Origin: a virus
Virus record (IMG/VR): IMGVR_UViG_3300045988_122195
Location: 50,227 to 114,226 of that record
Reading direction: 5' to 3' (one strand)
DNA: 64,000 nt
Shown: positions 1 to 64,000 of the stretch, in pieces
How positions within the stretch are numbered: position 1 is the stretch's first letter
How the letters are laid out: the number at the start of each line of letters is the position of its first letter
The notes under the pieces: generated by a model
The model's database searches: none
The model's input: the letters and a program-made list of their open reading frames with translations, nothing else
What the model was told of the DNA's origin: nothing
Program-made: the position numbers and the translations under genes

Positions 1-28
1 AAAGAATTCTTTACTCTTAGTAGTTGCT

Positions 29-205
29 ATGGAAGAAATAAAGATTGGCAATAAAAACAGTGAAACCACAAAGAAATGTTCGATGTGCGGAAAGCCTATG
101 GTTAGAGAATGTGTGTTTGAGAATAATAAGTTTGTATATAAGGAAAGATGTTGCAATCTTTTCTGTAGAAGATATACTCCGTATTTTGAATGGAGAATAA
201 AATAA
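29..205 (+). CDS. small Cys-rich (zinc-ribbon-like) protein; frame is open to position 2 so it may be 5'-partial
   Basis: ATG at 29, TAA at 203-205; translation ...KKCSMCGKPMVRECVFENNKFVYKERCCNLFCRRY has CxxC pairs; no stop upstream in frame within the window. Confidence 0.4.
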   Translation: MEEIKIGNKNSETTKKCSMCGKPMVRECVFENNKFVYKERCCNLFCRRYTPYFEWRIK

Positions 206-422
206 TAAAAAAGATTAATGCGGTGAAAAGAACTGAAAGCCTGAGATGGTGAAAAGGTAAAGGTGAAGACTGTTAGCAATATTCCAGTCAACCGATGAGC
301 GTATGAGTTGAACCTGTGCATTCAGAATATAATACTCTGGAACAAACCGCAACCCTCACGAAGTCAGGGATAAGGATGCTCTTAAGAAGTACGAAAATGA
401 ACGTGCTTCTTATAAAGATAAT

Positions 423-977
423 ATGGAGGTGAAGATATTGGAAGGAAATATATGGGTATTCATCCATGTGATCATAATGGCTGGTAGTGCAATTTGTCTT
501 TTTTCATCATTTTTGTCTATTATTGTTCTAATCGTAGAAGAAGATGAAACAGGAATAAACTCGTCATTTAAAACATTTATTACAAGTTTGTTTATTACGG
601 TTGCAAGTTTTGTATTTCTCATATTTGGCTGTTATAAATGCGAAAAATCAACATGGAATTATTCAGATAAGCCTTATTCTACAGAATATATTGCTTCATT
701 AAATGATAGTAATATGGTCAGAGGGAGGTTTTATCTTAGACGAGGATACATAGAAGAGAATCTATATTATCAATATATGGTGAAACTAAATGGTGGTTTT
801 GTCGCAAACAAAGTGAAATCAAACAATGCTACTTTGTATTACTCTGATGATAATTTTAGAGTTGAATGGTACGAAAAAGAACGCCATTGGTTGTGGTTTC
901 AACAGAAAGAAACTTATAACAAGATTTATATTCCAAATGGAAGTATATCAGAAGAATATTCGGTTGATTTGGAATAA
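423..977 (+). CDS. hypothetical membrane protein (two predicted TM segments at N-terminus)
   Basis: 184-aa ORF in track; hydrophobic stretches IWVFIHVIIMAGSAICLFSSFLSIIVLIV and FITSLFITVASFVFLIFGCY. Confidence 0.6.
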   Translation: MEVKILEGNIWVFIHVIIMAGSAICLFSSFLSIIVLIVEEDETGINSSFKTFITSLFITVASFVFLIFGCYKCEKSTWNYSDKPYSTEYIASLNDSNMVRGRFYLRRGYIEENLYYQYMVKLNGGFVANKVKSNNATLYYSDDNFRVEWYEKERHWLWFQQKETYNKIYIPNGSISEEYSVDLE

Positions 978-989
978 GAATAAAAATTA

Positions 990-1379
990 ATGAATTTAAT
1001 TTTTCATTCGGTTTTTGTCGAAGTAGAGAATAAACAATCAGGAGGCGAAGTTGAAATGAAAATATCTGAATTACAAGCAGTTTGTAAGTACGATGACAGT
1101 GAAATGGATGAAGTTAAAAACTGCCATCCAAAACAGATTGCAAGTGAAGTAATTCCTATTCCAACTTGGAAGATTAAATATAAGTATACAACTGCTCGTG
1201 GAAATCCAAAAGAAGCAGTAAAGTATATGTTCTTAGATAAGAATGCCTGGGATTCTGTCGATCAGGAATTCATGAATTATATAGAAGAACTTAACGAAAA
1301 ACATCCGGAAAGAATGGCATCAAACGTAGAAATTCTTGATGCAGTTTATTTCGGAAAACTTTATTTAGAACTTGAATAA
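990..1379 (+). CDS. hypothetical protein
   Basis: 129-aa ORF, compact spacing after previous gene, RBS-like aggaggcg inside suggests possible internal start; no recognisable motif. Confidence 0.55.
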   Translation: MNLIFHSVFVEVENKQSGGEVEMKISELQAVCKYDDSEMDEVKNCHPKQIASEVIPIPTWKIKYKYTTARGNPKEAVKYMFLDKNAWDSVDQEFMNYIEELNEKHPERMASNVEILDAVYFGKLYLELE

Positions 1380-1574
1380 TAAATATTTTTCAATTGTAAT
1401 CAAATCCCTGTAATCAGGGTTGTACAGCGAGATGGCTTGTATTACCCAAGCAGCATAGCGACATAAGGTTAAAACGTAAAATCTTACACCATGACCTAAA
1501 ATAATTGGATTCTAAGAATAAGATAAACTCCTTTAACTAATTGGTAAAATCCAAAAGTTAAAGGAAGATTACAA

Positions 1575-2855
1575 TTGAATCCGATATACGATGAATACAT
1601 TAAATTTTTAAAAGACACTTCTGGCGAAGAATTACCTTATTTAAAAGAAGGTTTCTTCTGGCTTGATAAACAGATTATAAAAGGTTTTGATAGTCAATTT
1701 GTAGAACATAAATTTTACAGAGTTAAAGTATCAGATAACCTAGAAAAAGTAGAAATTCTAAAATTAAAATCTTATGAAGATCCATCTGAAGTAGACCTAA
1801 TAGATTGGAGAACAATGATCAACATCAAAGAAAATCATTTGAGAGAAATTGAACATGAAGCTTTATGCCTAATATGTGAAAAGATCAAAGATTATGATGT
1901 ATATACTCCAATAATACCTGTTTCTATGGGTAAAGATTCTATGGTTACATGTCATTTAGTTCGACAACTATATCCAAACACAAAAGCAATATTTAACAAC
2001 ACATCACTTGATTGTACTGACACATATAAGATGGTTAAACGATTTCCGAATTGCGAAATTATGAATCCAGACAAAGGGTTCTATCAATATGTAAAATCTG
2101 ATTCTATGATTCCGTCAAGATTTTCAAGATTCTGTTGTAGGATTTTTAAAGTTGGAGTTATGGTTTCTCAACTTGATAATAAGCATCCGTATTTAATTTT
2201 TATGGGAATGAGAAATGAAGAATCAAATACAAGAAGCAATTATCAAGACGAATGGGTTAATACTTCAGAATGGGGAGACACATGTTGGCAAGGAATACTT
2301 CCTATTAGAAAGTGGACGGAATTGGATGTTTGGCTTTATATATTTTGGAGAAATATTGAAGTTAATCCAAAATATAAAAAAGGATATTCAAGAGTTGGAT
2401 GCCATTGTGCTTGCCCGTACTATGCGAAGTCAACATGGATTCTTGATAGATATTGGTATCCAAAAGCATATAAAAGATGGAGAAATATTCTAAGAGAAGA
2501 TTTTATTAACAATCAGAAATGGTTGATTATGAACTGTACACTCGAAGAGTATCTTACTCAAGCATGGAATGGTGGCGTGTTCAGAAGTGAGCCAACACAA
2601 GAAGTGATTGACGAATTTGTAAAGTATACAGGAATTGATAAACAGATTGCGCTGCAATATTTTAATAAGAAATGTTGTGAGTGCAATAAGAGAATAAAAC
2701 ATAAGGAAGTTCTTTCAATGAACTTAAAAATACATGGAAGACAAGTTAGTAAATTCTATTGTAAGAAATGTTTGATGAAAGAATTCGATTGGACACAAGA
2801 AGATTGGGACAAGCAGGTGGAGTCGTTTAAGGCTCAAGGTTGTGCGTTGTTCTAG
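1575..2855 (+). CDS. PAPS reductase-like / PP-loop ATP pyrophosphatase family protein with Cys-rich C-terminal extension
   Basis: 426 aa; PP-loop-like motif VSMGKDSMV (SGGxDS-type); C-terminal CHCACPYY and CCECNKR...CKKC cysteine clusters; TTG start in track. Confidence 0.7.
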   Translation: MNPIYDEYIKFLKDTSGEELPYLKEGFFWLDKQIIKGFDSQFVEHKFYRVKVSDNLEKVEILKLKSYEDPSEVDLIDWRTMINIKENHLREIEHEALCLICEKIKDYDVYTPIIPVSMGKDSMVTCHLVRQLYPNTKAIFNNTSLDCTDTYKMVKRFPNCEIMNPDKGFYQYVKSDSMIPSRFSRFCCRIFKVGVMVSQLDNKHPYLIFMGMRNEESNTRSNYQDEWVNTSEWGDTCWQGILPIRKWTELDVWLYIFWRNIEVNPKYKKGYSRVGCHCACPYYAKSTWILDRYWYPKAYKRWRNILREDFINNQKWLIMNCTLEEYLTQAWNGGVFRSEPTQEVIDEFVKYTGIDKQIALQYFNKKCCECNKRIKHKEVLSMNLKIHGRQVSKFYCKKCLMKEFDWTQEDWDKQVESFKAQGCALF

Positions 2856-2885
2856 GTTTTATTGGTAGAAAGGTGGTGAAAAGTA

Positions 2886-3242
2886 GTGTATCCGAGTGAG
2901 TTTTTTAAGAATTGTTCTCTAAGGACAGGAATTGACGTATTTGAAATTTATGATACAGATTTAAAAGAAAAATTAAAAAATGTGCATCCAAAGAATTTCT
3001 TAAAAACAACAATCACATTGCCAGTATATAAAGTCAATTTATCCTATCGTACTGAAAAAGATAATTACAAAACAGTTGACAGATATGCAGTAATGGACTC
3101 AAGTGCAGAAGATGAGTATTTTGATTTCTGGATTGATATGCTTATAAGAGATTATAACAGTAATAATCCAAATCATAAGATGGTAGATTGTGAAATAAAC
3201 AGCATTGAAAGACTTTGCGAAGCTGTGCTACCAATTGGTTAG
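2886..3242 (+). CDS. hypothetical protein
   Basis: 118-aa ORF between the two PP-loop genes; no motif recognised. Confidence 0.5.
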   Translation: MYPSEFFKNCSLRTGIDVFEIYDTDLKEKLKNVHPKNFLKTTITLPVYKVNLSYRTEKDNYKTVDRYAVMDSSAEDEYFDFWIDMLIRDYNSNNPNHKMVDCEINSIERLCEAVLPIG

Positions 3243-3421
3243 CTTTTCACCATATGTATTTAATACCTTTGTGCAGCAAAGGTTGTCACGATGATTTATA
3301 GAAGACGGATCATTGGTTAATATAAATCGAAAAAGCAATGTGATAGTGACGTAAAAAGACACTCACGAAGTATGGCTTTGCCTCATTGAAATGAAATAAA
3401 TTTCAGTGAGGAAAGTACATA

Positions 3422-4432
3422 TTGGTACAGAAAGCTAATACAATTGAGGAATTATTAAAAGGTTGTCCTGTAAATCAAACGATTTGTGATAATTTGATTC
3501 GTGCATGGGCAATTATCAACAATGATAAATATGAGAAAATCATTTGTTCAATTTCAGGCGGTTCAGACAGTGATGTGATGTTAGATATCGTTTGGAGATG
3601 TGACAAAGACAATAAAGTAGATTATGTATGGTTTGATACTGGATTAGAATATCGAGCCACAAAAGAGCATTTAAAATATCTTGAAGAAAAATATGATATT
3701 ACGTTTCATTCTTATAGGGCTATAAAACCTATTCCAACGTCCTGCAAGGAATATGGACAACCGTTTTTATCAAAACAAGTCAGTGAATTTATCCAAAGAT
3801 TACAAAAACATAATTTTCAATGGGAAGATGAAGATTTCAACACATTATATAAGAAATATCCAAAATGTAAGTCTGCCTTAGAGTGGTGGTGTTGTAACAA
3901 AGGTAATGACAGTTGCTTTAATATTACCAGGAACAAATGGTTAAAAGAATTTATGGTTGCTAATCCACCAACATTTAATATTTCAAACAAGTGTTGTAAA
4001 TATGCAAAAAAAGATGTTGCACATAGCATTGTAAAGTATGGAATAGACGGTAAATTATTTGATCTACAGATTATAGGTATTAGGAAAGCTGAAGGTGGTG
4101 CTAGATCAACAGCGTACAAATCATGCTTTGACGACAATAATGACATTGACAATTATAGACCTCTATTCTGGTACAAAGATTCAGATAAAGAAGATTATGA
4201 GAAAGTGTATGGAATTGTTCATAGTGATTGTTATTCGGAATATGGTTTAAAGCGCACTGGTTGCTGTGGTTGCCCTTATGGTAGAGATTTTGAGAATGAA
4301 TTAGATGTAATTAAGAAGTATGAACCTAAACTGTATAAAGCAGTAACAAATATTTTCAAGGATTCTTATGAATATACAAGAAAGTATGTGGAGTTTAGAA
4401 AAATGATGGATGAGAAGGAGAGAATAAGATAA
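3422..4432 (+). CDS. PAPS reductase-like / PP-loop ATPase family protein (paralog of 1575..2855)
   Basis: 336 aa; canonical PP-loop ISGGSDSDVMLDIV; C-terminal CCGCPYG cluster; TTG start preceded by gaggaaag RBS. Confidence 0.7.
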   Translation: MVQKANTIEELLKGCPVNQTICDNLIRAWAIINNDKYEKIICSISGGSDSDVMLDIVWRCDKDNKVDYVWFDTGLEYRATKEHLKYLEEKYDITFHSYRAIKPIPTSCKEYGQPFLSKQVSEFIQRLQKHNFQWEDEDFNTLYKKYPKCKSALEWWCCNKGNDSCFNITRNKWLKEFMVANPPTFNISNKCCKYAKKDVAHSIVKYGIDGKLFDLQIIGIRKAEGGARSTAYKSCFDDNNDIDNYRPLFWYKDSDKEDYEKVYGIVHSDCYSEYGLKRTGCCGCPYGRDFENELDVIKKYEPKLYKAVTNIFKDSYEYTRKYVEFRKMMDEKERIR

Positions 4433-4674
4433 TGAAAATTAAAAACCTTAAAGACGTAGAAACATTTCTCAATGTAGTAAATGAATGCAAAGGCGATGTA
4501 ACTCTTACATCACAGTATGGAGATAAATTCAATCTTAAATCTGCATTGACACAGTATGTAGCTATTGCAGCGTTAGTCGGAGAGCATGGTGATGAACTTG
4601 AGCTGTGGTGTTCCGATAAGGAAGATGAGATGAAATTTCTCAAGATGTTTGATGAGAATCCAGAGATGGTATAG
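4432..4674 (+). CDS. hypothetical protein
   Basis: 80-aa ORF; start ATG overlaps stop of upstream gene (ataATGa); translational coupling. Confidence 0.5.
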   Translation: MKIKNLKDVETFLNVVNECKGDVTLTSQYGDKFNLKSALTQYVAIAALVGEHGDELELWCSDKEDEMKFLKMFDENPEMV

Positions 4675-4828
4675 ATATAGAGAATAAATAAAATATAACC
4701 ACTATATGTTGTGTTGCTAATAGTATATATAGTATACTGGAGCATACATATATACAATATATAGTGATAAAATCACGACGAAATTCTTGGTAATGTGTAC
4801 ATAGATATGGAACAGGATGGTGAATAAT

Positions 4829-4984
4829 AATGAAGTTAAAACAGGTAAATAAATGTAGAGAATGTTTATATTATCATGATAAAAACAATACTTGTCAGTC
4901 TAAAAAATGTTCAACTTACGGGCATGGATATGTTAACTGGTGGGATCAATTGTTTTGCAAACCGTATAAAGGAGAAAATAAATA
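4829..4984 (+). CDS. small Cys-rich protein (not in ORF track, <60 aa)
   Basis: ATG at 4829 ... MKLKQVNKCRECLYYHDKNNTCQSKKCSTYGHGYVNWWDQLFCKPYKGENK, preceded by gga RBS-like; CxxC..C..C pattern. Confidence 0.3.
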
Positions 4985-5248
4985 ATGAAAATATTAGCGG
5001 TACATAATTACCATATCAAGAAAATAAAAACAGAAAGAGAATATTGTTGTTCATGCAGTAAATGTGGCACAGTCTTTGTTTTTGAAAGGTCTGAAGTAAC
5101 TATCCCAAGATGTATTAATCCGAAGCCTGAATATTGTACTATTATGTGTCCTAATTGTAAAAACATCATGTCATTAGATGTATGCAATGAATTCATTACA
5201 ACTGAAGACAAAGAGAATTTCTACAAACAATATATGGATAATATATAA
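4985..5248 (+). CDS. zinc-ribbon protein
   Basis: 87 aa; CCSCSKCGT ... CPNCKN cysteine pairs; RBS ggagaaaataaataATG. Confidence 0.5.
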   Translation: MKILAVHNYHIKKIKTEREYCCSCSKCGTVFVFERSEVTIPRCINPKPEYCTIMCPNCKNIMSLDVCNEFITTEDKENFYKQYMDNI

Positions 5249-5291
5249 AATTTTGGTTTCATTTTAGCTGGCTCTCGTCATTGAGAGTCAG

Positions 5292-5720
5292 TTGACTAAA
5301 AGGAGAAGAATAATGATAGAACTTAATGTAAATTTTGAAGAATTGGAACACATGGATTTAGAGGAAGCTAAGGAAATCGTAAGCCACTTCAACAATGAAG
5401 ATTGGTATGAAGAACTTGGAGCAACCGTTAATGGTGTTGAATATGGTTTAGATATTGTAGATGATGGTGATTGGGACGACCAAGGAAAATATCAGTACAA
5501 AGATGTAACAGGTATTTTGTGTAAAACCTCAGAAGATGGTTCAGTTACAAAATATGATATTGCAGTCACACAATATATCACAAGATGTGGTTCTTACTTC
5601 TCTGAATATAACTATGAGTACGTACCATTACAAGTAGATCAGTTAGTTCAGAAAGTAATTTCACAGCAGATTATTCCAGAGAGAACGGTGGTTACTTTTG
5701 CAGATAAGGAGAATAATTAA
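5292..5720 (+). CDS. hypothetical acidic protein
   Basis: 142-aa ORF; RBS aaaggagaagaataATG. Confidence 0.55.
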   Translation: MTKRRRIMIELNVNFEELEHMDLEEAKEIVSHFNNEDWYEELGATVNGVEYGLDIVDDGDWDDQGKYQYKDVTGILCKTSEDGSVTKYDIAVTQYITRCGSYFSEYNYEYVPLQVDQLVQKVISQQIIPERTVVTFADKENN

Positions 5721-5721
5721 T

Positions 5722-5952
5722 ATGAGAATTATTAGCCAGGATAAAACAATTGACGTTCCTTATGACAATGTTGTGCTTACAATTGAGCCAACAAGTTTTA
5801 AAGGAAGTGACGATGTAGATATCTATGCTAAATATTATGGCGAACGATACCACATGGCTACATATGGAAGTATGGATAGAGCTGTTAGTGTTGTGAAAGA
5901 TATCTACAGTTCATTTGATAATAAGAAATATTACACGATGTACACAATATAA
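5722..5952 (+). CDS. hypothetical protein (track ORF 5698..5952; ATG at 5722 after aggagaataattaat RBS is the likelier start)
   Basis: ORF track plus RBS position. Confidence 0.5.
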   Translation: MRIISQDKTIDVPYDNVVLTIEPTSFKGSDDVDIYAKYYGERYHMATYGSMDRAVSVVKDIYSSFDNKKYYTMYTI

Positions 5953-6017
5953 TTAGATGGGCTGTGTGGTAGTCAAACATTGCGCAGCTATTCACAAATA
6001 TGGAGAGAATAATAATT

Positions 6018-6275
6018 ATGGCAAAGCAAACAGAAGATTATTTATCACTCAAACCACTTGCAGAAAGATTCCAAGAAGCTGCGAACAGAATTACAGATGA
6101 AGAATTGGATTGTATTATTCGCTCAAAAATTAAAGAACAGATTGAAGAGCAAATAGATTTCAGTTCTTTGGGAATAGCAATCGAAGAAACTGTTGAGAAC
6201 TGGCTTGATGATAACGAAAATTGTAACTTTGTTTTGGACACATTAAAGAAAAGTATAGAAAGGAGATTACGCTAA
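6018..6275 (+). CDS. hypothetical protein (track 6000..6275; internal ATG 6018 MAKQTED follows ggagagaataataatt)
   Basis: ORF track, RBS. Confidence 0.5.
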   Translation: MAKQTEDYLSLKPLAERFQEAANRITDEELDCIIRSKIKEQIEEQIDFSSLGIAIEETVENWLDDNENCNFVLDTLKKSIERRLR

Positions 6276-6634
6276 TGACCACAGAAGAAATGAATCAGAG
6301 AACATTGTTCCTCATTAAAAATATTATTGAGAATGGGTTTGATCTTATCGAAAATCCGGAAGATTATGAAGAATATGGATTTAATGCTTGGCAGGTTTTA
6401 GCTAAAATCAGTGGAATTCTTGTTGCGTTAAATGAATTTGAAGAAAAAGATATAAAGAAAAATTCTTACGAATCTGCAATTTTAGAAACTAAAAATCAAA
6501 CTATAGGAAAATTAGCTAATAACATTACAGTTGCAATCAATCGTTATAACAGTATGTTGCCTATATCCGATGGTAGAAGAATTGACGAGTGTAAAACTGT
6601 AAATGATGAATACATTTACGAATTTGTGAGGTAA
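6275..6634 (+). CDS. hypothetical protein
   Basis: 119 aa; start overlaps previous stop (gctaATGa). Confidence 0.55.
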   Translation: MTTEEMNQRTLFLIKNIIENGFDLIENPEDYEEYGFNAWQVLAKISGILVALNEFEEKDIKKNSYESAILETKNQTIGKLANNITVAINRYNSMLPISDGRRIDECKTVNDEYIYEFVR

Positions 6635-6640
6635 TGAATT

Positions 6641-7357
6641 GTGAAGAGACAGATTAGAAGATGTGTATTTGAGACTAATTCGTCAAGTATGCATTCTCTT
6701 TGTGTGATGAAAATAGATGAATATTATACACCAGAAGAAATCTCTAAGAATTTCTTTTTGTGGAACAACAAAGAAACAGGTGAAGAAAAGTGTGAATGGC
6801 ATATTTGGGATGGAGATTTAGAGTTTGGCAGAAGTCCTTTCAGAGTATTATGTAATTTCCATGATAAATGGTTATATGCTTGTGCCTCATTAGTAAGAGA
6901 ATATAATGATGAGACATATAAAGAATTAGAATCAATTGCATTAAAGCATGTTCCAGGACTTAAAAAGGTTGTTATTCCTATGGTTTCGGATTCATTCGCT
7001 GATAAAAACCATCCAGAGAATAAAGATAATGATTATGCACAGGAATATGGTAAAACAGAGGACGAGCTTAATGAATGGCTTGAACAGAAAGAAAAAGCAT
7101 GGGGTATTGATACACTTACATATTGGGAAAGTGAGAATGGATATTTTCATTTTGAAAAACCTTTTATGGGTTGTGTTGACAAAAATATCTTAGGCGGTTT
7201 TCTTGAGAAAGAGAATATATCATTAGAGGAATATTTAATCAATAAAAAGTATGTTGTTATTCAGGATGGTGATGAATATTGCGAGTTTGGCAACTTCAAA
7301 AGAAGTGGTTTGATCAATTTAGATGTGATTGAGCATGAATATCCAAAAGAATATTAA
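6641..7357 (+). CDS. conserved hypothetical protein, paralog A (N-terminal motif QIRRCVFETNSSSMH)
   Basis: 238 aa, GTG start; N-terminal 20 residues nearly identical to next ORF. Confidence 0.6.
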   Translation: MKRQIRRCVFETNSSSMHSLCVMKIDEYYTPEEISKNFFLWNNKETGEEKCEWHIWDGDLEFGRSPFRVLCNFHDKWLYACASLVREYNDETYKELESIALKHVPGLKKVVIPMVSDSFADKNHPENKDNDYAQEYGKTEDELNEWLEQKEKAWGIDTLTYWESENGYFHFEKPFMGCVDKNILGGFLEKENISLEEYLINKKYVVIQDGDEYCEFGNFKRSGLINLDVIEHEYPKEY

Positions 7358-7369
7358 GGAGTAAATATT

Positions 7370-7762
7370 ATGAAGAAACAGATTAGACGTGGAACTTTCG
7401 AAACAAATAGTAGCTCAATGCATGTAATCGTGATGTGTATGGAATCGGATTATGACAGATGGCAGGAAGGTAATTTATATCTTTTTACAGGTTCAGGTTG
7501 GTGCTATCCAGATAATAACAAACCTGAAAAGAATCATTTCTATACTAGAGAAGAAGCGATTGAATTTGAGAAGACAAACAAATATGAAAGAGAAGATGTT
7601 AATTGGACAGATGAAGAGGAAATAAATAAAATCCTTCGTGAAAACGAATTCTATGATTATGAATATTTTTGGAATGAGTATTGTGAAGATTATGAAGACT
7701 ATGAAGAAACATTGACAACCCCAAATGGAGATAAGGTTGTGGCATTTGGATATTATGGTTAG
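7370..7762 (+). CDS. conserved hypothetical protein, paralog B (N-terminal motif QIRRGTFETNSSSMH)
   Basis: 130 aa; shares MK(R/K)QIRR..FETNSSSMH with 6641..7357; acidic D/E/Y-rich C-terminus. Confidence 0.6.
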   Translation: MKKQIRRGTFETNSSSMHVIVMCMESDYDRWQEGNLYLFTGSGWCYPDNNKPEKNHFYTREEAIEFEKTNKYEREDVNWTDEEEINKILRENEFYDYEYFWNEYCEDYEDYEETLTTPNGDKVVAFGYYG

Positions 7763-7785
7763 ATAATTAGGAGAGGTAATGAAGA

Positions 7786-8682
7786 ATGGAATTATTAGGA
7801 AGATATAAGAATGGCAATTATGTTACGACTATTCTGAGTGATGGAACGAGAATAAGAGAGACAAATGATGATGAGTTTATTTCTGATCATGCTGAAAACA
7901 TGGATATAAAAATTACGAATGCTTGTTCAGCAGGTTGTCCGTTTTGCCACGAGGGTTCAATGAAAGATGGTAAACATGGAGACATTTTAAACGAAAAGTT
8001 TGTTGACACTTTGTATCCATTTCAGGAGGCAGCAATCGGTGGTGGAAACGTACTTGAACATCCTGATTTAATTCCATTCTTAGAAAAACTCAAAGAAAAG
8101 AAGGTTATTGCAAATATCACAGTTAATCAGGTTCACTTTGAAAAAGAGCAGAAATTGATCAGAAAACTTGTTGATGAAAAATTAATCTATGGACTTGGCG
8201 TATCTCTTGTAAAACCAACAGAAAAATTTATTAATCTTATAAATCAGTATCCTAATGCAGTTGTTCATGTAATCAATGGTGTATTAACTGCGTCTGATGC
8301 GAAGGTTATGGAGAATAACAATATAAAGATGCTTATTCTAGGATACAAACATCTTAGAAGAGGTGATGTTTATTTTAAACATGAGAAAGAAAGAATCGAA
8401 GCAAATCAGAAATGGCTGTATGGGAACTTAGCTGATATTACAAATAAATTCAAGGTTGTAAGTTTTGACAATCTTGCGATTGGGCAGCTTAATGTAAAAA
8501 GATTATTGTCTGAAGACGAATGGGAAGAGTTCTACCAAGGAGAAGACGGAAGTTCAACTTATTACATTGATATGGTAGAGCGTAAATTTGCCAAAAGTTC
8601 AACTGCGCCATTTAATAAAAGGTATGATTTATTGGATTCTGTGGATGAGATGTTTAAAGTGATTCGAAACGAGAATAATTAA
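7786..8682 (+). CDS. radical SAM domain protein
   Basis: 298 aa; CxxxCxxC motif ITNACSAGCPFCHEG near N-terminus; RBS aggagaggtaatgaagaATG. Confidence 0.65.
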   Translation: MELLGRYKNGNYVTTILSDGTRIRETNDDEFISDHAENMDIKITNACSAGCPFCHEGSMKDGKHGDILNEKFVDTLYPFQEAAIGGGNVLEHPDLIPFLEKLKEKKVIANITVNQVHFEKEQKLIRKLVDEKLIYGLGVSLVKPTEKFINLINQYPNAVVHVINGVLTASDAKVMENNNIKMLILGYKHLRRGDVYFKHEKERIEANQKWLYGNLADITNKFKVVSFDNLAIGQLNVKRLLSEDEWEEFYQGEDGSSTYYIDMVERKFAKSSTAPFNKRYDLLDSVDEMFKVIRNENN

Positions 8683-8719
8683 ATGGAATCTATTTGATAC
8701 ACTAGGAAAAAATTAATTT

Positions 8720-9595
8720 ATGAAAATATTAAAAAAATGGAGTAAAACAATAGAATGTGACACATGTAAGTGCGAACTTGAATATGGAATTGAAGATTTA
8801 AAGTCTAAAACAAGATATACATATTCAACTGAATTGGATGAATCATATATTGAAAACACAGAAGAGTTTACTTATATAATTTGTCCGTATTGTCAAAATA
8901 AAATAATAATAAATAAAACAATTATTCCATATGAAAAAGGAAACAAAGAAGAATTTTATAATGAAAAGGAGAATAAAAAGATGATGAATAATTTATTGAA
9001 TGGAATGTTTGGGAAAGTTGGAAATGGAATGTGCAGACTATCAATGAATGGCAACATTGCAGTAAAAACATCTAGTGGATACAAAACATACAATTTAAAG
9101 ACCGGAAGACTCACAAATTGCGATAGCTTTGTATTTAATATTGGAGAGGAATTTTTCTTTGTGATTCCTACAAATAAAGTTTCAGAAGGAGACATTATCC
9201 TTGTAAATGGGAAACCAAAATGTGTTATTGAAGCAGAAAAGAATAAAATTACTGTGATAAATTACGAAGATTCCACAATTGACACAATTCTTCCTGAAAG
9301 ACATGTGTTTATGGGTAATACATATTTCTATGGAAAGATTGTTTCAATGTTTGGAAATGATGCAGTAAAAGGCAAAAAAGGAAAAAACAATATCTTTAAA
9401 TATATGATGCTTTCTCAGATGATGAATGGAAACGATAACAATGCAGTGGGTATGGCTAATTCAAACAACAATATGAGTGCAATGTTACCATTTATGATGA
9501 TGGGTGGAAATATGGGCGAAATGTTTGACGGTATGTTTGATTTTGATATGAATGACGGAGACGAAGTAGAGAATTCAGAAGAGGAGGATGCATAA
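8720..9595 (+). CDS. zinc-ribbon protein with Met/Asn/Gly-rich low-complexity region and acidic tail
   Basis: 291 aa; CDTCKC...CPYCQNK ribbon; MMLSQMMNGNDNN...MMMGGNMGEMFDGMFDFDMNDGDEVENSEEEDA. Confidence 0.55.
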   Translation: MKILKKWSKTIECDTCKCELEYGIEDLKSKTRYTYSTELDESYIENTEEFTYIICPYCQNKIIINKTIIPYEKGNKEEFYNEKENKKMMNNLLNGMFGKVGNGMCRLSMNGNIAVKTSSGYKTYNLKTGRLTNCDSFVFNIGEEFFFVIPTNKVSEGDIILVNGKPKCVIEAEKNKITVINYEDSTIDTILPERHVFMGNTYFYGKIVSMFGNDAVKGKKGKNNIFKYMMLSQMMNGNDNNAVGMANSNNNMSAMLPFMMMGGNMGEMFDGMFDFDMNDGDEVENSEEEDA

Positions 9596-10475
9596 TATGG
9601 GATGTGGATCATGGACAAGTGATAGTTTTAAGAGTTATTCAAAATCAGTAGGAAGGTCGGTTTCTAAGTCAGGAGCTATCAATTCTGATTATAGCAATCA
9701 GGAAATGTTTAAAGCAAGACATCTTGACTCGGCACTCGATCCTAAAAATGTTATTAGAGAGTGTTGCGATTCAGAAGAACATCCAAATACATTGCCAGTT
9801 ATTTTGGCTCTAGATGTAACTGGGAGCATGGGAGAAGCAGCTGTCGAAGTTGCTAAAAAGTTAAATGTAATTATGACAAAACTTTATAAAGACGTAAAAG
9901 ATGTAGAATTTATGATTATGGGAATCGGAGATTTGGCATATGATGCTTGTCCAATTCAGGTATCTCAATTTGAATCAGATATTCGTATTGCTGAACAGTT
10001 GGATAAAATTTACTTCGAATTTGGTGGAGGTGGAAATAGCTTTGAATCATATACAGCGGCATGGTATTTTGGTTCACGTCATACAAAGCTTGATTGTTTA
10101 AATCGTGGAAGAAAAGGGATTATCATTACTATTGGAGATGAACAACTTAACCCGTATCTTCCATTGAGAGGTATGAAAAGTGGCTTAATTGATGCAACTG
10201 GTGACAATCTTCAGGCAGGTGTAGAGACAAAAGATTTATACGATGAGGCTTCTAAAAAATTTAACATTTATCATTTAGATGTGAATCATTATCATAGATG
10301 GGACGAAGATGAAGTTGAAAAATCTTATAAGGAGTATCTTGATGATACTCATTTTAGAAAAGTAACTATAGACAATATTGCAAATGAGATTGTAGATATT
10401 ATCATCAATGAAGCAGAGAATAATACACCAGATACAGTTACAACACCTTCTAACTCAGAAGAAATAACTTGGTAG
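9588..10475 (+). CDS. von Willebrand factor A (VWA) domain protein
   Basis: 295 aa; MIDAS-like LALDVTGSMGEAA, downstream GGGNS and TIGDEQ; true start may be ATG 9597 after gaggagga RBS. Confidence 0.65.
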   Translation: MHNMGCGSWTSDSFKSYSKSVGRSVSKSGAINSDYSNQEMFKARHLDSALDPKNVIRECCDSEEHPNTLPVILALDVTGSMGEAAVEVAKKLNVIMTKLYKDVKDVEFMIMGIGDLAYDACPIQVSQFESDIRIAEQLDKIYFEFGGGGNSFESYTAAWYFGSRHTKLDCLNRGRKGIIITIGDEQLNPYLPLRGMKSGLIDATGDNLQAGVETKDLYDEASKKFNIYHLDVNHYHRWDEDEVEKSYKEYLDDTHFRKVTIDNIANEIVDIIINEAENNTPDTVTTPSNSEEITW

Positions 10476-10495
10476 AAAAAGGAGAATTATAACAG

Positions 10496-11611
10496 ATGAA
10501 GGACATTAAGATTGTAATCGGTTCAAACTTTGGTGATGAAGGCAAAGGTCTTATGGCGGATTATTTCTCTCAAAAACCGAATAGTATTGTTGTGTGTTCT
10601 AATGGTGGAGCGCAAAGAGGACATACTGTAGTTACCTCAACTGGAATCAGACATGTCTTTCATCATTTTGGATCTGGAACTTTTAATGGGGCAGACACAT
10701 ATCTCTCAGAGGATTTTATCTGCAATCCGATTATTTTCAGACAAGAATATAATGAACTAAAACATTTGGGATATTATCCGAACATCTATATAAATCAAAA
10801 CTGTATGGTAACAACCCCATATGATATGATGGCTAATCAAATTATTGAAGAAAATCGTGGAAAGAATAAGCATGGAAGTTGTGGTCTTGGAATTTATGAG
10901 ACAATCAAAAGATATAAAGCCGGAGTAACTACTTTGTATGTCTCCGATTATATCCGAGATTATTACTTAAAGATTTTCAACAGAGAAGGAATTGTCTTAA
11001 CAAAGAAATGGGAAGATTTGTTCAATGATTCAGGAATTTACGATCATTATTTAGAAGATTGGGATTTTATGAACGAAGTAGCAACAACGATTTCTGACGA
11101 ATGTTTTCTCAATGAGTATGAGAATATAGTATTTGAAGCTGCACAAGGTCTTTTACTTGATCAAAATAATCTGAAATATTATCCACATCTTACACCTTCT
11201 AACACAGGAATAAAAAATCCAAAGAAAATAATTGAAAATGTGAAATGGGACGATGATATTAACATTGAGACATGTTATGTGTCAAGGACATATTTAACAA
11301 GACATGGAGCAGGACAATTTCCATCTGAATGTCGCAAGAATCGAATAAATAAGTCAATGTATGATAAGACAAATGTTCCGAATCCATTCCAGGACACATT
11401 AAGATACGGAACGCTTGATTTGAAAGATTTATATATTCGATGTGCTAAGGATGTGATGAATTTTGGAGACAAGAAATCAATTGCTATAACACACTGTAAT
11501 GAATACAAAATTGATGTTGAGGAATTAGAAGATATCTTTGAAGGATGGAATATTTATTATTCTAACGGAGAAACGCACGATGATATGAGGGAGGGCGCTA
11601 TATGGAATTGA
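10496..11611 (+). CDS. adenylosuccinate synthetase (PurA) family protein, C-terminally short; candidate PurZ-like
   Basis: 371 aa; GSNFGDEGKGLMADYF (PurA P-loop GDEGKGK), GGAQRGHT (PurA GGHNAGHT), FEAAQGLLLD (PurA FEGAQGTLLD), PSNT, HGAGQFPSE (PurA GAGPFPTE); lacks about 60 aa of PurA GTP-binding C-terminus. Confidence 0.75.
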   Translation: MKDIKIVIGSNFGDEGKGLMADYFSQKPNSIVVCSNGGAQRGHTVVTSTGIRHVFHHFGSGTFNGADTYLSEDFICNPIIFRQEYNELKHLGYYPNIYINQNCMVTTPYDMMANQIIEENRGKNKHGSCGLGIYETIKRYKAGVTTLYVSDYIRDYYLKIFNREGIVLTKKWEDLFNDSGIYDHYLEDWDFMNEVATTISDECFLNEYENIVFEAAQGLLLDQNNLKYYPHLTPSNTGIKNPKKIIENVKWDDDINIETCYVSRTYLTRHGAGQFPSECRKNRINKSMYDKTNVPNPFQDTLRYGTLDLKDLYIRCAKDVMNFGDKKSIAITHCNEYKIDVEELEDIFEGWNIYYSNGETHDDMREGAIWN

Positions 11612-11925
11612 CACACAACGACGCATTGCCAAGTACAAGATTCACAACGTACTTGGCGTGTGATTTAGCACAACAGGTGTCATTACATACATTTGACTTG
11701 CATTATATTTACCATGATAGATGGCTGAATAAGTTTTATCTGAAGAACGATTCTTGTATTACTGCATATATCAAGACAACGTGGAATGAAAAGAAAATTT
11801 TGGATGTGATTTTCTTTGAGGAAAATGTGAGATATCCAGATAGTTTGAAGAAGTATATCTTGAGTTTTATTGGTGATCGGTTGGAAGTTCCGGTTATTGT
11901 AGAAGAATATGAGTTGGAGGATTGA
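11602..11925 (+). CDS. hypothetical protein
   Basis: 107-aa ORF overlapping previous stop. Confidence 0.5.
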   Translation: MELTHNDALPSTRFTTYLACDLAQQVSLHTFDLHYIYHDRWLNKFYLKNDSCITAYIKTTWNEKKILDVIFFEENVRYPDSLKKYILSFIGDRLEVPVIVEEYELED

Positions 11926-12010
11926 GTATGAAAGTAGCATTAACTGGTCATAGACCACAAATATTTGGAATGTCTGATGATGAATTAGATGATAAATGGA
12001 GGAGAAAAAT

Positions 12011-12304
12011 ATGAAATTATATGTGATGTCAGGAGCAGCTAACGGAATAGATAGTATTGATGGAATGTATTATCTTATAGCAGAAACAGGTGAATGCTTG
12101 GCAAGTCATTTTTGTTCCTGTAAATATTTTGCAAAAGGTGATTTATACGAAAGAAGACCAGAAAGAATTGAAAAATTTACAAAAAGATTTGGGGACATCG
12201 AAGTGTTATATCTTGGAGAAGATGATATGACGGTTGATAAACTTCTGGATCTTAATAAAAAATGGGCTATAGAAAACGGTCTTTGCGAAGAAGACGGAGA
12301 ATAA
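12011..12304 (+). CDS. hypothetical protein (track 11996..12304; ATG 12011 follows ggaggagaaaaat)
   Basis: ORF track, RBS. Confidence 0.5.
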   Translation: MKLYVMSGAANGIDSIDGMYYLIAETGECLASHFCSCKYFAKGDLYERRPERIEKFTKRFGDIEVLYLGEDDMTVDKLLDLNKKWAIENGLCEEDGE

Positions 12305-12309
12305 TAATT

Positions 12310-12540
12310 ATGAAAAACGAAGAAATTATTGATTATTTGATGTCAACTAAGTTGTATGAAAATACAGACGTTGATATGTATTACGAAAAGAAAATGCTTG
12401 ACGAAAACAAAACAGTACCGATTAGAGATTTAATAGGGAGATTTGTTGGCGTAGATAAAGAATTTCATGGAGAACCTTGGAACATCAGGCAAATTCTAAC
12501 GAACATAGATATGATTATTTCGGTAGAAGATAGAAATTAA
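12310..12540 (+). CDS. hypothetical protein (track 12262..12540; ATG 12310 after ggagaataataatt)
   Basis: ORF track, RBS. Confidence 0.5.
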   Translation: MKNEEIIDYLMSTKLYENTDVDMYYEKKMLDENKTVPIRDLIGRFVGVDKEFHGEPWNIRQILTNIDMIISVEDRN

Positions 12541-12544
12541 ACAG

Positions 12545-12562
12545 ATGAAACACATGTTTCAT
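12545..12562 (+). terminator. intergenic hairpin ATGAAAC-ACAT-GTTTCAT followed by TAAAAATAT (member of recurrent TGAAA..TTTCA family)
   Basis: 7-bp inverted repeat right after stop of 12310..12540. Confidence 0.35.
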
Positions 12563-12585
12563 TAAAAATATATTGAGGTGATGAT

Positions 12586-12759
12586 ATGAGAAATGAATTT
12601 TATAAATGCTTTTTCTGCAAATATTATGATGAATATGAAGGTTGCGTAGATGGTTGTAGTAATCATGAAGCGTTTTCACCAAATCATGATCGTATTATCA
12701 GAAAAGCAAAAGAAAAGAATATATCAGTGCAGGATGTAATTGCACTAATAAATTTATAG
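12586..12759 (+). CDS. small Cys-rich protein (57 aa, below track cutoff)
   Basis: ATG 12586 after gaggtgatgat; MRNEFYKCFFCKYYDEYEGCVDGCSNHEAF... Confidence 0.3.
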   Translation: MRNEFYKCFFCKYYDEYEGCVDGCSNHEAFSPNHDRIIRKAKEKNISVQDVIALINL

Positions 12760-12767
12760 GTGACAAT

Positions 12768-13037
12768 ATGGATCAGTTAAACAAAATAGATTATATGATT
12801 GAATCATTATATCTTGCAAAAGATGAAATTAAGTATGCACAGGAATACAACTTGCGAAAAGAAAATGACAATACAATGGGACGTGATTTCTATTCTGGTT
12901 ATGGATGCAATCATAGAACTCCGAACGGAACAATAATCAGAGAGTCACTGAAAATGGTGTCAAGAATTGCAGCACAGGTTGCAAATGAATGTATATTAAC
13001 TAACTATTGTGATGAAGTATTTAAGAGAGGATTGTAA
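12768..13037 (+). CDS. hypothetical protein
   Basis: 89-aa ORF. Confidence 0.5.
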   Translation: MDQLNKIDYMIESLYLAKDEIKYAQEYNLRKENDNTMGRDFYSGYGCNHRTPNGTIIRESLKMVSRIAAQVANECILTNYCDEVFKRGL

Positions 13038-13040
13038 AGT

Positions 13041-13343
13041 ATGAGCAAGTCAGTATTAGTTATGGACACGCCAGAAACATGTTTGGACTACATGTTTTGT
13101 TTCGAATTAGATGAAGGAATTAACGCTTGTTGTTCTGTTATGTCTGATAAAAATGATAAAAGTCTATGCAGAGATATTCAGTGTGATGGCGGTTATTGTC
13201 AGAGTAAACCAAATTGGTGTCCATTGAAAGAAGTTCCTGAAGAAGAACATAATGATTATAAATATGATGAGTATTGTGACGGTTATGATGATGGTTGGAA
13301 TTCATTAAGAGATAGAATTCTAGGAGAGAATAAGAATGTATAG
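13041..13343 (+). CDS. Cys-rich hypothetical protein
   Basis: 100 aa; CLDYMFCF...CCSVMSDKNDKSLCRDIQCDGGYCQSKPNWCP. Confidence 0.5.
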   Translation: MSKSVLVMDTPETCLDYMFCFELDEGINACCSVMSDKNDKSLCRDIQCDGGYCQSKPNWCPLKEVPEEEHNDYKYDEYCDGYDDGWNSLRDRILGENKNV

Positions 13344-13941
13344 ATATATTGCGGATTTGCACATCGGTTGTACGAATTCATTTGACGCTCGTAAAATAGA
13401 ACATGATGAGATTCTTGTTAAAAATTGGAATTCAGTGGTTAAAAATAATGATATAACGTTTATTCTAGGCGATATTGGCAGATGTGGAAATAACAAAGAC
13501 AATGAGTATTTATGTTCAGTAATCTCAAGACTTAAAGGAAAGAAAATTTTAATAGTTGGAAATCATGACGAATACGGTTTGAAAGATCATAGGGTTAAAC
13601 AGTTATTCGATTCGGTATGTGATTATTTTGAACTTACTGATAATTACAATGGTATCAATCAAAAGCTTGTCCTATCGCATTATCCTATCTTTTCATGGAA
13701 TAGTTGTTACAAAGATACAGTTCTTCTCTATGGTCACACACATGGTAATTTCGATGATGACATCTATCAGGAATCTCTGGAAAAGCTCAGATATAAAGTA
13801 AGACAATTGAATATAGAGAATAAAGAAGTGAAGAAATTCAAGAATCTTCCTTATGCTTATAATGTTGGTGCAATGATGGATTGGATCAATTATTGTCCGA
13901 GAACATGGCAGGAGATTAAGGATATTTATATTTTGAGATAG
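13336..13941 (+). CDS. calcineurin-like metallophosphoesterase
   Basis: 201 aa; motifs ADLHIG (DxH), FILGDIGR (GD), VGNHDE (GNHD/E), GHTHGN (GHxH). Confidence 0.75.
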   Translation: MYRYIADLHIGCTNSFDARKIEHDEILVKNWNSVVKNNDITFILGDIGRCGNNKDNEYLCSVISRLKGKKILIVGNHDEYGLKDHRVKQLFDSVCDYFELTDNYNGINQKLVLSHYPIFSWNSCYKDTVLLYGHTHGNFDDDIYQESLEKLRYKVRQLNIENKEVKKFKNLPYAYNVGAMMDWINYCPRTWQEIKDIYILR

Positions 13942-13948
13942 GAGAATT

Positions 13949-14173
13949 ATGTTTGAGAGAATTATAAAATCAGAACCATTCAAGAGCGCAGCTAGAAAAA
14001 CTGGCAATGTGGTCAAAGTAACATTGTCAGTGTATTTTGTACCTATTATTATATCTGTTGCGCTGATTCCGGTGGTACACGAATGGTTCTTTATCTTAGT
14101 GATTGTTATGTTGTTTTCAACGTATCCATTTTCTAAATGGTTAATTAAGTTGCTAGAAGAGGGGAGATTGTAA
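13949..14173 (+). CDS. small membrane protein
   Basis: 74 aa; TM segments VYFVPIIISVALIPVV and FFILVIVMLFSTYPF. Confidence 0.45.
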   Translation: MFERIIKSEPFKSAARKTGNVVKVTLSVYFVPIIISVALIPVVHEWFFILVIVMLFSTYPFSKWLIKLLEEGRL

Positions 14174-14179
14174 TGTTCT

Positions 14180-14518
14180 ATGAAAATTGAGAAGTATCAT
14201 TTTGTTAAAGGTGAAGCTCTAGTTGTCAATGGGAATATCCATTTTGATTGTAATTTTGCATTTTGTGGAAGACCATACATTCATTTGAACGCTTATTGTG
14301 GACGGAAATATCAAATTGGCGTAGGAATTCGTGACAATGATGACTTTGACATTGGTTGTATATACACAGCAGAAAATAAAGAACAATTTTTCAATGTTCT
14401 ACATGAGCTGATCAATTGGATGAATGACTTAGAACATGGTGTATGTTTTTGGGGAGAATTTATAGATGATATTAAAGGATTCTTTCCTGAATGTGGATGT
14501 AAAAAGGAGAGGTGGTAA
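14180..14518 (+). CDS. hypothetical protein
   Basis: 112-aa ORF. Confidence 0.5.
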   Translation: MKIEKYHFVKGEALVVNGNIHFDCNFAFCGRPYIHLNAYCGRKYQIGVGIRDNDDFDIGCIYTAENKEQFFNVLHELINWMNDLEHGVCFWGEFIDDIKGFFPECGCKKERW

Positions 14519-14522
14519 AGTG

Positions 14523-14930
14523 GAAAATAAAGAGGCAATTAATCTTCTTAAGTGTATTCAAAGTCCTTTGCAAGATTATGCAGAATGGGTTAGCGCACCG
14601 TGTTGGGCTTATGGAAAACAATATGTTTATCCAGACCCTGAAGATTATGCGATTGAGCAAGCAATTTCTGCGTTAGAAAAAGAAGAACGATATAAATGGC
14701 ACGATTTAAAAAACAATCCAAACGATTTGCCAGAAGTATTTATAGATTATGAAGTTGAAGATGGTAAGTTCTCAGATAAAATTCTTGTAAAAACAGACAA
14801 ATATGACACATTAATGGTTGCTTGTATGAATTTAAGCACAGGCGAATGGTTTAATGAATTGAATGAAGACGAATGCTTTCACGAAGAATATGGGAATGTA
14901 GTTAAGTGGAAGTATATTGACTATGAATAA
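14523..14930 (+). CDS. hypothetical protein (track 14466..14930; GTG 14523 after ggagaggtggtaaa is likelier start)
   Basis: ORF track, RBS. Confidence 0.5.
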   Translation, partial: ENKEAINLLKCIQSPLQDYAEWVSAPCWAYGKQYVYPDPEDYAIEQAISALEKEERYKWHDLKNNPNDLPEVFIDYEVEDGKFSDKILVKTDKYDTLMVACMNLSTGEWFNELNEDECFHEEYGNVVKWKYIDYE

Positions 14931-14944
14931 GAAGGTGATATGTT

Positions 14945-15217
14945 ATGGGAAATCCTAAACAGTCTTATGACGACATTGTGAGAGAAGCAGATAGAATTAT
15001 TACAGAAAGTATGAAAGTAGATAAAGATACTCCAATAGAAGACTTGGAATTAAGATTAAAAGCTTGCGATCATGACAACAACTTCTATTTTAACTGTGGA
15101 ATTGCAGCGTCAAACGTAGCAAATGATATTTGTATGAATGGTAGTTGTGATGAGATGAATGCAATGCTTGGTGGTCTTAGTATGTTCGAGGATTTGATTG
15201 GACTGGAAGGTGAATAG
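14945..15217 (+). CDS. hypothetical protein
   Basis: 90-aa ORF ending GLEGE*. Confidence 0.5.
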   Translation: MGNPKQSYDDIVREADRIITESMKVDKDTPIEDLELRLKACDHDNNFYFNCGIAASNVANDICMNGSCDEMNAMLGGLSMFEDLIGLEGE

Positions 15218-15221
15218 TAAA

Positions 15222-15512
15222 ATGATTAATGCAAAGAAAATGAAGAAAATTTTTGATAAAAAATATTCTGACAAAAATACTGCGAAAATGATTATTAGTG
15301 AAATCAAAAAATATATTAAATATGGAGGAATTAATCAATCATTCGTAGGAAAATGGTATAAAGGACTTTCTGATGGAACAATTAAAATCCTCATAGATAA
15401 AGGATATGTAATAAAAAGAAGTGCAGAACATTGTGATGAATTTGCTGTTCTTTTTACTGATGCGGATGATGTTGGAATACCGTATGAATACAATATTTCA
15501 AGTGGGGAATAA
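15222..15512 (+). CDS. hypothetical protein (track 15198..15512)
   Basis: ATG 15222 immediately after ggtgaatagtaaa; ends SSGE*. Confidence 0.5.
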   Translation: MINAKKMKKIFDKKYSDKNTAKMIISEIKKYIKYGGINQSFVGKWYKGLSDGTIKILIDKGYVIKRSAEHCDEFAVLFTDADDVGIPYEYNISSGE

Positions 15513-15516
15513 ATAA

Positions 15517-15780
15517 ATGGCAGTATACGAATTACAACAACATGATGTAATTTCTTACAAGCCTCCACAACCACATAAACAAAAGTATAAGATTGGAAAA
15601 TATATTTCTGTTTACGAATTAGTTGAAGCAACATCTGGTTCACCTGCTTTAAGGTTGGAAAGAGATAAAAGTGAAGACAAAATGCTTAGAATTAATGGAA
15701 TAAAATATGTAAAATTTCCGTGGTGGAAGTTTTGGAAGAAAAGAAAGTATGTTAATGAGTACTATTTGGAAGTTATGTAG
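15517..15780 (+). CDS. hypothetical protein
   Basis: 87-aa ORF. Confidence 0.5.
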   Translation: MAVYELQQHDVISYKPPQPHKQKYKIGKYISVYELVEATSGSPALRLERDKSEDKMLRINGIKYVKFPWWKFWKKRKYVNEYYLEVM

Positions 15781-15792
15781 GTAGGTGAATAT

Positions 15793-16071
15793 ATGAATAA
15801 AAGACAGAAAAAGAAATTTATTAAAAAGAACATGATTAAGTTGAGAAAGATTCATCCAGATATAGGTGATGTAGTTATTCTTCAGTTTGATCCTGGCAAT
15901 GAATATATAGATATTGATACTGTTCTTGAATTCTATAAGGCATGGGAAGGTGCTGGGGTTTTTGATAATTGTGTAGTTGCTATTGTTCCATGTAATGTAA
16001 AAGTTTGGGATAAAGAAGCTGCACAGAAATATTGTGATGCTTTGCAGGAAGTAATTAATGAGATGGAGTAA
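15793..16071 (+). CDS. hypothetical protein
   Basis: 92-aa ORF. Confidence 0.5.
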   Translation: MNKRQKKKFIKKNMIKLRKIHPDIGDVVILQFDPGNEYIDIDTVLEFYKAWEGAGVFDNCVVAIVPCNVKVWDKEAAQKYCDALQEVINEME

Positions 16072-16073
16072 CA

Positions 16074-16319
16074 ATGGAAACAATGGAAGAAAATAAATAT
16101 TTACACTATATGCATTACCAAGATAGATGGTTTTGTTGGATCGATAAACTTAATAAAAAAAAGTATTATAAAAAACATGAAGATGCAGACATTATTTGGT
16201 TAGAAGAAAACATAATCACGGAACATCAATGTAGAGAATTTTTAAAAGAGAAATATCCTGATTTAAAACCATATAAGGCTATTGCATATCATTGGTCTCC
16301 ATCTCATAGTTTAGGTTGA
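16074..16319 (+). CDS. hypothetical protein
   Basis: 81-aa ORF, 2 nt after previous stop. Confidence 0.5.
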   Translation: METMEENKYLHYMHYQDRWFCWIDKLNKKKYYKKHEDADIIWLEENIITEHQCREFLKEKYPDLKPYKAIAYHWSPSHSLG

Positions 16320-16355
16320 TCACAGCTAATAAAAAACAATTAGGAGGAGAAAAAA

Positions 16356-16640
16356 ATGATTAAAGAATATTGTGATATTTGTGGTAAAGAAGTTGTAACA
16401 GATAAATATTTTCTTCCGGTTATGAAAGACAGTTATGTAAGAGATGGACATGGCACTCCTATAGTTGCAACAAAAGTAATGTCATCCGAAAGAAAAGATG
16501 TGTGCCAAAACTGTGCAAGAAAAATACAATTTCTAATTGATTGCATTTTACCAATGATGGATAAAGATATTTCAATAACATTTGAATCATTGGAAACTGG
16601 TAAGTCGTATCACATTGAGTATATAGGAGATAAGCTATGA
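16356..16640 (+). CDS. zinc-ribbon protein
   Basis: 94 aa; CDICGKE ... CQNCARK; RBS ttaggaggagaaaaaaATG. Confidence 0.5.
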   Translation: MIKEYCDICGKEVVTDKYFLPVMKDSYVRDGHGTPIVATKVMSSERKDVCQNCARKIQFLIDCILPMMDKDISITFESLETGKSYHIEYIGDKL

Positions 16641-16828
16641 TAATCGACGGTTTAGTGTACGGACTTGTAAGTGCGTTGATATTATCAATATTCGGAGTAG
16701 ATGATATTTTTATAGATTCATTACAACCATTTGTACATGGTATTAAATTAACTTCGGATCATTTCTATCTCACATTTGCATGTCTTGGAGCGATAGGAGC
16801 TATCTTAAAAGAGCTTGTAAGTTTATGA
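16637..16828 (+). CDS. small membrane protein
   Basis: 63 aa; hydrophobic LVYGLVSALILSIFGV and LTFACLGAIGAIL. Confidence 0.4.
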   Translation: MIIDGLVYGLVSALILSIFGVDDIFIDSLQPFVHGIKLTSDHFYLTFACLGAIGAILKELVSL

Positions 16829-16853
16829 AAGTTTTGTTTCAAGCGGTTAAAGA

Positions 16854-17090
16854 ATGAAAGGAGTTATATTGGTGATAGATAGCAATGAGACTATAATGTA
16901 TGAAAATGGTAGAGATTGTGGATACGAAGAAGGATTTGACGATTGTAGATCAGAACTTATGGAAGTGATAGAATCGCTAGCATATGAAGTAGCAAAGCAT
17001 GAATATCCTGAACAATATGACTATTCTAAGGAGCAGATTAAAAGCATTATGTTGTGCGCAGGATTGGATAAGAAATATTTAGGAGAATAA
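16854..17090 (+). CDS. hypothetical protein
   Basis: 78-aa ORF ending YLGE*. Confidence 0.45.
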   Translation: MKGVILVIDSNETIMYENGRDCGYEEGFDDCRSELMEVIESLAYEVAKHEYPEQYDYSKEQIKSIMLCAGLDKKYLGE

Positions 17091-17177
17091 TAGATAGAAA
17101 ATTTCTCTTTCAAAAGAAAGCAAAAATACACTAGGTCTTTAGTTTAGTGGCAGTTTACGTGGAAGGTGATAAAACAT

Positions 17178-17969
17178 ATGAAACATTATTTTATAGATAA
17201 TATTTATATAATGACTGATTATATGGGTGGGTGGACGAATCAATATAAGGAAATTGGTTGGTATGATTCAAAATCAGGGAAATATTTTAATCTTGATGAA
17301 GTAAGAGAAATATTTAATCAAGGAGAAGCAGAGAATGTAGGAATTAGAAAAGATGGAACTCTATATATGAAAAGTTGCTGGCTTGATGCAAGGACTGCAT
17401 TTTCTGTAATTTGCGGAATACCATTTGATGTAGATAAAAAGCATCTCAATTTAATAAATTACGCATATAAAATGGGATGGGCGACTAAGAAACAAATACC
17501 AATTCAAATGTATATGGGAACAAAAACTCTTGATATAAATAAAGATGGTACATATACAATTAGATATATAATAGATAAAGAAAAATATACTAGTCCTTGT
17601 ATAGAATTTATTGAGAAAATATGCGTTGGGAAAGTCAAACGTTTAAAAAATCAAACGCATTATTATCATCATGACGGTATCGAGGAGAAGGTTCACGAGT
17701 TTTTATGTGGAGAAGTTTCTTTTGATAGAGAAAATTTAACTTTGATTATTAATGATATTCCATATTCGGATATATTCAAAAGAAATTTGATTGATGCGAT
17801 TAGAAATTTAGATTTAGAATTATTAATTAGTAATCCAAACATTGTTAATTTTTCAAATGTGTTATCTGCATGTCATGATTTTTGTAGAGATCGTGGTCAA
17901 TATCATTGGATTGGCGACTACAATAAAGAAAAAGAAGAAAATTCAAATGTATATTGGTATGATAAATAA
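17178..17969 (+). CDS. hypothetical protein (track 17166..17969)
   Basis: ATG 17178 MKHYFIDN after ggaaggtgataaaacat. Confidence 0.55.
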   Translation: MKHYFIDNIYIMTDYMGGWTNQYKEIGWYDSKSGKYFNLDEVREIFNQGEAENVGIRKDGTLYMKSCWLDARTAFSVICGIPFDVDKKHLNLINYAYKMGWATKKQIPIQMYMGTKTLDINKDGTYTIRYIIDKEKYTSPCIEFIEKICVGKVKRLKNQTHYYHHDGIEEKVHEFLCGEVSFDRENLTLIINDIPYSDIFKRNLIDAIRNLDLELLISNPNIVNFSNVLSACHDFCRDRGQYHWIGDYNKEKEENSNVYWYDK

Positions 17970-18002
17970 GTTGGAAATTCTTGAAAATATTGGAGAATAA
18001 GT

Positions 18003-18218
18003 ATGTGTAAGTTACCAAAAACAAGTTGCGATATTCCTATGCCGAAAGTCGTAGAAATTTACAAACCAAAAACAATTGCAAGAATTAAATTATGTGGTGG
18101 AGCAATGACTTTTACTGTCACAGATTATATGTCATGGGAAAAACCAACGGAAGAACAGATTAAGAATTTGCATGATATGTTATGTATTGATATTGAGATT
18201 TTAGAAGATGGAGAATAA
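18003..18218 (+). CDS. hypothetical protein
   Basis: 71-aa ORF after ttggagaataagtATG; ends EDGE*. Confidence 0.5.
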   Translation: MCKLPKTSCDIPMPKVVEIYKPKTIARIKLCGGAMTFTVTDYMSWEKPTEEQIKNLHDMLCIDIEILEDGE

Positions 18219-18511
18219 GTATTATGTACAGATGTAGCATTGGATACGAACTTTAAGATAATTTAGTTCCACCAGATAGATGTAACTCTGACGGTCATCC
18301 AGATTCTTGTAAAGATTGTCGGAATTATAATACGGAATATGATTTAGTAGAACGTGCAATTGAGTCTGCTAAATGCCGGATATATTGGTTAAAAGATAAC
18401 TCTGGCGTTAGAGTATTGAAACTCTATAGAGACAAGTATGAATAGAGAATAAAATCTTAGAGCGATTCGCTCAAAATTTCAAAAAAGACAATTGAATAGA
18501 GGTGAGAAATA

Positions 18512-18706
18512 ATGTCTGATTTATATATATACTTAATTCGTTCAAGAAATAAGGACAACAAAGATATTCCTAATTTCAAAGAACGTGCAAAAACTATCTT
18601 AGAATATAAAGAAAACGAAGATAAAGTAATTAAAGAATTTCATAAATTTGCAGCGGATGGAGTTCATGGCGAAAAAAACAAGATTATATCGGTCTGTAAA
18701 TTCTAG
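18512..18706 (+). CDS. hypothetical small protein
   Basis: 64-aa ORF; RBS gaggtgagaaataATG. Confidence 0.4.
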   Translation: MSDLYIYLIRSRNKDNKDIPNFKERAKTILEYKENEDKVIKEFHKFAADGVHGEKNKIISVCKF

Positions 18707-19067
18707 AAATGAAGAAAAGATAAGAGAAGAATTCATTATTAGATTGCTTAAAGATAAACCAAGTATGACAAAGCTGAATCGTACATTAGCTTCAGTTGCA
18801 CAGCAAGCAGAGAACCGTGATGAGAGTAAATGGTTATTCGATTTTGATGTGGATGACGAGTCGTTAATGTATGATTTTGTCCATGATGTAATTATATTTT
18901 CTGGTATTCCATTATCAGATATACAAGCATATAAAACTCCGCATGGTTATGCAATCGTAGTTCCACATGGTTTTAATACAAGAGAGCTTATTGAAGAGTG
19001 GAAAGATTATGATATTACATTGAAGAGAGATGAATTGTTATTTTTGGATATGATTACAAAGGAGTGA
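18666..19067 (+). CDS. hypothetical protein (track 18648..19067)
   Basis: ATG 18666 MAKKTRLY. Confidence 0.5.
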   Translation: MAKKTRLYRSVNSRNEEKIREEFIIRLLKDKPSMTKLNRTLASVAQQAENRDESKWLFDFDVDDESLMYDFVHDVIIFSGIPLSDIQAYKTPHGYAIVVPHGFNTRELIEEWKDYDITLKRDELLFLDMITKE

Positions 19068-19073
19068 AACGAG

Positions 19074-19460
19074 TTGACGTTTGAAGAAAGAATACGTGAA
19101 TGTTGTTTACGATCAGGCATAGTGTATGAAAGAATCCTTTCATCTCTATGTGGAAAAGACTTGTACGTTTTATATCCATCAGAGTTGGAACATGAGCAGA
19201 TTCTTAAAGATAATATTCCAAAAATGTTAAAAGTAATTAGAGAATATATAGAAGAGTCTGAGTTATACAGGGAATGCATGGATAGAGTTGATAAGCTTAA
19301 TTTCGACTCACAGAAAACAGCAATGATAAACGGAGCGCACAGTCATCAAGAAAAAGCAGATAAACTGGCAGAAATTATGAACGAAGGAATTAATCCTTAT
19401 GCTTGGTATTATCATGATGCAATGCAGTATGGGTATGTTGTGTATTTGGACAATATTTAA
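19074..19460 (+). CDS. hypothetical protein
   Basis: 128 aa; TTG start after aggagtgaaacgag. Confidence 0.5.
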   Translation: MTFEERIRECCLRSGIVYERILSSLCGKDLYVLYPSELEHEQILKDNIPKMLKVIREYIEESELYRECMDRVDKLNFDSQKTAMINGAHSHQEKADKLAEIMNEGINPYAWYYHDAMQYGYVVYLDNI

Positions 19461-19474
19461 GGAGGGAACTAACA

Positions 19475-19657
19475 ATGGCAGAGGTAACAAGATTATGTCC
19501 TGTTTGTAGGACAATTATGAAATCAGCAGCTTATAAAGTTGGAAAACAAGATGGTACTGAAAGATTAGAAAATAAGATTTTTACACCTGATGGTATTGGT
19601 ATTATTGGAAAACTTTTAGTATGCCAGAAATGTGGAAATTTAGCAGTGGTGAAATAA
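19475..19657 (+). CDS. zinc-ribbon protein
   Basis: 60 aa; CPVCRT ... CQKCGN; RBS aggagggaactaacaATG. Confidence 0.45.
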   Translation: MAEVTRLCPVCRTIMKSAAYKVGKQDGTERLENKIFTPDGIGIIGKLLVCQKCGNLAVVK

Positions 19658-19660
19658 AGT

Positions 19661-20083
19661 ATGGAGAAAGTAATTAAGTATAAATGCTCTGAATGTGGAG
19701 AATTATTTGATGAACCTGAAATAGCATTAGCACATGAAATAAGACACGAAAGAATTGAAAAAGCTAACGAAATGCTTAATGAAGGATACACATTAAAACA
19801 AATCAACGATGAGTGTGAGATTTGGGCTTACGTACCAGAGCATTTAGAGAATATAAATAAGGATAACTGTTTCAGAATAAGTTATTGGCAATGTTGTGAT
19901 AAACCAGCTTATCAAATTATTTGTATTTATTTCGATGGATATGTAAACGTAAGAGGCTGTGGGTCGTGGAGTGGATATTATGGCAATCGGCTTAGAATAG
20001 ATAGTCATGATTTGAAAAACCCAAGACCGAAAGAGGAATTGTTTGTTGATCCAAGGTATGAAGAATTGTATGGATATCATTAG
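19661..20083 (+). CDS. C2H2-like zinc-finger protein
   Basis: 140 aa; KYKCSECGELFDEPEIALAHEIRHE. Confidence 0.5.
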   Translation: MEKVIKYKCSECGELFDEPEIALAHEIRHERIEKANEMLNEGYTLKQINDECEIWAYVPEHLENINKDNCFRISYWQCCDKPAYQIICIYFDGYVNVRGCGSWSGYYGNRLRIDSHDLKNPRPKEELFVDPRYEELYGYH

Positions 20084-20092
20084 GAGAGTGTT

Positions 20093-20398
20093 ATGAAGAT
20101 TAAATCAGACGGCTATTTTGGTAAAAATATTCGATTTACATGCGAAAATTGTGGATGTGTGTACGATGTTGAATCAAGAGATGATTGGAAGATAAACTTA
20201 GTAAACATGCAAATACAAGAAGACTCTAGGATTTCTTTTAAAAAAGTTCCAGATTATAGTGTCGTCTGTCCAAAATGCAAACATGAAAAGCGTTTGGGAT
20301 ATGATCCATCAGATATTCCGTATATGACTTATAGTATTGTTGATTTATTGTCAGAACGAGAAGATTGGGAAGATAGATTTAAAGTATTTTTGCGGTAG
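20093..20398 (+). CDS. zinc-ribbon protein
   Basis: 101 aa; CENCGCVYD ... CPKCKHE. Confidence 0.5.
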   Translation: MKIKSDGYFGKNIRFTCENCGCVYDVESRDDWKINLVNMQIQEDSRISFKKVPDYSVVCPKCKHEKRLGYDPSDIPYMTYSIVDLLSEREDWEDRFKVFLR

Positions 20399-20609
20399 AG
20401 AAATATATGATGTGATACAAAATGAGTGTAGAAAGTAGTTATTATTTAGTTGTTGGATACGACCTAACTGGATGTGAAACAGATAAGTTTGATAATTGGA
20501 AGATAACGGATTAAATGAGATGGTGAGAAATATGAAGAATAATGAAGATTTTGTTTGCATGTGTACTGCGATTGATAAGTTGAATCAGAAAGTGAAAGGA
20601 AGAAACTGA

Positions 20610-21872
20610 ATGAGAAGTAGTATTTTTATTCCAAAGACGATTAATGTTGGTTATCAGAATCGTTCGGGAACATATACAGGAAAGCTTGCTTATGTAATCT
20701 ACTATGATGAGAAAGGTAAACTGCGAAAAGAGACTTCATGGAATGGTTGGCGAGATAAGAATATTCCAAATAACGAATATGATAATATTCCAACTGAAGG
20801 ATTTGTACTTAATAAAAAAGCAGGTGATTATTCTACAGGTTGGGATCACAGACATGCTTATTGTAGAGTATATGATCCACGAGGATTTGAATTTGAGATT
20901 ACTATTGAGAATTTATTATACATTCTTGAAAATGTAAATTGTATCAAGGGTAAGGGACTTGAAGGAGAATTTGTATATGGATGGGACGGCAAAGATTTAG
21001 TTCTTATGCCAGTAGAATCACCTGATTATAGAGAGATCAGTGAGTTTAATAAGATTGTCCATAATAATGAATATATTAAAGCGAAAGACTTGATTATAGG
21101 TGCTACATATTTAACCAAAGATAATGAAAATTGGATTTATATGGGACGATTTGAAACATATGGAAGTGGTTATGCATGGGGTGAAAATGGCGAAACAAAA
21201 TCATGTAAATCATACAAAGATATTCCAAGTAAACTTACGAGATATGGTTATGCAAAAATAAATTATAAATCAATTTATAATTTACCATATGGGAAAATGT
21301 ATTGGTTCGCTAGGTTAAGTGGCGAAAAATATAGATTTGAGCAAGTTAAAAGTGTTCCTAAAAACAAACTTATTGGTTGTGTTGATGAGAAATGTACAGA
21401 TAAATATTCAGATATTTATGATCAGATGGAGTCGTCTTATGAATTTTCCCCAATAGACAACAACAAAGATGAAATACATAGTATGACTTTTGAACAACTT
21501 TATCAAAAGGCTACTAGAACATATTCCGATGGAGAACATCAATATTTCGATATTGAGCTTATGGCAAATATAAAAGGTAAATATGTGAAATATCAGATAA
21601 GAACCCCATACAACAGAGAAGAGAATGGAAAATATATAGTATATGGATATAGCACAACAGACTTTTATTATGGGGATATTGAAGAAATTAGTATCTTTCC
21701 AACTATGAAAAAGTTGGTTAAATCAAATTATTATCCATATAACGAAAAAGAAGAACTACATATGATTCCAGTATCTCTTGAAACAATATATGAAAAACTA
21801 AAACCTGTTTATTTGCAGAAGTATTTAGCAAATGGTAGAAAATATGTAAAGGAGTATATATTTAATGAGTAA
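20610..21872 (+). CDS. hypothetical protein (420 aa)
   Basis: Long uninterrupted ORF; no motif recognised. Confidence 0.55.
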   Translation: MRSSIFIPKTINVGYQNRSGTYTGKLAYVIYYDEKGKLRKETSWNGWRDKNIPNNEYDNIPTEGFVLNKKAGDYSTGWDHRHAYCRVYDPRGFEFEITIENLLYILENVNCIKGKGLEGEFVYGWDGKDLVLMPVESPDYREISEFNKIVHNNEYIKAKDLIIGATYLTKDNENWIYMGRFETYGSGYAWGENGETKSCKSYKDIPSKLTRYGYAKINYKSIYNLPYGKMYWFARLSGEKYRFEQVKSVPKNKLIGCVDEKCTDKYSDIYDQMESSYEFSPIDNNKDEIHSMTFEQLYQKATRTYSDGEHQYFDIELMANIKGKYVKYQIRTPYNREENGKYIVYGYSTTDFYYGDIEEISIFPTMKKLVKSNYYPYNEKEELHMIPVSLETIYEKLKPVYLQKYLANGRKYVKEYIFNE

Positions 21873-22272
21873 GAATGATGACAGAATTTTAGAATTAAAG
21901 AAGCAGATTGAGGCTAAGAAGAAAGCTATCTATGAGAAGAAAGTTAGATTTATTCCTGAGACAAATTGTGTTCTTAATATGGATGGAATGAATATCAACC
22001 TTAACGTATGTTCAGATGATGCATTAGTGCTATTACTTATCAGACTTAACTCATATCTTATGTCGGCAGTCGATCTTGAAATGTCTGATTTTGAGATTTC
22101 AGGCTACAGCGTAACGGATTGGATTAAGGACATTAAGAGCAAATTAGAAGTATCTAGTCTAAAGAAAGAGGAAATAGATTTGAAGAAGATGGAGAGTAAA
22201 CTGGATAAACTGTTATCTGATGACAAGAAAACGGAGATTGAAATTGATGAGATTGCAAATCTATTGAAGTAA
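21865..22272 (+). CDS. hypothetical coiled-coil protein
   Basis: 135 aa; overlaps previous stop by 8 nt. Confidence 0.5.
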   Translation: MSKNDDRILELKKQIEAKKKAIYEKKVRFIPETNCVLNMDGMNINLNVCSDDALVLLLIRLNSYLMSAVDLEMSDFEISGYSVTDWIKDIKSKLEVSSLKKEEIDLKKMESKLDKLLSDDKKTEIEIDEIANLLK

Positions 22273-22288
22273 TGAAAGCGATATTTCA
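22273..22288 (+). terminator. hairpin TGAAA-GCGATA-TTTCA after gene end
   Basis: Same motif family; followed by TTAGG. Confidence 0.3.
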
Positions 22289-22310
22289 TTAGGTTGCAGG
22301 AGGTAAACCA

Positions 22311-22739
22311 GTGAAAATTAAAGATAAGATACGAGATAAATTAAGACAGTGGTTATTGGCAGATGAATTATTAAAATTTGATTTAGCTGAAGATAAATAT
22401 AAAGAAGCCAGGGAATTACTTACATATTCTAATGCAGAATTATCAAGAGCAGCAGACCAGCATAGTGCTTCATTTAAATTAGTCGATGATTGTCATAAGC
22501 TTATAGATTCTATGATAGATGTTGGGACAGATGTAGGATTTCATTCTGATGATCATTCCTGGGCGGTTGTATGTATTAAAGGTCATCCAGAATATGTAAA
22601 GTTTATTCCATTATCACGCAGAGACGCACGAGATGTATTGGATTTTCTGAAACGATTTAGATATTCAGACAGAGTTGTAGATTCTCCTTTTGCGTTTAGA
22701 GATATGGTTGATCATTGTATTATGGAAAATCCATTTTAA
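22311..22739 (+). CDS. hypothetical protein
   Basis: 142 aa; GTG start after gcaggaggtaaacca. Confidence 0.5.
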   Translation: MKIKDKIRDKLRQWLLADELLKFDLAEDKYKEARELLTYSNAELSRAADQHSASFKLVDDCHKLIDSMIDVGTDVGFHSDDHSWAVVCIKGHPEYVKFIPLSRRDARDVLDFLKRFRYSDRVVDSPFAFRDMVDHCIMENPF

Positions 22740-22786
22740 AAAAATAAAAAGGAGACAGAAAAAAAGCATAAGGAAAGGACAAGAGC

Positions 22787-23110
22787 ATGAACAGAATTAC
22801 GATTAATGGCAAAAATATCACTTGTGCAGGAAGTAATGTAGTCATCAATAATGAAAAAGTAATTGTTGATGGCAAGACTATTCAGGAATGTAGTAGTGGT
22901 GATATTAAGGTAGTCATCGAAGGAGATGTAAATAAAATTGATTGCAGTGGATCGGTAAAAGTTCAAGGCAATTCAGGAAATATTGATTGTGGTGGAAGTT
23001 GCGAAGTGCGTGGTGATGTCAAAGGCGATATAGATGCAGGTGGCTCAGTAACTTGTGGAAATGTATCAGGAGATATTGATGCTGGAGGTAGCGTTAAGTG
23101 TAGAAAATAG
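22787..23110 (+). CDS. bactofilin-like beta-helical repeat protein
   Basis: 107 aa; tandem short repeats GD(I/V)..GGSV: GDVNKIDCSGSVKVQGNSGNIDCGGSCEVRGDVKGDIDAGGSVTCGNVSGDIDAGGSVKC. Confidence 0.5.
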   Translation: MNRITINGKNITCAGSNVVINNEKVIVDGKTIQECSSGDIKVVIEGDVNKIDCSGSVKVQGNSGNIDCGGSCEVRGDVKGDIDAGGSVTCGNVSGDIDAGGSVKCRK

Positions 23111-23124
23111 GAGAATATTACAAT

Positions 23125-23559
23125 ATGAAGATTTTAACATTAACAATTTTATTCGTTTTGGCATTTTTTAGAGTAAAGAGTACTCCATGTGAATTGAGCA
23201 AAACATTGTGGAAGAACAAGATGATTAAGCAGTTAAATAATAATGAAAAACAGAATGGTGGTAAACCTTATAGTGACGAAATTCAAGGCGCAACAATTTT
23301 TCTCACATTTTTAATTGAACTGTTTTTAATTATTTTCTACATAGTGTTAGGCAACAAGATTGAGACAACTGAATTTATTATTATGTCTGCATTACAGGTA
23401 TTTGCTTGCTTATGGAGTTTATGTGTGAACATTAACGAGTTCAAGAGTGCATTTTCTTATAATATTGAAGAACATAAGTTTCATAGATTCCTGTTATTAT
23501 TTAACTTGGTTCTGGATTACGTTTACTACCCATATGCAATCTATATGTTATTAAAGTAG
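23125..23559 (+). CDS. membrane protein
   Basis: 144 aa; signal/TM ILTLTILFVLAFF and further TM helices. Confidence 0.5.
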   Translation: MKILTLTILFVLAFFRVKSTPCELSKTLWKNKMIKQLNNNEKQNGGKPYSDEIQGATIFLTFLIELFLIIFYIVLGNKIETTEFIIMSALQVFACLWSLCVNINEFKSAFSYNIEEHKFHRFLLLFNLVLDYVYYPYAIYMLLK

Positions 23560-23725
23560 AGAATAATAAAAAGTAGGATGCCGAAAAAGAGGTGAAATAC
23601 TATGATGGCGGGAATTGTAATAGATAATAAAGTAGTATGCAGAGAGCATGATTTTAATGGAATGAATTTGGATATGGATTATTTGATTGAGAATTGTGTG
23701 GGCTTTACGAATTAGGAGAATAAAT

Positions 23726-23902
23726 ATGTGTAATCGTTGTGATTATGACTCACTTGACAATCAGATATATATTGATCCATTGACGAATGAATATTATTTG
23801 GATATAGAAACTTTTGAATGGGATGATTACGATGATGGATTTGTTCATCAACGAGAATATATTTTGTATTGTCCTTATTGTGGAAGAAAATTGGGAGAAT
23901 AA
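23726..23902 (+). CDS. zinc-ribbon protein (track 23687..23902)
   Basis: ATG 23726 after ggagaataaat; CNRCDYD ... CPYCGRK; ends KLGE*. Confidence 0.45.
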   Translation: MCNRCDYDSLDNQIYIDPLTNEYYLDIETFEWDDYDDGFVHQREYILYCPYCGRKLGE

Positions 23903-24399
23903 AAGACACAAGAGGTGGTTTGGTGAAATGTAGAAAATGTCCTTATGGATGTGAATCATTCGAAAAATACAAGTCATACATTGATGAGGAAGATATTGAC
24001 GACTATGTTTGGTGCGATAAAGTTGGTGGTAAGGTTTATTCTTTTGGACATTGTAGTGATTGGTACGAGCAGGATGAAGAAAAACATAATAATCATTCAA
24101 GAAGAAAGAAGAAAACCAAATATGAAAGAAACTTAAAGCACAAGAATCACATCAAACATTTGTATGAGACTGTTGGTGGTTATCATCCATCTCCTGTTAG
24201 ATACACAGATGAAGTATGGGTTAAGGGTGTTGGTTATGTTAAAAATCCAAAACCATATTATCAAAGATTATATCGTGGTAAAAGAAGCGGTTATTTAAAA
24301 CGACAGTCCAATAAAACAATTCGCAGATATAAAGGTGAGTTACACAATGGTTATCAATATATTCATAAAATTTTTGATTTTTGGTGGGATTATATTTAG
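23869..24399 (+). CDS. basic Lys/Arg/Tyr-rich protein (possible nucleic-acid binding)
   Basis: 176 aa; CRKCPYGCESF, RRKKKTKYERNLKHKNHIKH, YQRLYRGKRSGYLKRQSNKTIRRYKG; exact start uncertain. Confidence 0.5.
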   Translation: MSLLWKKIGRIKDTRGGLVKCRKCPYGCESFEKYKSYIDEEDIDDYVWCDKVGGKVYSFGHCSDWYEQDEEKHNNHSRRKKKTKYERNLKHKNHIKHLYETVGGYHPSPVRYTDEVWVKGVGYVKNPKPYYQRLYRGKRSGYLKRQSNKTIRRYKGELHNGYQYIHKIFDFWWDYI

Positions 24400-24429
24400 G
24401 AAGAATTATGAGAGGAGATAGGCTAATAA

Positions 24430-25065
24430 ATGAGTAGTAGCAGCATTTATGGAATAAGAAAAGATTATACAGGAGAAGAAATATTAGAGTATGAAAATTC
24501 GTGGTGGTTTTCTCCTATAATTTGGAGTGTCTTGCCAGATAAATATATTCATGATTACATTCAAACACCATTTGGCTTTAAAAAGGGAATTATTGGAATG
24601 GATGGAAATGATGTATGGACAAGAACTAACAAAGCCATTAATAAGTGTGATAACACACCTGATAGGATTTGTTGGGAAATGTCAAATCAACAGATTTTTC
24701 ATACATCTGACAAACAGATTATTTCAGATTCTATTATGAAATTTTTAAAGCAAAATGATACTTATGATGTATCAGAAGAAGATAATATCCCTGTTTTAAA
24801 AAGAGAACATATTATTGAAAGATTTACCGAAATAGCAAATGATATTTTGTTAATTGACGAAAATGAATTTCCATATTTTGTTTTTAAAAATACAACAGTT
24901 GATGATGGCGTTAAGAGATGGTTTAAAAAACATGATGAGGAATCTGATGGGTATGTTTCATGTGCAATGTCAGAAAATACAGATGATTTTTATGCAGAAT
25001 TTGTATTTATCAAAGATAGAAAAATTGACAAATTTGTAAGCAACAAAGATTATCAGTTTGAATAA
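24430..25065 (+). CDS. hypothetical protein
   Basis: 211-aa ORF. Confidence 0.55.
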   Translation: MSSSSIYGIRKDYTGEEILEYENSWWFSPIIWSVLPDKYIHDYIQTPFGFKKGIIGMDGNDVWTRTNKAINKCDNTPDRICWEMSNQQIFHTSDKQIISDSIMKFLKQNDTYDVSEEDNIPVLKREHIIERFTEIANDILLIDENEFPYFVFKNTTVDDGVKRWFKKHDEESDGYVSCAMSENTDDFYAEFVFIKDRKIDKFVSNKDYQFE

Positions 25066-25161
25066 ATTGAAATTTTTCTTTCATTCAGTAGTAATGAATG
25101 CTGCGTGAAAGAGCAAATAATTAACTACATACGAAAGGGAATAAGAGTAATTCTAGATAAT

Positions 25162-25177
25162 ATGCTTACGTAAGCAT
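25162..25177. promoter_or_regulatory. perfect 16-bp palindrome ATGCTTACGTAAGCAT 15 nt upstream of the MTase-like gene
   Basis: Read directly: ATGCTTAC|GTAAGCAT. Confidence 0.4.
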
Positions 25178-25192
25178 TGAAAATAAGGCAAT

Positions 25193-25780
25193 TTGAGCAA
25201 TACAAATGAAAGAAAAACTTCCACTGATGGACTTAGAGTGTTAAGTCTCTGTGGTGGTGTAGAAACTGGATTATACGCATTACAGAAATTGGATATTCCT
25301 GTGAAAGAGTATCATACATATGAGATTCTGCCTGAAGCTATTGCAGTTTCCCAGTACCATTTTCCGTTTGTGGTACATCATGGTGATTTATATGAAACGG
25401 ATTTTAATCAATTCAAAGGATTTGATTTGTTATTAGCAGGAACTTGTTGTCAGAGTTTGAGCAAAATCAGAATAGAAGACAAACAAGTTAACAATGGTTT
25501 AGATGGTAAATCGGGAATTTTCTTTAAAGCCATCGAATGTCTTGAGGCAATTCAGCCAAAATATTTCATGTTTGAAAACGTAATACCGAGTAGAGAAGAG
25601 GATTTAAATACAATGACTAAGTGTATTGGAGTTGATCCTTTACTTATTGACTCTAAAATTTTTAGCATACAATCGCTATTGGACAAGTTTACGATGAGAA
25701 TGGTAAATCAATTCATTTTCACGATCCAAGAACTGCTAAAGCAAGAAGTAAAACATTTCCAGGAGTTGCAAAACCAATGA
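25193..25780 (+). pseudogene. C5-cytosine DNA methyltransferase-like, truncated and possibly frameshifted
   Basis: Motif I-like VLSLCGGVETG, motif IV-like AGTCCQSLS (CCQ in place of PCQ), motif VI FMFENV; only 195 aa, no TRD/motifs IX-X; alternative frame near 25700-25810 reads protein-like YDENGKSIHFHDPRTAKARSKTFPGVAKPMTDQW. Confidence 0.4.
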
Positions 25781-25816
25781 CAGATCAATGGACAAAAGAT
25801 TGGAGAGAATAAAATT

Positions 25817-26011
25817 ATGACAATTAAATTTATTAAAGATGTGATCTTCAAAGACCAAAAAGAAGATAGCGTAAAAATTAAAGAGGGTAAGATTCTTACT
25901 GCAAAAGTAGTGATTAACGAAAATGGAAAAGAAGTATACGAAATAAAACAGAAGAAGAATGTTTTTACAATTCCATCTGCAATGAAAGATGTTGTGTTTG
26001 TAGTTTTGTAG
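25817..26011 (+). CDS. hypothetical small protein
   Basis: 64-aa ORF after ggagagaataaaattATG. Confidence 0.35.
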   Translation: MTIKFIKDVIFKDQKEDSVKIKEGKILTAKVVINENGKEVYEIKQKKNVFTIPSAMKDVVFVVL

Positions 26012-26072
26012 TTTTGTTCAGATTCTTTTGGAGAATAAGTAAGTATACAAATAATGATTGTGAGGTATAGAA

Positions 26073-26582
26073 ATGCTTAATGAAAAACAAAAGAATCTGG
26101 TGGAAGAAAATTACAAACTTATTTACAAATATGCCAAAGAACATAAGTTAGATTTGGAAGAATTCAGTGGATTGCTTTCTATCGGACTATGCAAAGCTGC
26201 ATTAAACTATGATGAAGATAAGACAAAATTCTCAACATTTGCGTTTAAATGTATGGGAAATGAAGTTGGTAATTATCTTAGAAAGATTAATGCGGCAAAG
26301 TATCTTAGACATGACACAGTATATTCTATGGAAGTATTAGATGAAGAAGACAATAGACCTATTGCTGAAACTTCATTAATGGTTTCTTCAGAGAATATTG
26401 AGCGAGAATACATATTTAAAACTAAGTTTCAGAAAGAATATAGCAAGCTGAAAGACCAAGTAAAAAATATTGTTGCTCTCAAATATCGTGGTTACACAAA
26501 CAATGAAGTTGCAGAAATTATGGATATGAAAGCATCCACTGTAAGTATGGCGTTAAAGAAATTCAAAATGGCTTTGGTTTGA
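26073..26582 (+). CDS. sigma-70 family RNA polymerase sigma factor (phage-encoded)
   Basis: 169 aa; region-2-like LIYKYAKEHKLDLEEFSGLLSIGLCKAALNYD and region-4 HTH ALKYRGYTNNEVAEIMDMKASTVSMALKKF. Confidence 0.75.
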   Translation: MLNEKQKNLVEENYKLIYKYAKEHKLDLEEFSGLLSIGLCKAALNYDEDKTKFSTFAFKCMGNEVGNYLRKINAAKYLRHDTVYSMEVLDEEDNRPIAETSLMVSSENIEREYIFKTKFQKEYSKLKDQVKNIVALKYRGYTNNEVAEIMDMKASTVSMALKKFKMALV

Positions 26583-26592
26583 GGTGATTAGT

Positions 26593-26964
26593 ATGAAACA
26601 TATGCAAGGTGTGTTAAAAGAGATAGAGATTCCAAATGATGTGAATGTGAATTTTGAAAAAATGTGTAGAGATATTCTGATTAAAGAGGGAATCGTTAAA
26701 ATGGAAGATCATCCATTAACCTATGGTTCTTTGTATTGGTCAGATATTCTTGAAAAAGAACTTGGTGATAAGTATGTAGTTGTTCAGGATTGGTGCTTAG
26801 TTGACAGACTGTTTGAAATTTGTAAATTCGAATCAGAAATTATAGAAGAGGGTTATGACTTTATACCAACAAGCTACGATAGAGAATATGTGTTTGACAT
26901 TGTATGCGACGAGTCGAAAAAATTTAGCGAAGCATTATCTCGTGCAGTGTATAGCGAACCATAA
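26593..26964 (+). CDS. hypothetical protein (track 26584..26964)
   Basis: ATG 26593 MKHMQG after gaggtgattagt. Confidence 0.5.
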   Translation: MKHMQGVLKEIEIPNDVNVNFEKMCRDILIKEGIVKMEDHPLTYGSLYWSDILEKELGDKYVVVQDWCLVDRLFEICKFESEIIEEGYDFIPTSYDREYVFDIVCDESKKFSEALSRAVYSEP

Positions 26965-26965
26965 C

Positions 26966-26979
26966 GAAATGCGAATTTC
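26966..26979 (+). terminator. hairpin GAAAT-GCGA-ATTTC after gene end
   Basis: Same motif family; followed by ATTAGG. Confidence 0.3.
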
Positions 26980-27014
26980 ATTAGGAGAGAATATATAAGT
27001 GGAGATGATAATCA

Positions 27015-27362
27015 ATGAACAATCGACAAAGAAAGAAATGGCTGAAGAAACAGGGTTTATATGTAAACCCAAAAGAAACATGGAGTTTGGATGTAACACT
27101 CGCCAAGTATATCATTCCAAGATTAAAGAAATTTAAAGAGCTTAATAATGGTTATCCAGGCATAGAGGAAGTGAACACGCCTGAAAAGTGGGATGAAGCA
27201 TTAGATAAGATGATTCATGCATTTGAGTATGTGGCAAATGAATTTGATTGGTGGGCAGACAATCCGAAATATGATTGTTTTGACGAAGAAAAGAGAAGAC
27301 AAGTAGTAATTAATGAGGGATTACAGTTGTTTGCTAAGTATTATATGAATTTGTGGTGGTAA
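27015..27362 (+). CDS. hypothetical protein
   Basis: 115-aa ORF. Confidence 0.5.
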   Translation: MNNRQRKKWLKKQGLYVNPKETWSLDVTLAKYIIPRLKKFKELNNGYPGIEEVNTPEKWDEALDKMIHAFEYVANEFDWWADNPKYDCFDEEKRRQVVINEGLQLFAKYYMNLWW

Positions 27363-27413
27363 GAGAATAAATGGCGAGTTTCGTTGGAGAATGTTTCTTA
27401 GGAGGTAATGAAA

Positions 27414-28115
27414 ATGTGCAAAAAAAGTAATAAATCAAGATATAGGGGGTTGAGGTTTAATTACAAGATAGATGGAAAAGTATTAATGGATAAATATCAA
27501 ACGATTGATGATTTTCTATCAACAGAATTTCCTAAGAATGATAATCCATTGTCACCTACTCTTAATACAGAGATTACGGGAATTAAATGGAATGGCAGCA
27601 CTATTTCTATTTCCAACAAAATTCACACAGTAAAGGATTTGACTGACTTATTAAGCAAAGAAAATGTAGAAAACATTTTTATTTCAAATAGAGATGTTAG
27701 GTTGCATAAGATTAAACCAAAACATGACGATCTTATCAGAAAGTCCACATATTCCATAGAATATGTACACAGTAAGGTTAAAGATGTTTTGTTTGAAAAA
27801 GACAAGCGAAATGCAAAAGTTGATTTTGATGGAGATTTGATTAAAGGTAATAGTCAACGATATCAGACATTTTTTACAAAAGGCTGTAAATGTTCAGTTT
27901 GTGGAATTGAAGGACAATATTTTGCAAAAGAAAGACATTTACAGGATAAAATTTATCATCTGAATTTGTATGCAGTTGATGATAATGGTGATGAAATTTT
28001 AATGACAAAAGATCATATTTTACCACGTTCAAAAGGTGGTATTAATGATATTAGTAACTATCAAACAATGTGTAAGCTTTGTAATGAAGCAAAAGGTAAC
28101 AAATTAGAAGATTAA
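27414..28115 (+). CDS. HNH endonuclease
   Basis: C-terminal HNH motif DHILPRSKGGINDISNYQTMCKLCNEAKGNK; additional CKCSVCG zinc knuckle. Confidence 0.65.
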   Translation: MCKKSNKSRYRGLRFNYKIDGKVLMDKYQTIDDFLSTEFPKNDNPLSPTLNTEITGIKWNGSTISISNKIHTVKDLTDLLSKENVENIFISNRDVRLHKIKPKHDDLIRKSTYSIEYVHSKVKDVLFEKDKRNAKVDFDGDLIKGNSQRYQTFFTKGCKCSVCGIEGQYFAKERHLQDKIYHLNLYAVDDNGDEILMTKDHILPRSKGGINDISNYQTMCKLCNEAKGNKLED

Positions 28116-28185
28116 ATAAGAAAGGGAAAGAATAGAAAAGTTCCTATAGGATAAAGTGCGCACTACTTACTAAGGTAAGAGGAAC

Positions 28186-29355
28186 TTGGAAAATAAAGAA
28201 AGAGCATTAGCACACGTAGAAAAGATTGAGTGGATCAAGCCGATAGAAGGAGCTGATAATATTGAACTTATTGGAGTTTTGGGGTGGGTTTGTATCGCCA
28301 AAAAGAATGAATTTAACGTAGGAGATATGGCTGTTTATATTGAGATTGACAGCAAATGTCCAGAAACAGATGAAAGATTTGCATTTTTAGCAAATAAGAA
28401 ATTCAAAGTTAAGACTATGAAACTTGGAAAGTTCAAAGTGATTAGTCAGGGATTAGCTTTACCATTGTCACTTTTCCCAGAATTACAGGACAAAAAGATT
28501 GGTGATAATGTTACAGAAGCATTAAAAATTACTTATGTTTCAGAAGAGGATGCCGCAAGAAAGACTAATAAGATTGATCCAAATGCCAAATATAAGTCAA
28601 TGGCAAGGCGTAGACCAAAATTATTTTCAAATCCAATTGTTAGAATGATTATGAGATATAGCATTGGTCGAAAGATTATGTTTATGCTGTTTGGTCGTAA
28701 GAAAGATAATCCAAAGAAATTTCCAGATTGGATTGTTAAGACTGATGAGACTAGAATTGAGAACGCACCATTCTATCTTCAGACTACAGAAAAGTGGATT
28801 AAAACTGAGAAATGCGATGGAACAAGTTGTACATTTGCCGTTGATAGATTGAAGAAAGGAAAGGACAAATTTGACTTTATTGTATGCAGCAGGAATGTAA
28901 GACAGGCTGATAGAGAACAGGATCGTTATCACGAATCAAATATTTATTGGGAATTATCCGATAAATATGATATTGAAAAAATTCTCACACAGTTTGCGAT
29001 AGAGAACAATTATAACAGAGTTGTATTACAAGGTGAAGGTGTTGGTTCAGTTCAGGGTAATCCATATAAATTTACAGAAAATAAGTTGTTTGTATTCAAT
29101 CTGATTATTGATGGTGTAAGAGTCGGAACAATGGAAATGGCTGATTTCTGTAAGAACCACGGTTTAACAAGTGTACCAATTATTGATACGGCTTATGAAC
29201 TCCCAAAGACTATGGAAGAAATGAAGCTTGAAGCTGATGGATATAGCGAATTAAATCCAAAGGTCAAGAGAGAAGGATTTGTATACAGGACACAGAACGG
29301 ACAGCAGAGTTTTAAAAATGTAAGTCGTGAGTATTTGTTAAAACATAATGGATAA
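28186..29355 (+). CDS. ATP-dependent RNA ligase-like nucleotidyltransferase (KxDG motif I, roughly 200-aa N-terminal domain)
   Basis: 389 aa; motif I KTEKCDGTSCTFAVD (K-x-D-G-x-S); TTG start after taaggtaagaggaac. Confidence 0.6.
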   Translation: MENKERALAHVEKIEWIKPIEGADNIELIGVLGWVCIAKKNEFNVGDMAVYIEIDSKCPETDERFAFLANKKFKVKTMKLGKFKVISQGLALPLSLFPELQDKKIGDNVTEALKITYVSEEDAARKTNKIDPNAKYKSMARRRPKLFSNPIVRMIMRYSIGRKIMFMLFGRKKDNPKKFPDWIVKTDETRIENAPFYLQTTEKWIKTEKCDGTSCTFAVDRLKKGKDKFDFIVCSRNVRQADREQDRYHESNIYWELSDKYDIEKILTQFAIENNYNRVVLQGEGVGSVQGNPYKFTENKLFVFNLIIDGVRVGTMEMADFCKNHGLTSVPIIDTAYELPKTMEEMKLEADGYSELNPKVKREGFVYRTQNGQQSFKNVSREYLLKHNG

Positions 29356-29395
29356 TAGGTGATTATGTAATTTTTATGTTTAAAGGAGATTTTAA

Positions 29396-30286
29396 ATGAA
29401 TAAACCAACATTATGGGTTATGGTCGGTTTGTCTGGAAGTGGCAAATCAAGTGTCGCAAAAGAAATTGCAGAGAATAATCCTGATACAGTTACTATATCA
29501 TTAAACAATATTCGTGAAGAATTAACTAGTAAAGTAGAAGATCAATCTAAAAACGAAGAAATATTCAAAGTATTTCACAAAAGAATCCGTGAGGCATTGG
29601 AGAATAATACTAATGTGATTGCTGATGCTACAAACATTACAATGAGGTCAAGACGAGCAATTATTGAAAATATTAAAGGTATTGAATGTCGTAAGATTGC
29701 TTATCTGATTCCAAAACCGTTTGATCAATGTAAGATTGATAACCTGAATAGACAACATCCTGTGCCTAAAGAAGTGTTAGACAAACAGATTAGAAAATTC
29801 CAGATTGTGTTTTATGAGGAAGGTTGGGATCTTATTAGAAGCTGTGGCTTCCTTAGAGATGATGAGATAACAATTCCAGATATATCTTTAAAAATGGAAA
29901 ATTTTGACCAAAAGAATCCACATCACACTATGAGTTTGCTTGAGCATAGTGATTATACATACAAATTGTTCGCTGACAAAGAATATCCAATGAGTTTTCA
30001 ATTAGGAGCGTTGCTTCATGATGTTGGTAAACTATATTGTCAAACTTTTGATGAATCTGGAATTGCTCGTTACCTTGACCATAATTCGATTGGAAGTTAT
30101 GTTATTTTGACAAGTCTTGATAGGTTCTATCATTACGACATCATTGATGCTTGTTTTCTTATCAACTATCATATGATGCCCTTTAATTGGACAACAGAAA
30201 AATCTAAGGAACGTTGGAAGAAAAGGTTTGGAGAATATAAATATCAGATGCTTTTAGATTTTCATGAATGTGATAAAGCGAGGTGA
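29396..30286 (+). CDS. P-loop polynucleotide-kinase-like domain fused to HD-domain phosphohydrolase
   Basis: 296 aa; Walker A VMVGLSGSGKSSVAKE; HD motifs HHTMSLLEHSDY and LGALLHDVGK. Confidence 0.65.
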   Translation: MNKPTLWVMVGLSGSGKSSVAKEIAENNPDTVTISLNNIREELTSKVEDQSKNEEIFKVFHKRIREALENNTNVIADATNITMRSRRAIIENIKGIECRKIAYLIPKPFDQCKIDNLNRQHPVPKEVLDKQIRKFQIVFYEEGWDLIRSCGFLRDDEITIPDISLKMENFDQKNPHHTMSLLEHSDYTYKLFADKEYPMSFQLGALLHDVGKLYCQTFDESGIARYLDHNSIGSYVILTSLDRFYHYDIIDACFLINYHMMPFNWTTEKSKERWKKRFGEYKYQMLLDFHECDKAR

Positions 30287-30639
30287 GACGCATGAGATGT
30301 AATACAGATTTAGAGACTTGGCTGCATGATTTCGAAGATGATATATTTCGTATCTTAGTTTACAGAAAGCCTGGTCAGTACACACCATATGAGATGGAGA
30401 ATAAGTTTAGTGATGAATCGTTGTATGTAAACAATGAGTACAAGAAAGTATTTATTGAAGATGTAATTGAACTACCGGACAAAGATGTTCTGATTGGATT
30501 CAGAGAAGTTCTTGATGTGAATCAACACGAAGATGGGGAATATGAATGCGAACTTGCAGATAGCATTGAATATTATAAGTTATCAGAAATCAAACTGGAA
30601 TGTTTCAAGTGTGATCAAGTGATAGGAGGTGAGTTTTAA
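30283..30639 (+). CDS. hypothetical protein
   Basis: 118 aa; overlaps previous stop (ATGAGATG). Confidence 0.5.
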   Translation: MRRMRCNTDLETWLHDFEDDIFRILVYRKPGQYTPYEMENKFSDESLYVNNEYKKVFIEDVIELPDKDVLIGFREVLDVNQHEDGEYECELADSIEYYKLSEIKLECFKCDQVIGGEF

Positions 30640-31063
30640 TATGGTATCAAGTCAGATTATTGATGTAATCAACGAATTGTGTAGTAAGTTCGGAATTGCA
30701 ATTGATTGGTCACAGAAAAACGTGCAGCCTTATTTGGAAAGTCTTGTGGTAAAAGCTGTAAATTATGAATTATATACGTCTATTATGTGGATTGTAATCG
30801 GAGCAATTCTAATCGGAATAGGTTTATTTTATTTGTCAAAAGCCAATAAGTGTAAGGAGAGATATATAAAATATAAAAAAGATTCCACTGTTGACACTGA
30901 AAGTGATTATACATGTAAAGATTTATACAGAATATTAGGTTGGTTTTTATTTATAACTGCTATCCTTTTTATTATATACAATACAAATGATGTTATTAAA
31001 TGTATTACATTTCCAGATAAAGTTGTGTTTGATATGATTTATAGTTATTTACCAACTAATTAA
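30629..31063 (+). CDS. membrane protein (2-3 TM)
   Basis: 144 aa; TM SIMWIVIGAILIGIGLFYL and ILGWFLFITAILFIIY. Confidence 0.5.
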   Translation: MSFNMVSSQIIDVINELCSKFGIAIDWSQKNVQPYLESLVVKAVNYELYTSIMWIVIGAILIGIGLFYLSKANKCKERYIKYKKDSTVDTESDYTCKDLYRILGWFLFITAILFIIYNTNDVIKCITFPDKVVFDMIYSYLPTN

Positions 31064-31070
31064 ATGGAGG

Positions 31071-31337
31071 ATGGACATGGAAGTATTTCAAAATATTATG
31101 ATTATCTTCTTGACTGCACTACTACTCGGAATTTTAATCGCATTTTCAATTCTATTGGAAAAATTCGTAGAACTTTCAGATGAAGTACATAAGAAACTCT
31201 TTGAGATGTCAGTAGAGAATAATACAAATGTGGATGATGGATTCATTCTTGGAGATGAATTCTTAACAGAAGATGAATTGATGAATGAAAACGATGAAGA
31301 TTCAGGAGAAGAATTCGGAGTTTATTCTGAACGATAA
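31071..31337 (+). CDS. small membrane protein with acidic C-terminus
   Basis: 88 aa; TM IMIIFLTALLLGILIAFSILL; DE-rich tail. Confidence 0.45.
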   Translation: MDMEVFQNIMIIFLTALLLGILIAFSILLEKFVELSDEVHKKLFEMSVENNTNVDDGFILGDEFLTEDELMNENDEDSGEEFGVYSER

Positions 31338-31554
31338 AAGAGTAATAGTATTATGGGTATACGTTAAATATGAGGACAAATTCTTGCCGTAATCGTTCAA
31401 GATTAACAATTGGATACTGAAAAATAAAAAAACTGAATTTGCTATGTGTATATATTAAATAGTAAGCAATATATGATGTGTTTTTTGAACTTAAATTAGC
31501 TTAATTAAACTAACTAATTTTTGTATAAATATTTAAAAAAGAGGAGAAAGAAAA

Positions 31555-33135
31555 ATGGTAAATGAGATTATTAATGGACTTGGTGTTTTAGTTCCTGTAG
31601 TGATTGTAGGAGCAGGTGGAATTGGAATTGTTGGTTCTGGATATGTAAAAGCATCGCCAGATAAAGCCTATATCATTTCTGGTTTAAGAAAAGATCCAAA
31701 AGTTCTTATTGGAAAAGCTGGGCTTAAGATTCCATTCTTTGAAAAGAAAGACGAGCTAAATCTTCAGTTAATTCCAATCGATGTAAAAACATCAAGCGCA
31801 GTTCCAACAGCAGATTACATCAACATTAACGTTGATGCAGCAGTAAATGTAAAGGTTAGTAGTGACACAGATAGACTTAAACTTGCAGCAGAGAACTTTC
31901 TTAATAAACCAACTGACTACATTGGACAGGTTGCAAGAGAAGTTCTTGAGGGTAATATGCGTGAAATTGTTGGCAAAATGAACTTGGAAGAAATGGTTTC
32001 TGATCGTCAGAAGTTTGCAGAACTCGTAAAAGAAAATGCTGAACCAGATCTTGCTGCAATGGGACTCGACATTGTGAGCTTCAATGTACAGAATTTTGTT
32101 GATGAAAATGGAGTAATTGAAAATCTTGGTGTTGATAACATTGTTAAAATCCAGAAGAATGCAGCTATTTCAAGAGCTGATAGCGAAAAAGAAATTGCTA
32201 AGGCTCGTGCTATGGCTAAAAAAGAAGCAAATGATGCAGAGGTAGCTTCTGAATTGGAAATTGCAAATGCTCAGGCTGAAGCACAGAAAAAGAAAACAAT
32301 TGTACAGGCTAATGCCGATAGAGAGTCAAGAGAAGCTCAAATTGCAGCAGACACACTTATTGCGCAGAAAGAAAATGAACTTGAAATTAAAAAAGCAGAA
32401 CTTCAGAAAGATGCTGAAACAAAAAAGGCTTCAGCGGATGTAGCTTATAGTATTCAGGAACAAAATGAAAGAAAATCTGTGGAGATTGCAACGGCAGATG
32501 CTGATCTTGCCAAACAGGAAAAAGCTGTAGAGATTAAGGAGAAAGAGATTGCACTTACAGAAAAAACTCTTGAAGCCACTGTAAAGAAACAAGCTGAAGC
32601 AGAAAAATATGCAAAACAGCAGGAAGCAGATGCAAGGCTGTATGAAACACAGAGAAAATCAGAAGCAAGTCTTTTTGAGAGACAGAAAAATGCTGAAGCA
32701 GAGAAGTTTGAGCGTGAGAAAGAAGCTGAAGCTATGAAAGCGACAGCAGAAGCTAACAAATATGCAATGGAACAAGAGGCGGAAGGTATCCGTAGTAAAG
32801 GACAAGCTGAAGCTGATGCAATCAAAGCAAAAGCTCTTGCAGAAGCAGAAGGTATTCAGAAGAAAGCAGAAGCAATGAAACAGATGGGTGAAGCAGCAGT
32901 TCTTGATATGTATTTCAAAGCTATGCCAGAAATCGCTAAGAATATTGCAGAACCTCTTGCCAAAGTTGACAAAATTACAATGTATGGAGATGGAAACTCT
33001 TCAAAATTGATGAAAGATATCATGAACACCCTTAATCAGGTTACAGATGGTATGAAAGAGTCAACTGGAATCGACTTAAATTCTATTCTTGCAGGTTTTG
33101 CAGGTGCTAAAATTGCTGAATCTACAGACAAATAA
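31555..33135 (+). CDS. floT: flotillin (SPFH domain, FloT/YuaG-like)
   Basis: 526 aa; N-terminal hairpin anchor GLGVLVPVVIVGAGGIGIVGSGYV, SPFH core incl. EVLEGNMREIVG and GLDIVSF, long EA-rich coiled coil (AEAEKFEREKEAEAMKA), C-terminal KVDKITMYGDGN; collinear with B. subtilis FloT as recalled. Confidence 0.85.
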   Translation: MVNEIINGLGVLVPVVIVGAGGIGIVGSGYVKASPDKAYIISGLRKDPKVLIGKAGLKIPFFEKKDELNLQLIPIDVKTSSAVPTADYININVDAAVNVKVSSDTDRLKLAAENFLNKPTDYIGQVAREVLEGNMREIVGKMNLEEMVSDRQKFAELVKENAEPDLAAMGLDIVSFNVQNFVDENGVIENLGVDNIVKIQKNAAISRADSEKEIAKARAMAKKEANDAEVASELEIANAQAEAQKKKTIVQANADRESREAQIAADTLIAQKENELEIKKAELQKDAETKKASADVAYSIQEQNERKSVEIATADADLAKQEKAVEIKEKEIALTEKTLEATVKKQAEAEKYAKQQEADARLYETQRKSEASLFERQKNAEAEKFEREKEAEAMKATAEANKYAMEQEAEGIRSKGQAEADAIKAKALAEAEGIQKKAEAMKQMGEAAVLDMYFKAMPEIAKNIAEPLAKVDKITMYGDGNSSKLMKDIMNTLNQVTDGMKESTGIDLNSILAGFAGAKIAESTDK

Positions 33136-33168
33136 TCTGTACATAATCTAATTTTATACATTTTAACT

Positions 33169-33705
33169 TTGCATAGTGTCACAGCTATGCAGAGTATTTC
33201 TAAAAATAATATGAGAGGAAGTGATTATGTGGTTAATTTAGAACCACAAATGATACAAAAAGTACAAAAGTGTTTAGAAACACATGTTGGTGGCGAAGCA
33301 TATTTTAATGAATTAGATGCTGCAATTAAATCAGATGAAAATCTTTTGAAGTCTTTTATTAATCGCATTGTCATAGAAACGAAGTGTCGCAACTTTGTAA
33401 TGTCAGGTGAAATTGGTGTTGTGTATTCTAAGTTATATTCATACGATGACATTCATTTATTGTTACTGCCAGGTGGCTTGAGACACGATAAAGAAATTCC
33501 TTATGACATTGGGAGAATATATGAAGGAATGGAATTTGTATTCGTAGATGATTCATATTACTCAGGAAAAACTTTAAATGCTGTGAAGAAATATATGGAA
33601 TCTACTGGTGCAAAGGTCATTGCAAATTATGTTTTCTACGATGGAAGTATGGAGAATAAAGATAATGTGAGATCAATTTACAGATATTACGATTATCACA
33701 AGTAG
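33169..33705 (+). CDS. phosphoribosyltransferase-fold (PRTase-like) protein
   Basis: 178 aa; PRPP-loop-like MEFVFVDDSYYSGKTLNAV; start may be ATG 33211. Confidence 0.5.
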   Translation: MHSVTAMQSISKNNMRGSDYVVNLEPQMIQKVQKCLETHVGGEAYFNELDAAIKSDENLLKSFINRIVIETKCRNFVMSGEIGVVYSKLYSYDDIHLLLLPGGLRHDKEIPYDIGRIYEGMEFVFVDDSYYSGKTLNAVKKYMESTGAKVIANYVFYDGSMENKDNVRSIYRYYDYHK

Positions 33706-33719
33706 GGAGAATAATACAT

Positions 33720-33914
33720 ATGGGAAGAAAATTCAGATGGTTGGATGCAATCAGAGCGATGAGTGTAGATGATCTTTCACCTTATCTTGTAAAAGAATGT
33801 TTCAATTTTCATGATGAAACATGGTGGTTATCTCCAAGTGGTAATAAATTTGATCATTACGATGATGCTCTTGAAGATTGTATTCGGTGGTTAAATTCGA
33901 AATACGAGGAATAA
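33720..33914 (+). CDS. hypothetical small protein
   Basis: 64-aa ORF after gggagaataatacatATG. Confidence 0.45.
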   Translation: MGRKFRWLDAIRAMSVDDLSPYLVKECFNFHDETWWLSPSGNKFDHYDDALEDCIRWLNSKYEE

Positions 33915-33918
33915 GATT

Positions 33919-34290
33919 ATGGGATGGTATGAAGAACGCAGAACAAAAGAGTGCATAGAGGGATTACAAAAGGTAATTGACGCATTGGACGAAAAAGATA
34001 GGATTATCAATTCGTTGCGAAAAGAGAATAAAAAATTAGAGGATGAACATTACAAAGATAAAGAACTAAAAAAACTGCAAGAAAAAATTGAAGAGTTGCA
34101 GGGCAACTGTACTAGAGGATTTCCAATTACTGTTAAAGAACAAGAAAAGATAGATAAGATCCGTGAAGAACATAGAAAAACATGTCCTCTTTGTAAATTC
34201 AGTTATGAATTTGTGTGTTATCCAATGGTTGGCTTTGGTTTTTTGAAATGCGCAACATGTGGTGAAAAAATAAAATTTGCAGAGTGGTGA
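33919..34290 (+). CDS. coiled-coil protein with C-terminal zinc ribbon
   Basis: 123 aa; KKLEDEHYKDKELKKLQEKIEELQ; CPLCKF ... CATCGEK. Confidence 0.5.
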   Translation: MGWYEERRTKECIEGLQKVIDALDEKDRIINSLRKENKKLEDEHYKDKELKKLQEKIEELQGNCTRGFPITVKEQEKIDKIREEHRKTCPLCKFSYEFVCYPMVGFGFLKCATCGEKIKFAEW

Positions 34291-34378
34291 TGAACTATAT
34301 GGAGAATAAGTAAATGAATGAAGTTACATATTTACATATTACTAATGTAAAACCATTCGTAGAAAGGAGTCTGTAGTA

Positions 34379-34816
34379 ATGAATTTTCCAGAAGCAACGA
34401 AGTATCTTCTTAATGGAGAATATATAAGAAGATTAAAATGGTATAAAGATTATTACATCAAACTTGAAAATGATGCAATTTTTGATAGTGATGGAACAGA
34501 TTTTTCAGGCACAATGTTCTCTATGGAAGATATTATCGCTAACGATTGGGAGCTATATCAGCCTAAATTAGAAGTAGGTACAGTTGTTCAACACCGTGAC
34601 GGTACAATCGGAATTATAGTCGATTTTTGCAATTTTAGCAATGAATGCTTCATTTTATGTGCGGATGGGTGTCTAGAAAAAGTTGATGAAAGCATGGTTT
34701 CATCTATAAAAAATGACGATAAGCTTGTAAAAAGATACATAAATTTTGCAAATGAAAATCTGAAAGCACTTGTTTCTACATTAGATACAATTTCGAATTT
34801 TGTAAATAAAGAGTAG
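34379..34816 (+). CDS. hypothetical protein
   Basis: 145-aa ORF. Confidence 0.5.
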   Translation: MNFPEATKYLLNGEYIRRLKWYKDYYIKLENDAIFDSDGTDFSGTMFSMEDIIANDWELYQPKLEVGTVVQHRDGTIGIIVDFCNFSNECFILCADGCLEKVDESMVSSIKNDDKLVKRYINFANENLKALVSTLDTISNFVNKE

Positions 34817-34866
34817 AGAATATATAAGTATAAAGTTTAAAGATTCAAAGATTAAAGGAGAAAAAT

Positions 34867-35511
34867 ATGAGTACAATTGAGAAAATGACGGTTCACAAAG
34901 CATTGGCGGAGTTAAAGATTATTGATTCCAGAATAGAGAGATCAATTGATGATGCACAGTTCTGTGTGGCAAACAAACATTCTAATGAAAAAATTAATGG
35001 TATTCCGGTTGAAGATGCTAAGAAATTAATGGTAGGAAGCTACGATAAAGCATCTGATCTTATTAAGAGAAGAAATGCAATCAAGAGAGCGGTTGTTCTT
35101 TCTAACGCAAAGACAATTGTTACGATTGCAGACAGAGAATATACTGTTGCAGAAGCAATTGAGATGAAAAATCATGGCATTGACTTTGAGGAACTTCTTT
35201 TAAATGAAATGAGATGTCAATACGCAGACGCTAATAGAACTATCTCAGCAGAGAATGGCGAAAAACTGAGCGAAAGAGCAGATAAGTTTGTCATTGACAT
35301 GTATGGATCAAAAGAGGGTAAAACAAATACTGCTGATTTTGAGAAAGCAAAGAAAGATTTCATTACAGCGAATTCTTATGATCTGATTGATCCACTTGAT
35401 ATTAAGAAGAAGATTGATGGATTAGAAGAATATATCTCAAACTTCAAAACAGAAGTAGATGCTGTATTGAGTGTTAGTAATGCTATTACAGAAATTACTG
35501 TAGAGTATTAG
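34867..35511 (+). CDS. hypothetical protein
   Basis: 214 aa; RBS aaaggagaaaaatATG. Confidence 0.55.
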   Translation: MSTIEKMTVHKALAELKIIDSRIERSIDDAQFCVANKHSNEKINGIPVEDAKKLMVGSYDKASDLIKRRNAIKRAVVLSNAKTIVTIADREYTVAEAIEMKNHGIDFEELLLNEMRCQYADANRTISAENGEKLSERADKFVIDMYGSKEGKTNTADFEKAKKDFITANSYDLIDPLDIKKKIDGLEEYISNFKTEVDAVLSVSNAITEITVEY

Positions 35512-36149
35512 AGAATATATAGATAGGAAATTATTTCACTGTTTGCTGAAAACTTAGAACTACAATCATTCAGACTTTTGCAAGTATAGCCTGAATAAAA
35601 ATAATAAAGAAACTTGAAAACATCCTAAAGCATAAAAGGTAAGTAGAAAATATGTGAGAATGCTTGATGCACAGTGTCAAGCGTTATATTACAAGATGAC
35701 TGTAAAGAGTAAAGTTCAAATGTCAAGTAGTAAAGCTCAAAATTCAAAGATTATGTTTTGTGTAAAGTTTAAGTAACAAATAGTAAAGATATAAAGTTTT
35801 ATAAAATCTTCGATTAACAGTTTTTCAGTATGATTGTACTTGGCTGTAAGTTGTCTGCGAAGCTGGTAAATGGTGAATTAGTTTATAAGTGTCAGCCTGC
35901 ATAATAATATGCATAGTTGTCGTGTGGGTTGACAAATAAGCACCCAAGGTGATGCGGTACGTTGCACCTGGCTTATATCCAGCGATTCTCCGTTCGACTC
36001 GGAGTGGGTGTACTGTATCTGAATATTCACAGAATGTGTTATTCGTTTCCTTTCTTTCTATGAACATTCTAGTTCAGATGCAATGTTTTTCATAACTTCC
36101 TTTTTTGGGGGTTGGCAACTTACCCTGGAGACAAAAAAGTTGCAAATAA

Positions 36150-36300
36150 AAATATGGTGGATGACAGCAACGGAACGAAATTTGTTGTGCATGACAAATT
36201 CTAGTATGAGTAGGAACGCTGTGGTTGTAAGTGAAGTTGTTAAGAAGATGCACATTCGAAGCAATGAATCTTATAAAGGTGGTTCGAATCCACCATCCAT
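36150..36300 (+). ncRNA. candidate structured RNA element with tRNA T-arm-like hairpin
   Basis: GGTGGTTCGAATCCACC (36278-36294; 5-bp stem, TTCGAAT loop); perfect 7-bp hairpin AATTTGT-TGTGCATG-ACAAATT (approx 36178-36200); GGTGGAT (36157-36163) complementary to ATCCACC about 130 nt downstream; no ORF. Confidence 0.3.
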
Positions 36301-36670
36301 CTTTTAATTTCAAAACCCGTCGTTCAGCCTGTATGGTGAGCAATAATTAGAGAATTGGAACAAAAGCCTTAAATGAACGTAAAACAAAAGGAATCGAAGT
36401 ACAAGATTCTGGAGTAGACCTAGACACAGTACCGTTATAAGATAGCTCATAAACTGAAAAGATATATGTTTTTGAGTGAAAAAAGTAAGTAAAGAATGAA
36501 ATGCTGAAAAAATCTTATGAAACAGAAATAGAAATCGCTCAAATTGCCACAATGTTATGAAAGGTCATTGTGGAAATCCAATGGGCTGTGGTGAATAAGT
36601 AAACACATAGCTACATTAATGGGAGCGTTACCCATCAGCCTAGTTAAATACAATTATATTATATAGTGAG

Positions 36671-37411
36671 GTGATAACAATAAGTGCATTAGTAGACAAT
36701 TATTCGAAAGAAGAATTAGAAAAAATTGTAAATGAATCATTTTCTATGGCAGAAGTTATTAGTAAATTAGGTTATAAAACAAGAAATGGCAGTAACGATA
36801 AAACAGTTAAAAAAAGATTAGAAAAATATAATATATCAACAAATCATTTTAGAAATCTTAGATGTGTTGAAAGAACACCACAAAATGTATTTTGTATTAA
36901 TAGCACAGTAACACAGAGTGTGTTAAGAAGGTGGTTCAAACGGATTAGTGATGATAGTAGATGTGAAATTTGTGGACAATTAAAATGTTGGAACAATAAA
37001 GATTTAACAATGATTTTAGATCACATAGATGGAGATAATCATAATAATCAGTTACAAAATTTAAGATGGATATGCCCAAATTGTAATAGTCAGCTTCCAA
37101 CCTTTGCAGGTAGAAATTTAAATAAAAGAATAAATTATATACCTATGAAAGATCGAAAAGCAAAGAAAAAAATTTGTCCAGTATGTAATATTAATGAAAT
37201 ACATCTTGAAAGCAAGATGTGTATTGATTGTAGAAACAAAGAAAAAGCAAAGAACATACCGCCAAAAGAAGAGTTGGAAAAGTTGATTTATGAAAAATCT
37301 TTTGTGGCAATTGGTAAGATATATGGGGTTTCAGATAATGCTGTTAGAAAATGGTGCAAAAAATATGGTTTGCCTTATAGATATGGTGAATTACATAAAT
37401 ATATAGCATAA
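36671..37411 (+). CDS. HNH homing endonuclease-like protein
   Basis: 246 aa, GTG start; HNH motif LDHIDGDNHNNQLQNLRWICPNCNSQ; extra CxxC pairs (CPVCN, CIDCRN); C-terminal HTH-like YGVSDNAVRKWCKKYGL. Confidence 0.6.
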   Translation: MITISALVDNYSKEELEKIVNESFSMAEVISKLGYKTRNGSNDKTVKKRLEKYNISTNHFRNLRCVERTPQNVFCINSTVTQSVLRRWFKRISDDSRCEICGQLKCWNNKDLTMILDHIDGDNHNNQLQNLRWICPNCNSQLPTFAGRNLNKRINYIPMKDRKAKKKICPVCNINEIHLESKMCIDCRNKEKAKNIPPKEELEKLIYEKSFVAIGKIYGVSDNAVRKWCKKYGLPYRYGELHKYIA

Positions 37412-37438
37412 CAAAAGATGTACAGAAATGCACATCGA

Positions 37439-37521
37439 ACTGGAATGGCGGAATGGCAGACGCACTTGACTTAAAATCAAGCGGTGAAAACACCATACGA
37501 GTTCAAATCTCGTTGCCAGTA
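37439..37521 (+). tRNA. tRNA-Leu (anticodon TAA), type II with long variable arm
   Basis: Acceptor ACTGGAA/TGCCAGT (one A-G mismatch), D arm GCG-GAATGGCAGA-CGC, anticodon stem CTTGA/TCAAG with loop CTTAAAA, variable arm GGTG-AAAA-CACC, T arm ACGAG-TTCAAAT-CTCGT, discriminator A; no encoded CCA. Confidence 0.8.
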
Positions 37522-37524
37522 TTA

Positions 37525-37634
37525 GCCATATGAGACCTTCATTCCTTGAGCAAGAATGATGAAATCGGTACAAAAATGCTCAATTCTGTATTTTACATTC
37601 GTGTGTTATGCGAGCAGCACGAATGACATATGGC
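37525..37634 (+). other. structured spacer between the tRNA genes
   Basis: 8-bp long-range complement GCCATATG (37525-37532) / CATATGGC (37627-37634) enclosing two hairpins: TTCATTC-CTTGAGCAAG-AATGATGAA and CATTCGTG (37596-37603) / CACGAATG (37618-37625). Confidence 0.3.
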
Positions 37635-37674
37635 ATTACCCCAACATAGGGTATTTACATTTTACAAAATGGTT

Positions 37675-37744
37675 TGACTGTTAGCTCAGATGGGAGAGTA
37701 TCTATTGCAAGAGAGGGTCGCAGGTTCGAATCCTGTACAGTCAA
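37675..37744 (+). tRNA. tRNA-like element (possible tRNA-Cys GCA or Ala TGC, or pseudo-tRNA) with non-canonical anticodon arm
   Basis: Perfect acceptor TGACTGT/ACAGTCA, D arm GCTC-AGATGGGA-GAGT, canonical T arm GCAGG-TTCGAAT-CCTGT; only 19 nt between D stem and T stem, so no clean 5-bp/7-nt anticodon arm; contains TTGCAA. Confidence 0.45.
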
Positions 37745-38019
37745 CTCGTCGCAGAAGACATTTGATTTTTGCATTCATGTTTTGCACACCTCCTTTCTTA
37801 AAGTGCAAAGTAGGTTGTTAGTTCATTGGTAGAACATCTTATTGAAAAATAATGCAGTCCTGTTCTTTTCGCTTTCTCAACGATGTAATGCATTATAATA
37901 GGAAGAAACACGTTCGAGTCGTGTACAATCTATTAGTCTTGGTTGACTTACCACTTTCAAACGAGGACTTAAAATTCGGTAGTAAAGTGGAGAATAATAT
38001 TAATAGGTGGTGAAAAATT

Positions 38020-38361
38020 ATGAGATGTCCGTATTGTGACAAAGAAATGATTAAGAAGTACAAGATTAAGCACTTCTGTAATTTCGATGATCCGTATGAC
38101 TCATGGGAGAAAGAAATACATATTTGTAAGAAGTGTGGAATCAAGAAAGTAGATGGAAAATGGAAGATTCCACATAAGTATAGAAGACCATCAACCAATC
38201 AGATTCGCAGATGCAAGACTTTGGCTAAGATATACGACATAGATTTTGAGCCACTTCTTGCAAGGCAGTGCAAGAGATTCATCGCGAGAATGCTTGATAG
38301 ATTACACAATCAGGGTCATTATTGCGATGAAGAACTCCATATCATTGGAGAGAATAAATAA
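38020..38361 (+). CDS. zinc-ribbon protein
   Basis: 113 aa; MRCPYCDKE ... CKKCG; ends IIGENK*. Confidence 0.5.
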   Translation: MRCPYCDKEMIKKYKIKHFCNFDDPYDSWEKEIHICKKCGIKKVDGKWKIPHKYRRPSTNQIRRCKTLAKIYDIDFEPLLARQCKRFIARMLDRLHNQGHYCDEELHIIGENK

Positions 38362-38379
38362 GAAAAGGAGATAAGTAAC

Positions 38380-38619
38380 ATGACGAGAGAAGAAAGAATG
38401 CAGAAAAGAAGAGACGCAGGTAAGGTTTACACTTATAAGAAGAATCCTTATGAAAAAGGGACTAAGGAATGGGTTAAGGAAGAACTTGCTAGATCAGAGA
38501 AAAGAAAATCTAAGAAACCACATTACGCTAAGATGACTTCTGTATTTGCTAAGTTGGACAATGAGCTTGCAAAAGCTGAACTTGCTGCAAAGAAGAAGTC
38601 CAAAAAAGAGGGTAAGTAA
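38380..38619 (+). CDS. basic Lys-rich small protein
   Basis: 79 aa; RBS aaaaggagataagtaacATG. Confidence 0.5.
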   Translation: MTREERMQKRRDAGKVYTYKKNPYEKGTKEWVKEELARSEKRKSKKPHYAKMTSVFAKLDNELAKAELAAKKKSKKEGK

Positions 38620-38856
38620 ATGAGAGAAACTTTATTTTGGATTACCATTATTGTTGGAATTGCACTTGGTATTTACACTGGCGGTTGGTTATTATTCATT
38701 AAACCAATTATTATTGTATGCACTGCATATGATGCAGGGACACTTACAGGGAGTATGATTGGATGGACAATTATCAAATGTTTAGTGTTTGCGCCAATTG
38801 TTGCAAAAGTAATTGTGAATGTTGCGCTTGCGATTGCAAAAGCCATTTTGGATTAA
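38620..38856 (+). CDS. small membrane protein (2 TM; holin-like size)
   Basis: 78 aa; LFWITIIVGIALGIYTGGWLLFIKPIIIV and LVFAPIVAKVIVNVALAIA. Confidence 0.45.
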   Translation: MRETLFWITIIVGIALGIYTGGWLLFIKPIIIVCTAYDAGTLTGSMIGWTIIKCLVFAPIVAKVIVNVALAIAKAILD

Positions 38857-38874
38857 TTTCGATAGGAGGCAGAC

Positions 38875-39156
38875 ATGAAACTTTTTGAAACAGTAGACGA
38901 TAAATTGAATGATATCGGATTTGTAAAAGTGAATGAAGACAAGTACGGTGTTGAGTACGAAAGAAAAAATGATGAATTCAATTACACACAGGTAGTTTCA
39001 ATTCTTCACAAAGCTTCAGGTAGACATATTTTACAGTCTTGTGATAAAGATTTGATGGACGAAGCAAAAATTGGAAACGTTGGTGTTGGACTTACAGGAT
39101 ATGAGATGAAATTGTTCTTAAAGAAGATGAAGCAGATTGGTTTGTATAGTATATAG
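38875..39156 (+). CDS. hypothetical protein
   Basis: 93 aa; RBS ataggaggcagacATG. Confidence 0.45.
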   Translation: MKLFETVDDKLNDIGFVKVNEDKYGVEYERKNDEFNYTQVVSILHKASGRHILQSCDKDLMDEAKIGNVGVGLTGYEMKLFLKKMKQIGLYSI

Positions 39157-39174
39157 TAAAAAGAGGGCAAATAA

Positions 39175-39372
39175 ATGAAAGAACCTTTCTTGAAAATTCT
39201 TGGTATTATTATCGGAATCTTCATTGTACTTGCACTTAGTTGGATTGTTACATGTGGATTTATAAAACTGATTACAATTTGCTTTGGGTGGACATTCAAA
39301 TGGTCAATTGCAACTGGAATTTGGTTAATACTGTTATTACTAGAAGCAACATTAAAACCTGAATCAAAATAG
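39175..39372 (+). CDS. small membrane protein
   Basis: 65 aa; two hydrophobic helices. Confidence 0.4.
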   Translation: MKEPFLKILGIIIGIFIVLALSWIVTCGFIKLITICFGWTFKWSIATGIWLILLLLEATLKPESK

Positions 39373-39384
39373 GAGAATAAGCCA

Positions 39385-39660
39385 ATGATAGAAATTATAG
39401 AAACTAATCTTGCTATAGATGAGAATAAAGATATTAGAGATCATCAGTCAAGAGTAGTTCTTGCAGATGATTGGGAAAGTTATTGTGAAGCATATGAAAA
39501 ATATGATGGATCAAGGGTGGTATTTCCATCAAAGAATCCTGGTGCTAGTATCTATGAAGATAGAAATATAGAGGACTTGGAGCATGATGAGTATCATTTG
39601 TATTGCAGAATAGTCAATGAGCATTTTACAGGTACGAGACTTGCATACAAAATCAGTTGA
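39385..39660 (+). CDS. hypothetical protein
   Basis: 91 aa; RBS ataggagaataagccaATG. Confidence 0.45.
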   Translation: MIEIIETNLAIDENKDIRDHQSRVVLADDWESYCEAYEKYDGSRVVFPSKNPGASIYEDRNIEDLEHDEYHLYCRIVNEHFTGTRLAYKIS

Positions 39661-39676
39661 TGAAAACAAAGTTTCA
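39661..39676 (+). terminator. hairpin TGAAAC-AAA-GTTTCA after gene end, followed by TTAAACATC
   Basis: Same motif family. Confidence 0.35.
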
Positions 39677-39912
39677 TTAAACATCTTAATCAAGAACCAA
39701 ATCGGTTCACAATTTCAAATTAAATCAAAACTAAATAGAGAATAAAAATATGGTCGTACAGCGTACCTTTGGTTTTTTGTACCATGAAATCGCTGTTTCA
39801 TATAGATTTTACATAAATTTATTTTTGTGTTCCGTCCGGTTGGACGTTTAGATAGATTGTTTTATTAACAATATTTTACATAAATTTTTATTTTTAAGGA
39901 GGTCAAAATTTT

Positions 39913-41133
39913 ATGAATTTTGAAATGACAGGAAAACTAAGCATCAGTAAAGAGACAGAGAAGTTTCATCCTTATACTGAGAAGACTTATCCATCAGGTT
40001 GGGTAAGAAAACAGTTATTCTTCAATGTAACATGTGGAGATAACAGACATATGTTAACTGTTACAGCAGGTGCATTTGCTGATGGACACGGTGATATCTA
40101 TTCATTCACTAAAGGTGGAGTAGATGAGAACGGTAATAAAGTAAAAGGTGAGTCTATTCAGATTCCATTTAAAGAAAGACTTACATCTCCTAGACTTGCA
40201 GAGATTGCTGAGTTTAAGAAGTTCATCATTGATCTTGAGCACCCAGGAAGAAGATATAAGCTTCAGAACATTGCAGACAAACTTCATGAGGGCAAAGAAC
40301 TTACAGATGAAGAGCTTAAATCAGTTGGTCTTGAGTCAAAAGATGATGTTACAACAGCTCTTGAGAAGAGCAATAAGAAGAGACACGAGTTTATTTCAGA
40401 AATGGATTACATCGACTTCATTAAGAAAGTAATTGATTCTGAGAAATATAAAGACAAGTTGTTCTTTATTCGTGGCAATGGTGAATATCAGTATTCAGAT
40501 AGCCAGCAGAAAGTATATGAGTCTTATATTCCTACAAGAATCTATCTTGCAGCAGATGATGCAGAACCGTCTTCAACAGCAACAATCAACATCATCTTCA
40601 ATAGTGAAAGTCTTGATGAGATGAGCGTAGAGGAAAAAGGTAAGTATTATGTGAATGGTCATATGATGGAATACGATCAGAATCGTAAGGCTAATATTCC
40701 TGTTCCAGTTACAATTGTAATTCCTGTTCCAGAAGATGATGAAAAAGGAAAGAAAAAAGCTGAAGCATTTAGGCACAAATTTATGGTAGATGACGATACT
40801 TATAAAGAGTATGGTGCGATTGTTAATATGCTTAATGGAGCGCAGAAAACAGAAATAACAGAGGATATGCTTACTGACGAACAGCGAGAAGATTTGGATT
40901 TAGGGATTATTACAATGGATGATATTCGAGCCGAGATTGGTGGAAATGTATATGGCGATAGAATTCGTGAATATCAGCTTGTAAAACCTGCTCGTGGATT
41001 TACTAAAGGAAGACAGGATACGGTTTGGACTGACGAAGATATGATTATTAAACCTATAGAGGAAGCAATCCCGGATTCAGAAGACCTGTTTGAAAATGAA
41101 GTTGTCGATGATGATGATGATGACATTCTGTAA
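39913..41133 (+). CDS. putative single-stranded DNA-binding protein (acidic C-terminal tail)
   Basis: 406 aa; strong RBS taaggaggtcaaaattttATG; terminal VVDDDDDDIL acidic tail typical of SSBs; first gene of replication module. Confidence 0.45.
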   Translation: MNFEMTGKLSISKETEKFHPYTEKTYPSGWVRKQLFFNVTCGDNRHMLTVTAGAFADGHGDIYSFTKGGVDENGNKVKGESIQIPFKERLTSPRLAEIAEFKKFIIDLEHPGRRYKLQNIADKLHEGKELTDEELKSVGLESKDDVTTALEKSNKKRHEFISEMDYIDFIKKVIDSEKYKDKLFFIRGNGEYQYSDSQQKVYESYIPTRIYLAADDAEPSSTATINIIFNSESLDEMSVEEKGKYYVNGHMMEYDQNRKANIPVPVTIVIPVPEDDEKGKKKAEAFRHKFMVDDDTYKEYGAIVNMLNGAQKTEITEDMLTDEQREDLDLGIITMDDIRAEIGGNVYGDRIREYQLVKPARGFTKGRQDTVWTDEDMIIKPIEEAIPDSEDLFENEVVDDDDDDIL

Positions 41134-41192
41134 GTACGAGGGCTATATGCTCTCTAATAATAAAATATATTTACTATAAGGAGAATTGACAT

Positions 41193-42383
41193 ATGGAATT
41201 ACCAGTAATTAATAAAATTTCAACAGATATTAAGGATTTAACTATTTATTTACGTTCTATTAAAAAGTTTGGAAAATCAACTTTGTTTAGAGATACGATT
41301 ATTGCAAAATACGGAGATCCTTGTAATGGACTTCTTGCCCAGTGTGGTAAGGAAAAAGGAGTAAAGCTTCTTGATAATGTAAATAGTACAAGAATTAGAA
41401 GCTATGAAGATGTTGTTGAATTAAAAGAGTACTTAGTACATAAAAGATTATTTGAAAGAGACGAAAAAGGAAAAGTAGTCAAAGGGAAGTATGTGCCAGC
41501 ACCACATAATATCAAAATTGTTTGTTTCGATACTGTTGATGAATTAGTACCATTCTTTGAGGCAGAAACAATTAGGATTAGCAATATTGAAAATCCAAGT
41601 AAAAAGGTTAAAACAATTAATGCGGCGATGGGTGGATATCAAGAAGGTCAAAAGTACGCAGCGAATATGATTAAAGATTATCTTGAAGAAATTGTTGACG
41701 CAGGAATCGGTGTATGGGCTATTGCGCATACAAAATTCAAAACAATCAAAGAAAAGGGCGGTCTTGAAGAAGATGGATATCAGCAGTTAACTTCAAATCT
41801 TGTAAGTGCATATGAAGCTGCTTTTGGAGACATTTTTGATGTAACACTTACTGGAGTTATCGACAGGAATGTAGAAATAAGAGGGGAAGGAGATAACGCT
41901 AAACGTTACGCAACGGATGAGGTGAGAAAACTTTATTTCCGTGGAACTACCCTCATTGATGCAGGTGGAAGATTTGCAGACGGAGCTGTTCCAGAATATT
42001 TGGTTTTTGATAAAGGAAACATGGGATCCGAGTTTGTAAAAACTGTAGAGGAAGGTATGGAGAAATCTAAGACAGAACTTAGTAAAAGACCAAAGGCTAC
42101 AGCACCTGTAAAAGCAGCAACCACAGAGTCAACGCCAACTCCAACAGCACAGGAAGAAGAAGTTCCTTTTGCGGAAGACGATATTGATGACATCGACACG
42201 CCTGCAACAGAAGAAGCATCTAGTGATTATCCAGAAGACCTTGATGGAGTAATCAGAACAATGTTCAAAGAGTGCAAAGATGCAGACCTCAAAGCAAAGG
42301 TTAAAGCTGTAATCGCAGAGTATGGAAAACTTAATGATGTTAACGAAGATGGTCTGAAAAAGATTTACGACATGATGAAATAG
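41193..42383 (+). CDS. putative RecA-like/AAA ATPase recombination-replication protein with acidic Thr/Pro-rich C-terminus
   Basis: 396 aa; deviant P-loop LRSIKKFGKSTLF; low-complexity tail KATAPVKAATTESTPTPTAQEEEVPFAEDDIDDIDTP. Confidence 0.4.
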   Translation: MELPVINKISTDIKDLTIYLRSIKKFGKSTLFRDTIIAKYGDPCNGLLAQCGKEKGVKLLDNVNSTRIRSYEDVVELKEYLVHKRLFERDEKGKVVKGKYVPAPHNIKIVCFDTVDELVPFFEAETIRISNIENPSKKVKTINAAMGGYQEGQKYAANMIKDYLEEIVDAGIGVWAIAHTKFKTIKEKGGLEEDGYQQLTSNLVSAYEAAFGDIFDVTLTGVIDRNVEIRGEGDNAKRYATDEVRKLYFRGTTLIDAGGRFADGAVPEYLVFDKGNMGSEFVKTVEEGMEKSKTELSKRPKATAPVKAATTESTPTPTAQEEEVPFAEDDIDDIDTPATEEASSDYPEDLDGVIRTMFKECKDADLKAKVKAVIAEYGKLNDVNEDGLKKIYDMMK

Positions 42384-42397
42384 GAGAATAAGTGTTT

Positions 42398-42883
42398 ATG
42401 GCAAGAAAAGTTAAATGCCGTAAATGTGGTTCTCAAATAGATCAAAAGACAGCTTTCAAAGTAGTAGTAGGTAAGGTTAATACCTACTACTGCAATGAAG
42501 AAGAATATGATTTAGTCCTTGCTGAAAGAAAAGTAAAGGATGATACATATGAATGCATTAATAAGATATTTGGATACATTATAACAAATACGGCTATATA
42601 TAAAGAAATAAATGCTCTTGTAAAGGTGTACGGTTATGAACTTATCCTGTCATATTTGCAGGAGAATTTTGACTATTTACATAATTTGATGAGTAGGGAT
42701 TTTGAAAAAGAATACGGAAGAATAAGGTATTTTTCTGTTGTCCTAAGTAATAACCTTGCTGATTATAAGAAAGCTCAAGAAGTCAATGTGGAAGAGTCTG
42801 CTATCAGAGAAGTCGTAGTTGATATGCCAGAAATCCATTATAAACGAAAAAATAAGCGCAGAGCATTAGACGAAATAGAATAG
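42398..42883 (+). CDS. hypothetical protein with N-terminal zinc ribbon (track 42392..42883)
   Basis: MARKVKCRKCGSQIDQ...YYCNEEEYD. Confidence 0.5.
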   Translation: MARKVKCRKCGSQIDQKTAFKVVVGKVNTYYCNEEEYDLVLAERKVKDDTYECINKIFGYIITNTAIYKEINALVKVYGYELILSYLQENFDYLHNLMSRDFEKEYGRIRYFSVVLSNNLADYKKAQEVNVEESAIREVVVDMPEIHYKRKNKRRALDEIE

Positions 42884-42897
42884 GCGGTACGATAGAT

Positions 42898-44448
42898 ATG
42901 GCAGAATATATATCAGGAGTTAAAGAAAAATATCCATCTCAGTTGTTAAAGAACAGGATCGAAGTTGAGGGAAATGTAATTAGTTGTTTCTTTAAAGACA
43001 TGTTATTACTCGATGACACATGTTTTGACAGAAATGATTTTATAACAAGCGATGGAAGATTTTATTTCGCAATGCTTAATCAGCTTAGAATTAAAGGGTT
43101 TTATTCTTTAGATGAGGTAACAATTCTTTCTAATCTTCCGGAAGAAACGATTGAAATTTACGAAGATATGGGCGGTTGGGAAACCATTCAACATCAGATT
43201 GATATTATCAATACACAGAATTTTGATACTTATATTGATATTTTGTATCGTGAAAATATTATTCTTAAATTACATGATGATGGTTTTAACCTACTCAAAG
43301 AGATTGAAAGCAATGGTAAAAAGATTATTCCTCTAAAGATGTTTAGAAAAATGACATCAGAAGAAGTTACAGATTGGTATGAGGCAAGAATAAGTTCTTA
43401 TGGAACTGGATATTCTAGCAAGATTCTTGAGGAAGAAGAGATTGACTTTGATGATGAATTTATTGATTCTTGTGCAGATGGTGAAGAAAATGGAGTTCCG
43501 TTTGATATTGCCGGATATGATGTAAATGGCGAAGAAATGAATTGTTTTCCATTTTTATCAAACCAAACATTAGGACTCTTAGAGGGAACATTTACTATGA
43601 TGGGTGGTTTCTCATCATGTGGTAAGTCAACTTGGTTTGTAACAATAATTATGGCTTTACTACATAGAGACCGTAAAGTATTGATTATATCAAACGAGGA
43701 AAGCATTAAGAAATTCAAGGTTAAGTTCATGGTTTGGCTTCTTGGAAAATATAATCGCTATTTTAAACTTACAAAAAAGAAGATGACTTCTGGGAATATT
43801 ACTAAAGAAGATAGAGAGCATCTTGCTCTTGTTCAGAAATATTGGAGAGAAAATTATAAGGGACGAGTAAAATTTATTTCCATTGAAGATGCAAACATGA
43901 GTGTTGTAAAGAAGAAAATCAGAGAAAATGTATTACGCTATGCATATGATACTGTGCTTTATGACACGTTTAAAATGCAGGAATCGGATATGACAAGTAG
44001 CAGACAGGACTTAGCTCTTATTAGAGATAGTAGAGATTTACATAAGCTGGCTAAGAAATACAATCTTATCATGATGGCTTCAGTACAGTTGTCGGAATCA
44101 ACAAGAGGTCAGTTGTTTTTGTCTTCTGGTAACACATCAAATAGTCGTCAGCTTAAAGAGATCTTGGAAAATTATTTCCTTATGAGGAATATGTATCCAG
44201 AAGAATTTGAAGAAAAGGGCAAATATTACTGTCGTCCATTCAGACTGAAAAAGGTCAATGAAAAGTGGATTGAAGAACCATATAAAATTGATCCTACTGG
44301 CGTGTATAGATGTTTATTTGTTGAGAAAGCACGAAATGGTGTTAACTCACAGGATAATGGGAAAGCGTATATCCTAAAATATGATGGGGATCATTCTATT
44401 TTTAGAGAAATTGCACAATGTTATCCGAAACATGGAGAAATTAGGTAA
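42898..44448 (+). CDS. dnaB: DnaB-like replicative DNA helicase
   Basis: 516 aa; Walker A MMGGFSSCGKSTWFV; DnaB-like LIMMASVQLSESTRGQ; Walker B-like VLYDTF. Confidence 0.8.
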   Translation: MAEYISGVKEKYPSQLLKNRIEVEGNVISCFFKDMLLLDDTCFDRNDFITSDGRFYFAMLNQLRIKGFYSLDEVTILSNLPEETIEIYEDMGGWETIQHQIDIINTQNFDTYIDILYRENIILKLHDDGFNLLKEIESNGKKIIPLKMFRKMTSEEVTDWYEARISSYGTGYSSKILEEEEIDFDDEFIDSCADGEENGVPFDIAGYDVNGEEMNCFPFLSNQTLGLLEGTFTMMGGFSSCGKSTWFVTIIMALLHRDRKVLIISNEESIKKFKVKFMVWLLGKYNRYFKLTKKKMTSGNITKEDREHLALVQKYWRENYKGRVKFISIEDANMSVVKKKIRENVLRYAYDTVLYDTFKMQESDMTSSRQDLALIRDSRDLHKLAKKYNLIMMASVQLSESTRGQLFLSSGNTSNSRQLKEILENYFLMRNMYPEEFEEKGKYYCRPFRLKKVNEKWIEEPYKIDPTGVYRCLFVEKARNGVNSQDNGKAYILKYDGDHSIFREIAQCYPKHGEIR

Positions 44449-44463
44449 TAAAAAGTAAATGAG

Positions 44464-45504
44464 GTGCTAGGTGATATGCTTGAAGATGTTAAGAAAGAAT
44501 TATTAAATCACCCTGATAAACTCAAAGAAGTATTGGAACATTTCGGTTATTGTAATATTGTCATTCGAGACAGATATATGCAATTCGGAAGAGATGAAGT
44601 CTCATCAAAGAAATCAATTGTAATCAATTTAAAAGAAAATAGATTCTTATATGTACATGATTATGCGAGAAATATTCAAGCAGATTTATTCTCTTATATT
44701 ATTTCACAGCGTCATGTTGAATTTAAAGAAGTATTAAATGAAGTTAAACATGTTCTTGGAATTACAGATTATTTTGATTTCTTTGGCAAAAGAGGAATCT
44801 TTGGAGGGTTTTATGAGAGGGTAAGAAAAAGACGAACAGCCAGTGAGTCTAAGATTTATGATGAATCGATTTTAAATCAGTTTTCTCAATGTGGAAACAT
44901 GAGATTTCTTAAAGACAACATATCACTTAGAACTCAAAGGTTCTTTGAAATAGGTTATGACGTAGAATCTCAAGGAATAACAATACCAATTAGAAATCAG
45001 TTTGGTCAGCTAATGGGTGTAAAAGAAAGATTTAACTATGATGTAGAAGATGGCGAAATAAAGTATTTTTATCAGAGTCCGTGTTTAATGAGCAATACAT
45101 TATATGGATATTCGCAAAATTATGAATTCTTAACTGGTGGCGAAGTGTTGATATTCGAAGCAGAAAAATCAACAATGCAATGCCATACGTATGGAATTAG
45201 AAATTGTGTTTCTCTTGGTAGTGGAAGTATAAGCAAAAAACAGATACAGATATTGCTTGAGCTTAATCCTAAGAAAGTAATATTCATGCACGATGCAGGA
45301 TATAAGATGGAATACATTATGAGAAATATTGATTTTTTGAAAGGTTATTCAAGGTTTTCTGAATTACAGATTGGTTATTGGGATTACTTTGACAAAGGAT
45401 ACACCGACAAAGTTTCTCCATCTGATATGGGTAAAGAAAAATTAAAGCACATATTAAACAATGAGATAAAAATGATCGGAGATGATGATGACGAAGAATT
45501 ATAA
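44464..45504 (+). CDS. TOPRIM-domain DNA primase (DnaG-like)
   Basis: 346 aa; TOPRIM-like LIFEAEKSTMQ (conserved Glu) and VIFMHDAGYK (DxD-like); sits between helicase and nuclease genes. Confidence 0.5.
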   Translation: MLGDMLEDVKKELLNHPDKLKEVLEHFGYCNIVIRDRYMQFGRDEVSSKKSIVINLKENRFLYVHDYARNIQADLFSYIISQRHVEFKEVLNEVKHVLGITDYFDFFGKRGIFGGFYERVRKRRTASESKIYDESILNQFSQCGNMRFLKDNISLRTQRFFEIGYDVESQGITIPIRNQFGQLMGVKERFNYDVEDGEIKYFYQSPCLMSNTLYGYSQNYEFLTGGEVLIFEAEKSTMQCHTYGIRNCVSLGSGSISKKQIQILLELNPKKVIFMHDAGYKMEYIMRNIDFLKGYSRFSELQIGYWDYFDKGYTDKVSPSDMGKEKLKHILNNEIKMIGDDDDEEL

Positions 45505-47092
45505 TATCTTAAATGATTGCAGAGGTATGTATGAGGAAGAAATTTTTAATACGATTCTTGAACAAAGAGGTATTGATGATATTGAAGGGTTTCTTCGTCC
45601 TACAGAAAAAAATCTATTACCATTAGATAGCTTGGTTAATATAGACTACGCTGCAAGAAGAGTTGAATTAGCTATCGAAAATAAAGAAAGAGTTGCGGTA
45701 TTATGGGATACAGACACGGACGGTGTGTCGTCCGGTGCTATTATCACAAGATATTTAGACAATTTCCTTTTTACCAAGGCAGTTCCTTTTATTGATGAAG
45801 GTAAGAAACATGGTCTTAAAGGACAGGATTTAAAAAAATTCATGTCATTTGATTTACTTATTATTGTGGATAGCTTGGACAATAGCGAAAAACAATATAA
45901 AGAATTAAGTGATAATGGCGTAGATGTTATCATTCTTGATCACCATGCAATTAACTCAAAGATTCCGTATGATGATTATGTAATCTTGGTATCGTCTCAG
46001 AGGTCATATGATAATCCACATCTTTCAGGTTCTGGTGTAGTATGGAAGTTCTGTAAATATCTTGATAGTAAATTTGGTACTTATTATGCAGATGAATTAA
46101 TGGACTTAGCAGCTTGTGGTTTGGTATCCGACATGATGGATATGACCGTTATGGAGAATAGATATATTGTATATCAAGGACTACAACAAATTTATAATCC
46201 TGCAATTAAAAAGATAGTTGGCAGTTTTCCTTTTAATAGTACAGCAATTTCTTTTAGTATTGCGCCAATTATTAATGCTGCGAATAGAATGGGCAAAAAT
46301 GAAGTTGCTGTAAAAGCATTTCTTGCAGACGAAAATAAGACGGTTCTTAAATACATTAAAGAATTAAAAGGTTGTAAAGAAGATCAGAATGAAGAAGTAG
46401 ATAGATTACTTCCTGACGTGATTGAGCAATGTGAACAGCAATTACATAAAAAAATGATTACAGTTTTAATTGATACTCCTTATGGTGTAGCAGGATTACT
46501 TGGAAATAAATTACTAGAAAAATACAAACGACCAATCCTTGTATTAAAGGATGTTGGTAATAAATATGCAGGTTCTATGAGAGCTGTTGGTGTAGAAGAT
46601 TTTAGACGAATCTGTAATGATAGTGGATTAGCCAAAGTTGATGGACATGAACTTGCAGCAGGAATTCAAATTAATAAAAATGATTTCGAACAATTCTTAT
46701 CTTATATCGAGAATAATCTCCATGAATTAAAACTTGATACAACGGTTACTGTAGATGCTCAGATTGATGTGTCTGACATTACAAGAAAACTAATTGACTA
46801 TATTAAGCAGATTGACTTAGTGTCTGGCGAAAACTTTAAATCTGTACGATTCTTTATTGATGGAATTACAGATTATGAGATTGGTCAGATGAGTAATTAT
46901 AAGCATCTTGTGGTTAAACCGAATGACTATTTACAGATTATTAAATGGAATTTCAATGGATCTTTTGATGAATATGAAGACCATAGCATGATAAATGATG
47001 AGTTGGAAATCGTTTGTAGTTTGGACTCTGGTTTCCTTGGTAGAAAGTTTGTATTGAAAGCAGTGTGTGATGAAATTGGAGAGGTTAGTTAG
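45482..47092 (+). CDS. DHH-family phosphoesterase / RecJ-like exonuclease
   Basis: 536 aa; DHH motif I VAVLWDTDTDGVSSGAII, motif III ILDHHAIN. Confidence 0.75.
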   Translation: MMMTKNYNILNDCRGMYEEEIFNTILEQRGIDDIEGFLRPTEKNLLPLDSLVNIDYAARRVELAIENKERVAVLWDTDTDGVSSGAIITRYLDNFLFTKAVPFIDEGKKHGLKGQDLKKFMSFDLLIIVDSLDNSEKQYKELSDNGVDVIILDHHAINSKIPYDDYVILVSSQRSYDNPHLSGSGVVWKFCKYLDSKFGTYYADELMDLAACGLVSDMMDMTVMENRYIVYQGLQQIYNPAIKKIVGSFPFNSTAISFSIAPIINAANRMGKNEVAVKAFLADENKTVLKYIKELKGCKEDQNEEVDRLLPDVIEQCEQQLHKKMITVLIDTPYGVAGLLGNKLLEKYKRPILVLKDVGNKYAGSMRAVGVEDFRRICNDSGLAKVDGHELAAGIQINKNDFEQFLSYIENNLHELKLDTTVTVDAQIDVSDITRKLIDYIKQIDLVSGENFKSVRFFIDGITDYEIGQMSNYKHLVVKPNDYLQIIKWNFNGSFDEYEDHSMINDELEIVCSLDSGFLGRKFVLKAVCDEIGEVS

Positions 47093-50000
47093 TGGAAAGA
47101 AATAAATTAATTAAAGAAATAATTCCTACATTAAACTTTAAATTTCCATATGAAACAAAGGATTATTGTGAAAATCTGTACTTTGAAAATTATCATTGTC
47201 ATAAAGATTTTAGCAATCCGACAATTGCAGATAGTGGTGAATCTATTGAAAACTATGCAAATAGATGTCATGAGCTGAAAGCAAAATGTTTGTTTTCTGG
47301 TGAACACGGCAATCAAGGAAATCATTTTCATGTATACACCGTAGCAGAAAAAGAAAAATTAAGATATAGACATTCAACTGAAGCTTATTGGGTTAAAGAT
47401 AGACATGAAAAAGATAGGACAAACTGTCATATTGTTTTAGTTGCAAAAAATGCAGAAGGAAGACGAGATATCAATTACGCCTTATCTATGGCAAATATTG
47501 ACGGATATTATTACAGACCACGTATTGACTTAGAATTATTAATGAATATTCCAAAAGATAATGTAATTGTTACGTCTGCATGTATTGCCGGATGGTGGTA
47601 TGATGACGCTTCTGATGTTTGGTTAAAGATACATGAACATTTTCAAGACAATTTTTTCTTTGAAGTACAGACAAATAATACTGATCCGCAGAAAAAATTG
47701 AATGAAAGAATTCTTAGATTGTCTGAAAAAAATGGAATAGATATAATAGCAGGATTAGATAGTCATTATATCAATGATGTCGGAGAAGTAAAAAGAGATC
47801 AGATTTTAAAGTATAAAAAAGTAACATATCCCGAAGAACAAGGATGGTTTATGGACTATCCAGATATGTTAACAGGTCTTGAAAGATTTGCAAATCAAAA
47901 TGTATTAGATGAAAAATTGGCATTAAGAGCATTTATGAACACTAATGTTTTTGTAAATGAATGTGAAGAAATTGTATTAGATAGAAGTTTTAAAATTCCT
48001 AGTATGTATAAGGACAAGACATATAAAGAAAAATGTAAGATTTATATGAATGACCTTAATAAAGCATATTCAAAAGAAAAAATCAAATCAAAAGACCGAG
48101 CAGATGGAATTAGATACGAAGCAAAAGAAGTAATGAATTCTGGTGTTGTAGACTATTTCTTGACAAGTAAAAAAATAGTAGAAGATGCAATCAATAATGA
48201 GGGTGGTATTCTTACTACAACATCAAGAGGAAGTGCTGCTTCATATATTACTAATAAATTAATCGGTCTTACAACTGTTGATAGATTCAATTCTGATATC
48301 CCAATCTATCCTGAAAGATTCCTTACAAAAGAACGTGTAGATGCTGGAATGATGCCAGATATTGACTTAAATATTTCAGATCAAGAACCATTTATTAAAG
48401 CTACAAAAAAATTACTTGGAGAATATGGTTGTATGCCACTTATGGCAGTAGAAAAGCTTAAGAAAAAAGCAGCATGGCAATTATACGCAGGTGCAAATGA
48501 TGTAGAACCTGCTATGGCAACTCAGATTTCTAAATACATAGATGAGTATGAAGATGCATTGAAATATGCAGAAGAAGAAGAGAAAGAATTTATCAATGTA
48601 GAAGATTACATTCCTGAGAAGTATATTGATCTATTTAGAAAGAGTAACGATTATCAAGGAATTACAATTAATTTAAAAGTACATGCATGTGGAAACTTAA
48701 TTTTCGATGGAGATATTAGAAGAGAAGTTGGTCTCATAACTGCAATCTCTAAAACCACTGGGAAACGTACGCTGTGCGCTTGCGTAGAAGGTGGAGTATT
48801 AGATGATTTTGGTTATGTTAAAGAAGATTTTCTTATTGTAGACAGTGTATCTTTGATTTATAAATGTTTTAAAGCAATTGAAAGAGAGGTACCGTCTTTC
48901 GAAGAACTTAGAGAAATGATTAAAGATGATAAACCAACATGGGATATCTATGAAAAAGGTATTACTTGCTGTGTGAATCAATGTGAGAAAGCATCTACTA
49001 CAAATAAAGTTAAAAAATATAAACCTAAGACACTGGCTGAATTGTCTGCCTTTATTGCTGCGATTAGACCAGGATTTGCATCTCTGCTAAACAGATTTCT
49101 TAATCGATCCGAATATACAACAGGAGAAGAAAAGATTGATGAGTTGTTGAATGATACAGCACACTTTATGCTGTATCAGGAATCAATTATGAAAGTTCTT
49201 TCGTTTTTAGGAATGAAAATGGGAGATACATATGGTGTTATTAAATCTATTTCTAAAAAGAAATTAAAAGGTGAAAAGAAAGAAAAACTTCTTATTGAAT
49301 TAAAAAAAGATTGGGAAAATGAATTTGGTAACTTAGATAATTTTTCAAATGTATGGAGCGTAATTGAGGATTCAGCTCATTACGCATTTAATTCCCCTCA
49401 TGCTTATTCAATGGCTGGTGATTCTGCATATATAGCATGGTTTAAAGCACACCATACATCAACATTTTACGAAGTTGCGATAAATCATTATCAACAAAAG
49501 AATAAAAAAGATAAGATAAATGCTCTTATTGAAGAGTCCATCAAATTCTATGGATATAAATTAGGTGATTATAAGTTTGGCAATGATAATAGAACTGTTA
49601 CGGTAGATGAGAAAAATAAATTGATTTATCCAAATTTATCAAGTGTAAAAGGATTCGGAGAGGGTGTTGTAAATACATTGTATGAATTAGGGTTAAAGGA
49701 ATATAGCTCTTTCATTGACGTTTTAACAGCTCTTACTTCCAACTCAATCAATAAAACAATTATCAATAAATTGATCAGAATCAACTATTTTGACAATTAT
49801 GGAGATGTAAATACTTTATTGCAGATTACTACGTATTTTGATTTAATAAACGGAATTAAGCAGATGTCAAAAGAAAAAGCAATAAAAAACAATATTCCTT
49901 TTGAATGTTTGAAGAAATATGGACATGAAACTGAAAAACAATTCAATAAAATAGATTCTGTTGGATTATTAAACGAATTAGTTTCAAACAACAAATATAA

Positions 50001-50379
50001 AGAACTTTCTTTAAAAGAAAAAATTGACAATCAGCATGAGATTCTTGGAATTATAAATATTGTAGATCCTGAAACAAACAAACGAATGTATTACGTGTCT
50101 GGTTTGGAAGTGTTAAAAACTGTTACAAACATTACTCTTTATGAAATCTACAGTGGTAAAACACGCCAAGTGAAGATGTGGACGAATCAATATAATAAAG
50201 AGCCTTTTGATGAAACTGATGTTCTATACATTATTTCCCTTGAGAAAAAGAATAAAAAAGAACCTACCGGTGAAATAAATCCAGAAACAGGTAAAAAAAT
50301 CTATGCAGATGTGCCAGATAAGTTTGAATATTGGCTCAAGAAATTCATAGTAAAGGAAAGTTTAGAAGATGATAGATAG
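47092..50379 (+). CDS. dnaE: DNA polymerase III alpha subunit (DnaE-type) with N-terminal PHP domain
   Basis: 1095 aa, GTG start; PHP signature FENYHCHKDFSNPTIADS; length/architecture of Pol III alpha. Confidence 0.8.
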   Translation: MERNKLIKEIIPTLNFKFPYETKDYCENLYFENYHCHKDFSNPTIADSGESIENYANRCHELKAKCLFSGEHGNQGNHFHVYTVAEKEKLRYRHSTEAYWVKDRHEKDRTNCHIVLVAKNAEGRRDINYALSMANIDGYYYRPRIDLELLMNIPKDNVIVTSACIAGWWYDDASDVWLKIHEHFQDNFFFEVQTNNTDPQKKLNERILRLSEKNGIDIIAGLDSHYINDVGEVKRDQILKYKKVTYPEEQGWFMDYPDMLTGLERFANQNVLDEKLALRAFMNTNVFVNECEEIVLDRSFKIPSMYKDKTYKEKCKIYMNDLNKAYSKEKIKSKDRADGIRYEAKEVMNSGVVDYFLTSKKIVEDAINNEGGILTTTSRGSAASYITNKLIGLTTVDRFNSDIPIYPERFLTKERVDAGMMPDIDLNISDQEPFIKATKKLLGEYGCMPLMAVEKLKKKAAWQLYAGANDVEPAMATQISKYIDEYEDALKYAEEEEKEFINVEDYIPEKYIDLFRKSNDYQGITINLKVHACGNLIFDGDIRREVGLITAISKTTGKRTLCACVEGGVLDDFGYVKEDFLIVDSVSLIYKCFKAIEREVPSFEELREMIKDDKPTWDIYEKGITCCVNQCEKASTTNKVKKYKPKTLAELSAFIAAIRPGFASLLNRFLNRSEYTTGEEKIDELLNDTAHFMLYQESIMKVLSFLGMKMGDTYGVIKSISKKKLKGEKKEKLLIELKKDWENEFGNLDNFSNVWSVIEDSAHYAFNSPHAYSMAGDSAYIAWFKAHHTSTFYEVAINHYQQKNKKDKINALIEESIKFYGYKLGDYKFGNDNRTVTVDEKNKLIYPNLSSVKGFGEGVVNTLYELGLKEYSSFIDVLTALTSNSINKTIINKLIRINYFDNYGDVNTLLQITTYFDLINGIKQMSKEKAIKNNIPFECLKKYGHETEKQFNKIDSVGLLNELVSNNKYKELSLKEKIDNQHEILGIINIVDPETNKRMYYVSGLEVLKTVTNITLYEIYSGKTRQVKMWTNQYNKEPFDETDVLYIISLEKKNKKEPTGEINPETGKKIYADVPDKFEYWLKKFIVKESLEDDR

Positions 50380-50905
50380 TTTTAAATATACAGACAAAGA
50401 AATTAATGAATTGGTTTCTTCTATGGTTATTCTTGTAGACACGAGGGAACAGAAGTGTGATCACATTTTAGAACACTTTGATAAGAAAAAGATTAATTAT
50501 AAGAAAAAAGCTCTTGATTATGGGGATTATAGTTTTATGATCCCCAAGAATGAGAAGCTAGCAATACCAAGAGACTTGTACTTCAACCGAAAAGTCTGTA
50601 TTGAAAGAAAAGGAAGCCTTGAAGAAATCAGTGGAAACTTCACGAACGGTAGAGACAGGTTTGAAAAAGAGTTAAGTCTTGCACCAAAAACAAAAGTATT
50701 ACTAATAGAGAATGCTGACTATGGCGATGTTGCATGTGGTAATTACAACACGCAGTACAACAAAAAATCATTTATAGGTTCTCTTCATAGCTTCTGGTTT
50801 AAATACAACATACCAATATTTTTCATGAAGGAGAATAAATATTCAGGCGTATTTATCAGAATGTACTTTGAATATTACTTCAAAAACTATTTGAAAGGGA
50901 ATTAG
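50369..50905 (+). CDS. ERCC4-type (XPF/Mus81/Hef-like) nuclease domain protein
   Basis: 178 aa; VILVDTREQ (V-x-V-D-x-R-E) and CIERKGSLEE (ERK motif). Confidence 0.6.
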   Translation: MIDSFKYTDKEINELVSSMVILVDTREQKCDHILEHFDKKKINYKKKALDYGDYSFMIPKNEKLAIPRDLYFNRKVCIERKGSLEEISGNFTNGRDRFEKELSLAPKTKVLLIENADYGDVACGNYNTQYNKKSFIGSLHSFWFKYNIPIFFMKENKYSGVFIRMYFEYYFKNYLKGN

Positions 50906-50907
50906 GT

Positions 50908-51177
50908 ATGAATTACGAGACTCAATATTATAAAGGAATTCCATTAAATCTTATAAAAAGGAAATATGGGAACAGAAATGCGAAGCGATTTGTAATCAAT
51001 CATACAAATCAAAACGTATGGATTCCGAATAAACATCTTGAAGAAGATGGAACAATTAAATTAATGGAAAATATAGATTATGTGTTTAGAAAATCGACAC
51101 GACAATTAGAATTGGCTGGAATTACTCAACCAATTATAGGTATTAAAAGACGAACAATAAGGAGAATAAATGAATAA
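50908..51177 (+). CDS. hypothetical protein
   Basis: 89-aa ORF. Confidence 0.45.
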   Translation: MNYETQYYKGIPLNLIKRKYGNRNAKRFVINHTNQNVWIPNKHLEEDGTIKLMENIDYVFRKSTRQLELAGITQPIIGIKRRTIRRINE

Positions 51178-51919
51178 AGTAAAAGTTTTCGAGGAACTTC
51201 TAACAAAGTTTGAAACAGAAGAGATTAAAAGTTATTGCGAAGATATGATTAATGATATTCCAGATTATATCTTCATGATCCCAAGTAGTACATCACTTAA
51301 ATATCACAACGCAACACAGTGTAAGACACATGGACAGCTCATGCATATTTTTATGTTTGCTGAGATTATGAATTACATACTTGATTTGGAATATGTTAAA
51401 GAAAAGACTGATTCAGTTAAAAGAGATTGCTTAAGATGCACTCCAATTTTCCATGATGCTATAAAATGTGGTCTGAATGGTTCGCAGTATTCATTGCATG
51501 ATCATCCTCTAATTGCAGGAAAATGGATTCGTGAGACAGTAGTTGAGCATGATATCAGCCAAGAACTTAAGGACTATATTGCTAGATTATGTGAGAGTCA
51601 TTCAGGTGAATGGACATCTACAAAAAGAAGTAAAGTAGTTCTTCCTAAACCAGAAACAGATGACCAATTTTTAGTACATCTCTGTGATTACCTATCAAGT
51701 AGACCAAACTTAGATATGACTTATGAAGATGAATTAGACGAAATTCTTGGTGAAATCAAAGAAGATAGTGTGCCAAAACTTGATGAATATGTCTTAGATT
51801 TTGGTAAATATAAAGGACAGAAACTTATTGATGTTGCCGAAATGAATCCTGGATATATCAGTTGGGCTAAAGAAAATATTGGCAGAGAACCGATTAGAAG
51901 TTTACTGGAACAGTTATAA
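51170..51919 (+). CDS. HD-domain phosphohydrolase
   Basis: 249 aa; His KYHNATQ, HD dyad PIFHDAIKCG, later HSGEW and HLCDYL; C-terminal FGKYKGQKLIDVAEMNPGYISWA motif. Confidence 0.6.
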   Translation: MNKVKVFEELLTKFETEEIKSYCEDMINDIPDYIFMIPSSTSLKYHNATQCKTHGQLMHIFMFAEIMNYILDLEYVKEKTDSVKRDCLRCTPIFHDAIKCGLNGSQYSLHDHPLIAGKWIRETVVEHDISQELKDYIARLCESHSGEWTSTKRSKVVLPKPETDDQFLVHLCDYLSSRPNLDMTYEDELDEILGEIKEDSVPKLDEYVLDFGKYKGQKLIDVAEMNPGYISWAKENIGREPIRSLLEQL

Positions 51920-51929
51920 GGAGAATCAA

Positions 51930-52736
51930 ATGATTAAAATTTCATGTAAAGAATATGCAGCTAATTTAAAAGAAGAACTAAAAGAGTTATGCGAAAAATC
52001 ACCAAGACAGCGTTGCCTTACAGTGGTTCAGATTGGGAATGATGCAGCAAGTAACTCTTATGTAAATGGCAAAAGAAAAGATTGTGAGTATGTTGGGATC
52101 AAGTTCAATCATGTACATATTACAGATTATGAAAATCTTGATGAATCAGATCTATGCCAAATCATTAAAGAACTTAACAAATCAGAGGAAGTTGATGGAA
52201 TCATCATCCAGCTTCCTATTCCAGACAAATACAACGTAAAAACATTACAGCAGTTTATCAGTCCAGAAAAAGATGTAGATGGTTTCAGAATGGATTCGCT
52301 CTATAATCCATGTACTCCGCAGGGAATTATTGATTGGCTCGAAGCTAACGATATTGATTTAAGAGGTAAATTAGTAACTGTATTAGGAAGAAGTGAAATA
52401 GTTGGAAAACCACTTGTGAATATGTTGATCGACAAAGGTGCGACAGTTATTAGTTGCAATAGTAAGACAGAAAAATATCATATGGAACATTTAATGATAT
52501 TATCAAATATTGTTATTTCTGCAATTGGCAAGCCTAAGAAATTTGATTCTTCTTGCTTCTATGGTAATACCATTATTATAGATGTTGGCATCAATAGAGA
52601 TGAATATGGCAAATTGTGTGGAGATATTAACAGAGAAGAAGTCGAAGGTTATTATGAAAGTTGTTATGTAACTCCTGTTCCTGGCGGTGTAGGGTTATTA
52701 ACAAGGGTTACATTGTTGAAAAACGTAATGAAATGA
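51930..52736 (+). CDS. folD: bifunctional methylenetetrahydrofolate dehydrogenase/cyclohydrolase FolD (track 51879..52736; ATG 51930 after taaggagaatcaa)
   Basis: YVNGKRKDCEYVGI, IIQLPIP, VLGRSEIVGKPL, TPVPGGVGLLT signatures. Confidence 0.8.
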   Translation: MIKISCKEYAANLKEELKELCEKSPRQRCLTVVQIGNDAASNSYVNGKRKDCEYVGIKFNHVHITDYENLDESDLCQIIKELNKSEEVDGIIIQLPIPDKYNVKTLQQFISPEKDVDGFRMDSLYNPCTPQGIIDWLEANDIDLRGKLVTVLGRSEIVGKPLVNMLIDKGATVISCNSKTEKYHMEHLMILSNIVISAIGKPKKFDSSCFYGNTIIIDVGINRDEYGKLCGDINREEVEGYYESCYVTPVPGGVGLLTRVTLLKNVMK

Positions 52737-52740
52737 GTAA

Positions 52741-52758
52741 ATGAAATTTAAGTTTCAT
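52741..52758 (+). terminator. hairpin ATGAAA-TTTAAG-TTTCAT followed by CTATATTTTAAT, after folD
   Basis: Same motif family, T-rich tail. Confidence 0.4.
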
Positions 52759-52885
52759 CTATATTTTAATACAGCATATGGTATATGATAATATATCTAT
52801 GAACTATATATTGTGTTAAAATTATTGCAACACACAATATTATCTATATATCTCGAAAGATAGCATTTTCATTGGGAGGGAATAT

Positions 52886-53227
52886 ATGACAGAATTAAAT
52901 ATTTTAATGATTGCTGCTTGTTCTATTGCTTCAATTCTCTTTATTACAGACCTAATTATGTGCGACACGAAAGAAGTTGTTTGGAAAAGAAAGAAGCTAA
53001 CAGCAGATAAAGCTAGAAAGATATCTAATGATTATTCTGAAGACATTGACTTTATTGAAAAAGAAATCAGACAGGCTGCTAAACAAAACAAAACTTCTGT
53101 AGAACTGACTATTTACAGTGAAAAAGTAGTAAAACATTTCGAGAACGCTAAATTTGTTGTAACACATGTTCAGAAATGTATTTATAACATTGATTGGAGC
53201 AACAATGAAAATAGAAAAGAATATTAG
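52886..53227 (+). CDS. membrane-anchored hypothetical protein
   Basis: 113 aa; N-terminal TM ILMIAACSIASILFITDLIM. Confidence 0.5.
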   Translation: MTELNILMIAACSIASILFITDLIMCDTKEVVWKRKKLTADKARKISNDYSEDIDFIEKEIRQAAKQNKTSVELTIYSEKVVKHFENAKFVVTHVQKCIYNIDWSNNENRKEY

Positions 53228-53280
53228 AGAATACACAATAGAGGAAGTAATTGAGCCTATAACATTGGAGGAAAAGAAGA

Positions 53281-53484
53281 ATGGTAAATATCAAATATGA
53301 AAGAGGTACATATGTGATCGACGCAAAGATTCATACAGAAGTTGCAACAAGTGATATAGCAAAAGTACAGGAGCATTTTATCACAAGTTGTTCATATGAA
53401 TTTGCAGAAGAACTTAAAAGTCTAATTAGCAAGGCAAATACTGTAAAGCCAAAATTAAAACCAGCAATTATTGGAGGAGAATAA
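53281..53484 (+). CDS. hypothetical small protein
   Basis: 67-aa ORF. Confidence 0.45.
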   Translation: MVNIKYERGTYVIDAKIHTEVATSDIAKVQEHFITSCSYEFAEELKSLISKANTVKPKLKPAIIGGE

Positions 53485-53485
53485 A

Positions 53486-54178
53486 ATGGGAACAGTAATA
53501 GTCACAAAAGACACAACAAAATATCCTATCACAATGATTGGACGATATGCAGGTGTATGTTGGGGAGCAAATACATCTGACAATGAGAAAAATTATAAAC
53601 GTGGTTTAGATTGTATCGAAAGTGAACACGGAAGAACATGGGAATTTCCAGACGTATATGCAATTATTGATGGATATTCAGCAAAGGTTTTGCGTGAATG
53701 GTATACACATGTAGGAGGTTTACCAACTAGATTACAAGCATCTACGAGATATATCAATTATTCCAAAGGTGAAGGATTTAAATATGTGACTCCACCTACA
53801 ATTACAAATAATATAGATGCCTTGGCAGAATGGTCATTGATGATGAGTGATATTAATGACATGATTAGAAAATTTATCAATGTATACAACATTCCAGTCG
53901 AAGATGCGACAATGGCATTACCTATAGCATATCAAAGTAAAATGGTAGACAAACGTAATTTCAGAAACGTTGTTGATATGTCGTTTCAGAGAACTTGCAC
54001 AAGAGCATATTGGGAATATAGAAATCAGTTAATGAAAGATTATCTTAATGCATTAAGAGAATATTCAGAAGAATGGAAGACATTGATTGATATGACATGC
54101 AAACCAAAATGTGAGAAAACTGGATTCTGTACAGAAAAGAAGACATGTGGAAGAAAGCCAAGAAAGGGTGAAAATTAA
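53486..54178 (+). CDS. ThyX-like (flavin-dependent thymidylate synthase family) protein with divergent RHR motif
   Basis: ESEHGRTWEF (ThyX HETPFEH region), KVLREWYTHVGG (ThyX RQWFRHR with RHR replaced by THV), QASTRY (ThyX SGRY); ATG 53486 after ggaggagaataaa. Confidence 0.5.
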   Translation: MGTVIVTKDTTKYPITMIGRYAGVCWGANTSDNEKNYKRGLDCIESEHGRTWEFPDVYAIIDGYSAKVLREWYTHVGGLPTRLQASTRYINYSKGEGFKYVTPPTITNNIDALAEWSLMMSDINDMIRKFINVYNIPVEDATMALPIAYQSKMVDKRNFRNVVDMSFQRTCTRAYWEYRNQLMKDYLNALREYSEEWKTLIDMTCKPKCEKTGFCTEKKTCGRKPRKGEN

Positions 54179-54384
54179 TGAGAGATCCGAATAGAACATA
54201 CCCATTTTGCAAAGAACTAGCAACAATTTGGAGTGAGAATTATCCTGACTTAAGATTTGGTCAGCTTATGTATAACTTCATTGCTTGGTGTAGTAATACA
54301 AAGAAACGTGATATTTTCTTTCCAGAAGAAAAAGAATTTATGGAATTATTTAAAGAGTTTTGTGGAATTAAAGAGGGAGAATAA
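54178..54384 (+). CDS. hypothetical small protein
   Basis: 68 aa; start overlaps previous stop; ends KEGE*. Confidence 0.45.
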   Translation: MRDPNRTYPFCKELATIWSENYPDLRFGQLMYNFIAWCSNTKKRDIFFPEEKEFMELFKEFCGIKEGE

Positions 54385-54387
54385 AGA

Positions 54388-54885
54388 ATGAATACATTAA
54401 TGAGTTATTTATTACAACTAGACACAGTGATTTTCTTTGATGTAGATGGAGTATTAGCACCGTATGAATTTGGTGTTAATAAACATTGTATTGATGACGA
54501 AGAATGGGATAGAAAAATGGCAGCAGGAGAAGATATGTATTCTACTGTATCTCCAATTAAATTATTCCAAAATTTTATTGAAAGAAAAGGAACGGATAAT
54601 GTATATGTTTGTTCTAAAGCATCGACCGAAGAGTGGGATTCAAAGCTTAAGTTCTGTTATGACGGTTATGGAATTCCAAAAGACCACATTATTAGAACAT
54701 CATCAAAGCCAGAGAAAGTTGAGGTTTTAAAAAATTTTGCAAAGAAACATAACATTCCAGAGAATAAAATCGCAATGGTAGAAGATACAACAGAAACATT
54801 AGATATGATTTTTAATAATACAGATTGTGCAACAGTGCATGTATCTTCGTTTCTTGATTATAACGATGAGGTAATTTATGAATAG
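54388..54885 (+). CDS. HAD-superfamily hydrolase (nucleotidase-like)
   Basis: 165 aa; HAD motif I VIFFDVDGVLAPYE. Confidence 0.55.
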   Translation: MNTLMSYLLQLDTVIFFDVDGVLAPYEFGVNKHCIDDEEWDRKMAAGEDMYSTVSPIKLFQNFIERKGTDNVYVCSKASTEEWDSKLKFCYDGYGIPKDHIIRTSSKPEKVEVLKNFAKKHNIPENKIAMVEDTTETLDMIFNNTDCATVHVSSFLDYNDEVIYE

Positions 54886-56830
54886 AGTAGATAGAATTAA
54901 AGAATTAATTTCAACACTTAACAAAGCATCAGATGCTTACTATAACAGTGGTAATCCTATTATGACAGACTATGAATGGGATAACTTATACGATGAGCTT
55001 GTAAAATTAGAAGAAAAAACTGGCGTTGTTTATCTCAATAGTCCTACACAAATTGTAGGATATGAGGTCAAAACAAAACTTGAGAAAGTAACACATTCAC
55101 ATCCAATGCTTTCTCTTGGCAAAACAAAATCCGTTAATGATTTAGTGAAATTTTCTAATGGAAAAGATTGCATTATTTCACTTAAGATGGACGGTCTTAC
55201 GGTTTTAAATACATATGATGGTTGTAAATTAATTCAGAGTGAGACTAGAGGAAATGGCGAGGTTGGGGAATTGATTACTCACAACGCTAGAGTATTCGAT
55301 AATTTACCTGTATCTATTGATGTGGATAAGAAGTTTGAGATTGAGGGCGAAGCAATTATCACAAAAGAAGACTTCTATAATATCAATTTAAAACTTAAAG
55401 ATGGTGAAAAATATAAGAATCCTCGTAACTTGGCAAGTGGATCAGTTAGACAGCTAGACAGTAAAATTGCAAAAGACCGCCATGTAAAATTTGTTGCTTG
55501 GAAGATCCCTTATGGATTTACAAGATTTACGGATGGGTTCAAATTCGCAGAAGAATTAGGTTTTGACGTTGTTCCTTATTCGAAATATAACAGCAAAACA
55601 GATGATATCAATGTGATTATCGAGTATTTAAAAGACCTTGCAGATGTAAAAGGTTATCCTATTGATGGTCTTGTCATTACATATGACAATGTAGAATATG
55701 GCAAATCACTTGGTATGACAGGACATCACCCTAGACATTCATTGGCATTTAAGTTTTACGATGAAGAAGAAGTTACTATATTAAAAGATATTGAATGGGG
55801 AATGGGTAAAACAGGACAACTTACACCAGTAGCAATCTTTGATGATGTAGAAATTGATGGTACAACAGTCAATAGAGCGTCACTTCATAATGTATCAATT
55901 CTCAAAGAATTACAACTTGGTATTTGTGATGAAGTTACAGTATATAAGGCAAACCAAATAATTCCTCAATTACGAGAAAATCTTACAAAAAGTAATACAG
56001 TTACAATCCCATCAACTTGTCCTATTTGTGGAGAACCTACAAAAATTATAAAAGATAATGATTCAGAAGTTCTCATGTGTACAAATGATAATTGTGCAGG
56101 TAAGCTTCTTGGCAAACTTTGTCATGCTGTAAGCAAGAATTCACTTAATATCGAAGGCTTATCTGAAGCTACAATTCAAAAATTCATTAATCTTGGTTGG
56201 TTAAAATCAATTAAAGATATCTATAATTTATCCGAGCATTTATCCGAGATGTATAAACTTGAAGGGTTTGGCAAAAAATCAGTAGACAAACTGCTTAATT
56301 CTATTGAAGATAGTAGAAATACAGACTTGGTTAAATATATTTATGCACAGTCAATTCCTTTAATTGGACACACAGCAAGTAAAGCTATCTCAAAAATGTG
56401 CGATGGTGACTTGAATACATTCGTTCAGCATATGATATCAAAAGGTGCAAATGCTTTTGGAAAGATTGATGGTATTGGTTCAGAAATGATTAAATCTCTT
56501 GAAAAATGGTGGGATATTAATTATTTAGAGTTTGTCGATACCGCAACAATATTTACATTTAAAAAGAAAGAAACAGTTAATGTATTAGGATCAGATCTAA
56601 CTGGCAAAGTGTTTGTCATTACCGGAAGTCTTACTCAGTTCAGAAATCGTGATGAGATGAAAGAAAGAATTGAATCTCTTGGTGGAAAAGTGTCTGGAAG
56701 CGTATCTGCTAAAACAACTGCATTAATCAATAATGATATTGAATCTACTAGCAGCAAGAATAAAAAAGCAAAACAATTAAACGTTCCAATCCTTACAGAG
56801 AATATGTTTATTGAAAAGTATTTACAGTAA
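54878..56830 (+). CDS. ligA: NAD-dependent DNA ligase LigA
   Basis: 650 aa; adenylation motif I ISLKMDGLTV (KxDG), Zn finger CPICGEP...C..NC, HhH region, C-terminal BRCT FVITGSLTQF. Confidence 0.85.
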   Translation: MNRVDRIKELISTLNKASDAYYNSGNPIMTDYEWDNLYDELVKLEEKTGVVYLNSPTQIVGYEVKTKLEKVTHSHPMLSLGKTKSVNDLVKFSNGKDCIISLKMDGLTVLNTYDGCKLIQSETRGNGEVGELITHNARVFDNLPVSIDVDKKFEIEGEAIITKEDFYNINLKLKDGEKYKNPRNLASGSVRQLDSKIAKDRHVKFVAWKIPYGFTRFTDGFKFAEELGFDVVPYSKYNSKTDDINVIIEYLKDLADVKGYPIDGLVITYDNVEYGKSLGMTGHHPRHSLAFKFYDEEEVTILKDIEWGMGKTGQLTPVAIFDDVEIDGTTVNRASLHNVSILKELQLGICDEVTVYKANQIIPQLRENLTKSNTVTIPSTCPICGEPTKIIKDNDSEVLMCTNDNCAGKLLGKLCHAVSKNSLNIEGLSEATIQKFINLGWLKSIKDIYNLSEHLSEMYKLEGFGKKSVDKLLNSIEDSRNTDLVKYIYAQSIPLIGHTASKAISKMCDGDLNTFVQHMISKGANAFGKIDGIGSEMIKSLEKWWDINYLEFVDTATIFTFKKKETVNVLGSDLTGKVFVITGSLTQFRNRDEMKERIESLGGKVSGSVSAKTTALINNDIESTSSKNKKAKQLNVPILTENMFIEKYLQ

Positions 56831-56843
56831 GGAGATATATAGA

Positions 56844-57395
56844 ATGATTTATGTAATTATTGGACGTACAGCCAGTGGGAAAGACACGATTGTATCAAAA
56901 CTAATTAAATCTGGCTATAAACGTATTGTAACTTATACAAGCAGACCAATGCGTAAGAAAGAAAAAGATGGAGAAACCTACCATTTTGTTACAAAAGAAG
57001 ACTTTGAATCATTAATTCAGAGTGGATTCTTTGCAGAGTGGAGATCGTACGATACTGTAGATGGAGTATGGTATTACGGATCATCTGTTGATAGTTATGA
57101 TACAGATGAAGATAGAATTATTATTCTTAACCCAGATGGGTTTTCAAAAATTAAAAAAATCTTAGAACCTGAAAGTATCAAATCAATTTATGTTTATTCA
57201 AACATAAAAACAATCAGAAACAGATTAAAAAAACGTGGAGATAAGAAAGAAGAAGCAGAAAGACGTATTGAACATGATCTTATTGACTTTAAAGGACTTG
57301 AAAATGAAGTTGATAAGATTGTGTATAACAACGAAGATAACAACATTGATGATGTAGTTAATAAGATTCTTTCTTATGTAGAAGAGAATAAATAA
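56844..57395 (+). CDS. deoxynucleoside monophosphate kinase (T4 gp1-like P-loop kinase) (track 56811..57395)
   Basis: MIYVIIGRTASGKDTIVSKL resembles T4 gp1 N-terminus ...SGVKRSGKDT; ATG 56844 after taaggagatatatagaATG. Confidence 0.55.
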   Translation: MIYVIIGRTASGKDTIVSKLIKSGYKRIVTYTSRPMRKKEKDGETYHFVTKEDFESLIQSGFFAEWRSYDTVDGVWYYGSSVDSYDTDEDRIIILNPDGFSKIKKILEPESIKSIYVYSNIKTIRNRLKKRGDKKEEAERRIEHDLIDFKGLENEVDKIVYNNEDNNIDDVVNKILSYVEENK

Positions 57396-57412
57396 GTGGA
57401 GGTATCGGCTAA

Positions 57413-57607
57413 TTGATTTCAACGACAGCACAATTAGCTAGAGACTTGCATAATTTAGGTGACAATTTTGTCATTGCTGTGGATGAAGATGGCGTTGAGT
57501 ACGTCATCGACTCCATTGGCAAGGCTTGTAGGCATTACGATAATCCATATGAGTATTGTCTTGCACTTAAATTAAAGAGAGCAAGTTCTGGCTGTATAAA
57601 AAGATAG
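57413..57607 (+). CDS. hypothetical small protein
   Basis: 64-aa ORF. Confidence 0.4.
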   Translation: MISTTAQLARDLHNLGDNFVIAVDEDGVEYVIDSIGKACRHYDNPYEYCLALKLKRASSGCIKR

Positions 57608-57617
57608 GAGTAGAGAA

Positions 57618-57851
57618 ATGTATATTAATTTTGCAACAGTTAATGACGTGGCATTGTTTACAACAACGTGTGATAAATATGATGAAGACATAGATATTTA
57701 TTTTGGTCACATGTGTTTCGATGCCAAGTCGCTTGGAGCTAATATGAATCTTATTGGCAAAGATGCAAAGGTTGTTATTCATACAGATGATGAGTCTGTG
57801 GAGAATAAATTTAAAGAGGATGTAAATTTGTGGATTGTAAAGAAAGGGTGA
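57618..57851 (+). CDS. hypothetical small protein
   Basis: 77-aa ORF after ataggagtagagaaATG. Confidence 0.45.
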   Translation: MYINFATVNDVALFTTTCDKYDEDIDIYFGHMCFDAKSLGANMNLIGKDAKVVIHTDDESVENKFKEDVNLWIVKKG

Positions 57852-57857
57852 TTAAAA

Positions 57858-58097
57858 ATGTGGGTTCTATTGAACGACACAACTGAATTGGTTGCATTTA
57901 GAAATGGTGCAAGATTCTTTGATGGAACAATTGAAGTTAGGCAGGGCAGATATATTATTGATGCAAAAAGTACACTTGGTCTGTTTAGCTTAGATTTATC
58001 AAAACCAATTGATGTAAGCATTGAATGCGATAGTGAAAGAGTGAAAAATAACTTCTATGATTATATTAAGAAGTGGAGAGTAGAAGATGGGAACTAG
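57858..58097 (+). CDS. hypothetical small protein
   Basis: 79-aa ORF. Confidence 0.45.
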   Translation: MWVLLNDTTELVAFRNGARFFDGTIEVRQGRYIIDAKSTLGLFSLDLSKPIDVSIECDSERVKNNFYDYIKKWRVEDGN

Positions 58098-58437
58098 GAC
58101 TTTCTATAGTGCAAGAACAACTGTTTTAAGTGATTGTCCATGTCCGTGTTGCTCAACACTTAAAGAATGCAAGTCAGTTTATCCGACAATATGTCAACGA
58201 AGGCTAAACGACTATATGAATAGAGAACTTTCGCAGCAAACTAAGTACCATGAGACAAAGAAATCAAAAGCTATTCGTGAAAAACTAGAAGATGATTTTA
58301 AAGATATTGAAAAATTAATTCTGCAATTATCAAAAGACGGTTGTAAAAATGACAATAACGAACTTGTTTTTCTTACGTCTAGGTATTCCTATATAAAAGA
58401 ATTATTAGAAAAATATTGGAAAGATGGTGAGAAATAA
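58087..58437 (+). CDS. hypothetical Cys-containing protein
   Basis: 116 aa; CPCPCCSTLKECK. Confidence 0.5.
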   Translation: MGTRTFYSARTTVLSDCPCPCCSTLKECKSVYPTICQRRLNDYMNRELSQQTKYHETKKSKAIREKLEDDFKDIEKLILQLSKDGCKNDNNELVFLTSRYSYIKELLEKYWKDGEK

Positions 58438-59033
58438 TGAGTAGACCAAAGTTATTTTTAGATTATGACAACACTATTGTAGATACTATTGCAGCAGTTG
58501 TGTCTTTGTATAATGAAGATTATAAGGATAAAGATGGTTTTGTCCAGATCGATCCTAGTGAAGTGACAAGCTGGGAATTTACGGAATGTAATCTTGCTAC
58601 ATATGAAGAAATTGATAAATATTTTGGAGATGAAAGATTTTTCGAAAGAATAAAGTTGTATCCTGGCGCAAGTCAAGTATTGCGTTCATTGTCTCATAGA
58701 TACGATATTACAATTGTATCACACGGGTATGTTAGCAATTTGAAACTAAAAGAAGAATGGATAAAAGATAATTTGTTTAAAGAAATCTTAGATAGTAGCT
58801 GTAATGCTGAATTCATTGGTGTTAATTGGGAAACACATAACGACAAGTCACATGTGGACATGTCTAATTCTATTTTCGTAGATGATTCTATCACAAATCT
58901 CAAAACAAGTAATGCAAAATATAAACTCCTATATGGAGAATATATGGATTGGAACGAAACAAATCTTGATTTTATTAGATGCAAGAATTGGCTTGACCTA
59001 TACAATCAGATTTGTTTAATTGAAAGATTTTAG
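58437..59033 (+). CDS. HAD-superfamily 5'(3')-deoxyribonucleotidase-like hydrolase
   Basis: 198 aa; motif I LFLDYDNTIVDT (DxDxT). Confidence 0.55.
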   Translation: MSRPKLFLDYDNTIVDTIAAVVSLYNEDYKDKDGFVQIDPSEVTSWEFTECNLATYEEIDKYFGDERFFERIKLYPGASQVLRSLSHRYDITIVSHGYVSNLKLKEEWIKDNLFKEILDSSCNAEFIGVNWETHNDKSHVDMSNSIFVDDSITNLKTSNAKYKLLYGEYMDWNETNLDFIRCKNWLDLYNQICLIERF

Positions 59034-59045
59034 CGGAGGTGTGTT

Positions 59046-59219
59046 ATGGGAACTGATTTTTTATGTTTCTTAGTTGGAGCAGTTGTTGGAGTTATAATGA
59101 CATGCTTATGTAATGTTAATTATGGTGATTCTCGTGAAAGAGAATGGAATGAACTGAGGAGTGACATGGAAGAATTCGAATTGGACGAAGATTTGAAAGA
59201 AACAAAGGAGGACAAATAA
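59046..59219 (+). CDS. small membrane protein (58 aa, below track cutoff)
   Basis: ATG 59046 MGTDFLCFLVGAVVGVIMTCLC... ends TAA 3 nt before nrdD ATG. Confidence 0.35.
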   Translation: MGTDFLCFLVGAVVGVIMTCLCNVNYGDSREREWNELRSDMEEFELDEDLKETKEDK

Positions 59220-59221
59220 TA

Positions 59222-61375
59222 ATGGTAAGAGTTATTAAAAGGGATGGACGTGAAGTTTCGTTTGACAGAGAAAAAATTAAAGACGCTATCTTAGCTGCTT
59301 TTAAAGATGTTGATGGTGAGATTACACAAGAAGCAAAGAACAAAGCATCTGAAATTGCTACATATATTAAAAATTTAGACGAGAAGAAAATTCCTGTTGA
59401 AGAAATCCAAGATATTGTAGAAGAAAAATTAATGGCAAGTAAAAGAAAAGATGTGGCAAGAAAATTTGTCAGATATAGATATAAAAGAGAACTTGTCAGA
59501 GAAGCACAAACCAGTCTTGATAACGAAATCTTTGGTGTAAAAGATGGTACAAGTGAAGAGACTAGAAACAATGCAAATAAAGATGGAAGAAAATTACAAA
59601 CATTAAAACCCATGATTGCAGATGTAACCATTATTGACCAAGCAAAAAGATTATTTTTCCCAGAAAGATTAATGCGAGAACATGGGAAAAGAATGTATGT
59701 TCACGATATGAATTATGCAGGTCTTCCTATTTTTAACTGCATTAATGTTAATTGGGAAAATACATTAAGATACGGTGCAATTCTTGGAAATGCTCCAATT
59801 TCAGATCCAAAATCATATGCAGTAGCAATTGCATTAATTAGTCAAATTGCAAGTCATGTTTCATCTAATTGTTATGGAGGAGTTACGTTCCCTAATCTTA
59901 CAAGAGGATTATCTGTTTATGCAAAAAAGAGTTTGGATAAATATAGAATTGATGCAGAAGAATGGGTAGCGGACGAATCCAAAAGAGAAGATTACGCATG
60001 GGAACATTTAAGAAAAGAAATCAAAGATGGATGTCAAAGCTTAGAATATGAAATTCAGACGTTAATGAATTCACGAGGCGAATCTCCATTTTTGACAATA
60101 GAAGTTAATACGGTTGATGAAAGCTCAGATGAAGAAACTCAAAAAATTCAGAAAATGATTTGTGAAGGTTTTCTTAATCAAAGAATTAGAGGGTTAGATG
60201 GTAGAACTCCAGAGTTTCCTAAAATGGTATTTGAATTACGTAAAGGAAATAATCTTGAAAAAGATGATCCATATTATGACTTGTTCAAGCTTGCAATTAA
60301 ATGCTCAAGTATTAGATGTTATCCAGATTATTTAAACTATGACAAAATCGTTGAAGTTACCGGATCTTACAAACCACCAATGTCTTGCAGGTCATTCTTG
60401 CAGCCAATTCTTGATGAGACAGGTAAATATGTTCCATATGGATTTAATCAAGGTGTTGTAAGTGTAAATCTTGTACGTCATGCACTTTTGGCAAATGGAG
60501 ACGAAAATAAATTTTATGAGTTGTTAAAAGATACTCTTGATAATTATGTTGTTCCAATCCATATGATTAGACATAATCAATTAAAAACAGTAAAAGCAGA
60601 ACAAGCACCAATTCTCTATATGTATGGAATTGTAGATAGACTACAACCTGAAGAAACAATTGAAAAATTATTATATAAAGATCGTTCATCAATTTCTATT
60701 GGGTATGTAGGGGTGCATAATGCACTAAACGCACTGTATGGAAAGTCGTTTGATAAAGATAAAGAAATGGTCGAAAAAGGTAAAAAAATGATTAAATTTT
60801 TATCAGATTATTGCGATGATTTAAAAGAAAAAACAAATATAGGATTTTCGTTGTATTCGACTCCGGCAGAAGTTTTGGCAACTAAATTTTGCAAGCAAGA
60901 TATCAATGATTTTGGCATAATTGAAGGCGTAACAGACGAAGGATATTATGAAAATTCATTTCATTATCCATCAAACAAAGATGTGATTGCTTTTGATAAA
61001 ATTTCACTTGAAGGTTTAATGTCATGGATTCCAAGAGGAGGAGCAATCCAATATGTTGAATTGGGAGATACTACAAAAAACTTAAAAGCAATTGAAGATG
61101 TTGTAAGATTTGCATATGATCATTGTCATTATTTTGGCGTGAACGTTGCAGCAGACAGGTGTTTTAAATGTGGTTATGTTGGAATGATGGAAACAATTGG
61201 AACAAAAAACGAAGAATTTAGATGTCCTGCCTGTGGAAATATGGATACATCTCTGATGAGCGTGATTAGAAGACTGTGTGGATATTTTTCAGATCTTGCA
61301 CAAAGAAAATCTGTGGATAATAAAATGAAAGAAATTGCGCACAGAGTAAACCATTCAATTAAAAAGGAGAATTAA
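59222..61375 (+). CDS. nrdD: anaerobic ribonucleoside-triphosphate reductase NrdD
   Basis: 717 aa; N-terminal ATP-cone MVRVIKRDGREVSFDREKIKDAI; C-terminal Zn ribbon CPACGN and glycyl-radical motif RRLCGYFSD. Confidence 0.9.
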   Translation: MVRVIKRDGREVSFDREKIKDAILAAFKDVDGEITQEAKNKASEIATYIKNLDEKKIPVEEIQDIVEEKLMASKRKDVARKFVRYRYKRELVREAQTSLDNEIFGVKDGTSEETRNNANKDGRKLQTLKPMIADVTIIDQAKRLFFPERLMREHGKRMYVHDMNYAGLPIFNCINVNWENTLRYGAILGNAPISDPKSYAVAIALISQIASHVSSNCYGGVTFPNLTRGLSVYAKKSLDKYRIDAEEWVADESKREDYAWEHLRKEIKDGCQSLEYEIQTLMNSRGESPFLTIEVNTVDESSDEETQKIQKMICEGFLNQRIRGLDGRTPEFPKMVFELRKGNNLEKDDPYYDLFKLAIKCSSIRCYPDYLNYDKIVEVTGSYKPPMSCRSFLQPILDETGKYVPYGFNQGVVSVNLVRHALLANGDENKFYELLKDTLDNYVVPIHMIRHNQLKTVKAEQAPILYMYGIVDRLQPEETIEKLLYKDRSSISIGYVGVHNALNALYGKSFDKDKEMVEKGKKMIKFLSDYCDDLKEKTNIGFSLYSTPAEVLATKFCKQDINDFGIIEGVTDEGYYENSFHYPSNKDVIAFDKISLEGLMSWIPRGGAIQYVELGDTTKNLKAIEDVVRFAYDHCHYFGVNVAADRCFKCGYVGMMETIGTKNEEFRCPACGNMDTSLMSVIRRLCGYFSDLAQRKSVDNKMKEIAHRVNHSIKKEN

Positions 61376-61376
61376 A

Positions 61377-61916
61377 ATGTCATATTACAGCGGCATCGAA
61401 CCATGTGATGCATTAAACGGATCGGGATTCCGAACTGTGATTTGGTATAGCGGTTGCTCTTTAGATTGTAAAGGATGCTTCAATCCAAAAACTCATAATC
61501 CTTGTTATGGAAATGAATATACAGAAAAAACTCAAAATTATATTTTAGATTGTGTCTCAAAACCATATATAGACGGAATAACAATCAGCGGTGGAAATCC
61601 TCTTGAAGATTATAATCTTAATACTGTTTTATCTCTAATAAAATTAATTCGTAATAAACTTCCTGAAAAAACAATTTGGTTATACTGTGGTTATACTTTT
61701 GAAAATATTATTAAATATTCACAAAAAGAAAAATCCGACAGAAATATTTGGGAAAAACGTAAAGAAATAATTTTGTTATGTGATGTAATTGTTGATGGAG
61801 CATATGTTGAATCAAAAAGAAATGTTTCGTTAAAATTTCGTGGTTCATCAAACCAAAGAGTTATAAACATTCCAGAAACATTAAAACAAAACAAAGTAGT
61901 TTTATATTGTGATTAA
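61377..61916 (+). CDS. nrdG: anaerobic ribonucleotide reductase activating protein NrdG (radical SAM)
   Basis: 179 aa; CSLDCKGCFNP (CxxxCxxC); immediately downstream of nrdD. Confidence 0.85.
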   Translation: MSYYSGIEPCDALNGSGFRTVIWYSGCSLDCKGCFNPKTHNPCYGNEYTEKTQNYILDCVSKPYIDGITISGGNPLEDYNLNTVLSLIKLIRNKLPEKTIWLYCGYTFENIIKYSQKEKSDRNIWEKRKEIILLCDVIVDGAYVESKRNVSLKFRGSSNQRVINIPETLKQNKVVLYCD

Positions 61917-61998
61917 AATATCAATTCAAAGTAGTAAAAAATAAGGAGTGTTATAAAGGTATAGCACTCCTAAAATAAAAAGAAAAGAGAATAATAAA

Positions 61999-62277
61999 TT
62001 GACAAATGAACATGAAATAAAGAAAAAAGACGTTCTATATTACGCACAAATTCTTCCGTCAGTTGGCATTTATCATGTATTAGAAATGAAAGTAGCAACA
62101 GTCTATGATACTTATTTTGCAGTCACAGAAAAGCGTGATAAACATCGTTATTTGTTTAATTATACAGATATTAATAAATCCATTTTCTTTGACAGAAGTG
62201 AGTGTTTAGAAAAAGTAAAATATGCGGAAGCACATGGTAAAAAAGTAAGCAACGAAACATATTATGAAGAAGATTAG
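61999..62277 (+). CDS. hypothetical protein
   Basis: 92 aa; TTG start. Confidence 0.45.
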   Translation: MTNEHEIKKKDVLYYAQILPSVGIYHVLEMKVATVYDTYFAVTEKRDKHRYLFNYTDINKSIFFDRSECLEKVKYAEAHGKKVSNETYYEED

Positions 62278-62288
62278 AGGTACAAAAA

Positions 62289-63047
62289 TTGGCAAATAAA
62301 TTATTAGAATATAAAAATAGATTCCGTTTACGTGTACCTATTTGCGAATCAACTCATGATTTTTCACGTAAACTAGATGGAACTTTAGAAGATATTGATG
62401 TTTATATTTCATGCAGTAATGGAATAAAAGTTTTCTATTTTGGCAGAGGTCAATATGAAGTATATATTCCATCTCTGATAAAAGGACACAACATTTTAAA
62501 ACAGTTATATTACAAACATATTAATCCAAATAATGTAGATGTAACTGAGATAAAAAGAACAATTAAAGACAAAGAAACTGTAACATACAATTATCATATC
62601 ATCGACAATGATCTATACGAATCTGAATTAAAAACATCTGATTTCTTTACAGATATTCGTGAATTAGACTCTGAAGTTACATTCAGATTTCGTCAAAAAG
62701 ATTTCGAAAATGTAATCCCATTATTAAAACCACAAACTCTTGGCGCAGGTATTTCTCCATTTAGTACGAAGAATTTACCTAAACGAAAGTATGAAATAAG
62801 TGATGACCAGTTGAGAGAATATAAAAGTATAAATGACTCTATTCCTCAGTCTGATAAATTAAAACTCTCAAGAATTACGAACGATTTTATTAGCAATATT
62901 ATGTCAAAAAATAAGCAATATAAGTCGGTTGATATGAAAAAATATATGAGAAAAAAGATGCTAAGTGGTAAAGAATTTATTCATGAAGAAGGATTCTGGA
63001 ATGAATATATTTTTTATTTAAAGAAGAGACTAGGTGAAGAAAAATGA
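62289..63047 (+). CDS. hypothetical protein
   Basis: 252-aa ORF. Confidence 0.5.
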   Translation: MANKLLEYKNRFRLRVPICESTHDFSRKLDGTLEDIDVYISCSNGIKVFYFGRGQYEVYIPSLIKGHNILKQLYYKHINPNNVDVTEIKRTIKDKETVTYNYHIIDNDLYESELKTSDFFTDIRELDSEVTFRFRQKDFENVIPLLKPQTLGAGISPFSTKNLPKRKYEISDDQLREYKSINDSIPQSDKLKLSRITNDFISNIMSKNKQYKSVDMKKYMRKKMLSGKEFIHEEGFWNEYIFYLKKRLGEEK

Positions 63048-63385
63048 AACAATTAAAGTTGAGTAAAAAATGTAGGCACGAAGATTTAGTTGCGTATGGT
63101 TTCAGAAAACACGGACTGAATTACAAACTTTCAGTTCCATTATATACATATAAAAAGATTCCAGTTATTAGTGTAAATTTTCTCGTTTCATGTCTTGACA
63201 ATTACATTGGTTATGATGTGATCGATAACAATTCTGACATGATTTACACAGCTTATTATGACACAAGTTTATGTGCAGAGAATAAAGTGTTAGAGAAAGT
63301 CAAGCGAAAACTTGATGAAATTTTTGAAGAGATGACTGAGAAAAATATTTTAAAAGGAGATAATGAAGATGCAGAGAATTGCTAA
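63044..63385 (+). CDS. hypothetical protein
   Basis: 113 aa; overlaps previous stop (ATGA). Confidence 0.5.
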   Translation: MKQLKLSKKCRHEDLVAYGFRKHGLNYKLSVPLYTYKKIPVISVNFLVSCLDNYIGYDVIDNNSDMIYTAYYDTSLCAENKVLEKVKRKLDEIFEEMTEKNILKGDNEDAENC

Positions 63386-63878
63386 ATTTAGTAAAGTAAG
63401 TTGGGAACAGTTTGTGAAGGATTGGAAAGATGAATTTGGAACAGACGATGAAGTAACAAGAAAAATTTATTGCGGAATTAATGTGCCAAAAAGAGCAACA
63501 AAAGGTAGTGCAGGTTATGACTTTTTTGCACCAATTGAGTTCACATTATCACCTGGTGAAACGATTAAAATTCCTACTGGAATTCGATGCGAGATGAATG
63601 AAGGATGGGTTATGATGGGATTCCCACGAAGCGGATTAGGATTCAAGTATCGTCTGAGACTAGATAATACGGTTGGGATAGTGGATAGTGATTATGCTTT
63701 TTCAGATAACGAAGGACACATGTTTTTTAAACTCACAAACCGTGGAGACAAACCTATGACGGTCAAAGCAGGGGATGGTTTTGCACAAGGAGTTTTTGTC
63801 CAGTATGGCATTACAGAGGACGACAACTGTGACGGAATTCGCAATGGTGGTTTCGGATCTACAACAAAATCTAAATAA
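63369..63878 (+). CDS. dut: dUTP diphosphatase (trimeric dUTPase family)
   Basis: Motifs KGSAGYDFFAP, GIVDSDYAFSDNEG (GxxDxDY), C-terminal RNGGFGSTTKS (motif V GGFGSTG). Confidence 0.7.
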   Translation: MQRIAKFSKVSWEQFVKDWKDEFGTDDEVTRKIYCGINVPKRATKGSAGYDFFAPIEFTLSPGETIKIPTGIRCEMNEGWVMMGFPRSGLGFKYRLRLDNTVGIVDSDYAFSDNEGHMFFKLTNRGDKPMTVKAGDGFAQGVFVQYGITEDDNCDGIRNGGFGSTTKSK

Positions 63879-64000
63879 ACACATGTAATAATTATTGACA
63901 GGAATGCATAGTGTGGTACAATGATACTAACAAATGCATTTCTCTATGTCGCTGTGCAATTCAAATTTGCATTTTTCCATCAAAATTGTGTAAATTATTT

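What the first reader, a model, noticed from the sequence alone, without database searches (positions are those of the whole stretch)
35520..36670. 1.15-kb ORF-free, hairpin-rich region in an otherwise saturated coding landscape, with a tRNA T-arm-like motif and direct repeats
No plus-strand ORF of 60 aa or more occurs across about 1150 nt, although the neighbouring genes are packed end-to-end.

Several structured or repeated elements were read from the sequence:
- Imperfect direct repeats AGTAAAG(T/C)TCAAA (35708..35720 and 35729..35741), with further GTAAAG copies at about 35762 and 35781.
- A CCCAAGGTG ... GATTCTCCGTTCGACTCGG segment (35942..36010) that superficially recalls tmRNA motifs.
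- A perfect 7-bp hairpin AATTTGT/ACAAATT (about 36178..36200).
- A canonical T-arm GGTGG-TTCGAAT-CCACC (36278..36294), whose 3' flank ATCCACC is complementary to GGTGGAT at 36157..36163.

The region sits directly upstream of an HNH homing-endonuclease-like gene and the tRNA cluster. It could be a structured ncRNA (tRNA-like or tmRNA-like element), a group I intron remnant associated with the HNH gene, or an origin or iteron region.
Basis: seen in the sequence. Interest (0 to 1): 0.6.

Follow-up and report, generated by a model that had tools for sequence, protein, structure and literature searches.

The report
Phage RNA-gene island with heptad-repeat RNA
The "empty" 1.15 kb is a row of phage RNA genes, including an apparently undescribed structured RNA (a dozen 7-base repeats plus a three-stem domain) that sits directly after the same protein gene in very distant phages, including the T5 relatives of E. 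coli.

Summary
The gap is real non-coding DNA. All three stop codons occur in all six frames, and the one 74-aa ORF is broken in relatives. It is not one element but a row of plus-strand RNA genes.

- **RAGATH-27 (Rfam RF03100), 35535-35618.** It starts 23 nt after the stop of a 214-aa gene and folds as a pseudoknot.
- **Heptad-array RNA, 35699-35880, no Rfam match.** This RNA follows homologues of the same protein gene in all 85 related viral loci. It also does so in 4 of 4 bacterial-genome hits found through an RNA pattern alone, and in 8 of 8 distant isolates (T5-like, Vibrio, Pseudomonas, Klebsiella, Erwinia, Brevibacillus, Clostridioides, Dulem virus).
- **Non-canonical tRNA-Ile(UAU), 35940-36013.**
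- **147-nt tRNA-like RNA, 36156-36302.**
- **Decayed tRNA-Gln, 36582-36643.** Its anticodon loop is deleted, and an HNH gene is inserted at its 3' end.

No tmRNA, group I intron or origin signature was found.

Most likely (inferred), the heptad lattice is a multivalent protein-binding platform, probably for the neighbouring protein.

The parts
34867..35511 (+). 214-aa protein gene (PHROG 1491 family, often mislabelled 'tail fiber protein'). It is the invariable upstream partner of the RNAs.
   Evidence: - PHROG 1491, E = 1e-55. No Pfam, NCBIfam or significant PDB sequence match.
- 709 phage records and 4245 database proteins carry homologues.
35535..35618 (+). RAGATH-27 RNA (Rfam RF03100). It has a conserved single-stranded 5' half and an H-type pseudoknot: S1 35568-35576 with 35588-35596, and S2 35581-35585 with 35612-35616.
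   Evidence: - cmscan 76.1 bits, equal to the gathering score.
- Found in 78 of 80 related loci, 49-286 nt upstream of the heptad RNA.
- S1 is 92.6% paired against 20-47% when the partner is slid; S2 is 80% against 29-52%.
- It starts 23 nt after the stop codon.
35699..35880 (+). Heptad-array RNA (no Rfam family), made of:
- tentative closing helix P0: 35699-35703 with 35870-35874
- heptad array 1: 7 nnYAAAG units, 35700-35749
- U-rich linker: 35750-35761
- heptad array 2: 5 units, 35762-35796
- P1: 35808-35812 with 35858-35862
- P2: 35818-35820 with 35855-35857
- P3: 35826-35829 with 35843-35846
- conserved 3' tail CUGGUAAAUGGUGAAU
   Evidence: - Present in 80 of 80 loci (nhmmer E = 1e-54 to 1e-10). 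Nucleotide identity is 70-78% where the neighbouring protein is only 51-64% identical.
- Covariation: 95.4% of cells paired against 33-49% when slid; 11 of 17 pairs change on both sides. In the wider set, 94.7% against 34-44%.
- Model R1 gives 102.7 bits here, and this is the only strong hit in the window.
- 7-nt periodicity z = 3.7.
- No Rfam match at E<=10.
35940..36013 (+). Non-canonical tRNA-Ile(UAU)-like gene.
   Evidence: - ARAGORN draws a cloverleaf with a 7-bp acceptor stem, a TTCGACT T-loop and a CTTATAT anticodon loop. It also has A8, a D-stem with two wobble pairs and one anticodon-stem mismatch.
- The Rfam tRNA model does not report it even at E<=10 in 401 nt.
- It is 100% identical in L001, L003, L004 and L005, although the flanks are 82-93% identical.
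36146..36570 (+). 425-nt insertion relative to relatives L002 and L005, in which tRNA-Gln follows directly. It carries the tRNA-like RNA and a 268-nt stretch of unknown role.
   Evidence: - Breakpoints from pairwise blastn.
- In L006 the two sub-modules (36155-36305 and 36312-36585) sit at different places.
- 36306-36590 has fold z = -0.33.
36156..36302 (+). 147-nt tRNA-like RNA, made of:
- acceptor stem GGUGGAU/AUCCAUC (with one G-U pair)
- canonical T-arm at 36278-36294
- enlarged 'anticodon' arm
   Evidence: - The MFE fold is a four-arm cloverleaf.
- Conservation starts exactly at GGTGGAT and ends at ATCCATCT, with unrelated flanks in L081-L085 and L087.
- Nine distinct versions are all exactly 147 nt. 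394 of 396 pair cells are canonical, and 4 pairs show two-sided compensation.
- About 90% nt identity in phages whose neighbouring protein is only 51-56% identical.
- Not called by ARAGORN even with relaxed or intron settings, nor by Rfam.
36582..36643 (+). Decayed tRNA-Gln pseudogene.
   Evidence: - Aligns to ARAGORN tRNA-Gln(UUG) of L001 (5710-5783) but lacks 11 nt, AGCTTTGACCT, which is the anticodon loop and inner stem.
- Not called by ARAGORN in the window.
36644..37413 (+). Inserted free-standing HNH endonuclease gene (ORF 36671-37411, 246 aa).
   Evidence: - PHROG 10822 HNH endonuclease, E = 8.5e-42. The Pfam HNH_3 match is weak.
- The segment is absent from L001, L002, L004 and L005, where the flanks are contiguous.
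37439..37745 (+). Continuation of the tRNA array: tRNA-Leu(UAA) 37439-37521 and an odd tRNA with a 6-nt anticodon loop at 37675-37745.
   Evidence: ARAGORN. Rfam tRNA 54.2 and 45.3 bits.

Best explanation
The gap is a plus-strand RNA-gene island of a large (about 150-200 kb), AT-rich gut phage whose host is probably a member of the Clostridia.

**Shown**
- Directly after the stop codon of a conserved 214-aa gene comes the RAGATH-27 pseudoknot.
- Next comes a roughly 180-nt structured RNA. About 12 mostly unpaired nnYAAAG heptads (7, a linker, then 5) are followed by a covarying three-stem domain. A short terminal helix (tentative) may enclose the whole array.
- Then follow a non-canonical tRNA-Ile(UAU), a 147-nt tRNA-like RNA and a dead tRNA-Gln. 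A homing-type HNH gene is inserted at the 3' end of the dead tRNA-Gln, and further tRNAs follow.
- The pair of protein gene and heptad RNA is conserved, in this order and on the same strand, across phages of Pseudomonadota and Bacillota.

**Inferred**
- The RNAs are co-transcribed with the protein gene. There are only 9-25 nt between the stop codon and the first motif, and no plus-strand terminator is predicted before the tRNAs.
- The heptad RNA is released by processing. RNase P cleavage at the adjoining tRNA would set its 3' end.
- Its evenly spaced, single-stranded heptads act as a multivalent lattice for an oligomeric or cooperatively binding protein, most plausibly the product of the adjacent gene. 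The three-stem domain would serve as anchor or nucleation site.
- The result would be an RNP, or a titration or autoregulatory device. This is analogous in principle to the TRAP and HutP repeat sites, the CsrB sponge, and the phage T4 gene 32 operator (a pseudoknot plus UAAA repeats, with a 7-nt binding site size).

The confidence of 0.45 is for the whole statement. The anatomy and the gene-RNA linkage stand at about 0.85-0.9, and the protein-lattice mechanism at about 0.35.
For: **Anatomy**
- No coding frame under any stop-codon reading.
- RAGATH-27 scores at its gathering score, and its pseudoknot is supported by pair counts.
- Heptad RNA:
  - 80 of 80 loci carry it.
  - 95.4% of cells paired against 33-49% when slid; 11 of 17 pairs change on both sides; 0 of 500 shuffles reach the observed values for cells paired, cells changed on both sides and the covariation score. 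The model-fitted wider alignment gives 94.7%.
  - The U-G/U-A and G-U/G-C alternations in P0 fit only a plus-strand RNA.
  - Relatives have hairpins inserted between heptads (L074, L076, L078, L080, L075).
- Periodicity peaks at lag 7 in all ten phages tested, even where the heptad sequence differs.
- The heptad region folds no better than shuffles (z = +0.93), as expected for a stretch kept single-stranded.

**Link to the protein gene**
- All 85 viral loci that hold the gene carry the RNA downstream of it.
- 4 of 4 true hits from an RNA-only pattern scan of bacterial genomes have the gene immediately upstream on the same strand.
- 8 of 8 distant isolates have an unannotated 260-475-nt gap after the gene that contains heptads plus AAAUC-P1...P1'-CUG.
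- 440 T5-like records keep this gap at 90-100% identity, and almost none annotates it.

**Co-transcription and processing**
- No plus-strand terminator-like site lies between 34867 and 36278.
- In 27 of 60 distinct loci a same-strand tRNA starts within 60 nt downstream. The gap is 1-5 nt in KpS8, Dulem virus 39, L033 and L037.
Against: - There are no expression data. RNA ends, processing and stability are all inferred.
- The protein has no recognisable RNA-binding domain or known fold relative. Conserved synteny could merely reflect co-transcription.
- A host factor or another phage protein could be the ligand of the heptads.
- Covariance-model scores in the most distant phages are weak (17-31 bits, E = 0.006-5). 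They are convincing only because each lies at the expected place. Erwinia phage Simmy50 was recognised by eye only.
- P0 rests mostly on invariant or wobble positions.
- The largest clade (L007-like) has no tRNA near the RNA, so processing by RNase P cannot be general.
- tRNA-Ile(UAU) fails the Rfam tRNA model and could be non-functional despite its perfect conservation.
Confidence: 0.45

Rival explanations
1. The RNA is a cis-acting part of the transcript rather than a trans-acting RNP. RAGATH-27 and the heptad RNA would form the 3' UTR of the protein gene and the leader of the tRNA array. They would control mRNA 3'-end stability, processing, or read-through into the tRNAs and downstream genes, possibly through binding of the upstream protein (autoregulation).
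For: - The first motif starts 9-25 nt after the stop codon in the window, L007, Dulem virus 39 and Jenst.
- Strand and order are always the same.
- tRNAs often follow within 60 nt.
- No terminator is predicted in between.
Against: - The three-stem domain has no U-tract or alternative-pairing features of an attenuator.
- What lies downstream is not conserved: tRNAs of six different identities, or ORFs, or nothing within 1.6 kb.
- The spacer between the two motifs varies from 49 to 286 nt.
Confidence: 0.25
2. The heptad RNA, and perhaps the odd tRNA-like RNAs, are decoys or sponges for a host factor. The factor could be a sequence-specific ribonuclease or tRNA-targeting defence enzyme, or a global RNA-binding protein. 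In that case they would be anti-defence or host-takeover RNAs.
For: - The neighbourhood is an accessory island: a Tad2-like anti-Thoeris domain protein at 34379-34816, tRNAs, and HNH insertions.
- The multivalent repeat design resembles known sponge RNAs (general knowledge).
- Non-canonical tRNAs are kept under strong conservation.
Against: - Nothing known recognises YAAAG.
- The heptad sequence drifts between phage groups while the 7-nt register is kept (UUAAG/UUACG in Vibrio phage Quinn). This suits a co-evolving phage partner better than host factors shared across phyla.
- The strict linkage to one phage protein gene remains unexplained.
Confidence: 0.15
3. It is a DNA-level element: a replication origin, iterons, a packaging site, or a promoter or operator array made of the repeats.
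For: - The stretch is AT-rich and repetitive, and replication genes lie 4-14 kb downstream.
- Promoter-like hexamers occur, but not above the shuffled expectation (18 found against 14.9 +/- 5.0).
Against: - The stems covary with G-U pairs that are valid on one strand only.
- A 7-nt register does not match the helical repeat of DNA.
- Hairpins are inserted between repeats in relatives.
- Cumulative GC skew shows no inflection.
- The units are far shorter than iterons.
Confidence: 0.03
4. One reading: a tmRNA-like element, or a group I intron remnant tied to the HNH gene.
For: - A T-arm and acceptor-like pairing exist.
- An HNH gene is adjacent.
Against: - ARAGORN finds no tmRNA, and Rfam finds no tmRNA or intron match at E<=10.
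- The 147-nt unit has no tag ORF or pseudoknot body.
- The HNH segment is a simple insertion between tRNA genes.
Confidence: 0.02

Closest known systems
RAGATH-27 RNA motif (Rfam RF03100)
   Same: 35535-35618 matches the family model over its full length at the gathering score. Related phages score 77-97 bits.
   Different: - The Rfam model shown covers only 86 nt and one hairpin. Here a second helix (S1) makes it a pseudoknot.
- It is always followed by the heptad RNA, which the family does not include.
- I found no function reported for it: the name occurs in none of the searchable papers.
skipping-rope, drum and DUF3800 RNA motifs (Weinberg et al. 2017, PMC5737381): orphan structured RNAs with a 'compelling association' to one neighbouring protein gene
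   Same: - The kind of evidence and situation is the same: a conserved RNA tied to one protein family of unknown function.
- In Brevibacillus phage Jenst a skipping-rope RNA (67.6 bits) occupies exactly the slot of RAGATH-27, 9 nt after the homologous gene.
   Different: - The heptad RNA matches none of these models.
- Those motifs can lie on either side and either strand of their gene. This one is always downstream on the same strand.
Repeat-type protein-binding RNAs: TRAP sites in the trp leader, HutP sites, CsrB/RsmZ sponges, and the phage T4 gene 32 translational operator (from general knowledge)
   Same: - Short motifs are repeated at a fixed spacing in an unstructured stretch.
- HutP sites have a 7-nt register (NAG plus 4 spacer nt).
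- The T4 gene 32 operator combines a pseudoknot with (U)UAAA repeats, and gp32 covers about 7 nt. Here a pseudoknot (RAGATH-27) precedes UAAAG heptads.
   Different: - No cognate protein has been shown.
- The motif is YAAAG, not (G/U)AG or GGA.
- There are about 12 units in a 7+5 arrangement.
- No ORF or terminator lies downstream to be regulated.
- The resemblance is recalled from memory and was not tested.
GOLLD and ROOL large RNAs
   Same: Phage or prophage RNAs often located next to tRNA genes, possibly co-transcribed with them (PMC5737381).
   Different: - No Rfam match to either.
- This RNA is far smaller and simpler, and has a repeat array that those RNAs lack.
Phage T4 stable RNAs C and D (species 1 and 2) and bacterial Y RNA-like YrlA: tRNA-like RNAs encoded in or near tRNA clusters (from general knowledge)
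   Same: - The 147-nt RNA at 36156-36302 has an acceptor stem and a canonical T-arm and sits in a tRNA array, like T4 species 1 RNA (about 140 nt).
- A partial YrlA hit lies between the homologous gene and the heptad RNA in Erwinia phage Simmy50.
   Different: - No sequence or model match in the window.
- In YrlA the ends lie in the Ro-binding stem. Here they lie in the acceptor stem.

Membership tests
RAGATH-27 (RF03100) | Covariance-model score at or above the curated gathering score, over the full-length model | tested here: met
   76.1 bits against a gathering score of 76.1, model positions 1-86.
RAGATH-27 (RF03100) | Conserved hairpin supported by compensatory changes | tested here: met
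   S2 is 80% paired against 29-52% when slid. The additional S1 is 92.6% against 20-47%.
tRNA (RF00005), for 35940-36013 | Cloverleaf with 7-bp acceptor stem, 7-nt anticodon loop with U33, and a T-loop of TTCRANY type | tested here: met
   ARAGORN drawing: tRNA-Ile(tat), 74 nt.
tRNA (RF00005), for 35940-36013 | Rfam tRNA model score of at least 29 bits, and conserved core positions (U8, Watson-Crick D-stem) | tested here: not met
   No tRNA match at E<=10 in 1401 nt or in 401 nt. It has A8, a D-stem with U-G and G-U pairs, and a C-C mismatch in the anticodon stem.
tRNA, for 36156-36302 | Length about 70-95 nt with a standard D-arm and a 7-nt anticodon loop | tested here: not met
   147 nt. The D-arm is about 58 nt and the anticodon arm about 52 nt, with an 8-nt loop. 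Not called by ARAGORN, even with intron or relaxed settings, nor by Rfam.
tRNA-like RNA, for 36156-36302 | Acceptor stem plus canonical T-arm at the 3' end, behaving as one gene unit | tested here: met
   - GGUGGAU/AUCCAUC plus GGUGG-UUCGAAU-CCACC.
- Unit boundaries coincide with the stem ends in 6 unrelated contexts.
- 394 of 396 pair cells are canonical.
tmRNA | tRNA-Ala-like domain with G3-U70, a tag reading frame and pseudoknots; detection by ARAGORN or Rfam | tested here: not met
   No tmRNA in the window and no Rfam tmRNA hit. The G-U pair in the acceptor stem is at position 2, not 3.
Group I intron | Match to the Rfam Intron_gpI core (P3-P9); insertion within a host gene | tested here: not met
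   No hit at E<=10. The HNH segment lies between tRNA genes, not within one.
Iteron-type replication origin | Several direct repeats of about 17-22 bp with an adjacent AT-rich unwinding region, and a strand-skew switch | tested here: not met
   The repeat unit is 7 nt. Cumulative GC skew is monotonic. The stems covary as RNA.
TRAP/HutP-type repeat RNA | Regularly spaced short motifs in a single-stranded stretch | tested here: met
   - The autocorrelation peak is at lag 7 in 8 of 10 phages and at lag 8 by 0.01-0.03 in L089 and Simmy50; z at lag 7 is 2.9-7.0 in all ten.
- The region does not fold better than shuffles.
TRAP/HutP-type repeat RNA | Binding by a cognate ring-shaped oligomer (TRAP or HutP homologue) | not testable with these tools
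   - No TRAP or HutP family was found among the flanking genes scanned.
- The adjacent protein has an unknown fold.
GOLLD / ROOL | Match to the Rfam models | tested here: not met
   No hit in the window at the gathering score or at E<=10.

The most novel reading that the evidence does not exclude
The heptad-array RNA and the 214-aa protein form a previously unrecognised ribonucleoprotein shared by many phage lineages, from T5-like coliphages to gut Clostridia phages. About a dozen protein subunits would read a 7-nt register on the RNA. Given its constant placement at tRNA arrays, its role would lie in tRNA or RNA metabolism or in counter-defence. RAGATH-27, skipping-rope and other pseudoknots would be interchangeable 5' modules of the same system.
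Probability: 0.3. Interest if true: 0.8.

Novelty: new member of a known kind. Interest (0 to 1): 0.62.

Why it matters
- **A new RNA in a model phage group.** A structured RNA absent from Rfam 15, and unannotated in almost all of 440 T5-like genomes, is conserved together with one protein of unknown function across phages of distant bacterial phyla. Because T5-like coliphages carry it, its expression, processing, protein binding and deletion phenotype can be tested directly in a tractable system.
- **Context for orphan motifs.** RAGATH-27 and skipping-rope occupy the same slot after the same gene family. This gives both motifs a genomic context and a candidate partner.
- **Better annotation.** Several small "hypothetical proteins" are called over these RNAs, for example in Dulem virus 39. 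The label "tail fiber protein" for this family is probably wrong.
- **tRNA island turnover.** The window shows how fast phage tRNA islands change: a dead tRNA-Gln, an HNH insertion, and a mobile 147-nt tRNA-like RNA.

Tried and rejected
- **Hidden gene with recoded stops.** Rejected: all three stop codons occur in all six frames.
- **74-aa ORF 36083-36307 and minus-strand ORFs.** They have no family match, and the ORF is broken in relatives.
- **Near-identical phage genomes in INPHARED.** None found. A distant search hit only Dulem virus 39, over the heptad RNA.
- **Single-sequence folding.** It does not recover or favour the conserved structure.
- **Search for further helices.** An all-against-all column scan gave only G-U-driven noise. 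A possible pairing between the P3 loop and a heptad did not hold across clades.
- **Literature.**
  - The name RAGATH-27 occurs in none of the searchable papers, and no supplement text is held for PMC5737381.
  - No paper holds all three terms 'bacteriophage T5', 'stable RNA' and 'tRNA genes'.
  - A broader search ('bacteriophage T5', 'non-coding RNA', 'tRNA') returned 17 papers, none evidently about T5-encoded small RNAs by title or abstract.
- **Genome-wide pattern scan.** It returned mostly chance matches: 4 of the 80 listed loci were real after filtering with the covariance model.
- **Sigma-70 promoter inside the conserved 5' half of RAGATH-27.** No hexamer pair with 16-18 nt spacing fits.
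Full report

The stretch between the 214-aa ORF (34867-35511) and the HNH ORF (36671-37411) is truly non-coding. Each of the six frames contains TAA, TAG and TGA, so no stop-codon reassignment rescues a gene. None of the small ORFs has a PHROG match.

The statement "no plus-strand ORF of 60 aa or more" is slightly wrong, because 36083-36307 encodes 74 aa. That ORF is frameshifted in L004 and has an in-frame stop in four other relatives. Its first third lies outside the conserved unit it overlaps.

"Hairpin-rich" is not borne out by thermodynamics. The z-scores are +0.93, -1.42 and -0.33 for the three main sub-regions. G+C does rise to 0.38-0.41 between 35850 and 36450, against about 0.30 around it.

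**2. What the window is**

All long ORFs are on the plus strand. They include a DnaE-type polymerase, a helicase, a RecJ-like exonuclease, an NAD-dependent ligase and NrdD.

Relatives are 85-205-kb viral contigs, largely from gut metagenomes. There is no near-identical isolate. An RNA-pattern scan of bacterial genomes found the locus in Ruminococcus sp. AM36-2AA, in a Christensenellales MAG and a Bacillota MAG, and in Chengkuizengella. The host is therefore probably a member of the Bacillota, most likely Clostridia.

**3. The gap is a mosaic**

Comparison with 80 loci fetched through the upstream protein shows two blocks that are conserved everywhere. These are 35512-35621 and 35699-35887. The rest is shared only with the closest relatives.

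(a) **35535-35618 is RAGATH-27.**
- Rfam RF03100 scores 76.1 bits, equal to its gathering score. It is found in 78 of 80 loci.
- The alignment shows a second helix, S1 (35568-35576 with 35588-35596). It interleaves with the Rfam hairpin S2 (35581-35585 with 35612-35616), which makes an H-type pseudoknot.
- S1 is 92.6% paired against 20-47% when the partner is slid. S2 is 80% against 29-52%.
- The motif starts 23 nt after the stop codon.

(b) **35699-35880 is a structured RNA with no Rfam match at E<=10.**
- Its 5' two-thirds consist of heptads nnYAAAG: seven units (35700-49), a U-rich linker, then five more (35762-96).
- The lag-7 autocorrelation has z = 3.7 here and 2.9-7.0 in nine homologues.
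- Its 3' third forms P1 (CUUCG/CGAAG), P2 and P3.
- On a 28-sequence MAFFT alignment, 95.4% of cells pair, against 33-49% for slid partners. Eleven of 17 pairs change on both sides, and no shuffle out of 500 reaches the observed values for cells paired, cells changed on both sides or the covariation score.
- P1 is CUUCG/CGAAG here. Elsewhere it is CCUUG/CAAGG, CCCUG/CAGGG, CCAUG/CAUGG, CCAGG/CCUGG, CCUAG/CUAGG or CUAGG/CCUAG.
- A short helix P0 (35699-35703 with 35870-35874) may close the whole array. It varies only through U-G/U-A and G-U/G-C changes, which work only on the plus strand.
- Distant relatives carry extra hairpins inserted between heptads. This is an RNA-like way of varying.
- The heptad stretch folds no better than shuffles, which fits a stretch kept single-stranded.

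- It is unusual: it has A8, a wobble-rich D-stem and a C-C mismatch. The Rfam tRNA model does not report it at all.
- It is nevertheless 100% identical in four relatives whose flanks are 82-93% identical.

(d) **36146-36570 is an insertion relative to L002 and L005.** It holds a 147-nt tRNA-like RNA at 36156-36302.
- In six other contexts, conservation begins and ends exactly at the acceptor stem, and the flanks are unrelated.
- Nine distinct versions all have 147 nt. 394 of 396 pair cells are canonical, and four pairs are compensated on both sides.
- It is about 90% identical in phages whose neighbouring protein is only 51-56% identical.

(e) **36582-36643 is a tRNA-Gln relic.** It lacks 11 nt that form the anticodon loop and inner stem in L001.

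(f) **36644-37413, carrying the HNH gene, is absent from four relatives.** It sits exactly at the relic's 3' end.

**4. The heptad RNA and the upstream gene form a conserved pair**

- The protein family (PHROG 1491) occurs in 709 phage records.
- In every distant isolate inspected, the gene is followed by an unannotated gap of 260-475 nt. These isolates are T5-like Gostya9, Vibrio phage Quinn, Pseudomonas PHB09, Klebsiella KpS8, Erwinia Simmy50, Brevibacillus Jenst and a Clostridioides phage (the last record has no annotation). The gap contains a 7-nt periodic array and AAAUC-P1...P1'-CUG.
- A covariance model of the 3' domain places its best hit there in seven of the eight loci searched (the isolates above plus Dulem virus 39). 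Scores range from 88 bits down to 17 bits, and the weakest are convincing only by position. Simmy50 was recognised by eye.
- Seeding from the RNA alone gives the same picture. All four true hits in bacterial genomes have the gene immediately upstream on the same strand.
- The T5-like gap is 90-100% identical in 440 records and almost never annotated.
- In Jenst a skipping-rope RNA occupies the slot that RAGATH-27 has here. Weinberg et al. noted that skipping-rope RNAs associate with a particular neighbouring protein.

**5. The protein**

- The AF2 model is confident (pLDDT 92.9). It shows a long helical bundle with a small sheet formed by the N-terminus, a central hairpin and the C-terminus.
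- The only structural relative is 3kdq, of unknown function. All viral matches are uncharacterised.
- Nothing supports the database label "tail fiber protein".

**6. Mechanism**

Shown:
- The anatomy of the island.
- The covariation in the stems.
- The 7-nt periodicity.
- The synteny between protein gene and RNA.

Inferred:
- *Co-transcription with the gene.* There is no room for a promoter between the stop codon and the first motif, and no terminator-like site before 36278 on the plus strand.
- *3'-end formation by RNase P where a tRNA abuts.* A same-strand tRNA lies within 60 nt in 27 of 60 distinct loci, and within 1-5 nt in several.
- *Function as a lattice for a multimeric or cooperative binder, most simply the adjacent protein.*

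The design recalls TRAP and HutP sites, CsrB, and the T4 gene 32 operator. These comparisons come from memory and were not tested.

A purely cis-regulatory role, or a decoy role against a host factor, remains possible. DNA-level roles are unlikely.

**7. Novelty**

RAGATH-27, tRNA islands and HNH insertions are ordinary. The heptad-array RNA is not in Rfam 15, and I found no description of it. A large-scale catalogue of candidate phage RNAs could nevertheless already contain it, and I could not check that. I therefore class it as a new member of the known kind "orphan structured RNA tied to one protein family". There is a moderate chance that it defines a new phage RNP.

Noticed in passing
window 37675-37745: A tRNA with a 6-nt anticodon loop. 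ARAGORN reports 'tRNA-???' with anticodon 'gc'; Rfam tRNA scores 45.3 bits. ARAGORN calls a 'gc' tRNA at the corresponding place in L001-L004.
   Followed up: no
L036 3844-3915; L081 2839-2918 (-); L082 5204-5283 (-): Suppressor-type tRNAs with anticodon UUA (would read UAA) in related phages. None is present in the window.
   Followed up: no
L001 3663-3835 (-), L003 3655-3827 (-): FuFi-1 RNA (RF02986, 67-68 bits) on the opposite strand, about 800 nt upstream of the 214-aa gene, in two close relatives. The window has no hit at the gathering score.
   Followed up: no
L094 2143-2220 (Brevibacillus phage Jenst): skipping-rope RNA (RF02924, 67.6 bits) starts 9 nt after the stop of the homologous gene. 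This is the same slot that RAGATH-27 occupies here. A BsrG match (119 bits) lies at 2678-2952.
   Followed up: partly
L096 2253-2316 (Erwinia phage Simmy50): Partial Y RNA-like (YrlA) match: 44.5 bits, below the gathering score of 69. It covers the tRNA-like part of the model and lies between the homologous gene and the heptad RNA.
   Followed up: no
window 34379-34816 and 33169-33705: A Tad2-like (anti-Thoeris) domain protein and a phosphoribosyltransferase-domain protein lie just upstream. The surrounding region therefore looks like an accessory or counter-defence island.
   Followed up: no
L090 (Dulem virus 39) 4154-4264, 4367-4480, 4465-4611: In this GenBank record, small 'hypothetical protein' CDSs are annotated over RAGATH-27, the heptad RNA and a tRNA. 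They are probably false gene calls.
   Followed up: partly
L097-L099 4643-6278: In another clade the 214-aa gene is followed by a gap of about 1.6 kb with no called genes. This is even larger than the gap in the window.
   Followed up: no
window 36014-36145: The spacer between tRNA-Ile and the insertion point is conserved in L001-L005. It contains a 7-bp hairpin, GCAACTT/AAGTTGC, with a 16-nt loop. Its role is unknown.
   Followed up: no
L050 2946-3073; L090 1-44: RAGATH-36 (103 bits) in one relative, and a truncated type II hammerhead match (35.2 bits, below the gathering score of 37) at the edge of the Dulem virus locus.
   Followed up: no
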